NCBI GenBank assembly: GCA_051294375.1
Contig: CM119267.1
Coordinates: 24,439,783 to 24,503,782, forward strand
DNA from: Paraspadella gotoi
Lineage: Eukaryota; Animalia; Chaetognatha
Reading direction: 5' to 3'
Length of the DNA: 64,000 bases
Numbering within the stretch: position 1 is the stretch's first letter; every line of letters begins with the position of its first letter. A program made the position numbers and the translations under genes. This document shows, piece by piece, positions 1 through 64,000 of this stretch. Below the pieces are notes generated by a model that saw only the letters and a program-made list of their open reading frames with translations, was not told the DNA's origin and searched no databases.

Positions 1-1247
1 TCGAGACAAAACTGGCGGAGTTCATAAAATCAAACTTTACAGGCAGTGGCGAAATCTCCGAAGTGAAACTTCTTAATCGAGGTGATATTCTAGTTATTGC
101 TAAAAGTGATAAAATTTCAACTCCATCCTTAAAATTGAAAACTGGGCCCAAAACAAGTATAAAATTGTACCAAGGTTGTCGGCAACAAATTCTATCACGA
201 GACAAGTTGTGTTAAAAGGAGTAGACACTGAGATCACTGAAGAAGCCAAAAAAAGGAATTTGACGAGCAGGTAATTCCAACTGTATTTGTTAAACGTATG
301 AGCTCCTACGCAAATACTGGTAAACCCTCTTGGAATGTAAAAGTGGGACTGAACAAAAACGAGCACTTTGAAAAGCTGATAAAAGAAGGTTTCAAATTTC
401 AAGCCCTTTACAAAAGATTTAGAGTTGACCAATACAAAGTAAATGACTTTCTTCAGTGCTTTAAATGCAAGGACTAGGACATGGCAGTCGCTCTTGCCTG
501 GCTGAAAATGAAGTTTGTCTCGTTGTTCTGGCAACCATAATCACAGAGACTGTAAAGAGAATGTCATTCAATGTGCAAACTGTGGTGGTCCTCATACATC
601 TAACTCGAAGGTCTGTCAAGTACTCCAAAATGCAACTAGAGATTTTCAAAACAAAGTTACATCTGAAAATAGATCTCAAACACAGTCTTACGCAGCGATA
701 ACAAAAGAAAAGGAAAATGAGAGATTTATGTTAACAAAGCAAGATTTAATGAATTTATTGTTTGGGGTTGGCCACATGTTTCGCGAAATGAAAGAACTTA
801 CAACTGATTCAATCACGGATACCAAAATATGGGATCTTGCTGACAATCTGGTCACGAACTTTATAACTCAGAAGGGTGCCATGAGAAAAAACTTTAATGC
901 CACCAAGACAGCGAGAACAGAAACTGCAAAACAGTTCAGTTCCACAGAAAAGTTGACACTGAATGTGTCAGTAAAGATCTGACTGAAAACACTTGTCAAA
1001 CAAATGAATCAAACTACGAGTGGGGGACACCATCTGCCCGGCCATAGAAAGTTATGAAACTTTGAATTTAACACAAAGTACAAGTTCAACCATACCAAAT
1101 AAAGAACGTCGGAAAAGTATAGGTAGAGTTCTTCCCAAAAGCCCAGTATCAAGTATAATCCCAGAAACAAAAACAAAAGGCAAGCAGACAAAGAAAAACA
1201 TAAATCTTGACAAAGCACGAATTCCCAGTAATGATTATGGAAAGTGA
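1..1247 (+). pseudogene. LINE ORF1, gag-like nucleic-acid-binding protein (disrupted)
   Basis: Zinc knuckles read across frames at ~455-625: CFKC..GHGSRSC, CSRCSGNHNHRDC and CANCGGPHTSNSKVC, followed by SYAAI. Several frameshifts and stops. Confidence 0.82.
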
Positions 1248-4080
1248 AATTAATTATCTTTACTGTCTTAGCCTAAACACGAATGGTAAACCAACAAGAT
1301 TACATGAGTTAAAAAAATTAATTGATGACATATCAGAAAACAAAAACATAATTTTAATCTTTAACGATATACGAGTCACCAAAGAAGAATGTCTCAATTT
1401 TAAAAACTTTAAATTTATTGTCAAAACAATGCTTCTAATCCAACAGTAGCAAGTGGAGTCGGAATAGGTGTTCCCAAAAACTATCTGAGAGAAACTTCGC
1501 AAAGTGAAAAATACAATGAAGGTTTAATTGTAGAAATTGTGAATTTAGAGATTGCAACAATCTATAATCATCCAGGAAAAGATTTTCCCGATTCCTTTGT
1601 AAAAGACTTTTTAAATCACAAACCAGATAAAAGATTAATTCGACTTCTAATGGGAGATTTCAACTCGCCAAACAAATATTTTGGAAGTCGGACGACAAGT
1701 AGATCTGGTGAAGAATTACTGAACATATTTAGTAAATACGGCCTAGTTCGTGTGCATGATGACAATATGACTTACATAAGTAAAATTACAGGGGAAGCAA
1801 ATATCCTTGATTTTGTTTTCTGTGACGATAAAAGCATAGATCATGTTAAAGACTACAAAGTGTTGGATGACGTGGGAAGCGATCATTTGCCTTGTCTAAC
1901 TAAGATCGCAGTAAAAGGTGTAATCCATGAAGATAAATTAACAAAAATAATCAACTATGAAAAATTTAAACACATTGTAGATGAAGAATTCAGAAAAATC
2001 CTAAAAAATAAAGAAAACTGGGAAAAACTAAATCTTGAGGAAAAAGTAGAAATTTGGACCAAAAAAATACATTTTGCAAAGGAACAGTGTTCTCAAGAAA
2101 TAAAATTTAAACAAAAGGGAAACTGCATCCTATCGCCAACAACTTGGAAGTTAATTAAAGAACAACGGAACTGGTCAAAGAGAAAAAATTAAGAGGTCTA
2201 AATTTTAAAGAAAGTATCAATGATAAAGAGGCTTGGAGAAAATATTTTAACCACGTCAGTCGAGAAGTGAAAAAATCTATCCGTGAAGATGAGGAGATGC
2301 ACGGAAAACTAAAAATGAACAAAATCATTGGAGAAAGAGACAGCGGAAAAAAGTGGTCAATGATAAAAGAATTAATTAATTGTGGAAAGGAAAATGGCAA
2401 ATCTGATTGCATGCTAAAAAAACCAGATGGCACTTTTCAGAATCAAAATTAGAAAATATGGAAATATTAGCAACAAGGATGGAATCGGTGCATTCTGAAC
2501 CAGAACCTAATAATGAAAACAAATGGATATTTGATCAGGTACAAAATTTTAAGTTAGAAAACAGCAAAATTTTTAATGAAAAAGAAGAAACTCAAACGGA
2601 ATTAAAACTAAGTGACAAATGCAATGTAATTAAGTTAAGTCAAATAATTAGGAATTTTAAAACTAAATCAGCCCCAGGAAAAGATGGAATCACCCCACAA
2701 ATCATGAAAAACTTACCTCTCTCAGCAAAGGTGATTCTCAGTGATATCATGCGAGAATGTCTAGACAAAAGTATATTTCCTAAACTCTGGAAACATTCAA
2801 ATCTTCGAATGCTCCCAAAACCCGGAAAAGATCTGACAGATCCAAAAAGCTACCGACCAATAAGTCTGATCTCAGTAGTTGGAAAAATATTAGAAAGATT
2901 AGTAAAAGAAAAACTGACCGAGTGTACAAAAGAATTAAATGCTATGGGCCCGATGCAATCTGCATACAAGAAAGGTAGATCTGCACAAGAAAATGTCCTC
3001 AGGCTAGTGGAAGACATTAACTGCAGCTTCAGAAAAAGATACTGCACCATTGGTGTTGCATTGGACTTCTCTGTTGCCTTTAATTCGATGTGGAGCAATG
3101 GATTAATCTACAAAATGCATGGAAAAGGATATCCACTAAATCTACTCAAAATGATCAGTTCATACCTCCAGGACAGATCCATGAATATTGTTGATGGAGA
3201 TCTTTGTTCTAGAACCGTCATGCTAAAAAAGGGGCTCCACAAGGAGGAATATTGAGTCCTGATTTATTTACGCTTTATGTAGACGATTTGCCAGTCCCTC
3301 ATGATGTAAAAGGAAGCGGAGCGAAATACGCTGACGATACGTCACTCTGGGCTGAAGGAAAAACCCCAAAAGAAGCAGTGGAAATCCTGCAACCAAGATT
3401 AGATGAAGTAGTGAAATGTGTTCAACTTGGCAACTCAGTTTGTCTCCGGGAAAATCACTAATGACACTCTTCACTCATGCCCCAGTCACAAAGACTATGA
3501 TTTTCAGTTAAATTTGGGCAATGAAGAAAGTAGTTCGAAAAGAAAAACTCAGGCTCTTAGGCATTGACATAGATGAAAAGTTAATGTGGACTGGATTCAT
3601 TGATGATCTGCTAAATAAATTCAAAAGCAAAATTTTAATGATAAATCGACTGTCTAAATTTAAAAAGGATCATGATAGTGGAATGAAACTGATTAACACT
3701 GTTTATCAAAGCCTGGTCGTGTCTGTCTTAAACTATTCCAGTCTGGTATGGATTACAAACAAGTATCAATGGGAAAAATTGGAAAAACTAAATTTAAGAG
3801 CCCTAAAACCTTTTTAAAACTGCCTATGCATACCTCTTCAAAAATTGTGTATGATGCAGCAGGTACAACAGAAATGAAAGGACAGATTGAGAAAAGAGCA
3901 ATGAAGAGAATAATTGAAGTGACCAAAGGAAATGAAATGTTTGAAAGGACAGTACACAACATAGAGAACGACAAACGGAACACACACATATCACCAATGA
4001 AACTGTGCTATGAGAAACTGAAGTCGGACAACATCTGCCTTAGCACATTCTTTGGATTTGACTGTCATTGCGAGTCTTGA
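1207..4080 (+). pseudogene. LINE ORF2, AP endonuclease + reverse transcriptase (split into about 6 fragments)
   Basis: APE motifs: LSLNTNG, IYNHP, MGDFN, ILDFVF, GSDHLP. RT motifs: KSAPGKDGI, LPKPGKD, SYRPISL, QSAYKKGRS, LDFSVAF, a frameshifted (GA)PQGGILSP, YADD, LLGIDID. No RNase H is evident. Confidence 0.93.
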
Positions 4081-4448
4081 AGTTCTTTTTTTTTGTTTGT
4101 TTGTTTTTTTTCCGTCCAATATTACTTGTTGATTGAATTGATTCAATTTCTATTTTTAAACTGGTTTCATAATCACGTCATAACGTTTTTAACAGTCTGT
4201 AGCTCTTTAAATCTTTTTAGTAATTTTTGATTAATTTTTTCCTTTTTTTTGTATCACGTACTAACAATTTGAAAGTCTGTACATAGTTCTTAAAATTTTG
4301 GATTTTCACGTTTTAAAAATTAATTTTAAATGAGTTTTAAAAAAATGAATTTTTTACCATTTACTTAGTTTTCGTAAACGAAATGACCTCATGGGCCACA
4401 GTAAATTGCGCCCCGGTTTAGTCTAATTCATATTCATATTCATATCTC

Positions 4449-4522
<74 letters not shown>

Positions 4523-4579
4523 CCTCTCTCTCTCGAGAGAGAGAGAGAGAGAGAGAGATCTTGACCTTCCCCGACAGAC

Positions 4580-7500
4580 CTGTCGATCGACTGGAACGAC
4601 GAGGCGCTTGAGCCTCCGAGCGATGGCCTTTTGGTCGGCCTTCCAAAAGACTTCCTCCGTCTCGCCGTTCTCGTCTCTGAATTGCAAAATAGAGTAGCGA
4701 ATAAAAAGACAAAAAGACAAATTGTAATAATTAACGAACACTGTTTTAATAACAAACTACTCCAAGACAAGATATACAATTAACTACAAAATCTGCTATG
4801 AATTAAAACGGAAGAGAAAGCGTTTAAAACATAAGCCGATTGCAGCTAAATGGAAAACAAATAGTAACGCAAATCCTCCTTTAAAAAAATGCAAAATAAA
4901 CAAAGACAAAACCCGTCACCAAAACGAGTCAAAAAGCCAACTTCCCGCCCTCTTCCGCAGCCGTCGAAACGGAGCCGCGCGCACCTGAAAAGGATCTCCC
5001 CGTCCCATTTGCCGTCGATGGTGGCGATGGTTTTGGCGCCGAGTTTGATTTTCCCCACGACGGCGTTCGACGCTTCCGATCCGCCGAAAAAGGGTTTCAA
5101 TTTGAAATCGAGTTCCGCTCTGAATTGAGGAGGGGGGGGAGTGGTGGGGGGGGGGGATGCAGGTATTAAGATCTTATATTGATATTTATAGATTATTATT
5201 AAGTTATTTTTTATTATCTTTTAAAACGTTCAAAAGCACAGACGTATTATATTAATTATTGTAGAATATCAGCTATGCTTAGTTTACAATTAAAATTTGG
5301 ATTAAAATTTAGACATTGTATTCGAACTTTTTTGTTGTTGTTTATTTAGGAGTTTAGATTTTTTTAATACTTTCTTCTCTTTTATGGATCCGTTCCAGCC
5401 CCCCCCCCAGGCCCCGGGGCACATCGCCTTAGGAAGGGTGTCAAACCATCTCCAGGCCACCATCCCTGCAACACCTCACACCACCCCGCACCACCCCAAA
5501 TCACTCTGCAACGAAGTTCACCTGTATCGGGTCTTGTCGCACTCGATGCTGACTTTCCCTCCCAACTCGGCCGTCATCGTCCCCAAGAGGATTCCCTTAC
5601 AGTTGGCGTAGGGCATCGACATCACGTAGTCTTCCCCGCGCTTGAGGAGGGTCAGGCGGGCCTGTCCGTCCATGATGGCCTGGTGGAGGAGGAGGTGGAA
5701 ATTGGGCGGAGAATAAATAATTGAAAGGAGAGAGAATAGAATAGAATTGAAAGAAAGAAAAGAAATAATTAGAAAGAAAGAATACGTTGAGGAGTGTAAT
5801 AAAATAAAATAAATAAAAAAATAAAATAAAACAAGAAATAAAGAAAGGAAAAAAGTGAGAAAGAAAAAGAGAAAAGAAGGAAAGAAGGCGAGAAAGAAAG
5901 AACGAAATAAAGAAAAAATGAAAAAAGAAAAGAAATAGCGCAAGCCAAAAAAACCCAAAAAAACACAGACTCTCAAAACAAACCAAGCGGCCCTTACCTG
6001 CAATGAGTTTCCGTAAAACTTGGACCTGGCCAAGATCCCGCAGGTGAGGCAATAACCGTCCCGTCGGTTAGAGACGTGGAACACAGAGATGGGAGGGTGG
6101 TGCGAGACCTGCGAGCGAAAGGAGAAAGACGAACCTAAAACCCTGACCGTCGTTTTGCTCCTTAACAGACCCTCGTGACTCACCTGCTCCGCCACGTAAA
6201 ATGTCCTGGATCCCGTGGCGGGATTCTCCCAACAGCAGCGGAAGACTTCGCCAAGGATCGGGTTGTAGGGCTTCTTGAGTCCCTTGGGCTTTTTGTAGAA
6301 GCCGGAGATGTACCACTTGAGAACGTGTTTCATCCTGGCGAGAAAACGGAAACAATTTTGTACATTTAAATAATTCTTAAAAGTAAAACTTAACTACTTA
6401 CATACTTAACTCGTCGAATAAAACAAAAAGTATGAAATTATTAGCATCAAAATTAAAAGTTGTATAACTTTCTTCAATCTACAATTCTACGTGCTGCTGT
6501 TCTCATTACGAGGCCAAGCTCAGTATTCTCCAGACTCCACATTGTGGAGTCCACAACCCAGCTACTTTTTCTGGTCCCACATACCTCAGGAAAGGATCGT
6601 CGAAGGCGGAGGCTTCCTGCAGCAGATCGCAGTGATAATAGAAGTCGGTGAGTTTGTCGAGAAAAGATCGAGGTTCGAGGATGAAGGCGGGCAGCACCAC
6701 GCGGGAAAGATCCATGCCTGGACGGACCTAGGGTGGGGGAATGAATGATGGGAAAAATTATTTAAAAATAAGTAGCCGAGGCTAAACTTAATATAAACCC
6801 CAAAACAAAACAATTAAAACAATATTAAGTCATCATTCGAATTCCGTAGTCAAAGCGGTAGACACTGAATTACGGCGCCAATAACTGTTTGTTTCAAATA
6901 ATATATACAAACGACGCCTTTTGTCTTTTCTTAAATTTTACCTTAGTCCGGTGGCCAAGTTACCAATATCTAAACCAAGCTTTCCATCTTCCAGACCTGT
7001 TTGAGTAATTCCCAAATGACGCTCTTGTTCTCCTCGCCGAATTCCTCCGTCTGCGCCTGATCGCCCAACTCTCCGAACTCCTCCGCCGGCCCCGCCACGT
7101 AGGGAGTCATTTCGCCGCCGCCGCCTTTGATTAGGGGAGCGTGGCGGGTAGGAGAGGGTGGGGGAAGGGGGGTTGCGAAGGGGGTGAGACGAGGAATGGA
7201 GAATTGGAAGGGAAACATGGGTTGTGACTGATTAAGGTTTTCATTATGGTGTCCAAGAAGTTATGGCAACAGCCGGGTTGCCTGTGATGCCCATTGGGAT
7301 GGGGCATCTCACTGTTGGCTTTGGGGGCTTCCGACCCTCAGTGACGCCTCCAGTCACTGGCGCGGTTACCCTAGGACGGTCTCGCTTTGCCAACGTAGAG
7401 GGAAGTCGTTAGGACTGTGGATGGAACACTACGCCTGGGATGGTGTATTCCCCCTCTGAGCCAATGGATTTGGCTGAAAGATGGCGGACGTGAGGCGGTG

Positions 7501-8196
7501 TGAATATACCGCCACAAAGTAGTATTATAATTTAAAATTATTATTAGAGTTGACACCTTTAGTGGACTCACCTAAGGAAAATTATTGGATTAAAGGAAGG
7601 TGAGACATTTAAAATACAACGTATTGTTTGTCACTGTATCTAAACCCTAATAATAATAAAAGTATCTCGACGTCAACAACCGAAATCTCTTTTAGTTTTA
7701 CTTATCTTTTCTCTTCTAATATCACTCCTCTTCTTCTTTCTTCTCCCTTCTCTTCCCCTTCTCCCTCCTCACCTTCTTCCTCTTCCTCCTCCTCTTCGTC
7801 GTCCGGCGCTTCCCCTCCGTCGTCGCTGGCTTCCGACTCGCTCGGCGCCTCCTCCTCGGGCGACGCCTTATCCTCGGCGTCGGGTCCGTCGAGGTCACGG
7901 GGGAAGTGGCCCTCGAGGTCGCTCTCCGTCCAACTCCCCGTCCGCAGGTGGCGCAGTTGCGTCGGCAACGGCGCCTCGGCAGAGGACGCCGCCGTTGCCG
8001 CCACCGAACGGGCGATCGACGCCGCGAGGGACGTCGCGGCGTCGACGCCGCTCCCGTCGGGTTGGTACGAGACGCTGCCGCAGCGTGGAGCGGAGCCGCG
8101 GTATGACTGGATTGAGATAAAGGAAAGGGAAAGTGGGAAGGTGGGGAAGAAGGATGAAAATGTCGAAATTCAGTAACTCGGGTAATTTTAATTTCT

Positions 8197-8249
<53 letters not shown>

Positions 8250-11200
8250 ACACAAAAGTAACTACTATGTATATTTAACTTGAATCGTTGTGAGGAATGA
8301 GAGGCAGTCAATCGGAAGATAAGTAACTGATTAAGAAAAAGAGAATATAGGGGAGAAAGATAATAAGGAAGAAAAGATGATCATAATTGGATTAATAAAA
8401 GAGAAAGGGGAGTGGGCAGAGAAAAGAAATGTGAATTGAAAAAGAAAATGGGAAAGGAAAGAATAAAAAACCATAACAAAGGAAAGGAAAGAAAAAAATC
8501 AAAATGAAGGAAAGTAAAGGAGTAAAAACCAAAATGAAAGAAAGGAAAGAGGTAAAAACCAAAATGAAGGAAACGAAAAGAGAAAAAAACAAAATAAAGG
8601 AAAGTAAGGGAGTAAAAACTAAAATGAAGGGAAGGAAAGGAGAAAAAAACAAAATGAAGGAAAGGAAAGGAAAGGAAAAAAAATCAAAATGAAGGAAAGG
8701 TAAGGAAAAAACAAAATGAAGGAAAGGAAAGGAGAAAAAAACAAAATGAAGGAAAAGAAAGGAAAGGAGAAAAAAACAAAATGAAGTAAAGGAAAGGAAA
8801 GGAGAAAAAAACAAAATGAAGGGAAGGAAAGGAGAAAAAAACAAAATGAAGGAAAGGAAAGGAGAAAGGATGTAGAAGCGAAGGGAGGAAAAATTCGTTA
8901 ATCCTCAAGGACGGAAGCTTAAGGCCTTTGAAGGATAAAGCTGATGAGTTTTGCCGAGGAGTTTGATGAATAGGAAGAGGAGGAGGAGGAAGAGGAGAAA
9001 GATCTTGAGGATTATTACGCCTCACCGGCTGATTCTTTTTCGGGGGGGGGGGGTGAGAGTGAGATAGAGAAGTCGTTGGCCAGTCAACTCCCGTTGGTCG
9101 AGAACTGATAAAGTTCGAGAGGCGAACCGCTTCGGAAAACACACGAGTTAATAAACTTGAAGTCGACTAATGAATGTTTCCATTTCTATAATGTCAATTT
9201 AATTCGCTATCACCTCGCTCTAAATATTCTCTCCTCGATTCTTATCGACGAAATTCAATCGCTTTCACTCTTTTGCTCCGCTCATTAATCCATCGTAGTT
9301 TAGTTTAAATTTTAGAACTCTTTTTTTAATATTAATTTTCATGATTAATTATTTGAACTAAATCATTCATACAAATATTATAGAAAACCGTCGGTTTTTT
9401 TTTAATTTATATTTATCTCGCGTTCAAGTTTTTCTACATTAAAAAATTGAACAAATGAACAAACCAATAGCTCTTCTCCAACATTTCTCTTACCTCACTC
9501 CCTCGCCTTCTCTCAATCCCACCGCCTCGATCGTCTGAATAACAACAACAACAACAAGACCCAACCTCGTTCCTAACCTGGAACGAGTCCTCCATTGCGC
9601 TGCTGGCGCTGCCCGAGGTGCTCCCCCGCGCCGCCGCGTCCACCCGGACGTCGCCGTCGCTGCGGCGATGTCGGTGCTGTTGCTGCAGCTGCTGAGATTG
9701 CAGCTGTTGCGGAGGTTGATGTTGAGACGCGACGCCGCCGCCGATGGAGCGCTTGAGTAGCGTCGAACATCGGAGCGCCAATTCGAGGGCGTCCATCCAG
9801 CATTTGCCTGAGGAAGAGAGAAGGGGGGCGGGAGAATAAGATGAATATTGGAAGGAGGATGAAACGAGATGATATCCGCTCCCTGCCCCCCTCCCCCCCT
9901 TTAACCGCTCACCAGCCGCCTCCGACGTCGCGCGGAAGATGAGATAGTTGACTGGAAGAGGCTGAACCATCGCCGGAATACTTTCACCCTTGAACACAAT
10001 CATTACGTAATACGTAGTCGTCTTTCTCTTTTCCTTTTTCATCATTTGCCTTCTTTCTTAGTCACTTTAGGTTTTATTACCTTTTATTTCTTTCTCTTCT
10101 GTCTCCCTATCTTTGTCACTTATGTTTTATTACTCTTTCTTTCTCTTTTTCTTTCTTACCGTCTTTCTTTCGCACTTTAGGTTTTATCTTTCTCTGTTTC
10201 TTTTATTCTCTTTCTCTCACTTTAGGTCCCTTCGCCGCCCAAATGCTTTGATCCATTGGATGAAAGAGTTTGAAACAGAAGCCTTCCTTTTTTGAAGGCC
10301 TTTCGATGAGTTCGCAAGTGTTGAGGAGAATCGTCCCAACCCAGTAGCCTGAAGAAAAAAAAGATAGTGGAGGAAAACGAGTCATTTATTTATATTTAGT
10401 TGATTTTTGTCTCGAAGAAGAAGCGTGTCCCGACTATGAGGTATTAAACACCCGAACTGAGACTAAATAATAAATACATATATTTTTTTAACCGTATTTT
10501 GGCATATTTCATACAATAATTATAGGCATTTTGAAAATTTTGAAATCCCAAGCAAGTCCAAACACGTCTCGTTCTGTCTGCCAAGCAAGCGCTCGTTAAT
10601 TCAAAAATTGCTTGAACTGTTCCCGTTTTAAGTCGATTTTAAAATAAACCAAATAACAATAAGATAAAAAACCCTTGCGCATCCAATCAAAGTCAAATAT
10701 TTAAAGAGACTTTCCTTTCTCTTTTATAGAATTAAAAATGTGGGTAAAGGGGAACGAAAAATATCATTTAAAAAGTCACACGATGAAACGGGTTAGTTTT
10801 AACAAAATAAACCATCGAAAAGCTTTATTATGATAGTAATAAAAATTAATATTATATTTCACGGGGGAAAACTTTTTTTTCAACCACCGTTAAAAAAAAT
10901 GACAAAACTACTAAAAAAACAACAACCAAAGTTTTCAATAGAGAAAAAGAAACCGACTCACCGCCAGGATGAAGATTAACCTCTTAAGATCGAGATCAAC
11001 ATTAAAATAATCAAAATCCGTTTTTAACTACGAAACGAAAGGGAAACTAAATCCGCACATTTAAATACAAAAATGTAAGGATTTCTTGGCATCAAAAGAT
11101 CACCCGCCAACCAACTCGCATTGCCATAGCGACGAGAGAAACAGACTCACTCGATTTCATCTTTTGACTTTTGTAGAGAATGAGGAGTCCGGGTTTGAGG

Positions 11201-13375
11201 CAACAAAATAGTTTGGTCCAGCTCTTGAGCGATCCTCGGACTTTGAGCCATTCAGCCAACACGATGACGGTAGGGTCGTTCAACGTCGACGCCACCTGTG
11301 GGCGGCGAAAAAAAGAAGAATTATAATACATGTACGTAAAAAGGTAATAAAACTGGTTCTCCCTCCCTTACCTCATTGGCGGCGGCCTTTTTCTGATTGC
11401 GGTATTGCTTCTTCTTCATCTTCAGACTCGCCTTCTTGCTCAGCGTCTCCACGGAGCCTGAGGAGAAGAGATATTCCAGTTTAGAGGCGAAGAGCAACGG
11501 AAGAGTCGATTTGAACTTTAACCAAACATGGAAAATTAACCGTAAAATAAATGAGGATTGCGATCCAAAAATAAAATTAGCCCGATTTGGATGCGAGGGG
11601 TTAAATGAAAAAGCCAATTTGGAAACGCATTCACCAAGGAGTTGCTAGTTAAATTTTGTAAGCTAAAGGACGATAAATGAATCGGGGGGAGGGGTTGAGG
11701 AATCTTGGCTTTATTTTCCAAAAGTGCCCCATATCTCTGCTTCAAAGTTTTTGAATATATTAAGATAAAGGTTAAAATTGAAGACTAGCATTGAGAAATA
11801 CAAGTTTTAGCAAACAATGTCGGATATGCCCACGATCATTATCGGTAATTAGTTAATTAATAGTTAATTAATACAAGTTAATTAATTAATTAATTAATTA
11901 GGCAATTAAATAATTATTAGGCAATTAATTAATTATTTTGATCCAAAATGTTTTTGATTGATTAATTGACCGATTAATTAATTATTGATTAATTAATTGA
12001 CTAATTGATTAATTAACTGATTAATTATTTGATTAATTTATACATCTTGCATTTATATTTAATATAAAAAGAAAAAGAAGCATAATCAATTAGTGAAACA
12101 GGTTTTTTGTTTTTTTCCATTTAAACTCATTTCCACAAAAACGATTCCATAGAAACTTGATTTCCAGCTTAATCACATACTTTTTTACCCACATACAAAA
12201 TTTCAAGTCAATCGCCCCATCCACTCCTGAGTAATTGGTGTTCAAATAGTAAAATATATATTTTTGTTTTTTCCATTTAAACTCATTTCCACTCGGATGA
12301 TTCCATCGAAACTTCATATCCAGCTCAATCACACACTTCCCTACCCACACACAAAATTTCATTCCAATCATCCATCCAATCACGAGTAATTTGTATTTTT
12401 TGCTAAGGTGGGACGGACAGACAGACATACAGACATAGACGGATGATCGGACATCATTTTTTTTTACATAATTTATCATAATTTGATGCTCTGACATGAT
12501 ATAAATGAATGCCCAACAAAATTAAGGTGGCGGACCAACGGACCGACAAAGTGAATTATAGAGTCGGGATCTGCTGATAAGCAGATCCAACTAATAAATA
12601 TTAAATAGGTTAAAGATTTGGTAAAGGGTAAAATATAAAAATATTGAATTAAAAATTAAATAAAATATTGAAACTAAATTTTATAAAAATCATTTAATTA
12701 GGATTACAAATATGAGATGGGCGGTTTCGGAAAATAGTGCCTTCGCTCTGGCCGTGAGAGAGGAGCGTCATTCTCGTGATTTTCAATTGAAAAATAAAAA
12801 ATAATGAACAAATAAATTTTGTAAAAATGAAAGAAAATTATTAGTACTTTCGCGTCGATCGATGGCCGGAACTAAATCGGTTCCCGGAGAAAAAAAGAAA
12901 AATCGATAAAATGAAAAAAAAAATAATTTAGTATTTAATCAAAAGATGCCTCAGAAAAAAAACTTCCATAGCTGCACAAATATTTCAACAAATACCACGT
13001 AGCTTGACAAAACGAATCACACACAAAACGATCGTCATAAGTACAGAAAAACAATAATAAACTAAAGTAAACAAAAAAAAAAAATAAATAAATAAATAAA
13101 AAAAAAAGTACCCATGGAACCAGTTGAGGAATCAAGAAGGCTGTTGTTGTTGTTAGCACTGTTAGCGAAGGAGGGCGAATTAAGATAGAGAGGAACGTGT
13201 TGACCACCTCCGCCTCCCGGGGACGACGCCCACCCTGGCGGCGGCGTCGACGTCGCGTCGGTAACGAGACCGGAAGAGGGCGGGGCGTCGGGCGACGGCG
13301 TCGTCACGAAGAGGTTTGGAGAGACGGGCGGCGACGCCCCTAACGCCACCATTTCCGAACTGCGACTCTTTTGGC
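4580..13375 (-). CDS. OSBPL8: Oxysterol-binding protein-related protein ORP5/ORP8 family (PH + ORD domains), multi-exon; 3' end lies beyond the left edge of the window
   Basis: GT-AG exons at about 13375-13112, 11457-11372, 11295-11151, 10348-10220, 9988-9913, 9807-9578, 8107-7772, 7127-6998, 6726-6585, 6334-6185, 6108-5998, 5679-5523, 5119-4986 and 4676-4580. Motifs: polybasic LSKKASLKMKKKQYR; PH domain WLKVRGSLKSWTKL...CWMDALELAL; ORD VRPGMDLSRVVLPAFILEPRSFL, KKPYNPILGE and the EQVSHHPP signature. Confidence 0.93.
7262..7516 (-). mobile_element. Solo LTR (255 bp) in an ORP8 intron, related to the LTRs at 23410-24128
   Basis: Plus-strand termini are TATGGCAAC...CCGCCACA. It is flanked by the direct repeat AAGT (7258-7261 and 7517-7520) and shares blocks with the TRIM LTR (GCCTGTGAT, ATCTCAC, GACCCTCAGTGAC, GTCACTGGC, GTGAGGC). 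Confidence 0.85.
8480..8870. repeat. Purine-rich minisatellite, unit about 30 bp
   Basis: Repeated AAAATGAAGGAAAGGAAAGGAGAAAAAAAC-like units inside an ORP8 intron. Confidence 0.85.
11782..12597 (+). mobile_element. Non-autonomous Helentron/DINE-1-like (HINE) element
   Basis: An (ATTA)-rich stretch, an internal ~157-bp tandem duplication (12102-12400), a (GACA/GACG)n microsatellite at 12411-12443, and a 3' stem-loop GGATCTGCT-gata-AGCAGATCC at ~12567-12588. This architecture is typical of HINEs. Confidence 0.55.
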
Positions 13376-13899
13376 CTGAAGTAAAAAATATGGAGAGGCT
13401 AAGACAATCGTTAAAGTAAAAGTAATAGTATTATACTTTTTCCATTAAAGTTAATAGGATAGCATCTTTTTCAAGTAAAATTTATTAGTGAAAAGTTTAT
13501 ATGAGTTTCAACAAGGATTTTATTTTCAAGTTTATGAAAATAAAACAATATTTCCAAGAATTGAATTTTCAACGCTTAAGTAATCAATTAAGTAATACGC
13601 CATAGGTAAAAACGAGGCGAACTATACACACTTACTATCAACAACGAAACAGATTTCCAAATCGGAATCATGTATGTAGAAAAAAAAAGCCGGCGCCAAA
13701 AAAAAGTAGAGATCTCGGCGAAAGAAAGAAAAAAAAAGGTAAGTGACGTCTCGACGTCTTTTCTGCAAATTTGGAGAGATCGTTGCAAGCAGGCAATCGT
13801 CGCAATCTCGTAGTCGTATTTCTTGCATTAAAAAAAAAAGAAGAAGTGACATATCGTTTTTCGTCGCTGCTATCAATATTTTTCGAGATTATTTTTCCC

Positions 13900-13962
<63 letters not shown>

Positions 13963-14929
13963 CTATCGCCATTTTTTTCGTCCTGAATCAACGCGCAACG
14001 GCGAGTCGAAACTGCGAGAAAGTTTGTTGAACTACGCAATTACTTTCAGAATTTAATTATCTCTAATTAACCTGAACAAATTGGTATGTCAGTCCGTATC
14101 ATTTTTTGTACCGGTATATAGAATTTATAAATGCTGTAAATGTCAAGTCGGGCAAAGGTTTAAAAAAAAAATAATAATAATCTTTGACTAACGATATGAA
14201 GACTCATTTTCTTTCTATTTTTCGCAAAATCGCCTTCGCCTTCGCCCTCCCCTCTCTCTCTCTTTGTCTCTCTCTCTCTCTCTCTCTCAGCCCCTCCCCC
14301 GAACTTTCTCTTCCTACCCAGCTGGAAGCCCTAACTCTCGACGGCGGAGATTAAGAGGGATTAGCTCCAGTAAAATCAGGCTTGCTGCTTGCTCCCTTAA
14401 TAATATAGCCTTAGCGATTTAATTTTTAAACTTTTTCTTATGGATGAATCATTTTTTCTTTGACTCTTTTTAAAACTTTTCAAGTTTTTTACTTTTTTCG
14501 TCGTCGTTTTCCTCTTTTTCGTTATCTCTCGCGTATTTTCCATAAACTCTCAAAGCCTGACGTGACATCGGCTCGCTCGACATTCGTAAGAAATAAATCG
14601 CCTCCTTTTTCGGTGCGACGTCGTCGAGCGGAAGGAAATTTCGATGTCGCTGTCACTTAGTACCAAAAAGGAAAGTGATGGAAGGGAAAGGAAAGTGATG
14701 GAAGGGAAAGGAAAAGTGAGGGAGAGAGATGAGTGCAGACTGCGAAGGAACAGATGAGGAGATAGAGATAGAAGAGGAAGAGACGGAGATTAGAGAAGAG
14801 GAAGGAACAAATGAGGAGACAAACAGATAAAAGAGGAAAAGATGGACATTACAGATGAGAAAAAGTTAAGAGAGGAAGAGAAGGAGATTATAGACTGCAA
14901 AGGAACAGATAAGGAGACAAAGATGAGAC

Positions 14930-15210
14930 AGACGGATAAGAGAAGAAAAGGAGATTACAGATGAGAGACGGAAAAGAGAGGAAAAGGAGATTACAGATGA
15001 GACAGACGGATAAGAGAGGAAAAGGAGATTACAGATGAGACAGACAGATAAGAGAGGAAAAGGAGATTACAGATGAGAGACAGATAAGAGAGGAAAAGGA
15101 GATTACAGATGAGACTGACAATTAAGAGAGGAAAAGGAGATTACAGATGAGACAGATGGATAAGAGAGGAAAAGGAGATTACAGATGAGACAGACGGATA
15201 AGAGAGTTAA
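14930..15210. repeat. Minisatellite, unit about 34 bp
   Basis: AAGAGAGGAAAAGGAGATTACAGATGAGACAGACGGAT-like unit, about 8 copies. Confidence 0.9.
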
Positions 15211-16334
15211 GAGAGGAAGCGATCGAGATTACAGACTACAAAGAATGAGACGCAGATAAGAAGAAAAGATAAATTTGTAAAGAAATCGATGGAGATTGGA
15301 GATTAGAGAGTGCAGAGGAAAACGAAGATTAATCTCCTATCATTTGATATATCATATCATATATATCATATATATATATCATATCACTTGAAGGTATCAA
15401 GTTGAGAGATGATGAACCCACCGAGACCGTGCATGGCGAGGGAAGGGTGGAAGGCGGAAGGAGAGACGAGGCTTTCGGCGACACGCCCCCGCGCTTCCCG
15501 CGACGCCGCCGCCGCCGAATCCAAGTGAGGATTGTATGAACGAGGGCGGGAAATCTGCGACCAAGGAATTTGTCAAATTCGTGAAGGAGGATAATCATTA
15601 TAAAGTCAGTTGTCGTTCTCATTTGATTCTTTATGTAATGAATACGAGTATTCCTTCTATTCCTAGTATTCTATACCATTACTTAGAACTTTCAATATTC
15701 TTAGTAATCTTACAACTGTCAATATTCTTAGTAATCTTACCTTAAACGGCGACGGGGGATTGGAATCCAAGTTTCGAATCAAACGCTCGTCCGACACGAA
15801 CTCCTCTGAAAAGTATAAGTTGGAGGATGTAAGAAAGGGAAACGACATCCGGGGAAAAAATTGTGGAAGAATAAAAAACGCGGAAATAAAGAACAAAACA
15901 AAATTTGGTAAAAATTTAAGGAAAAAAAGAGGAAAAAGTTTTTAAGATTAAGTTAGAGATTAATGTTAGATAAGGTTAAGGATTAGGGTTAGGTTAGGTG
16001 ACGGATCAGGATTAAATGTTAGGCTAAAATGAAGTTGAGGTATGAAGGAACGTAAATAGGAGTTTTTGGAACAGAAGAAAAAGAAAAGAATGAAAAAAGC
16101 AAATGGTCAGAATATATTGAACCGTGGAAAAAAAACAACAAAAAAAAAGACGAAAAAAAAAGAAGAAAAGAAAAAGTCCAAGGTCGCTCGGCCGAAGTCG
16201 AGGAGGAAAATAAGCAAAGGAAATGAAAAGGAGGAAGGAAGGACGACCAATGACTGACGAGGGACGAACAACCAAAGGAAAAATGGGTCTCCATTAATCA
16301 AATATTACCGTGCCGCTTTCTAGGTCGATTTAAA

Positions 16335-16433
<99 letters not shown>

Positions 16434-16539
16434 GAGCGTCAAAAATTTTGAAAAAAATCCTTGGCAGTGGAAGACTGAAAACTGGGAAGGAAGGTCGATT
16501 CTGGTAGGAAGAAGATGAAGATGATGACGAGGACGACGA

Positions 16540-16940
16540 CGAGGAAAATGAAGGCTAAGTCGACCAGAGAGACAAGAAAAATGAAGGCCAAGACAACCAG
16601 AGAGACGAGGAAAATGAAGGCCAAGACGACCCAAGAGGATAAAAATAAAGGCCAAGATAACCAGAGCGACAAGTAAAATGAAGGCCAAGACGACCAGAGA
16701 GACGAGGAAAATGAAGGCCAAGACAACCAGAGAGACGAAGAAAATGAAGGCCAAGATGATCAGAGAGACGAGGAAAATGAAGGCCAAGACAACCAAAGAG
16801 ACAAGGAAAATGAAGGCCAAGACGACCAGAGAGAGGAGGAAAATGATGGCCAAGACGACCAAAGAAACGAGGAAAATGAAGGCCAAGATGACCAAAGAGG
16901 AGGAAAATAAAGGTCAAGACGACCAGAGAGACGAGGATGA
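16540..16940. repeat. Minisatellite, 33-bp unit
   Basis: AAAATGAAGGCCAAGACGACCAGAGAGACGAGG repeated about 12 times, which produces spurious periodic ORFs on both strands. Confidence 0.92.
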
Positions 16941-18398
16941 TGACAATACAAAAGGAACATTGCTTTTTGGGTTGTGGTGATCTGAAAGCGGCAGTCATGT
17001 CGACGATTGCAAAAGAATGTGTGTCACAAACAAAATGTTGACATTGACGACTGAATCACGTAAAAAGACGAGGAACAAGATGAGAGAAAATGCAATGATA
17101 AAAGGAAACAAAAGAAGAAAAAAACAAAAAAACAAAAAAGAAAAGATACTGAAAAACAAGAGATTTTTTTTCCTTTCATATTGTATTACGTGTTTCTTCT
17201 TTTCCATTCATAGTTAGTTTTCTGATTTGTAACGATTCCAATTATTATTACCAAAGAATGTGTTATATAAGTCAGTTTACCTTTTTGATGTTTATCGCCT
17301 GCGTTGTCCTCTGAAACGGAATCGACCTTCCCTTTTCCTCGGTTCAGCGTCCAATTTTGCTGAAGGATAAAAAGAAAAGTAAAAATATGTTGACGATAAA
17401 TTTAGCGCAGATAAAAAAAAAGAGCAACAATTTGAAAAACTTTATAAAAGCAACGAAAAGAAAAATTAATCGTTGCTCTTCCGAGTCTTCGGCGACCGCA
17501 AGACGGTTGAAACTTTATAGCACAAACAATAAAATATAATACAATACAATACATCAGAGACTACATCTTTACATCAAATAAATCGCACATCGTTTTCGTC
17601 GTCTCATCTAAATCCAACTCGATCGTATTTCCGTCTTTTCTTTCTCTCTCTCTCTCTCTCCAATTGACGTCAACCAATTCTCGTTTCGAGAAGGAAAAAC
17701 AACAACAACAACAACAACAACAAGAAAAAAGGACGAAAGAAAAACAGATTAGTTGTTGTCATTTATGTTGCTTTCGTTCGGAAAATTTCGAAACAGAAAA
17801 AAGAAAATGTAGATCGGAAAATTAAAATCGATGTAATAGGAGGGAGAGAGAGATAGAGAGAGAAAAGACACATCTTTCATTTTTAATCGTTTAAAGTTTT
17901 ATCTTATGTTTAGAATTATTCTTGGACGAAATAGTTTCGATCCTCTACCGCGAAATATTTACATTAAATTTACATCACATTTAAAGAAAAAAAATAAACA
18001 AGATATAAATTTGCTCGATTTTTTGATACGACATTCTTTGAGATAAAATATTTCATAAATACTATACAAAGCGAAATTCCTTCCAAATATTACTATTTAA
18101 AAAAAGGAAAACAAAAGGAAGCCAAAGAGCCCAAAGTTAACGGTCGCGAACTTCTTGCAAGACGTCTTGCAAGCACGGAACGGGGCGGCCAAGGGGCGCC
18201 AGGGGAGCGGGGGGGAAGGGGGTGGCGTCGGGTATCGCATATGTCTTTCGAAAAAGAAGTTGCGTCATTCAAAAAGCCGCACGAAATATCAGTTGGCGAC
18301 GGCAAAAGACGAATTATCGATTTTTTCTTGTCTTTTTGTTAAATATCAAAATAAAAAAAATTGGTTGTTGCAGATTGAGGAGGAGGAGGCAAAACCGG

Positions 18399-18489
<91 letters not shown>

Positions 18490-18839
18490 GCGAAGGAAGG
18501 CAATGACGAGGAACATTGTCGAGGCTGAAGAGGCGAAAAGATAAGAGGAGAAACAGAAAAAGAGAAAAATTTTAAAAAAAGAAGAAAATAATAAAAAGTA
18601 AAGAGAGAAAATTAAGCGAAGAGGATAAGAGGCAAAAAAGAAAAAAAAAAGAAGAAAATCATCAAATGCAAAACAAAAAAAGAAGAAAATATTTTAAGAA
18701 TTAGCTAAGGGAGAGAATGAAAAAACAATGAAGAAAGAGGAAATAGAAACAAACGATAAATTAATAGAAGAACGAAAACCGCGGGGGAAGAAGAAAAGAA
18801 AAAAGAAATAAAATCAAATTGAGAGCAACTATATAATAA

Positions 18840-19116
18840 AATACGGAATTCAAGTTAATTTTAAGGTTTAAAGATTAAATTATAGGTTAGGTTAAGGGAT
18901 AAGATTAGGGTTAGAGATTGTTTAGGGTTACGTATTGGAGTATGGGATTAGTCATTAAGGTTAAGTATTAACGATTAAGGTCAGGGTTAAATATTAGTCA
19001 AAGGTTAAGGAATTAGGGTTAGGGATTAAGGTTAAGGATTTGGCCATAGATTAATATCAAATATTGAGATTAAATTAATTAAAACAAAAATGGGGCACTT
19101 TAGGAAAAGAGAGCCA
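18840..19116. mobile_element. Telomere-like-repeat MITE, truncated copy
   Basis: Degenerate TTAGGG interior ending in the family terminus AAAATGGGGCACTTTAGGAAAAGAGAGCCA. Confidence 0.7.
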
Positions 19117-19161
19117 ACCGTCCCCAAAAATCTTCCCCTCCGCCTTCTTTTCCGCGTTTCA

Positions 19162-20178
19162 CCTCGGATGACGCGTCCTCCCCTTGTCCGTCCTTGGTCG
19201 TCGCGTCTCCTTTTACGGCGTTGAGTTGATTGACCGCCTCCGCAGCGTTCGACGCCGCCTCCGCAGCGTTCGACGCCGCCTCCGCAGCTTTCGACGCCGC
19301 CTCCGCAGCTTTCGACGCGGCGTCGCCTGGCTCGCCGGCGTCGCCCGTCTCGCCGCCGACGACCTTGCCCTCGAAAAGGCGGGTGGAGACATCTGAGGAT
19401 AACGAAGGAAATCAGAATAGATGGGGCCTTTCAATTTTAAACAATAAAACAAAGGAAAGAAGACGATTAAAAAGATAAACAAATCAAAGGTTTTGAAGTG
19501 ACAGTTGCCTCTGACAGTGGAGTGTAGAATTGTGGATAATGAAAAGCCCACACTTAACGATAGGGCCTGACTGTTGCCTCGCATTCCGGAAGTTAGGATC
19601 CGGCGATAGGTTAGCTACTGGTTGTTTAAGCGGCCCTTGAATCTTTCGCAAGGACAGGACCCAGGGTCGTTTGATATGGAGCGTCAATTTACGTATCGTC
19701 ACAAGTTTGTCAATCGATGCTGTTTTCATGATGTTTTCATTGTACTATTTTTTCCACCCCCCTTTTTCGACGCCCACTTTACAAAAAAAAAAAGAAGAAA
19801 AAATATATAAAAGAAAGAAAGAAAATCCCACCAAGAAAAAGAAAACGATGTTACCTCCCGTGGTGTGACTTCGTTCGCGACGGTCCTGCTTCCTCACTCC
19901 CATCCCTTCCTCCTCCTTGCCAACGTCTTTTTTCTCCTCGGCCTCTTCTCCTCCTCCTCCTTCCCCTCCTCCTCCACCCTCTCCCTCTCCGCTCCCTCCT
20001 CCGCCCAACGGGGTTTCGTTCGGCTTCGAAATTGTGTCCGCCCGATGTTCTTTTTTCTTTTTCTTTACTGCCCGACTCTTTTATTGCGACGTACACGTGC
20101 TGCTATCCAGCGGACGGTTTTAGGATTAGGAGGATGTAGAAGAGTGGAAAATCGATGTCCTCGGAACTCCTGAGTCCT
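19162..20178 (-). CDS. Two candidate low-complexity coding exons (~20178-19855 and ~19392-19162), possibly 5' exons of the ORP8 gene
   Basis: GC-rich blocks with AG/GT boundaries. The phase-1 join reads ...RSHTTG-D-VSTRLFEGK...AASKAAEAASKAAEAASNAAEA. A further upstream donor (GTAAG) lies near 20969. No family motif is recognisable. Confidence 0.4.
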
Positions 20179-20554
20179 GAGAAAGAATGAAATCATTTCG
20201 TTAATTTTTAAAGTTGAAAAATAAAATGGCATTTTTAACATATTTACTCCTGTGAAATGTGAGATTTAACACAAAGGTAACCTAATTTTATCAGTGCTAC
20301 AGAGAGAGAAAGAGGGAAAGAGAGAGAGAGAGATATCGCGCTTTGTGTTCTCGACACATTCGATTGTGTATCTCATAAATATGGAATTTACAGAATTTAC
20401 AGAACACGTGGAAATTTTGAGGAAAAAAAAAATTTTGCATTGGGTAAGAGGAAAAAGTTGTAACCTCTTGCTCTTTCCGTCTATTCACTCTCTGAAGAAA
20501 TAAGGACGCAGTGAAAACGACAAAAACACTTGCGTCAGCAAAAGCGATTAAAAT

Positions 20555-20613
<59 letters not shown>

Positions 20614-22640
20614 GATTAACAGGCAAGATTGGAAGATTGACGTCAGGGAAGCTCAAAAAGATGCGATGACGACGCTAAATTTCTTCCTGTTGTTGTTGTT
20701 GTTGTTGTCTTTGTCACAGACCAAAGACTGAAAGTTTCAAATCCGTAAAAGGGAACTTAGCTCTTTGAAAGGCCGACTCGACCACAGAATCAAAGAACTA
20801 CAGGGAAGAACAGACCAACTACTGTATCTAACCAAAACTTAAGCAGATGAAAAAAGCCTTTGAAAGTCTATAATTTGGTTTAACATTAACAAAAAAAAGA
20901 TTAAAAAAGCTAAAGGTATCATAAATTGTAAATTAATATTAAATAACTGTTGCGTGAAAAAATTCTTACCCGAATTCAGAGCGAACAACGAAATAGGAAA
21001 TGAATTTCAGCCGGGGGAGGTCGTAGTATTCAGCCGGGTCCGGAGGGGGGAACTCCAATTTCAGCTGGGGTCCGTCAAATTCAGTCGCTGGTCGGATAGC
21101 GACAATAACTGAGATTTTACTCGGAGAAAAAGTCGCCAGGAGTTTTGTTTTTGTTTTTGTTTTTTTTAAATTTGGTCAGTTTTTTAAGCCGATTTTGACC
21201 GTTTGAATGTCGAGTTTATTTCTTTGTAAACTTTTCGGGATTTTCTTCAGCGTGTTTTCATTGCGAGACATTGGACTAGTAAAGAGATTTTGATCCGTGA
21301 GCGCGTTAACGTTTTAATTTATTTTTTGAAATTTGAATAAACTGTAGAGTAATGTTGAAGATTGATGGATGCAACGATAAACGAGTTACACAACGTCAAG
21401 ACCAAATCACGGTGCGTTAACTGAGTTCATATCGTGTATAGAGCGTAATACGTATGCGTGCGATATTACTATTATTAGTCGTTAAGTTGTGAGTAAATTT
21501 CGTTTCCTTTTAAAGCGAGAGACACGGGATTTTTTTTTTTTTTTGGTTTGTTTTTTTTTTTTAATTATATATTTGCGATGAGGAGTGAATAACGATTGCG
21601 ATACGCGTGAATTGTTGTAAGTCGAATACACGGAAAGACACAATGATTAAATAACGTTAATGGTATTGGTTAGAGTTTAATACTATTAAAAGCAATGCTT
21701 TTTCAACTTTTTGCCCAGATTATGAAAAAAATTATTTCTTTTTCTGGGCTATAGTTTTTTTGAAGTTTTTCCCCCTTTTTTTCCGAAATAGACGAAGAGA
21801 GAGGGCGCTTTCTCTTCTATTTCATGCAGCCTACAACGCAAGGATAACTTGAAAAAAACACAAGTAATTAACTCATCAATCATATAGACAACTTTTAAAA
21901 TAGAAAAAAATCCTGAATTATCTTCTTTTTTTTTCACATCGGAATGCGTGTACAAGCAATTTCGGGAAAATTTCCGAGCTCAAGAGGCCGAAAAAAAAAT
22001 AAAAGGAAAATGATAAAAAAAAGAAAGGAAAAGAAAAAAAAGGAATTCTTATTCGAGTCTGGACGAAAGAACGAAGAGGACGAAGGATCGAAAGGGAAAG
22101 AATGAAGAGAATTAATGATATCCTAATAAACTCTGGAAACTGGAAAGCGACGGGTTACAGAAACGGGGTAGCCAGTTGGAAAAACCGGCGAATAAAATAG
22201 GGAGGGGATATCGGGGTACGACGACCGCGGCGGAAAAAAGACAACAAAGTCTAATTATTCTATTTCTTTCTAAATTTTCGTATAACGATATCGTCAGTAT
22301 TTAACACTAGAAAATATACGGTTTCTAGGTTATTATACAAATTGACGGGGAAATTGTTTCAAATATGTAAATATATATAAATTCTAGCCGAAGCTTCAGC
22401 AATTGAGCAGTATTTCTACTAATAGAATATAAATTATGTGATTTTTCGGCGACATGTATATAATTAGAACTAAGTAACTTGAAAAATGATATAGTAGCTA
22501 ACTATTTTTAGGATATTTTTCTAAAGATTCCGCTTCTGACTTTTGTAAAGGCTCGACTGCAAAATACTGTTCCCAAGCTTCTTCTGTTTTTGGGGGCCGT
22601 AAGAGACGCGTCTCCTCCTTTTATTGGATACAGGCCATTC

Positions 22641-24972
22641 TCATCTTTCCCCGTTCCTCCCCATCGCCTCCAAGACTCCTTCCAACTTCTCGTCGATTTT
22701 CTTTTGCATCTCCATCATCCTTTCGTCGACCTGAGCGAGGATCCGCGCCTCCATCGCCTGCAGGTGAGGTCGCAGAAGTGGTGGCATCTGGGGCGCGTTG
22801 AGCGGCGCCACGACGTCCGTCGTCATCAACCGCGCCGCCTCGAGTCGCCTCGCGATCGCCTCCGCGTCGACGACGTCGAATCTTGGCGCAGCGGCGGCGC
22901 CCAACCCCGCGACATCCGCCGACGCCTCTCTCCGCCGCAGCTCCTCGATCTGCAGCGCCTGCGTCGCCCGCAGCTCCCGCATCCGCGCAAGCTGCGCCGC
23001 CTGCGTCGCCTTGACGGATCGCATGAGAGTCTCGGCGCCGGAAGAGAGCGGAAGACCGGCGGAGGCGAGGAGGCGTTGGACGGCGTCCAGGTCGAAGGAG
23101 GAAGAGGAGAAGGGGGAAGGGGAGGAGGAGAGGGGGGAAGTGAGAGGGGAGAAGGGAGAGATGGGATGGCGAGGCTGAATTGGGAGAAGTGGAGGAGGGA
23201 AAGAGAGAAAATTGAAATACACGCTGGAAATATGTTAGCGATGCCGGCGGGAAAAGACATTAATGTAATGTGTGGCATGGGGTACAATTATTACTATTAA
23301 ATCTTTCGAAAAAATTAACAAATAAAACATAGTAACATACAATTAACGTACTATAAAACAAGTAATTGGTAGAGGCATGGTAGTGTTGTCCTTTTGTAAT
23401 ATAGGGAGTTATGGCAACGGGAGGATAGCCTGTGATACACGGGGCGCGGGGTATCTCACCAACTGGCGTAGGGGCTGCGGACCCTCAGTGACCGCCTCCT
23501 GTCACTGGCATGTTTATACCGGCACCGTCACATTTAAGCCAGAACCGGGATACCCAGGGATTGAACCCGGGACGCACGGATGGAATGAGATGATTTAGCC
23601 TGCTCAGCCATTGAGACGAGGCTGAGGACGGACAGCAGTGAGGCAGCTTTAAGTCTTGCTGCCACAGGATCCCCCCACCAGACTTCTCCACAGGGGCCTC
23701 AATCCTGAGGAGATGTCTGAGAGAAGGTTTTGATCTCATTTCCATAGTGAGAGCGAGCGGGTGAGCGAGTCTGGAGCGTTACCAGAGAAGTAGGGCATAG
23801 GCGTGATATGCATACCCTAAGCGACGTAAGCGTGGGCGCACGGTGCGCAGCGGTTGCGTGTTCGAGAGTAAGGCTCACCACTTATGGCAACGGGAGGATA
23901 GCCTGTGATACACGGGGCGCGGGGTATCTCACCAACTGGCGTAGGGACTGCGGACCCTCAGTGACCGCCTCCTGTCACTGGCATGTTTATACCGGCACCG
24001 TCACATTTAAGCCAGAACCGGGATACCCAGGTTACGCACGGATGGAATGAGATGATTTAGCCTGCTCAGCCATTGAGACGAGGCTGAGGACGGACAGCAG
24101 TGAGGCAGCTTTAAGTTTTGCTGCCACAGAGTATCTAATATGCTACCATGTCAAATGTAAGTCAAATTAAAGTGAAATTAGTCAAATTAAAGTCAAATAA
24201 AAAATCCTTTCAACTTCAATCAGCCCAAACTCACCCTGACGTCGGCTTCGACGAGATGAACGGAGATTTGGAAGATCCTCAATTCGTTCATCGACTCCCG
24301 CCCGCCACCTTCCGCCCCTCCCATTGCCCCCCGCAACGAGGCGAACTTGACCGCCAATCGCGTCGTGGACGAGGTGGACCTCCATCGGTGCAGGAAGACG
24401 GCCGTTTGGAGGAAGTCTCCGTCGAGGGTGGCGAGGTAATCGCCCTTTGGCCAGGCCGTGTAGAGTTCGAGGTGTCGGGCGTTGGAGACTATTTCGAGGA
24501 CGGAGACGGCAAAGGCGCCGGGGGTGTTCGAGGTAGTTGAGGCGTGTTCGTTGGAGGATGATGCGTCGCAGGAGATGAACATCAAACAGGGAGACTCTGG
24601 TTCCGAGGCTTCGAAGGCGATCGAGGGAAATTCGTCGTCGTCGTCGTCTTGTCTCGTGACGTCGCCGTCGTGGTCTTCGTCGTCGTCGTCGTCGACGTCA
24701 CCGTTACAGTCGCCGTTGAGGTATTTGTCGTCTATTCCGTCGTCGGAGTCTTCGACGCCGTTGCGAGGCGGATCGGCTTCGTCGCCGCCACCATCGCCGC
24801 TATCTGCGTCGCCGCCGCCGCCGCCATCGCCACCACCTTCACTTTCGTTCTCGGCGCGATTAACGTCCTCCCCAGTTTTACCAACACGAAAGACATTGAC
24901 GACGTCTTTCAACGAGGGCGTCGGCGTCGTCCGTCGCCAACAAAAGTCGAGTTCCACGCCGTCAATCAACAT
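22641..24972 (-). CDS. C10orf88: C10orf88/PAAT-like protein, two exons (24972-24235 and 23174-22641)
   Basis: ATG at 24972, a GTGAGT donor and a CAG acceptor in phase 0. SPCLMFISC...IVSNARHLELY..DYLATLDG, FDLDAVQRLLASAGLPLSSGAETLM and C-terminal MEARILAQVDERMMEMQKKIDEKL resemble PAAT conserved blocks as I recall them. Confidence 0.75.
23410..24128 (-). mobile_element. Miniature non-autonomous LTR retrotransposon (TRIM-like), 719 bp, in the PAAT intron
   Basis: Near-identical direct repeats at 23410-23666 and 23883-24128 with minus-strand termini TGTGGCAGC...GTTGCCATA. TSD GAGT at 23406-23409 and 24129-24132. PBS-like TGGTGAGCC 2 nt after the 5' LTR (23880-23872). PPT-like GGTGGGGGGA just before the 3' LTR. 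The 216-bp interior is non-coding. Confidence 0.9.
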
Positions 24973-27900
24973 CTCCGTCGGCGGCGCCCACGACGTCGAA
25001 ACTAAGTGACGAAAGTCAAGACGCGATCAAACGGATGGAGCCCTCGATCACATTTCTTTGATTGACGGGAGTCAAGAAATAGCTTCGTGCCAGCGAAGTG
25101 TACGACTAATCGTAGATAGTATTTATAAAGTACATCACTGCTTTTATAAAATGTGATCAGTCTAAATATTGAGAACGAATATTTAAATAATAAAAACAAG
25201 TGGAACTGACAATAACAAGAGTCGAAATTGAGATTTGAGACCTTCGGACCCTAAGCGTCGATCAAAAAAAAAAAGGTTCGGCTTCCACTATGACGAAAAG
25301 TAAAACGAGTTCTTCGCTGCAAAGAAGAATCAGGACTAGAACTGTCGTAACAGGCGATGATGTCCCCGAACAGGCGTCTGGCATCGTCTCGCCTGTCCGC
25401 AATCGTCCAAGAGGTCGACGACGATGTCAACGACTTGTCAACGACGACAACAACATGTTCGACGCCGACACGACCTTCTCGCCAGCCGCAGCGGGCAGCT
25501 TTCGACGACGACGCGGCGGCAGCAGCAGCGTCCGCAGTCCTCGAGGTAAATAACTCTTTAGTTTTTTCTCTGCATTTTGGCGAACTGCTGCGGAAGACTG
25601 CGGCGGGAGATGCTTCAGGAGCAGCCGCCGCGGCGTCGGCTCCGTAGGGCGCGTGGGCTGCGACGGCGGCCTTTCGACCAAAGAAGAGATCACATACGAA
25701 AAAGAAAAGGAGAGAGAGAGACAGAGACAGAGACTGACTGGAGAATCTGTTGATTCATCGAGAGAGCGAGTGGTGACCGACGAGAGAGGGCAGCACGAGT
25801 TGGGAGCCAAATTCGGGAGAGATGGATAAACAAAAGGCCAACCATTGATAGATTATGAAAGTTGGTGCTTAGTCAGACTTATAATTAGAATACAATGGAA
25901 ACATACTTGGAAATGAGAAGCCAGGTGCTCTGGTTATAATTTCGTTGTCATTTCATAGATTCGCTAGGTGACTTAGCTCTAGGGAGACAAGAAAATATTT
26001 TTGTAAATGTTTTGTAAACATAAGCCGAGACCATGACTATCTAAACACAAAATATTGAAATGTGAACTATAGCTACGTATCTATCTATAACTATTGTTTG
26101 ACTGCCTGCTTGACCTTTTTAATCCTCACTGAGGACCTCAGCTCGTTTTTAGAAATTATAAAAATGCAAATCTTGTTTATCATTCGTCACAATTTAGACA
26201 GTCGGGATGACTTTATTATTATTCACAGTTTAACTTAAAACGAAGTTTTCGTCAGATTCCATCGCGTGTACAAGCAACAGATCTATCTTCATACGCAATC
26301 CGTATTACAATGTCAAAGAGAGAGAGAGGTCAACTGCGTACATTTAACAGAAAAAGAAAGAAAACAAACTTTTTGCCATAAAATGATGAATTCAAACGAG
26401 TTTCTGGAAGATTTAGAGAATTAGAGAAGTTGGGTCCCTCAGAGACGGAGGTAACCCTTAATTGTGTCCTCTTTTTCTCTATTATTTTTTAAAAAATTAA
26501 TAAAAATAGGGAATTTAAAGTAAAGTTAACGAATAGTGCGAAAGAGACATAGTAAAGATAAAAAAAGCAAGAAAAAAAAACACTCGATAAAAACATTGTG
26601 TAACGCGTTATTACGATTACTACACTGAGGCGTTATACTGTTGTGGCTGATGAAACCGGGAGCAGCTTTCTCTTACATCATAATTTTGGATCCACCAATT
26701 TGTAAAGTTCCATCACCCGAAATAATAATAGTAACAATGTATAGTTATACGGTAATAATTCTCGTATTGTGAGAGGGTTTTCGTTTTGTTTTGAACGACT
26801 CAAGGTGAGGGTAATAGTAGGGGATAAGAGACCAGAATTCATTTTGCATAGATTTTCGTTTGACGTGAATAGAAATTCGGAGGGAGCGAGTTGACGCGAC
26901 GACTATCTGCCAAAATTATGAACGGCGCCACGGAAAACGAAAAAACAACATGGCATTGGCAAAAACTTAATTGTCCAATTTTGTATTTTATACAAATACA
27001 AATTATTTGTCCAAACAATTTTTTTCCGAACGCCTTAAAAAATTTGTTTCTTTGTTTCTTTGTTTTTTCTTTGTTTTTAGCGAAATAAAAACCTTTCATC
27101 ATCTTTTCCGTCGCGCCTTCATAAGGTTTTTTTTTTAAGAATCTAAGTGTTTGATAAAAGTATATTCATTTAAAAAAATAAAAGTTTTTTTTCTTTTCAT
27201 CGTATCCGTAGGAGAAAATTCAAGGTTCTGTGTTCCTTCGAAAATAATCGTTTATTTGGTACGATTAAATTATATCCATTCTGTTCGTACGGGTGCACGG
27301 TTTATTGTGAATAAATCATAAAAGTGTTAATAAATAACTCCGCTAAGCGTGCGATAAAATTAAGCGACAAAGAAGAGTGTTAAAAATAATAAAATATTTT
27401 GCGTTACGATTTAATATACAATGAAAGGCACTTTTTGTTTTGAAGGAAGACTAATTAGAAAAAAAGAGGAAAAGCGTTTTCAAACTCCGTAATCTTGATC
27501 TTTGATTATCCGCCGATGTTCTTCGAAAAACAAACGCAAAACAAGAAAATCCTGTTTCGTTATGAATCTAAAAAACAAAAAAAACAAAAAGTGGCCAACG
27601 TTCCTTCTCTTATTCTGGCCCGTAATAAGAGGAACAACGTGTAAGCTCTTTATTTTTTATTATTTACGTTTTTTTGTTTGTTTGTTTTTTTTTTTCGTGA
27701 TAATGACGACATGAGCAAAATTGCAAATTACACGTAACTCCTAATCTAATTTGCGCCGAGCGGAATATCTTTTGACCTCCGATCAAAATTCGCACACAAC
27801 TACGAATGTTAACCTTAGGCCGTAAAATGTAAAAAGTCGGCAGATTTGAACGTTTCGTTTACAGAGCAGCGTTTGTAACAGAGAGGCAAAAATAATGTGT

Positions 27901-28352
27901 TACATTATTGCCACGGACTACATACAGCCAGAGAAACAGAGCGATAATAATGGCGCACTGTGGTTGGTAAAGTCGAAGTTCTATAAAGTTTTAAAAATAC
28001 AATAACATTTTGTAAACGTTCTCACTTTTGTTCACTCTTATCTAAAGAAAATTGTGCAACGGAGGTTAACTAGTGAACAATTTGTAATAGGGCAAGGTTA
28101 CCAAACTAAAAAATATCCATGCACGCCAAAGACTAAAGATACGACGTGAATATAGAAACGCGTGAATATAGCGGCAACGATTAACATACGATTTGAATTT
28201 TTAAGTCGAAAACAACGACTTCGGCAGACGTTTTTTGTTTATTTCAGCTTCGACGAACTTTTCGAGAGAATCGTGGGTTATGTTTCTAAGTCATTCTAGG
28301 GAAATAATTGGGATTAAAGAAAAACAAAACGGAGAAACGAGACGGAGATAGG

Positions 28353-28408
<56 letters not shown>

Positions 28409-29210
28409 AAAGAAACAAGCGTCAGTCACATTTCGTTTGCTTTAAGGCAACATCAAACTAAACCAACATTAAATAAGCTTAGTCAACTAAATCTAAACAA
28501 ATAATCTAAGCTAAAGATTGCTGGATCAATCGTCTTTAAACTAAGGACAATCTGTAGATAATCGCGAAAGATGATCTAAAAATGATCCTTAGATACTTAA
28601 AATGATCCAAAGATGATCTAAGATAATTGGGGATCAAGTTCATCTTCCTTTTCGCTTTACATTCCATGACTAGCATTATTCTCACTCAAATTAGGGGAAG
28701 GGTAGCATATGTATTACCATCCAAGTTGATGGCAAAAAATGGCACATAGAAAAATATATTTATACGTATATAAGTCTAGATAACAAAAAAAGATATAACG
28801 TTTAAAAAAAAAAGGTAATGCGTTAAAGCCACTTTCTTTCGCAAATTATCTTCTCTGGTCTCTCTGTTCCATGTGCCTCTTTTCAACCATATTATTATTC
28901 TTAAGGGAGAAGGTAAGGCAAAATAATCTTTACATTATCTAAAAGAAACAAGCGTGGAACCTTGAATTGAGAGATTTGCTTTTTTTTTTAGCCCCATAAA
29001 AGAGTTAACTAGGTAAAGAAATATTATTCGTCAATAAGAATTAGATATACTAAAGAATTCTAATTTTTCGTCGGTTCGTTGTTTTACTTCTACAATTGCT
29101 ATTTTTTTTAAAAAATCCGGCAGCGGGGGTGACGGCCTCGCGCGTTGGCCGGCGGAAGCTCATATAATTTCCTTCTTGAACGAGCCGGTTGCTCTTTTGT
29201 TGCCTCTAGT

Positions 29211-31448
29211 TTACCTGAATCCCGAACTGGCGTGCTTTTTGCAAAAGGGACGCCCGCCCTTTGCGTAGAAGCTCTGCCCTTCCAAGTTGGTTTGGCAGAC
29301 CTGAAAAAAAATTTAGGTTGATTTATTTCGTAATTAATTTATAGTAACCATCGTTTCGCACTAATCGCACTAATCGCCTGAATTATTAAATACTAAATAT
29401 ATTAACATATTGATTTATACAATTGTTGGATTGACTCACAGCGCAGTTGAAGCACTCCGCGTGCCAGTTCTGCCCCAGAGCCTCGACCCATCGATCGGAA
29501 GGTTCGATGGGAAAGTCGCAGCCGTAACATTTGGTGGTGAACAGTTCGTTCCAATCTTTGGCGCAGTATTGCTGACCGTCCTCGATGTGGAACCCCGCCG
29601 TCCCGATCGGTTGCTGAAAAAAAAAAGTATTAAAATGATGCGCGGTTTTCTGTTTAGCTTTGTCTCTGTGTTATTTTTTTTTTACAAATACAAATACAAA
29701 TACAAATCAATGATTATAAAATATTGACAAAACATTGACTATAAAAATTATTCATTTTCTCCTTCTATATTTATTTCTCTGAATAAAACCCGACGGACTC
29801 ACCTTGCAATGGAAGCAAACGAAGCAACCAGGGTGCCAGGTCTGATTCATGGCATTCACGCAGTCCTGGTAACAATAAACGGAATTTAAACTTTCTCGTA
29901 TAAAAGATTCGATAAATGTGAAAAGATTTTACAATGTAAAATTTACATCCATAAGGGTCTACACTGTAACTACAAAATATAGAAACGCTATGACTGCGAC
30001 GAGGGGAGAAAACCAACGACATCTGCCACAAAAAAGAAAAAGAAAAAACAACAAAGGAACAACGACAAGGGGTGTGTTTATTAGGGATGTACGAAATCGC
30101 AAGGGAACGAGTCGCAGAAAAAAACAAAAAAACAATAACAGTAACAGTAACAACCGGGAAAAAAATGAACACATATATATAAATTTTCGTCTCGTAGCTT
30201 TAAAAAAAAGGAGCGCGGTTGATCGCTCGAAACAAACGATTATCCCTGTATTTACTTACAGTCTTCGAGCAGATGCAATGAGAATAAAAAACGAGTTTTA
30301 AATTACTTTTTTTTAAAAATTAACATGCACTGTTTAATGTATATAGCTAATTATAACCGTCAAAAATATAATAAATCAAGAAACGGACCGACGAACCAAA
30401 AAAGGGCTCTATTTTCCAAAAAGCGCTCAATTTATGTTCCTTAATCCCCTTAATTTTATCTCTAATATTTAATCTTAATCTATATTAACCAAGTCATCAG
30501 CATAATTCCGAATTTAAGATGAAAATGGGACGCTTTGAGAAAATAAACCCGAGAAGATTCAACGATAACGACGATGAAGTCGAGCGACGACGCCCGATCT
30601 CTCTCACATGTTTGATGGAGACGTTGCACTTGGCGCATTTGGGGGCGAAGTGCGCCTCGTAATCCGTCTCGCAGAAGAGCTGACCGCCCTCCTCTACGAA
30701 GCCGCACTCTTGCAGCGGACGACGGCATTGGGGGTTGGCGCAGATGAAATTATCGGGGGCGAAGGTCTTGCCGAGGGCCAGGATGAAGGGGCCTCTGGTT
30801 AAGGGGAAGGGCGGGTTGGAGACGGGGTGATGGGGGGGGGGAGTGGAGTTTGATCGTAATAAATGAAGTCGGGAGCGACTATTTAAATTCTTAATGGCAG
30901 CATCTACAAAAATTAATTAAATTCGTTGCTAAATAATTTTACTGATCGATTTTCACACTGATATTACCTTAGTAGAGCTCCAGCAATATTCATTCAGAGT
31001 GATTATCAGGAAACGCATAATGTTTAAAAAATGTTATTCATGACATGAATGAATGCACCATTGGACTGATATGAACTGTCTATAGCCGCAAACATTTTCA
31101 GCAATAACAACTGTGAACAGGAGCAGAACATATCAACAACATTAAGTGTGAACAGCGGCCAATCTTCTTCACGACATAAAGTTTGAAAAACAGGTAAACG
31201 TGAACATGAACCGCAGATAATTGGCTCAGCAACATCTAGATTAAAGCCTTCAACAGCAACCAATCATCAACCATTTATCACTCACCGGATCTGCTGACCG
31301 GTCAACGCGCAGACGGGGATCTTTCCCGCCAAAATCGGCTGCTGCATCGTCGCCGAACCCGCGGCGCCCAGCGTCGGTTTTCGCGGCCCTTTCGGTATCG
31401 AGGGCATCTTGGGCGGCGGAGGCGTGGGACGTTTGGGGGCGGGGGCTG
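29211..31448 (-). CDS. C-terminal triple-LIM region of a Zasp/Enigma (PDLIM5/PDLIM7/LDB3-like) protein
   Basis: Exons at about 31448-31286, 30794-30608, 29865-29803, 29613-29440 and 29300-29211 splice to IPVCALTGQQIRGPFILALGKTFAPDNFICANPQC...FAPKCAKC...WHPGCFVCFHC...[59 protein letters not shown]. Confidence 0.93.
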
Positions 31449-31958
31449 TCGGAAAAGGAAGGGAGGGAGGGGGGCGGTCACGTTAAGAGATGGATTTGAT
31501 ACGGAAGAGAGAGAGAAAAAAAAAACTATATTCACAGAGAAACCTCGGTGTTTTTGTAAATTATTTTGATAAATTTTGAACTGTTTTCTTTCCTAAATTG
31601 CTCTAATTTAAAAAATAAAGGGGGCGTACCCGTTTGGTTTTTGTATTTAGCCAAATTTTAACTTTGAAACATTGAGGTTTCGCTGAATCTAAGAATAAAC
31701 AAAACACTACGTCTACTGAAACATTAGATTACATATCGAACAGTGAGTAGATTTAGTATTAGGTTTAAAACGTAATACAATGAGATTAATATTTTTTCGT
31801 ATGTAAAGTTCCGAAATAAACGAGAATGAGGGAACAAAAAAGTCGTGATTGTTTGGTTTCGTTTTTTCTTTTTTTCTTTTTTTTTGGTTAGTTTTGTTTT
31901 TATCGCGTTTTTATGCGTGGAAATCGTGTGTTGAAGGAAGGGCCGACAACTACATCGA

Positions 31959-32042
<84 letters not shown>

Positions 32043-33527
32043 ACGCAAAAATAACTCCCCCGGTCAGAGAGAGAGAGAGAAAGATAGAGATAGAGAGAAG
32101 GAAAGACAGACAGGCATTAAAGTTAAAACAACATCGACTCCGAATTTGTGAGTCATTAGAAATCTAAAACGAATTTTTATTAGTTGTTTATCGGGCCCCG
32201 AACCTGGAATTAGGCGAAACATGACGAAGAATTCGGAATTTGAATGAAAAGCTGATTTTGTGATTTGTGATAAAGAACTCTCGTACTTCATCCTCTTTTA
32301 TCACTCGATACTTTAGCCCTCTCGTACCATTAAAGGTAATTTTACCGTAATTTAACCTCGCCAATCCTGTCCTAATAAACCTTTACAGAAATCTTACCGA
32401 AAAAATCAAATTATCGCTGGAAGTACATGAAATATGAAGAGACTGATCGTTTCAGAAACAACCCTGACCTACTACAGAATTCTTTCCTTTCAATATACAA
32501 AATCTTACATGAAAAACCTGGCCTACTCGAAAATTCTTACCAGACTCAAGTTCTCTCCCTTCGAGTGCAGCTGCTTCGTCCTGCGCTGCCGCCGGGGCTG
32601 TCGACGCCGCCGCCGCCGGATCGGGTTCCGAAACCTGCTGCTGCGTTTGAGGCGGCAGTTGTTGAAGCGTTGTCTCCGCAGCCTCCGTAATTGTCTCTTT
32701 ATATTTTCAATGTACATATCATCCAAGTATATATCTTATATATATTTATAATTTTATATAGTTTATAGTTTGGTCTGGATCTCGAGACTCTATAGTATTT
32801 AGCAGCAAATCTTTCATGATTGTCGGATCTAGCCATCGAAGGTGCAAACGTTGTTGTAAACCTCGCTGCAAGTTGCAATGGAAACTTGCATTTACAGCAG
32901 AGTAACTTTACAACAAGATGATGATTTTAAGAAATCATATTATTGAATATCATTTTCCCCAATCTCGTTGTAAGCGTTACAAACTGTATAAATGCCCCCC
33001 AAAATGTTCTCAATAGCAAAAAAATTTTGCAAAAGGGGGACGTGCTGCGAGGTACCATTCCAAGAGAAAATTTTAGTTTATTAGGGAATGAAGCTATATG
33101 GAATATCACATTGAAGTTGGATTTTCATGGAGTAAACAAATCAACAATTTAACTTAAACTGATTAAAATTAAGTAAGTAGTGATTCTTTCATTGCTTTCA
33201 TTGACTTGTTACTCCTACACTGCAAAGTTTCAGGTGAGGAAAATAAAAAAAATTTATAAAGAAAAAATCTAAACTAAAAATTTAGATAAACTAATAACTT
33301 AAAACAAATTAAAAAAGTTGGTTATAATTTTTAATTTCTAATTAAATATATTTTTTAAACATGGTTATAAAAAGGAATAACTTAGGTTTTTACTAATTAA
33401 ATGACAAATTTATTGATGAAAGACATTTCAAAAACTCATAAGTCATAACAAAATCATCAGGCTGACAATAAGATTGCAAAAAAAATATATGTTTCTGACA
33501 CGAGGTAACTGATGCTTACAAACAAAT

Positions 33528-35003
33528 TCAGACTTTATCTTCATTTTCAGATGATAATGAATATTCAGATTCAGTCGCAGACACATTAGGAATTGTGCTG
33601 ATTTCAACCTTCTCATTGATTTTATCATTTAAAAATCTTTCCAACAAGAAATTTGGCAAAGGTGTCTCTTCTGCTCCTTTGAAATTCGTGTTTACTAGCA
33701 TAATTTTGGTTTCGTGGTCAGGGCTTTGATCTTGAGATAGGGTCATGGAACAAACAGCATCAGTGCCTGAAACTTCATTACACTGCATAACTACATGAAG
33801 GTCACTTTTTGTATGTTCACAATTATCCTTATATAAATTTTGTTCTACAACTCTAACTTCTCGTGGTAACTTACCCAGGTCCTGTTCTACATTTACCACT
33901 TCTTCTGCAATGGGTTTTAAGGTTTGTTGATCATCAACATTCAGTTTCTCTATGATCTCTGCGTCTGAATCTGTTATATCACTATCCTTCTTTCTGTCAT
34001 CAACATTTGCTCTTATCGTGATAATTGAATTTTCATCCCCAATTATGTCTAATGTTTTTTCTTCTATTTTTTGGTCTGACATGTTCTCACTTTTACATAT
34101 AATATCCTTTTTGTCGTGACAACTATTTTTAGGTGATTTTTCTAGCGTCTCTCCTGGCATTTCGGGAACGATTTCAGTTTGCTGTCCACTCAGGTTTGAA
34201 GGTTTGACTTTCAATGTTAGGTTTTCATCTTTGATTTCAATTTTACAAGGATCATTAACCACTATTTTTTCCTTTTTGGTATCATCACTAAAAGTTTTAT
34301 TTATAACGTTTTCTTTGCCAGTTGGTTCCAAAGATTTTATTTTTACTTCCTCATCCACTGACTTATCTCCAAATTTATCTTCTTTTTCAGAGTTTGATAT
34401 TTCTTTATGAGTATTTTTTTCCAGACTAAAGCTCTCATCCTCTATATTTGGCACAGGACTAATTTCAATTTTATTTTTTATCTCATCAGATATTTTATTT
34501 TGTACCGATTTTTGGTTTAAGTCAGTGTTTGATTTATCATTGATAATATGATTTTTAGCAGGACATTTTAGTGTTAGGTCTCCTTCTGTAGCTAACTTTT
34601 CAGTTTCTTTTACTTCGGTTTCATGTTGAACAAATAATTCTACTGAACCTTCTTTTTCTTTTTTCTTTTCAAGTACAATCACTGGATTTTCAATGCATTT
34701 TTTAATAGAAACAGGTTCAGGGCCATGCATTTCTATATTATTTTTCTCTATTTCTGAGCAGGCGAGTGGGATAAAAACATGATTCGGTTGGGTATCTACG
34801 TTTTCTAAAGCACACAAGGTATTTGTGAGTGGAGAAGGGTTGAGTTTGGGTTTTAAAACTTCCATGTTTTTAGTTTCCATGGGTTGTTCTTGTAACATAG
34901 TGCTATTTTCAAGAGCATTTGAGTTTTGTGGCGAAGTTATTTCCTCTTTTGGAACGGATGTATCGCTAAGTTGTTTGATGTTCACCATTGCTTGAAGGAA
35001 CAC
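33528..35003 (-). CDS. Large E/K-rich low-complexity exon, probably an alternative exon of the LIM gene
   Basis: 491-codon open frame in AT-rich DNA, on the same strand as and inside the LIM gene span. No recognisable domain. Confidence 0.6.
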   Translation of the reverse strand: MFLQAMVNIKQLSDTSVPKEEITSPQNSNALENSTMLQEQPMETKNMEVLKPKLNPSPLTNTLCALENVDTQPNHVFIPLACSEIEKNNIEMHGPEPVSIKKCIENPVIVLEKKKEKEGSVELFVQHETEVKETEKLATEGDLTLKCPAKNHIINDKSNTDLNQKSVQNKISDEIKNKIEISPVPNIEDESFSLEKNTHKEISNSEKEDKFGDKSVDEEVKIKSLEPTGKENVINKTFSDDTKKEKIVVNDPCKIEIKDENLTLKVKPSNLSGQQTEIVPEMPGETLEKSPKNSCHDKKDIICKSENMSDQKIEEKTLDIIGDENSIITIRANVDDRKKDSDITDSDAEIIEKLNVDDQQTLKPIAEEVVNVEQDLGKLPREVRVVEQNLYKDNCEHTKSDLHVVMQCNEVSGTDAVCSMTLSQDQSPDHETKIMLVNTNFKGAEETPLPNFLLERFLNDKINEKVEISTIPNVSATESEYSLSSENEDKV

Positions 35004-36500
35004 AAAATCTTAATAAACTTTCAAGTAAACTCGAGTTAAAATATAATCATTCTGATCTCTCTCTTTTTTGTTTCGGATTTCATGCAGGAATATTTATTTC
35101 ATCCCTTTAAGGATAAAAATATAAATAAATAAGTATTATTAACAGACAGTAATGCATTGAATAAGGTGTTTGATATGAGAGCAAATTCAGAGCCAATTAG
35201 TAAATCACCTTGTAAATATTACATTGTTTTTGCAGCAGAGAAGATATTTTATTTTTAATTATAATGCTAATATTTTAAAGCAACTCTGTTTAAAAACATG
35301 GATGGTTAAAACCAGTCCTGATAAGATTGTTGGTGGTATTTATAAATCTACTCGGCAATTTTGCTATTAGTTTACTGTTAAAAAATAATAAAAATATTTT
35401 TTAAGATTTATTAAAAATTTTTTTTATAAAATCAGAGAAAAATTAATACATATTTTAATATTATATATATTCCGGTTAAATATCAGAAAATAAAAATAAA
35501 ATTATTTTGATGTAAACTAAGTTTACAGTTAGAAAAAATTTGAGAAAGCAATGAGAGTCGGTATTAATTATATCTGATCTCAGTTGGGCCTCTTCTAAAC
35601 CATAATCGTTTTGAGAAATTCCAGAAAAATCTTCAATGTTACCCATATCTTGCAAAATTTTTATATGTATTTTTGCTAATGGTAAAGGAATTAGTATATT
35701 GACACAAATTTTAAAAACATGCGAAGGGAATGATCCATGCAAGGTAGAAGATATGACTTTAAGAAGCAAGAGAGAGATCAGTTGCTCCCGGGATTTCAAA
35801 TTGTTTTATAATTTTTTATAATTGATATCGCTAATTTTATTTGCATGAATCAAACCTCTATATATTAAGGACTTGACTAACCTGGGGCTTGTTCAGAAGA
35901 TGTGTCCCTGAAAAAATAATAAAAATTAGTTTACAATGTGTGCAGTAAATTTAATTTCATATAAGAGATAAAAGGTGCAAAACAAAGACGACTAATTGAC
36001 AGTTGATAAAAAGCTTAATAACGAAATCACTAAATTTAAACTCATAACAGGTTGAAACATTTTAGTAGCTCCTATATTATATTTTAACTTTACCACTTAT
36101 CATTTGATGCCATGTTTTTAACAGAATACAATTAGCAGAAACGAGCTGAGAACCGCAACTCTCTAGGCAAAAGAGAATTATTGTCATTGTATATCAAAAA
36201 GCAATATTTTTTCAGTCACTGTATATAATTTTTTAAGTTTTGGATTATTTGAGCCAAGCAAAGTTTTGAAAATGAGGTGAATTGTCTTAGAAAAAATTAT
36301 GTTTTGAGACATCCAATTTTCAAATTTCTGTTTATAATGGTTAAATTCAGGCAGCATGTTTTACTTTTATTGAATTTATTTTTTAAACAACACTGCTTTC
36401 ACGGTTAGGCCTGAGACTCGCAACAGCTTTTAGGATTTTCTGCTGCATCTCAAGAGATAAGAAACTTCAGTATTGTAACATTGATTACACGATTAACTAC

Positions 36501-36961
36501 TCACGCATAATTCACTTTAATGACGCTCTTCTTGTTTTCTTCCTCCAACTCCTCCCCAGAACCATACATCTGCTCTAAAATTTTAAAAGACTGACTTTGA
36601 GCCACATGATCATCGGACTTAGATAGTCTGTGAGCAACTTTTTTTTCTTTCATATTATCATCTGTCTTTACTCTCATTGTAAGCGAAATCGGAGTTAGAC
36701 ATGCATCTTCTGCAGTTAAAAGCGTTGCTGGAGAAAGTATTTCCGATGGTCTAGTTGATGCAAGTGCATTTTGTTCAATATTTGTAGGAGCTGAGAAATT
36801 TGGCGTCGTCAGTACAGCAACAGGCTGAACTGGCGCTGCCATTGCTACTGGTTTGAGAGTCGGAACTGGTGATACACTCGGTACCTCTTTAACTTCATTG
36901 AGAGGTGTAAAAGGAGAAACTCTAATTTCAGATTTAGAAGCAGATGTAGGAGTTGATCCAC
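36501..36961 (-). CDS. Probable LIM-gene exon carrying a QSxSFxxL motif
   Basis: P/T/S-rich ORF containing VAQSQSFKILEQMY, which resembles the QSRSFRIL motif of ALP/Enigma-family linkers. Confidence 0.65.
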
Positions 36962-37524
36962 TAGGAAGCAAATTAAGATTAAGCATATTAGCATATTTGT
37001 TATGTAAAAATTTGAAGCTTCTGAAAAAAATTTTTTGAGACCAAAGAGGCAAAATATTCAAAGCTTTTAAAACTTAAGTAACAAAATGAGGAAAATAAAT
37101 TTGAAATGTATCATTCAAGCTTGATTCACCTTTTTCAAAAATATCACTCAAGAAATAAAATGTAATTTAATTGTTGAAAGCTTTGATCTCACCTATCAAA
37201 TTTATACGTAGAACACAAAGGAGTGTTCTTGTTAAAATCTACAGTTACACTTAATTCCCGTTTTAATTCAGCTTTGCTAATGCAGCGAGGTTCTACTGTA
37301 GATTTTACCGGATAATGAGTGCTTTTGTTTGAACTTTTTTCTTCACTGAAAAAAAAATTATTGCAGTTGATATTAAATTAGCTGCTATTATTCAGAACAG
37401 AATGTTCAATGTACATAGTAACTTATACTTTACTAAGCACAGTATGATACAATACTCATTTTACTCATTTCATACTTCTTAATCCATAACAACAATGATT
37501 AATGTCTTTCTATGCTATATTTCA

Positions 37525-38832
37525 TCATGTGCATACTGCATATTGATAAAAGTTATTATAAATACATAAAATATACAGGAAATAGAAAGGTGTTCTTCGT
37601 TCATGCACGTGTGGTTGTGCGTTAGCATATCCTGTGCATGCATACCTATCGAGTATCGACACATACCTTTTACGAACTAGTTCTCCAGTAGTGGGGTCTA
37701 TAGAAGTTGGTGGAAGAGTGGACACACCCTCTGAAATGATTGAATGATGGAGATGATACTTTGAGGATCGATCAGAGGATGAATTCTTAACGGTGGGATA
37801 ACTCATGACGGGCAAACAGTTTGTGACACGCGCACAAATCCTTGTTGGCGCTTCACAAAACTCGCCCTTGACGCATGCATTCCGAGACAACTTCACTGCA
37901 CTCAGAGTGGACCGAGAAGTTGGGGCCGCAAGGCAAAACCCTGTCGGGGACCGGCACGGAGATATGGTGGTGGCGGAGGAGAATGTGGAAGTGTTGGATA
38001 GAGAGGGAGATGCTGGAGAAGGAGGGGACAAAGTGGAAGGAGAAAAACGACCCGAAGATATCGACGTGGAGGAGGGAGACAACGGAAACGACGTTGCTGT
38101 GCCAGTCGGCGCTTTGGCGGCTCTTGGAGTGCTTCCGGGAGTGTGATAACAGTCGGAGTCGCTATCGCTGGCGACGCCCGTCGACGTTGATGACGATGCC
38201 GTTTGCAATCCCACGTAAGATGAGGATGAACGACCAATTATTTGTTGGTCCTTGATGGTTTTTTGCAACGTTCGATTGAGCTTCTCCAGTTCATCGCTGG
38301 TAATTTCTTTGGATGCCATCTGGTTTTTCCACGGCTTGAAATTTTCATTGACGCTGATATTTTTGTCCAGTATCAGGGACTGCGGGATGGGATCGTTTTT
38401 TAAAGGCGCATCCTCAATAAATTTTGAGCCTTTGTCAAATTTAACGTTGGACATCGTGACCGTGTTGGGAACGTCATTCTTGACGACAAACTTGGAAGGC
38501 AAGAGCGGCATGGCGCTTCTGCCTTGCAATGTCAAAGCGGCCGTGGAATCATTGAACGGCGCCCGCTCACGGCCGCCTCCTTCACGATGAAAGAGAACCT
38601 TGCCATTTTTCTGATTGTAGCTGAAATACTGGGAGTTGCCGCTCGGGGCGCTACGATCGCGGGCGTAAGAGGATCCGGCTACCGGGTCGTGTTCACGAAG
38701 TCTAATTCCCAAACTGGGTCCGATGTTAGGATCTTTTTTCAGTTGAAGCAACAACGCGGTTTTAGTAGCAAAACGGGGAACACGGCAAAAGCGGGTTAGG
38801 GACATTGAGGGTACAATCAAAAATATAAACAA
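37525..38832 (-). CDS. Probable large Ser/Pro-rich exon of the LIM gene
   Basis: 435-codon open frame with an SP-rich segment, on the same strand and within the gene span. Confidence 0.6.
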   Translation of the reverse strand: MFIFLIVPSMSLTRFCRVPRFATKTALLLQLKKDPNIGPSLGIRLREHDPVAGSSYARDRSAPSGNSQYFSYNQKNGKVLFHREGGGRERAPFNDSTAALTLQGRSAMPLLPSKFVVKNDVPNTVTMSNVKFDKGSKFIEDAPLKNDPIPQSLILDKNISVNENFKPWKNQMASKEITSDELEKLNRTLQKTIKDQQIIGRSSSSYVGLQTASSSTSTGVASDSDSDCYHTPGSTPRAAKAPTGTATSFPLSPSSTSISSGRFSPSTLSPPSPASPSLSNTSTFSSATTISPCRSPTGFCLAAPTSRSTLSAVKLSRNACVKGEFCEAPTRICARVTNCLPVMSYPTVKNSSSDRSSKYHLHHSIISEGVSTLPPTSIDPTTGELVRKRYVSILDRYACTGYANAQPHVHERRTPFYFLYILCIYNNFYQYAVCT

Positions 38833-39005
38833 AAATTATTTGAGACTTGAACATGCGCAAATTATAATTTTAAAAGTCAATATTGGAAAATAAATTTATT
38901 TTGTTAAACGTAAACTGTGATATCCTAAATTACAAATCGGACCTGGCGATAAATTGATATCCTTTCAGCATTAACAATTTAAAAAAAAAATTCACATATG
39001 ACATT

Positions 39006-39222
39006 GGGCTCTCTTTTCCGAGAGTGCCCCCTTTTTGTTCGTTTTTCCAAGAATTTAATTTTTATTTTAATATTTTAATATTTTAATATTAAACTTATAA
39101 ACCAATCCCTAACCTTAATCCCTAACCAAATCCCTAACCATAACCTTTAAACTAATTTTTAATTTAAAAAATTGACTTAATTCCGAATTTAAGATAAAAT
39201 AGGGCGTTCTAGGAAAGTAATG
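39006..39222. mobile_element. Telomere-like-repeat MITE
   Basis: GGGCTCTCTTTTCCGAGAGTGCCCC start, a CCCTAA-like interior, and end TTCCGAATTTAAGATAAAATAGGGCGTTCTAGGAAA. Confidence 0.75.
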
Positions 39223-39506
39223 AAGAATCTCCAACCCTAACCCTTAACACCAGTCCATTTCCCTAATCCTTAACCGGAATTGATCATTTTATTACTCAGA
39301 AATCAGCATTCTAATAAAAAAAAAAAAAAAATATGCTGACACTGGGCAAGGGCCAATGAAGATTATCATCACTTTTACCTCAGATCGTAATTAAAGTCAC
39401 AAACTATTATCACAATCATTCCCAACAGCAGTCAAATTCTTTTGTTTTGGGGGGAGGGGGTTTAGGGAAACAGGGTGGGAGAGTGCATCAGGGGAGGGGC
39501 TTTTAC

Positions 39507-39650
39507 CTGCAGCTAGCGTCTCTTCTAAAAGAGTAAAACTTCTGGACTGTGTCGTATTTCCTCTAAACTGCGGATTTCTCTTTTCGTCAGAGGGTTTGTG
39601 AAGATGCTCAGTGATCACTCCCCCCTCTTCATCCTCAACCAAACCACCTC
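39507..39650 (-). CDS. Probable LIM-gene exon with a QSRSF motif
   Basis: Reads GGLVEDEEGG...TTQSRSFTLLEETLAA and is followed by a GTAAAA donor. Confidence 0.65.
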
Positions 39651-39778
39651 TGATCAATGGGGAAAAAAAGGGTCGCAGGTTCGTTGTTGTTTTTTTTTAT
39701 TAATGGAAGTGAACCGGAAACAACGTAAAAAAATAAGCTACGACAGACAAAAAAAAATATAAAAATAGTGCAAAAAGT

Positions 39779-40215
39779 TGGCTCTCTATTCCAAGAGTGC
39801 CCCATTTCTGATCATTTTTCCCAAAATTCAATTTTAACTTTAATATTTAACCTAAACTTGCCAGATAATTTTTAACCCTAATCCTGAATAATTATTAACC
39901 CTAATCCTGAACCATAACCCTAAACCTTTATCCTTAATTTTTAACCCTCACCCTTAACCTTTAACCATAATCCTTAACCCTAATTCTAAACCTTAACCCT
40001 AAAACTTTATCCATAATTTTTAACCTTATCCTTTAACCCTTTAACCCTTAACATTTAACTATAATCCCTAACCCTAACCGACAATCAAATCACTAATCAC
40101 TAACCTTATATTTAACCTAATCCCTAAACTTAACTTCTTACATAATCTTTAACTTAAAATATCGATCTAATTCCGAATTCAAGATAAAATGGGGCTTTCT
40201 CGGAAAATAAGGCCA
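39779..40215. mobile_element. Telomere-like-repeat MITE, complete copy
   Basis: Imperfect TIRs of about 28 bp, TGGCTCTCTATTCCAAGAGTGCCCCATTT and AAATGGGGCTTTCTCGGAAAATAAGGCCA, enclosing a degenerate (CCCTAA)n interior. Confidence 0.8.
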
Positions 40216-40620
40216 AAAAAGGCTTACAAATAGTGCAGAAAACGTTGACTACAGTTGACTCATCTACAGTTACAAACAACGACGGTGCGTGCCGTGCAGT
40301 ATATAAAGAAAAGCGGACAGTGTGTGTGTTCCAATTACCGTGCTATGAAAATTACGTTAGCTTTTTGACGGCGAGAAAGAAAGAGTAATTTATCCGGCGG
40401 GACTGACTTCAGTCCAAGAAATGTATAGTAGACTTTTCAAAAGAAGTTAGAGAGTCGATGTTTTCCGTCGGGCGGAACAGAAGACGATTCCATTTTGTTT
40501 TCTCTCTAAAAAAGTTATTTGCGAGTTTCAGAGTGGGGGGGGCGTCGGGTGGGATCGGGGTAAGTTAACCATGCCCACTTCAGCTTTCGATTTTCATCTG
40601 TAATGAGGATGACCTCAAAA

Positions 40621-40630
40621 NNNNNNNNNN
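40621..40630. other. Assembly gap
   Basis: Run of N next to (GA)n. Confidence 0.99.
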
Positions 40631-41771
40631 AGAGAGAGAGAGAGAGAGAGAGAGACAGAAATAGAGAGAAAGAGAAACAACGGCAGGACTCCGTTCATCT
40701 TGAATTCGATGTCAAGGGGCGCAAACTATGATGACTTGTATTAAATCACAAGTTGGTTTTAACGTCAACCAAAATCTTTCCGACTTAATATATAAATTTG
40801 TCAAAATCATTACCGACGTCGTTTACGTTACTAAACTTTTTTTTCTTTTTTTTTTTTAATTTTTGACAAATTTTCTTTCTTTTTTATCTTGGATCTTTTG
40901 TTCACCTGAGACGCAATCGATCAGGAACATAAACTTGATGCGCGGGATTCTTGCGGTACGAAGGCAAATTGGTGACGTGAACGCCGATCGGGGGAGACGA
41001 GTCAATTTTGGTTGGGGAAATGTCCGATCCGAAGTGGGTTCGACAGTAATTCGGGGACGTGGTGTTGGAACTATGGATCTGACTGCGTTGGTGAGGTAAC
41101 GAGGCGTGTGGCAGGTAAGGTGAATTGGCTACTGCGTCAGAGTCTGTGATATGAACTCCCCCGCTTTTTTGTGAAATGAAAGGTTTTGGTAAAAAAACAA
41201 ATTTACTCGGTGAAAGTTTTAAAAAAGGTTTTTAAAATAGTATTAGAATAACTGCATGAAAATAAGCTAGCTATAGTAAATAAGACTGATTATAAATAAT
41301 TCTAGAATATATTGAAGATAAAACTAAATAATAAAAAAATAAAAACTGTGATTTTTTAAAAATATTCTGGTTTAGCTCTAAGTAGCTAATAGCTTTTCAA
41401 GCTGTTGGTAAAATAACAGCCTTGTTTAGATCCTGAGACTCGATTTATTTAAATTAAAAACTAGGAATAATAGTTTTTGGGTGTAAAGTATATCTACAGA
41501 AAAGCTAACAAAAAGTAATTTTTAAACATGCCGATTTTACTTAAAATAATTTTTAAAAAACGTTTTCATGCTTGTTATTTGCTGAAAATACAAGCTACGA
41601 ACTTGCTTTTTTTTAATACATGCAAATTAAAATTTTTTTCAAGGTTCCATGCTGAGTTTCTGACTGACAAACCTGACATTAATCGGAACAACCGACTGGG
41701 GCATAGTTGAATAATCGTTGATGACCCTAAGCAGAAGAGGGAGAGAAAAAGAGTGTAAAGTGAGAGAGAGA

Positions 41772-41861
<90 letters not shown>

Positions 41862-42047
41862 CTAATTGAAGCGGACTTTGTTATCTGCGGTTTGTTAGTA
41901 CCCTAAATTTTCGACGTTAGAGATCGAAGTATCTACACTTTTCTACAGTTCCATGAATCGTCTACAGTTCCATCCACAGTTCCATCGAATATCGGAGTGC
42001 AAAGACAGTGCGATTTTCAGAAAAAAAAACCCAATTTAGTGAGAGAG

Positions 42048-42117
<70 letters not shown>

Positions 42118-42393
42118 AGAGAGAGGAGAGGGAGAGAAAGAGAGAGAGAGAGCGTGTGCGAAAGTAAACGAATTGAAGCGAATCTTAGCGCCGCCTTAGT
42201 GATTTAATATTTTCATTTCGGTGTGAATCAAAACAAAGTCAGAAATATTAACATCCTCAGAACTCGATATAGTATATTGCCGCATATTATTATTAGGTAT
42301 TCTTTTGATAATATTGTGTAAACATATAAATTATATCCAAATGATTAGAGATCCATTCTCTTTGGATGTTTGTTGCGTGTTAAAAATCCAACG

Positions 42394-43667
42394 TCAAAAA
42401 AGAAAGAGGTGAGTCATGCTTCTTTGTTTATTTATTTTCGATGTCGTCGTTGTTGTTGTTGTTGTGCTTTTTTTTCGCGCCTTATCCTCCCACCTTGACG
42501 TTGCCGACACAGACGACGCAGCTGCCGAGGCCGCCGCCGACACGGCCGCCGATACGGTTGACGCCGCCGAAGCCAAATCCGCCGCAGCCGCCGACGAATC
42601 GACTTCGCCGAGAATAAACTTTGTACTCTTCGGCGTCGTGCCGAGATTCACGCCGGAAATTGGCGACTTCAATATTCCAGCTATCGGCGCCGTGGGCGTA
42701 TTGGGTGCCGAGAGTCCGTCCCGGTCGCTGGACGTCGCCATTGGCGTCGTCTCCATGGAATCCGTCAAAATCTTCTCGGCTTCCGCAGCGTTCGGAGGCG
42801 GCGCGGGATCTACGGCGGCGGCTGCCTTGGATTCTCTCGGCGCGAATGCACGCGTCTCGTAGTAACGGGCGGCGCTCTTGACGGATCCGAGGAGCACGAC
42901 TTTTGGCGCCGGGGATTCCGGCGTGGTCAAAGGAGTTGACGGCGACGGCGGCGTCGTCTGAAGAATTGGCGGGGTCGGCGGCGTCGTTGGCTTCGTTTTT
43001 GGCGCCGATTCGATATTCACGAAACCGGAGCGAAATCTGGCGCCGGATCGATCGATTCTCACGCCGGAAATTCTGTGATTTTTTTTATTTCTTGTGAATT
43101 TGAATATTTTTGATTTGTTTAATATTAATTATTATTTTGGAATTTGATTTAAAAAAGAAAATTACGAAAATTAGTAAAATTTCTAAAAAAATTGAATAAA
43201 AAATTTTCCTTTGTAGTTAGTAATTGTTTTCGTAAATTTATTCAAATGTAAGGTAAATATATTTTCTTTTTTTTCATAACTTACAAAGAAGTGATATTAG
43301 CAGTAACAACTTAAAACTTGCCGATGTCATTGTTAGCATTGTTTAAACTATTCCTTTGTTTAAACTATTCCTTTTGTTTCATTTTTATCCTTTCTAATTC
43401 TATGTTACACCATTTTTTTAGAGCTACAATTACAAACACCCAAGTGTACTTTGTAAATATTGTGAACGTATTAAGAAAACATAAAGATCTAAATGGAATC
43501 ACAGATAAATGACAAGGGACAACATTATTAGTTGGGCACCAGATATACCGAGCTAGTATTATAGCTAAGTTTTGCGATAATTCGATATCAGCATCGAGTG
43601 AAATATTTGTTAAGCGAGATTTTTACTTACGCTCCTTGACTGTAGGGCTTCGGTGCGATATTCGTCG
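42394..43667 (-). CDS. LIM-gene microexon (43667-43630) plus a Pro/Thr/Ala-rich exon (from ~43072)
   Basis: The microexon ATNIAPKPYSQG has a GTAAGT donor and splices in frame to AISGVRIDRSGARF...SVKSAARYYETRAF. Confidence 0.6.
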
Positions 43668-46037
43668 CCTTAAAAGTTTTAAAAAAAGTAAATTTGTTAT
43701 ATTAATTGTAAAATGAATGTGTTTACAACTTTTGATAAATAAATGATTTAAAAAAGATCATGCGTCTTTTGCGCTTTAATTAGCATGCGAATTTAAGTAA
43801 TTCGTTTGAGATATTAATGAATTCGAAGTTTTAAAACTATGTATGCATTCTCGTGGTAGTTGTAATTTTAATAAAGTTCAAGATAAATAGAAACTAGTTA
43901 AATAAACTATTATGCAAATGACTGGATTCGACCAGAACGTTTCGTTTTGTTCTGAAATTAGATTTTCACAAATTCCAAAAAAAATCAATTTCTGCCAATA
44001 ATTTCTTCAAACGGCACCACATACTAATTCTTCAAACGATACCTAATCATAATAGTACCTGTAATAATTCGTAAAATTAATAAATATATATATTTTCTAA
44101 TGGCTAAGTAATTTTTGAAAAATTAAAAAAAATTCAATTAGAATTCGTACGGAGGAAAAAAAAAAACTTTAAATCGACTAAAGCAGAAAAATGTGGATTA
44201 CTAAAACTTTACGACCGAAGAGAAATTAATCGTCTCATTTGTCGTCATTCGAGCGACAATTATGAGGCGATTTTTAAAGGATCAGGATGACCGACCGACC
44301 GAGAGTGCTGGGACAGGGACACCTCGGTCTGGGCCGAGGGATTTTGACACACTCCGAGCTAAGCCGATGGTTAGCGATTGGTCTCGTTATGGCAGTTATA
44401 TCATTGCCTTCCTCTTCTTTCTCTTCCTCCTTCCTCCCTTCTCCTGCTCGGCCTCTCTCCCACCTTCCCTCTACTCCCTCTTCCCTCCCCCCCTTTCCTC
44501 CCTCTCTCCCTCCCCCTACCTACCTTCCCCTTCCTCCATCCTCCTCCTCCCTCCCTCCCTCCGCAACGCTTCTCCCCGATCCCGTGTCTCCTCGCTTTCT
44601 CCCTCGAGAGCGAGGCGTATCTCTCCACCAGCGCCGTCATTCTCTTCCTCTTGGTGGGCGTGGCGGCCGGAAGTTGGAGAAGCGCCTCGATCACGTGACA
44701 CTTTTTCTGAGCGGGGGCGTCGGAGTCGACGTCGAGGGCGGGAGATGGCGGCGTTGTCGTCGTCGTCGTCGTCGTTGTCGTCGGAGATTCGTCAGAGAAA
44801 TCGACGACGACGAAATCGAAAAAAGCTAAGATGAGAGATGAGAATCTCATTGAGAGCCTCATTGAGAGCCTCATTATGAACCTCATTGAGAGGCGATGGA
44901 TCGCGACCCGGAAAATTATTACCAACATAAAAAATTATCCATTCATTCAATAAATTAGCTATCTTGCCTTTGACCTCCGTACCTTTTACGTATAAGATTC
45001 TTATTCATGACTGTAACGTTATTTTATCGAATTAAAACAAATAATATGATACTACTTTATTGATAGGGAAGCAAATTACTCGTGAGTCTTGATAAAAAGC
45101 TTGCAGCTTATAATCTTCTAAGAGGAAAAGAGGCTATAAATCACAAAAGCTTGTCCTAATTGTAGTAGGCATGCCAGCTTCTTTATTGAATTAATTAATA
45201 AATTTTTAGTGGTTATTCTATTCTTTTCTATTCTATTTAAATATAAAAATAATCGTTATTATTCATGTTTGACATTTATCAATTTTCTAACCACGATCAA
45301 AGACTCGAGCTTCGACGATCGAAAGACGTCGCTTCACCGACGGCGCCACCGACACCGCGCGTTCGTTGACGCAGTCCGTGGCGCAGTTTATTACGCCATC
45401 GTTGGCGCAATCCGTTCCAAAATCAACGTATTCGTTTTTATCGCAATCCGTGGCGCAGTCAGTGACGCAATCGGAGGAGCGAGCGGGACAATGATAGATG
45501 GCGCAGTGTGACATGTGGGGCGTGACGCTATCTGTGGAGTAGCGAGTGGCGCAGTCTGTGGAATAGCGAGTGGCGCAGTCTGTGGTATAGCTAGTGGCGC
45601 AGTCTCGACTCTCGAAATGACAAGAAGTCGCGCGATCCACACTCGCGATTTCGTTTTGGCGGGAAATCGGGGAAAACGCGGAATGCATTTGTTTGTTTAT
45701 CTTTCGTTGCTTGGTAACGCGTATTGTTATATGGTTGATTGGGAAAATATGCTTTTTTGGTTTTTTATAATGGTTAATTTAGTGTTAATGACGTTGCGGA
45801 TTAAGCGTAGACAAGGAAAAATAATGTTTCATATCATTGCGAAGATTATTGGGAATGAAAACGACTTTGGATTTAATTTTTGTCGGGTCAACTCGTGGTG
45901 CAGCGTATCGTAGTGATATTTCCTGAGATTGTCCTAGTTTTTCTTCTTTTTTTTTGTTTCGTAGTGACGCAAAATACAAAGTGACTTTCTTTTTCCTCAT
46001 TCGTTTTTCTTTTCTTTTGTAGCGAAAAGAAAAAAAA

Positions 46038-46062
46038 NNNNNNNNNNNNNNNNNNNNNNNNN
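46038..46062. other. Assembly gap
   Basis: Run of N. Confidence 0.99.
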
Positions 46063-46188
46063 AATATACGGAACGAAATGAGAAAGGCAAAAAAAAAAAA
46101 AAGAAAATGATTCGGAAATAAATTGACAAATACGAAGTAAATAAAGATAAAAGGAATAAAATATTCGTTAAAGGTAACCGGGGGCAAG

Positions 46189-46425
46189 GGGGGGAGGGGA
46201 GAAGAGAACGGGAGAGAGTATGAACGAAATCGTGACGAGAATCCAAGTTTTTTTAACGCGAGTCTCAAAACCTTGAAGAAATTCGATATGAAATCAAAAG
46301 GAAATCCGTTACAAAATCTCGTCGCGTATCTTTCACGAAATTCGTTTGCAAAATCATTTGATTTTTAGGCGAAAAATAAAAAAAAAAATTTTTGACGACG
46401 ATGAGGAAAATCCCACTGTTGGCCT

Positions 46426-46519
<94 letters not shown>

Positions 46520-47347
46520 ACCACCCGCCACTCAGGCATCTCACCCTTTGAAAATTCTATCAAACGTTATTCGCTTTTCCGTCTCTCTATTTACAATGAA
46601 TTAGTAACAGAAATGATCTTACTTTATATTGTAATAGTAGCATAACTACGCATGATTGTAATTCTTTTATTTTCTAGTATACTTGTTAAATAATTTGTTA
46701 TGTTTTTTTATTTTTCCGTTCTCGGCGTGACCCTCTGTGAAGTTTGTCGAAGTAAAAGTCACACTTATTCTATCGCATCGCCGCATCACATCTGTTGTTC
46801 GAGTGATAATCACGTCGTAACGAAATGAATCATGCTCCCTCGCTCAATTACTGAATTCGTGGTCATCGCGATCTTCATCATCAATCGTCCGTCGTCGTCG
46901 TCGTCGTCGTCATTATCGTCGTCTTTTTTTTGTTTTAAGAATGACGGGGCGTGTTCGTCAACCATCAATCATCACAGCACCACAGCCACCACCGCCCACC
47001 GGCCAAATCTCGAAGGGTCGTCTTCGTCGTCGTCGTCGACCTTAACGCTTCGTGGGTAGCTTCTAACTTCTAACTTCTAAGCTTCTCTCTGTTTGTCATC
47101 AAATTTCGACTCTCGAAAATGAAAGGAGACAAGAAAGGCCGGAGGAATAAAAATAAATAATAAATAACAAGGAAGTAGCTAAACCCTGCTTTATATAGAC
47201 TTAAAATCTGCGCAAAGTCAAAGAAATAAGATTTAAAAAAAAAAAGAAATGAATAAAAAATATCGAAAGAAAAATAAACACAAAAATGAGTGGAACTTGA
47301 TTCAGTTCTCCTCCCAAGATTCTCACCTCTCTCTCTCTCTCTCTTCT

Positions 47348-47427
<80 letters not shown>

Positions 47428-48012
47428 GTTTTGTACGTTGGGCTCGTCGAAACCTTCGGCTGCCAAAAATTCGCCCAAATTTGTCGCTTTTTCCCAAAAA
47501 ACTTTTTTCCCACAGAATTTGAATCAAGGAAGAAGAGACGGTTTCATTTAATACATTAGCCTTTGTGATCTCTAATGATCTACACCATTTATTCTGAGAA
47601 CTAATCATTAAAAAAAATAGAAGTCAAATTTAAGAAAATTTTGTGGGCGAAAGATCACTTGTGACATCGGGAAATTGCTTTTTGTCTAGGGTAAGTTTAG
47701 GGTAAGCTAAAAGTCTTTTTATGGTAACCTTGAAGTGTAGTGAAACGAATGCAGCTAATCGAGTAAAGAATCATAAACTTTACTGAACGATTTTTATTTT
47801 CTCATATTTTTCCGATTTGAAGATATTTTTTATTTTAAAGTAAATTATCTATTATTTTAAAATAAATTATCTATTATTTTAAAGTAAATTATCTATTATC
47901 TGGTCATGAACGTGCAGGAAGGAAAAAAATGAATCAAAAAATTCAAGCTTTACTAATAGTACGGCATCTATTCTATCTCTACTAGTAAACGACATGCTGA
48001 AATGAAAGTCTC

Positions 48013-48091
<79 letters not shown>

Positions 48092-49127
48092 CTCTCTCTC
48101 CTCCTATTCTATTCTGGAACAGAATCGTCTGGTTATTTCTTCATACCTGAGGAGATGTCTGGTTGAAGATGGTATCACATATTTACTCCTCCTCCCTCCT
48201 CCTCCTCCTCCTCCTCCTCCTCTCATCATTGGCTCTATGGCGATGGAGTGTCTCTTGTGTTGTTTATTCGTTTAGTAAAACGAAAAAAAAACACAAATGA
48301 AAACAATTTAAATGAATTATCACTACTAAAATATAATATCCGAAGATCTTAGCGGGATTTTAATTTAAGAGAGCATTTATTGGATTTGCGAAGTCAAGGA
48401 GAAAGAAAGAATTGTATATATATTTACATACAATTGAAACATTCTTTGAAATATTATACACTGCATTGATAGTGAAGCCAGGTTCACTGGGAGTAAATAA
48501 ATAAGATGTGAGAGAATGAAAGCTTGCAGAACCTGCTATGTCATTATCTTGTAAGAGTGATAGAGGCCTTAAACGACCAAGGCCTGTCCAAAGTCAGGGA
48601 CAAGATAGCCTATTTATTAAAAGAATGGATAATTTTATTTGGTTGTTACCGCAATTTCATACAAGACTAATACACATAGATTGAAAGAATAAATGAAACC
48701 CTCAGATAGATAGAATAGATAGATAGATAGATAGATCTTGATAAATATATAAACAGTCACCCACATACTTAGATACTTAGATCGATAGATAAATAATAAT
48801 ACATAAAAAGTTGGATAGATATAAGAAAGATAGATAGAAAGCCAAATAGATAGATAGATTTATGAAATAGAAATAGGGGGGGGGGGAGGGGAGAAGAGAA
48901 CGGGAGAGAGTATGAACGAAATCGTGACGAGAATCCAAGTTTTTTTAACCGAGTCTCAAAACCTTGAAGAAATTCGATATGAAATCAAAAGGAAATCCGT
49001 TACAAAATCTCGTCGCGTATCTTTCACGAAATCGTTTGGCAAAATCATTTGATTTTTAGGCGAAAAATAAAAAAAAAATTTTGACGACGATGAGGAAAAT
49101 CCCACTGTTGGCCTTGTCTCTGTCTTG

Positions 49128-49204
<77 letters not shown>

Positions 49205-51560
49205 TCTCTACCCCCGCCACTCCAGGGCATCTCACCCTTTGAAAATTCTATCAAACGTTATTCGCTTTTCCGTCTCTCTATTTACAATGAATTAGTAACA
49301 GAAATGATCTTACTTTATATTGTAATAGTAGCATAACTACGCATGATTGTAATTCTTTTATTTTCTAGTATACTTGTTAAATATATTTGTTATGTTTTTT
49401 TTATTTTTCCGTTCTCGGCGTGACCCTCTGGTGAAGTTTGTCGAAGTAAAAGTCACACTTATTCTATCGCATCGCCGCATCACATCTGTTGTTCGAGTGA
49501 TAATCACGTCGTAACGAAATGAATCATGCTCCTCGCTCAATTACTGAATTCGTGGTCATCGCGATCTTCATCATCATCGTCGTCGTCGTCGTCGTCGTCG
49601 TCATTATCGTCGTCTTTTTTGTTTTTAAGAATGACGGGGCGTGTTCGTCAACATCATCATCACCACCACAGCATCAACACCACCACCACCGCCACCGCCA
49701 AATCTCGAAGGGTCGTCTTCGTCGTCGTCGTCGACCTTAACGCTTCGTGGGTAGCTTCTAACTTCTAACTTCTAAGCTTCTCTCTGTTTGTCATCAAATT
49801 TCGACTCTCGAAAATGAAAGGAGACAAGAAAGGCCGGAGGAATAAAAATAAATAATAAATAACAAGGAAGTAGGCTAAACCCTGCTTTATATAGACTTAA
49901 AATCTGCGCAAAGTCAAAGAAATAAGATTAAAAAAAAAAGAAATGAATAAAAAATATCGAAAGAAAAATAAACACGAAAAATGAGTGGAACTTGATTCAG
50001 TTCTCCTCCCAAGATTCTCACCTCTCTCTCTCTCTCTCTCTCTCTCTGCTCTCTCTTCTGCTCGTCTGCCTTGCTCGTTTTGTAACGTTGGGCTTCAGTC
50101 GAAACCTTCAGCTGCCAAAATTCGCCCAAATTTGTCGCTTTTTCCCAAAAAACTTTTTTCCCACAGAAATTTGAATCAAGGAAGAAGAGACGGTTTCATT
50201 TAATACATTAGCCTTTGTGATCTCTAATGATCTACACCATTTATTTCTGAGAACTAATCATTAAAAAAAAATAGAAGTCAAATTTAAGAAAATTTTGTGG
50301 GCGAAAGATCACTTGTGACATCGGGAAATTGCTTTTTGTCTAGGGTAAGTTTAGGGTAAGCTCAAAAGTCTTTTTATGGTAACCTTGAAGTGTAGTGAAA
50401 CGAATGCAGCTAATCGAGTAAAGAATCATAAACTTTACTGAACGATTTTTATTTTCTCATATTTTTCCGATTTGAAGATATTTTTATTTTAAAGTAAATT
50501 ATCTATTATTTTAAAATAAATTATCTATTATTTTAAAGTAAATTATCTATTATCTGGTCATGAAACGTGCAGGAAAAAAATGAATCAAAAAATTCAAGCT
50601 TTACTAATAGTACGCATCTATTCTATCTCTACTAGTAAACGACATGCTGGAATGAAAGTCTCTAATCTCTCTCTCTCTCTCAACTACTCATTTCTTATTC
50701 CTCCACCCTCTCTCTGTCTCTCTTCTCTCGTCTCTTCTCTCTTCTCTCTCTCTCTCCTCTATTCACTATTCTGGAACAGAATCGTCTGGTTATCTTCATA
50801 CCTGAGGAGATGTCTGGTTGAAGACTGGTATCCAATATCCATACCCTTCTCCTCCTCCTCCTCCTCTCCTCCTGCCTCCTGCCTCAACTCCTCACTGAAC
50901 TAAACCAGTACGATCATTGGCTCTATGGCGATGGAGTGTCTCTTGTGTTGTTTATTCGTTTAGTAAAACGAAAAAAAAGACAAATGAAACAATTTAAATG
51001 AATTATCACTACTAAAATATAATATCCGAAGATCTTAGCGGGATTTTAATTTAAGAGAGCATTTATTGGATTTGCGAAGTCAAGGAGAAAGAAAGAATTG
51101 TATATATATTTACATACAATTGAAACATTCTTTGAAATATTATACCACTGCATTGATAGTGAAGCCAGGTTCACTGGGAGTAAATAAATAAGACTGTGAG
51201 AGAATGAAAGCTTGCAGAAACCTGCTATGTCATTATCTTGTAAGAGTGATAGAGGCCTTAAACGACCAAAGCCTGTCCAAAGTCAGGGACAAGATAGCCT
51301 ATTTATTAAAAGAATGGATAATTTTTATATTGGTTGTACCAATTTCATACAAGACTATACACATAGATTGAAAGAATAAATGAAACCTCAATAGATAGAT
51401 AGATAGATAGATAGATAGATCTTGATATATATATAACAGTCACCCACATACTTAGATACTTAGATCGATAGATAAATAAATAGATACATAAAAAGTTGGA
51501 TAGATATATAGAAAGATAGATAGAAAGCCAAATAGATAGATAGATTTATGAAATAGAAAT
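46189..51560. repeat. Tandem duplication of about 2.69 kb (copy 1 ~46189-48875, copy 2 ~48876-51560)
   Basis: Both copies begin GGGGAGGGGAGAAGAGAACGGGAGAGAGTATGAACG and end GATAGATTTATGAAATAGAAATAG. They are collinear throughout, with scattered 1-nt indels. Confidence 0.95.
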
Positions 51561-51605
51561 AGCGAGCAGAGAAACCCGAACCCTCGTGAAGCCGCAAAGA
51601 GTCAC

Positions 51606-54073
51606 CTGCGCGAGCGGCGCTTGACTATCGGTGCCATAGATGTAACTGGGACCAACGCCGGAACCGACGCCGGGACCAGGACCGGCGCCGGAAACGACGC
51701 CGGCGACTGGAACTGGATCGTGACATGGAAGAAGGACACCGCCGACGGAAACGCGCCGGTAATCGTCGCGCGGGGAGGCGCCGCCGCCGACGCTGGGACG
51801 AAACACGCCCGCGGCGCTGTCCGCCGCCGTCCAAGCACCGGCGTCGCTGCCGACGCCGCTGCTGCCGGGACTGCTGCTTCCGTAAAAGCCTCCTCTTCCT
51901 AATACGCCGCCGCCTCTTCCTCCTCCCCCTCCTCCTCCTCCTCCGTAAAAGGCGCCCTGACTCTGTCTCTGTACGAGCGGCGGCGGCGCCACGACTCCCG
52001 GCGTCGTCGATTGAGACTGAAAAATCGGCGTCGAATTTATATGCGACCGAAAGATCGAAATTAAATTTGAATGAGTTCGGAAATACAGACTTGGACTTTA
52101 CAAAAATATACGTATGCCTATAAGTTATATCGTATGTCATCATGCGAAGGTTACCGGAGGAGGATCTCTGGAGGACTTTATAATACTAACAAATCTAACA
52201 TAATTTTGTTTAAGTAATAGTAAGTGTAAAGGGGAAAGAAAACACTTTTTGATTTCAGGTTATGCTATGCATTATCAAGGAATTTCTGATATTTCAATTT
52301 GCAATAGCGAAAAGGTGGAAAGAGACAGGGAGTCCGCTACGCACTGAAGCAGTTTCGAATTTGTTTTTCTAATTTAAAAATTCTAACTTTCTTCGTTCAA
52401 ATCTTTACGAGATGCATTTTGGGAATAGAAACGACGACGACGACGACGTCAACTACAACAACAACAATGAATATCGGAAATCGTGCAACTGATATTATAG
52501 AGAAGAAGAGAGAGATTATAGAGGAGGAGTGAGAGATGTAGAGTGGGTTTGCAAAATTCTCTTCCGCATTTCTGAGAGAGTTCTGACCTATCTGAAAGCC
52601 ATTTGATTTATAGTATATCTCAAACGAATATACATCGTAATAGTAAAAAACGTAATAAAAAATAGATTAGTATGTATCATGTTTAGTAAAAAAAAACGGT
52701 GCGAATTAGTAGGGAAAGCGAAAGCGTGGTCGGTCAGTTCCTCTGCTGGCAGATGGCAAAAATCAGCGCCTCTCAGCTGGCATTCGACAGTGCCAGTAGA
52801 CGGCAAATATGTTTGGTGATAAATATTATCACCGGCGCCGTTTCGTACTTGAGGCTCCGACGCTGCCGACGCCGCCGATGCCGCCGGTGTAGTCGCACTT
52901 CGCTGAGTTGGCACCGAGACGCCGGGCGACGCTTTTACCGGTGCGTGAGCTGTCGGAGCTGCCGGTGTTGCCGGTGCAGCAACGTGACGAATCGGAGCTC
53001 TACCGGCGACTGAGTCGGTTTCTGGTTTTCCGTCCTTGTTTGTTTTGTTTGTTTTGTTTGTTTGTTTGTTTTGAATTTGATCGTTTTTTGTCGTCGTTGT
53101 TGTAATTTAGAGAGTTGTATTAAATGGCGAAAGTTTTAAAAGGAGGTGATTTAGTCATTTAGTTAAAAGAAAATATTAATACTTTATTTAACGAAATTTA
53201 ACGGATTAATTTTGTTTTTGCCAAAAACATTGAAAAACTCAAATGAGACTAAAGGAATTTAAGAATTGAAAAGTTTAAATTCGGAAGCTACTCTGATTGA
53301 ATTGGGGAATTTTAAAGACGAACATCTGTGGAATTAAGGAATTTGGGGCATATAACATTCACAAACTCACTTCTAAGAGGACTGTGATTTAACTCAAAGG
53401 ATAATTCTACAGGAAAACCCAGTCAAAGATTTCGTGCTTTGAACATAAACCATTTAAACATGTACAATTAAACAAACACAAATGAACATCTTTTTAAAAG
53501 ACAGTAATTTTAACAGAGAATTTTAACAAGAAATTTATGACAGAAAATAATAGAGAAAAAAAAAGTTATTAATAATATTATCAGAGGAAATTGTTTTTAA
53601 AATTTAACTCACCTCTGCATATCCTATTTGGACGGAAACTTTGTCCTAAAGAATGGAATGGGGGGAGAAATATATTTAAAATGAACATTTTATTGACATT
53701 CATAAGTTTTAAATCAATGTTTAAAAAAAAAGATGAGAAAGAAAATCGGCATAAAAACTAAAAATAAAAGAAGAAAAAAAAACAACATAAAGAAAAGAGA
53801 ACAATAAAAAACTTACGGGAAGGAGAATTGGTCCACCGGCCCAGGGTTTCGGGACCCGGTTAAAGTTCGTCTGTAATAAAAGAAAGAAAAATTAAATTAA
53901 TATATGATGAAAGATGAATTGAAGTATTTCCCAAGAATTGAAGTATTTCCCAAAATCTGCGTTACTAACCGCAATAAGCTGTTTTTACGGTAGCATGAGC
54001 CGCTTTTTACGTTAAAAGAAGAAGATCACTTAAGAATATATACTGCTATTTTGTATATAGTCCCGTATGAACC

Positions 54074-54156
<83 letters not shown>

Positions 54157-55233
54157 TCACCTACTGTACATAATATTCACAAAACAGCTTACACGTACTC
54201 GCTTTTAGCTCGAACGCATCAAAATTTACACGCAGTCAAAATTTTCTCTCGCATCCAAAATATCGCCGAAGGTCTTCGTTTGGATGAGAAGCAGAAAGAA
54301 AAAAAAATGGAAGAAATTTGAGAAATAATTAAAAAAATCAAAAAACAAATAACAAAAGATGAAAAAAAAATATTAAAAGAGAAGGTAGATAAGAAAATCA
54401 TTAAGTTCGCACAGTGGTTTCGTTGCTGAGTCACACTCGTTTAAAATCTTTTTTCTCAAATCTCCAATTTTTGAATAAATTCGTACAGAGATATCGAAGA
54501 TAATAAATATAAACGTTTAGCGGTAGCTTTTGCCCCTAAAAAATTCACAAATTTTTTACTGTATTAATTGAAGTTGTGGGCTCTTACATTCGCGTTTACA
54601 ATACATGCATCATCAGTAAAGTATTCGAATTGTTTCTCTCTCTTTTCTTATTTCGAATTTGTAGGCCGAAGGTCGTGAGCTTCGGTTTCGAGTTCATGAG
54701 CTAAAAGTTCGCGAGGTAAAAAATCTCCGTTGAAAAATCGAAGCGAAGGATAAAATCCAAAAAGTTTTATATCCGAAAAGTTTTTCTTTTTTTTTTTTGG
54801 CGAAGCGAAAACAGGGAGCGGCAGGGCATGGGGCAGGGAAGAGCATGGGCATTTAGCAGGGTCGGGCATTGTTAACGGTGTACAATTATCCGAGAATCCA
54901 AGAAAATAAAAATCTAGCGAATATGTTGTTGTTGTTGTTGTTATCTATTGCGGGATTTCGTTTCTTTGCTGGAGATTTTAATCCAAAAATTCGTTAAAAT
55001 CTCTTTTACGATGAACGTTTAATATTGGTAAAAATATAAAATTGTCAATTAAGTGATTAAGGTCACTTAATAAACTCAATCATGCAAACCCCAATCTGAA
55101 CTGTTTGCGTAAATCAAGCAAGCTTTCATTCGCCAGCGGACCATACAGCTCACAAAGCATTACAGCCAAGCAAACTTGTACAGTCGCGAAACACTTTCCG
55201 GCACATTGGCCCACTACTATGTACTCACGAAGG
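51606..55233 (-). CDS. 5' exons of the LIM gene, including microexons
   Basis: Phase-0 chain with canonical splice sites: MATTYTF (55233-55213), TNFNRVPKPWAGGPILLP (~53870-53817), DKVSVQIGYAE (~53646-53613). Further exons at ~53016-52848 (APIRHVAAP...) and ~52015-51606 (Gly-rich, ending SQAPLAQ, phase-compatible with the 43667 microexon). Confidence 0.55.
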
Positions 55234-56094
55234 TGTAAGTGGTCGCCATTTTGTTTTCCCCCGCCTCCGTCCACTCCTTTCCGCTTCGGTCTCTTTTTTT
55301 TTTCTTTCCACGAAACCGGGACCCCGAAGAAAAAAAGAGGGTCGGCCTCTTGCGGCGGGAGTCTGAGCCTCAGCCGCCGTGAACGTGATCAGCGAGTTGC
55401 GCGGGATGTGAGAGGCCGTGAGGAAAAACTCTCAGCTTGAAAAAGATCGAGAGAGAGTTTGATCATCATGAGTTTTTTTTGTTGTTTTTTTTGAAACGCG
55501 GAAAATGAAATGAAAACTGGTTAATATTTCTTTTTTTTTTAAAAATCATTAAACATTATAAGTGAAGATTATAGTTAAATAGTTGAAGTTTAATGAGGTT
55601 GATATTTTTTATGGTTAAAGATTACAAAAGAAAAATTTAAAAAAATGGTTGTAAAAAGTTGATAAATTATTTTGAAAATAACATTGACAAAAATGAATTA
55701 TTTATAAACAAGATTACTTGATTTACCCAATTTTTTTTCAGTGAAAAAAATATAGCGTACAATTTTATTAAACTACTAAGCTTTTGTTAATAAAAAAAAA
55801 TTTTACTTATAGTAATAAGTATTAAAAATTTTTCGTTCGGCCTCACAATCACGTCGACTCATCTTTGAATCAACTGCGCGTTGAACTTCGATCGCGACGA
55901 CGATGACGAAGAATAAGACGATGACGACGATAATAAAAAAAAAACGACGACGACGATGATGAAGAAGACGACGATGACGACGACGACATTTAAGGCGTCA
56001 ACAAAGATGACGACGACGACGTCAACTTCATCTAAACAACGAAGTTTTACAATGTTACTTTACCAAAGAAGGTACTTATAGGTATATAATTAAG

Positions 56095-60664
<4,570 letters not shown>

Positions 60665-60683
<19 letters not shown>

Positions 60684-60900
60684 GGAGGAAAGGGAGGAAG
60701 TGAGGGAGGAAAGGGAGGAAGTGAGGGAGGAAAGGGAGGAAGTGAAGGAGGAAAGGGAGGAAGTGAAGGAGGAAAGAGAGGAAGAGAAAGAGGAAAGGGA
60801 GTAAATGATGGAGGAAAGGGAGGAAGAGAAGGAGGAAAAGGAGGAATTGAGGGAGGAAAGGGAGGAAGTTAAGGAGGAAAGGGAGGAAGAGGAAGATAAG
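60665..60900. repeat. 21-bp purine minisatellite overlapping the PLB1 stop codon and 3'UTR
   Basis: GAGGAAAGGGAGGAAGTGA(A/G)G repeated about 11 times. Confidence 0.85.
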
Positions 60901-61557
60901 AGATAAGACGCGAAGAAATTGAAAAAAGTTTAGAAATATGAGTGGAGTAATATAATTTTTTGAATTTTGGAGATAAATAAAGAAAGACATATGAATGAAT
61001 TAATGATAATATAAAGTGTCAGCAACAATATGTTTACACATTTTTTTTTATTGATTTAAAAAGATGAGTTTCATACGACAGTCTCGCGAGAGATTTTATA
61101 GCGAATAGTAACACCTTAGTTTTAATTGGGTGTAAGTGTAACTTATTTACGACGGAGAGAAATTTTAGTGCAAGATCGTTCATTATTACATTTTTACAAG
61201 CTTGAGATCTGCAGTCGTTACATTGACAAGCGTTTGATTGCCAAGACTTAAAATAAAGATTTTGGTGAGATTTAAAGAAAAAACAAATAAAATAATTACA
61301 AAAATATTAAATGAAATTATTATCAAGAGTCATGTATTTTTATTCTGTCAAAAATTATATAAGTAGTAATTTGAAATAAAAATTTAAAAAAATTTTTTAG
61401 TTTATTTTTAAAATTTTTAAAATTCTTTTGGCGAGAAAATTAAAAAAATTCCATATGACATCGATGAGTCGAAAAAGAAGGCGATATTTTCGAAGAGAAA
61501 AAATCTTTACTAAATCAAACAAAGTAGAAAAAAAGGGGAAAAGGGAGAAAGAGATGA

Positions 61558-61607
<50 letters not shown>

Positions 61608-62486
61608 TGAGAGAGAGAGAGAGAATTTTCGTCAGGTGTCGCAAAATGTCAACGAAAAATCGGACGACGACGACGACGACGGTGAAAAAAAAAGAGAAAA
61701 AAACAAAAACTCGTTCACGATGACGAAGAAATTAAGAATGATGACGACGAAGACGACAACTCCTCCTCTTCCTCCTCCTCTTCCTCCTCCGCGGGAGGCG
61801 CTTCCTCGTATCTCCGTCTAAATCAAATTTCCTGAGAAAAAAAAAAAAGGAATTTGATACGAAAAATTAAAAGAAAAAAAAGAAAGAGAAAAGAAAAAGA
61901 AATTTTCTAATTTTGTCTCTCAAGACGAAGAATCAGCGGGAAATTAGGATCGAATCTCGAGTCCGGTTTTTTCCAACGAAAATCCGCGCAAATCGATCGC
62001 TCGATCTTGAGATCCAGAAAAATTTGAAACAAAATTGGAGAACGGCATATTTTTTTTTTTTTGAGATCGCGAGAAGTATTAATACATCGGTAAAATTTTA
62101 CTTTCGCCGACCAGGGTTTTGACGTTTTTTTTAAAAATCCCCTTAAAAATACTTATTTTTTAAAATAATGTACAAAAAGTATTACCTAATTACCCTAACC
62201 CAAACTACCCTTAAACCTAAACCACCCCTAAACTACCCTTAACCCCGCTAACCCCGGTCGTCAAAAGTAGAATTATGCCAATACGCGAATACAATTTAAT
62301 TGAGATAAAAAAAGAAACGAAGATTGTTTGATCGAATTTTAACTGAAAATTAGGATGAAAACTTTACGATGGGAAAAGATATTTGATCGGATTTCCATCA
62401 GTTTTCGGTGCTAATTTTATTTTGGTTTTTCTTGTTTCAAATTAACTTATTAAGAAAAAGGGTCATTCAATTCAACTTCAAAATAN

Positions 62487-62510
62487 NNNNNNNNNNNNNN
62501 NNNNNNNNNN
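62487..62510. other. Assembly gap
   Basis: Run of N. Confidence 0.99.
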
Positions 62511-63454
62511 GGCCAAATGGAGTACAAATTCAGAAAGCTGAGCTCCTGGCGGATTCCGAAAATGTATTCACTTTAAAACATTTGAGTGCATTCTACCCAT
62601 TTTATATCGGTTTTAATTATAATATAAAATAAAAGAAACCTATCTGAAAGTTGCAGGTCAAACGAAAAGGCCAATCCATCTGATATTTTTTATGAATCTT
62701 TTTATTACTGAATTAGAAAAATGTATAAGAGAGACATTTTTAAACTTTCAACTTGTATCCTGAAAATGAAACGTTTTTAAAACTTTAAATGCCCTGAATT
62801 CTTTTCTAACTGGAACGCCGTTTATCAAAAATGTCTCTCTATTGTACATTTTTTACAAAATGTTTTTTAAGATTGCTAATCAAGATTTTTTTAAATCTCA
62901 ATATTATTGCAGTCGTTTAGTGCTGCAACTCTTCAAATTCCAGTGTAGATTCATTGTAGGCTCGAAATTTTCTTTACCATCTATTTAACTGATAGATTTT
63001 GTTGCATGACTGGAAAACACAACAGAGTAACGAGATTTAATTGTTTAATTCTTCCCTTCTAAACTAACCGCATAACCCTTGTTTTTAACTTCTTACTAGA
63101 ATTTTTTTAACAAACAGATTGAAAAACAAATCTTTAAAAAATGTGCTTACCCCATTTAACTTAGACAATTTTGTTATTTTTACCGGATTTCAAAAAAAAA
63201 ATATTTAAAACACAATGTTGACATATAAATAAAATTCTTTTTTTTGGTATTACTGGTGATTCACGATGTATTTCTCGATGTTTTGCTCTAATAATCAATG
63301 ATTACGTAATTGTTGTATGCTGAATGACTTTCCTTTAAGGTCAAGTAGTCTTTTGACCCGTTTAACCATTTCTTGGGCCTCGAATTTTTTATTTTTTATA
63401 TTCTGGAATCTGAAAAAATTCCAGATACAGCAGAGGAGAGAGGAGGAGAGAGAG

Positions 63455-63516
<62 letters not shown>

Positions 63517-63919
63517 AGCGTTGGCTGACTTCATCCTTCTGTTGACTTTTATCGACTTCTCTTTAATATTTGTTTCATTGAGGAAAAATTCAATAATCAT
63601 CTTCTTTTAAGAGATTTTTTTCTAACATAAAATGCGTTCCAATTCTCTGGGCATTGGATCCGCGCATCCTGTTAAGTGTAAAACTAAACTAATGAATAGA
63701 ATTAAATAAACATATCAAAGTCAATCAACGAATATATTTATCAGATATAAATCCATAAATTACGAAATTTTATCGCTTATTAATCGCTTGATCCACCAAT
63801 TTATCACTTCTCCTCGCATTATCGATACATTATGCGATACATATTCCAAAACCTCCACGCCTCCACTGTTCGCGCGAGTTCGCCCTCATGTCTGGTTTAA
63901 CTCCCGCGGCCGACCCTTA

Positions 63920-64000
63920 CCGGCGTTGTCAGCTTCAACCCGTACTCCCCCAATTCTTCCTTCCATTTTGGATGCAACGGACTTTTTTGATGGTCCTGCG
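63920..64000 (-). CDS. Partial exon at the window edge
   Basis: GC-richer block ending at a CCG|GTAAGG donor. Two frames are open (AGPSKKSVASKMEGRIGGVRVEADNA or QDHQKSPLHPKWKEELGEYGLKLTTP). Confidence 0.4.

Follow-up and report, generated by a model that had tools for sequence, protein, structure and literature searches.

LTR retrozymes have been described from plants, with type III hammerhead ribozymes, and the retrozymes described from animals are without LTRs (PMC4918200; PMC7229834; preprint 10.64898/2026.07.22.740005). Plant LTR retrozymes have a ribozyme in each LTR, a PBS, a PPT and a 4-bp TSD, and also occur as solo LTRs (PMC4918200). In a different kind of system, the T-variant twisters of Perere-3 (an RTE element of Schistosoma mansoni), a LINE is headed by a single 5′-terminal ribozyme, and the TSD falls at the site of cleavage (PMC8501958). 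We analysed a 64-kb window, that is, the whole stretch of DNA under study, from the chaetognath Paraspadella gotoi. To judge from its sequence, it holds a retrozyme-like LTR element of an animal in which the ribozyme is a predicted twister; we found no published case of this combination.

Two intronic LTR elements

A solo LTR of family S occupies 7262..7516 on the minus strand (255 bp), where the initial annotation had placed it, and each motif quoted there was found where implied. Its minus-strand sequence begins with TG, finishes with TA and has 6-bp imperfect inverted ends; comparison of the flanks revealed a 4-bp TSD, AAGT, on each side (left 7258..7261, right 7517-7520). Hundreds of contigs from two DNA runs diverge at its edges (7260-7263 and 7516-7518), and family S is highly repeated. 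A full non-autonomous, non-coding element of family T spans 23410..24128 on the minus strand (719 bp) between two copies of the 4-bp TSD GAGT (23406-23409 and 24129-24132). Its 5′ LTR (23883..24128, minus strand, 246 bp) and 3′ LTR (23410..23666, minus strand, 257 bp) are spaced 473 nt apart and differ from each other by four substitutions and one 11-nt indel. The solo LTR and the LTR at 23410 are identical in 157 of 251 aligned columns (63% identity between the families).

The 216-nt interior of element T (23667..23882, minus strand) has no long ORF because all minus-strand frames contain a stop. The PBS-like site (23860..23880, minus strand) starts with TGG 2 nt past the 5′ LTR and is presumably of Trp-like tRNA identity, and a PPT-like purine-rich run (23670..23689, minus strand) stops 3 nt short of the 3′ LTR. 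The initial annotation had described the LTRs on the plus strand; it is the minus strand, however, that carries the ribozyme fold and both the PBS-like and PPT-like sequences. TRIMs are defined by short LTRs, a short non-coding interior, a PBS, a PPT and a TSD, and element T has these features, with LTRs of 246 and 257 bp, an interior of 216 bp, PBS-like and PPT-like sites and a TSD. Published TRIMs likewise have short LTRs on either side of a short interior without coding capacity (PMC3630058); among TRIMs, we found ribozymes reported for retrozymes alone. The 4-bp TSD also recalls the CsRn1 lineage of Ty3/gypsy, in which 4-bp TSDs and a tRNA-Trp PBS are typical and which is a possible helper (PMC3630058). 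A derivative of this lineage would be expected to share its ends with an autonomous CsRn1 element. No helper element, additional element copy or tRNA gene was found in the window. In one contig, of 276 nt, a family-S LTR is followed directly by an interior that bears a PBS.

Both elements of the window lie in introns in sense orientation, and the host gene of the solo LTR splices normally. Among the listed runs that hold the element sequence, none is recorded as RNA. Run X9 contains sequence spliced across ORP5/8 introns, and the LTR is present in it at 316 times the summed depth of ORP5/8 mRNA; this depth is not proof of expression because a DNA carry-over of 1.1-1.7x would explain it. A search with ORP5/8 identified it as an animal gene.

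The repeats could also be pseudo-LTRs of a Penelope-like (Naiad-type) element or of a non-LTR retrozyme. Hallmarks of Penelope-like pseudo-LTRs are ragged 5′ ends, lack of a PBS and PPT, and a linked RT/GIY-YIG ORF. Known animal retrozymes do derive from Penelope-like elements (10.64898/2026.07.22.740005), but here the ends are sharp on both sides across hundreds of insertions, both loci have 4-bp TSDs, the termini are inverted, a TGG site follows 2 nt past the 5′ LTR, and a purine run precedes the 3′ LTR. We found no RT/GIY-YIG ORF adjoining either copy. The animal non-LTR retrozymes, in contrast, are tandem repeats with type I hammerheads, Penelope-linked, without LTR, PBS or PPT and with longer TSDs (PMC7229834; 10.64898/2026.07.22.740005). 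We therefore regard an origin as pseudo-LTRs as very improbable.

The type-P5 twister fold in the LTRs

At the level of sequence, all three LTRs carry a type-P5 (circularly permuted) twister fold on the minus strand, for which catalysis is only predicted. The fold was compared with published descriptions of the ribozyme (PMC5408937; PMC5113685) and agrees with the type-P5 form in having P3, P4, T1, T2 and a U-A cut site with G-A across from it; P2, and P5 with the termini, probably agree with it as well (PMC5408937). In family S, a descriptor match and comparison of the families place it at 7314..7394 (minus strand, as are all parts that follow). P5 is formed by 7394-7389 and 7319-7314, and P2′ (7385-7382) pairs with P2 (7365-7362). 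The equivalents of G45 and A46 are G 7381 and A 7380, followed by T1′ (7379-7377) and by the P1 8-mer (7376-7369), which is self-complementary and a candidate pairing site between two ribozyme copies. The predicted cut lies at 7368^7367 (U7368^A7367). T2 uses GC at 7361-7360, P3 is 7359-7353/7345-7339, and P4 is 7338-7335/7326-7323 with L4 at 7334-7327. The homologous folds of element T occupy 23936..24015 in the 5′ LTR, with a predicted cut at 23989^23988, and 23463..23542 in the 3′ LTR, with a predicted cut at 23516^23515 (U23516^A23515), both on the minus strand. The middle of the LTR, which had been judged impossible to align by eye, proved to contain the 5′ half of the ribozyme from 7394 to 7362 (P5 strand, P2′, G-A, T1′, P1 and cut site).

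The catalytic core is largely shared. U6, A7, A8, G45 and A46, which make up the U-A cut site with its following A and the opposite G-A (G45 being the general base), are present in three of three LTRs, and 13 of 14 core positions checked are the same between the solo LTR and the 3′ LTR of element T, G13, G30 and A46 among them. In the rice twister, four positions tolerate no change, namely G13, G30, A46 and G48 (PMC5113685). The G48 position is G in family T; in family S it is swapped jointly with its T1 partner, and a swap of this kind was tolerated in the rice twister scan (PMC5113685). All LTRs have three of three Watson-Crick pairs in T1, with the middle pair swapped between the families. 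T2 (GC with GC) is also present, with one G-U pair in the 5′ LTR of element T, and the corresponding C31U change is reported to be tolerated in the rice twister (PMC5113685). In P4, the invariant G-C and U-A that close L4 are kept: G23-C32, U24 and A29 occur in all three LTRs.

The fold differs from described type-P5 twisters in four respects (PMC5408937). Position 28, which forms the non-canonical A28-A46 pair that caps T1, is A in family S and C in family T. P2 has four of four pairs in family T, and in family S three of four plus a C-A mismatch at the pair adjoining the active site; the terminal P4 pair of family S is likewise a mismatch (A-C). The Rfam score is below threshold (see below), and P1 is an 8-nt self-complementary stretch rather than a stable hairpin, its computed energy being +2.7 and +5.0 kcal/mol as a hairpin and -11.0 and -10.9 kcal/mol as a dimer. 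P1 is reported to be dispensable in twister (PMC5408937).

These departures would fit a vestige, in which fold and palindrome were kept for a different function, such as dimerisation or packaging of the element RNA, or merely by descent, and cutting is weak or absent. The sub-threshold Rfam scores, the P2 and P4 mismatches of family S and C28 of family T all point that way, as does the toleration of a highly repeated LTR in a sense intron of a normally spliced gene. However, the two families, at 63% identity, have each retained the catalytic G and A as well as T1 and T2, with one pseudoknot pair swapped between them, and single P2/P4 mismatches are often tolerated in the rice twister, where 33 of 69 helix mutants had >0.8 activity (PMC5113685). 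A vestige is thus unlikely in our view, and we consider self-cleavage at the U-A step likely.

Covariation, sequence variation and searches

In a search of both strands of the 64 kb, a hand-written twister descriptor matched three times, always on the minus strand, once per LTR and at homologous positions. It matched once in 40 shuffled windows and in 0 of 5000 shuffles for each LTR, a null test that is partly circular because the descriptor was written from the twister consensus after the sequences had been seen. For element T, the P5 that the descriptor itself prefers differs in register from the homologous P5 that we report. Across 22 named pairs, 97% of the cells pair, compared with 29-47% in slid controls, and four two-sided changes were found (two in P2, one in T1 and one in P1 via G-U) with none in the slid controls; this covariation rests on two independent sequences, and the shuffles in the test ignore relatedness. 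P5, with six and five pairs in the two families, adds one two-sided change. The most telling covariation lies in the LTR middle, 7394-7362, and includes a pseudoknot pair.

The initial annotation had located the compensatory changes in four hairpins. All four exist, but only 3 of their 27 pairs are true two-sided changes: two in the terminal GTGAGGCGGT/GTGAGGCAGC hairpin, which is conserved at the LTR 5′ end (7494..7513, minus strand), and one in the GTGA..TCAC hairpin conserved 3′ of the ribozyme (7284..7312, minus strand). The invariant CAGTGAC stem has none, nor does AGCCA/TGGCT, in which four of five pairs are identical and one is broken in the alignment. The broader proposal of selection on the RNA fold gains support from the twister helices, the pseudoknots and the two-sided changes between families.

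In contigs from four runs, variation of at least 1% affects 3 of the 81 positions in the core (two of them in the P3 loop) versus 20 of 122 upstream (p=0.006); when four differences private to this copy are removed, the upstream count is 16 of 122 (p=0.027 against 3 of 81). The 52 places 3′ of the core have no variants, so the low variation is not ribozyme-specific. No variant of at least 1% at the place of the family-S P2 mismatch was among those listed in the contigs. The folding energy of the whole LTR is only modestly better than that of shuffles (z -1.92 on the plus strand and -2.67 on the minus strand), and when whole LTRs are folded in nested form the twister helices are not preferred (probability at most 0.2 for P2 and at most 0.23 for P4).

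An Rfam scan, which had been suggested as a check, gave no match at the gathering score anywhere in the window. In scans by E-value, both families matched part of the twister-P1 model weakly, along P3-P4-L4; the scores of 15.2 and 13.6 bits (E 0.69-3.4) are far below the twister threshold of 67.2 bits, so that we class the motif as a twister-type fold and not as an Rfam member. The family-S match spans 7319-7362. That of element T surfaced only in a 111-nt scan, a 951-nt scan having listed no twister, and twister-P5 was absent among the Rfam matches listed. Other matches in the E-value scan (miRNA and snoRNA) were chance. The hammerhead core CUGANGA is absent from the minus strand of both elements, the CUGANGA that element T has on its plus strand is not accompanied by GAAA in the same stretch, and Rfam hammerhead models matched neither the window nor the elements. 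The core pattern had 0 matches in metagenomes and 0 in viral contigs. A pattern of LTR end and PBS retrieved 20 loci, none related and none with similarity outside the pattern; 15 of the 20 came from one assembly, in a tandem repeat, and one gave an unrelated loose descriptor match.

The initial annotation had considered hammerhead and HDV alone and raised the possibility of a new ribozyme class. The lack of an Rfam family at threshold and the additional conserved hairpins beside the core would suit this idea, but the known twister class, in its type-P5 form, accounts for the core base by base (PMC5408937), and of all the explanations we weighed a new class seems the most remote.

The 473-nt unit and the proposed cycle

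The predicted cut sites of element T are exactly 473 nt apart, in agreement with the unit of about 473 nt proposed earlier, and bound a putative unit RNA at 23516..23988 (minus strand). Its two ends pair with each other in the minimum-energy fold, and its folding is little better than that of shuffles (z -1.57). The twister fold in each LTR, with cleavage predicted, also bears out the suggestion of a ribozyme as in LTR retrozymes. Element T has the LTR-retrozyme layout (two LTRs, PBS-like and PPT-like sites, a 4-bp TSD and a non-coding interior). Like plant LTR retrozymes, it is non-coding, with a predicted ribozyme in each of two LTRs, a PBS, a PPT and a 4-bp TSD; there are many solo LTRs, GC content is above 55% (57% here), and double cleavage, predicted here, releases a unit RNA (PMC4918200). 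Unlike them, it has a type-P5 twister instead of a type III hammerhead, an animal host, a unit of 473 nt instead of ~600-1000 nt and LTRs that run TG..TA, and circles were demonstrated for the plant elements whereas the circle here is predicted (PMC4918200). Element T would resemble an LTR retrozyme in its working, and it falls outside the definition, having no type III hammerhead. With Perere-3 it shares a weak P1 and a twister that is predicted to process animal retroelement RNA; the fold here is in the P5 permutation and lies inside each of the two LTRs, at a distance of 148-149 nt from where the LTR begins (PMC8501958).

We hold it to be probable, with less assurance than for the cleavage itself, that the minus-strand twisters free a 473-nt RNA that is likely circularised and copied by a helper, as in plant LTR retrozymes. 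The type-P5 twister of each LTR would cut itself at U-A, and a transcript spanning both LTRs would be cut twice. The unit may be freed from host read-through transcripts, which we infer because both elements of the window are intronic and in sense. An RtcB-type ligase may then close it into a circle; RtcB circularised >80% of axolotl retrozyme RNA in vitro (PMC7229834). Priming at the PBS would fall to a reverse transcriptase of Ty3/gypsy type, perhaps from the CsRn1 lineage, and integration would give solo, full or multimeric copies.

The same fold evidence would serve a linear LTR cycle, with an active twister that sets the RNA 3′ end instead of polyadenylation and with no circle. With a start site just before the 5′-LTR cut, only the 3′ copy would be active, because type-P5 needs ~26 nt upstream. 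The PBS-like and PPT-like sites and the near-identical LTRs fit ordinary LTR reverse transcription, and no circular junction was seen in the contigs; among the joints listed, none had interior flanking an LTR on both sides. However, for a linear cycle the R region would have to be very short and transcription would have to start internally, and read-through from the sense-intron position would complete both ribozyme copies. We judge it improbable, if a little less so than a vestige.

More speculatively, the short self-complementary P1 may form between two copies, a possibility to which we give somewhat less than even weight. Since the 8 nt of P1 are complementary to themselves, pairing of two copies may be required, in which case solo LTRs and monomer circles would cut poorly. 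Animal non-LTR retrozymes are likewise small, ribozyme-bounded units, some of which cut as dimers via a palindromic helix (PMC7229834; 10.64898/2026.07.22.740005), as do amphibian hammerheads with a palindromic short helix (PMC7229834). A fuller version is doubtful: an abundant animal LTR retrozyme in which P1 forms only between copies, so that the two LTRs of an intronic transcript pair via the palindrome, are co-cut and free a 473-nt circle, while thousands of intronic solo LTRs and the monomer circle stay mostly uncut. Pairing between copies would then act as an inherent check that an element is full-length.

What the proposal predicts is precise and inexpensive to examine, namely cleavage at two sites, a product of 473 nt and a requirement for the palindrome. 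Because the motif escapes standard Rfam scans, comparable elements may go unnoticed elsewhere. If the proposed cycle is true, the ribozyme class would be exchangeable within the LTR-retrozyme life cycle, the Ty3/gypsy machinery of animals may use circles as templates, and the type-P5 permutation of twister would have a concrete role.

Anatomy and folding of the two LTR elements

The solo LTR of family S (7262-7516, minus strand) is flanked at both ends by a 4-bp duplication, AAGT. Element T, the full element of family T (23410-24128, minus strand), has a GAGT duplication and two minus-strand LTRs (23883-24128, 246 bp, and 23410-23666, 257 bp) around an interior of 216 bp with a stop in all minus-strand frames. 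Its LTRs differ by 4 substitutions and one 11-nt indel, and its 3′ LTR is identical to the solo LTR in 157 of 251 aligned columns. Because the LTRs start with TG and end with TA on the minus strand, and because element T has a TGG site 2 nt past the first LTR and a purine-rich run stopping 3 nt short of the second, it was read on that strand. Its PBS-like site looks Trp-like; the window contains no tRNA genes and, in a profile search, no further copies of the element. The 4-bp duplications are consistent with Ty3/gypsy, and the description of the CsRn1 lineage in PMC3630058 includes 4-bp duplications and a tRNA-Trp PBS. That the repeats are Penelope pseudo-LTRs is very unlikely.

The initial annotation held that both families keep the same hairpins through compensatory changes. 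The hairpins are present, but only 3 of their 27 pairs show two-sided changes. Whole LTRs folded modestly better than their shuffles (z = -1.92 on the plus strand and -2.67 on the minus strand).

A candidate type-P5 twister

A new ribozyme class had been suggested for this fold, but the core instead matches that of the known twister, and we regard a new class as very improbable. An Rfam scan, which the annotation had proposed, gave no match at the gathering score; below it, each family had a weak, partial twister-P1 match over P3-P4-L4 on the minus strand, scoring 15.2 and 13.6 bits against a threshold of 67.2. The missing half was found upstream, where a type-P5 circular permutation (PMC5408937) would place it. 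The order in the LTRs is P5 strand, linker, P2′, G-A, T1′, an 8-nt P1 segment, U^A-A and P2, followed by the T2 GC, P3, P4, L4, P4′ and P5′. A twister descriptor, composed from the class consensus after the sequences had been seen, matched at exactly three places across the two strands of the window, once in each LTR, compared with 1 match in total in 40 shuffled windows and none in 5000 shuffles per LTR. Its elements were afterwards compared with those outlined in the review PMC5408937: a four-pair P2 with a sheared A-G, a three-pair T1, GC dinucleotides for T2, an L4 closed by G-C and U-A, and catalytic G45 and A7.

The twister cores of the solo LTR and the 3′ LTR are identical at 13 of 14 positions. 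Pairing holds in 97% of the cells of 22 named pairs, and two-sided changes occur in 4 of these pairs, the middle T1 pair among them, whereas slid controls gave 29-47% pairing and no two-sided change; P5 contributes one additional two-sided change. Drawn from two independent sequences, these figures are suggestive and do not amount to a significance test. The LTR sequences also fit the tolerance pattern reported from the rice twister mutational scan in PMC5113685, where G13, G30, A46 and G48 are intolerant, T1 pairs are exchangeable, C31U is tolerated and P1, P2 and P4 often tolerate a single mismatch. Family S departs from the model by a C-A mismatch in P2, beside the active site, and by an A-C that ends P4, and family T by a C at position 28. 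Nested folding of whole LTRs, a method that ignores pseudoknots, favoured neither P2 nor P4. In the contigs of four sequencing runs, 3 of 81 core places varied at ≥1%, two of them in the P3 loop, compared with 20 of 122 upstream (p = 0.006, or 0.027 after dropping 4 private differences). No place downstream of the core varied at this level (0/52), indicating that constraint extends beyond the ribozyme. A vestigial twister is, in our estimate, unlikely.

The 8-nt segment that separates T1′ from the predicted cut site is entirely self-complementary in both families. The innermost P1 pair would join adjacent bases (U-A in S, C-G in T), which is impossible in a hairpin. Folded as a hairpin, the segment has energies of +2.7 and +5.0 kcal/mol, and as a self-duplex -11.0 and -10.9 kcal/mol. 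Self-complementarity is found in 2% of all 8-mers, in 14% of those with the outer two pairs matched, and in 2/248 and 4/250 8-mers within the LTRs; it provides modest evidence for pairing between copies. In amphibians, hammerheads whose short helix is a palindrome are described as cleaving better as dimers (PMC7229834). Because twister P1 is reported as dispensable in PMC5408937, cutting by a monomer would be possible.

Abundance, variants and genomic context

Two DNA runs covered the single-copy flank at a depth of 17-18; over the solo LTR, their contig depths summed to as much as 950,000 and 700,000, figures that are not copy numbers. The solo LTR sequence was matched by 7471 and 3035 contigs, hundreds of which diverged from the locus at 7260-7263 and 7516-7518; family S is therefore highly repeated and sharp-ended. 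A 276-nt contig from a low-depth run with another organism code joins a solo-type LTR with 3 differences to a PBS-bearing interior resembling that of element T, indicating that full elements exist in family S too. Low-depth contigs of these LTR families also occurred in runs X10-X12, labelled as other organisms (codes B, C and D), and one of them had 20 differences in 151 nt; such contigs may reflect contamination, diet or relatives.

Numerous family-S LTR contigs in runs X1, X5 and X9 had internal deletions, with joints skipping 35-144 nt (7297-7500). Several of these take away part of the ribozyme, and one deleted variant was also found in family T. Family-S insertions in X1 and X5 had very AT-rich flanks, with an apparent bias in the bases that adjoin the LTR, which suggests a target-site preference.

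An ORP5/8-type oxysterol-binding protein gene (5518-10057, minus strand; upstream exons towards 10057 are predicted from ORFs) carries the solo LTR, sense-oriented, in one of its introns. This gene was spliced at three listed joints in RNA run X9, with no cover beside the LTR; the LTR signal in X9 could be explained by 1.1-1.7x DNA carry-over. Element T is flanked by two minus-strand ORFs, one of which has a PAAT-like domain (Pfam match at cut-off, 27.4 bits), with splice-like signals around the element; it appears to lie sense-oriented in a putative intron of the gene to which this domain belongs (22641-25026, minus strand). Both ribozyme elements of the window would thus be sense-intronic.

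Elsewhere, an interrupted non-LTR retrotransposon with separate ORFs (512-3255, plus strand) encodes a cysteine-histidine knuckle-like motif, then pieces of PF14529 endonuclease and PF00078 reverse transcriptase. A tandem duplication of ~2.7 kb (46188-48876 and 48880-51562, 93% identity) begins just past an N run (46038-46062) and may be real or an assembly artefact. A ~190-bp dispersed repeat occurs at 48433-48613, 51119-51302 and 58453-58642 (83% identity).

Related systems and a candidate life cycle

Neither metagenome nor viral contigs yielded relatives of the elements. Fifteen metagenome loci (L001-L004, L006, L008, L010-L013, L015 and L017-L020) were rejected as chance pattern matches in a ~129-nt-period tandem repeat of one assembly, presumably a WD40-repeat coding array. 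The open-access literature searched yielded no twister in LTRs and no animal LTR retrozyme; the alignments of Roth et al. 2014 may list these sequences as twisters. Retroelement twisters are described from RTE LINEs, where they lie at the 5′ end, and PMC8501958 reports that 1.6% of S. mansoni T-variants are followed by an LTR RT domain less than 10 kb downstream, with no statement there of placement in an LTR. LTR retrozymes are described as elements of plants that carry type III hammerheads, and as 'primarily' in plants in the preprint 10.64898/2026.07.22.740005; here, in contrast, a candidate twister and an animal host are combined. Animal retrozymes are described in PMC7229834 as having no LTR, PBS or PPT, whereas the present elements have LTRs and PBS-like and PPT-like sites.

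A transcript spanning both LTRs, started in the LTR or from a host intron, would be cut at the predicted sites 23989^23988 and 23516^23515 to give a 473-nt unit. The minimum-energy fold of this unit pairs both ends (z = -1.57, not significant). It would lack a terminal repeat, a problem that plant retrozymes are described as solving through circularisation and reverse transcription from the PBS, with copying of the circle yielding solo, full or multimeric copies (PMC4918200); by analogy, the 473-nt unit may circularise. RtcB is reported to ligate animal retrozyme RNA in vitro (PMC7229834). A twister acting at the 3′ end of a linear RNA is a minor possibility. We consider it moderately probable that these elements are self-cutting twister-LTR elements, whose predicted 473-nt unit would form a circle and be copied from the PBS.
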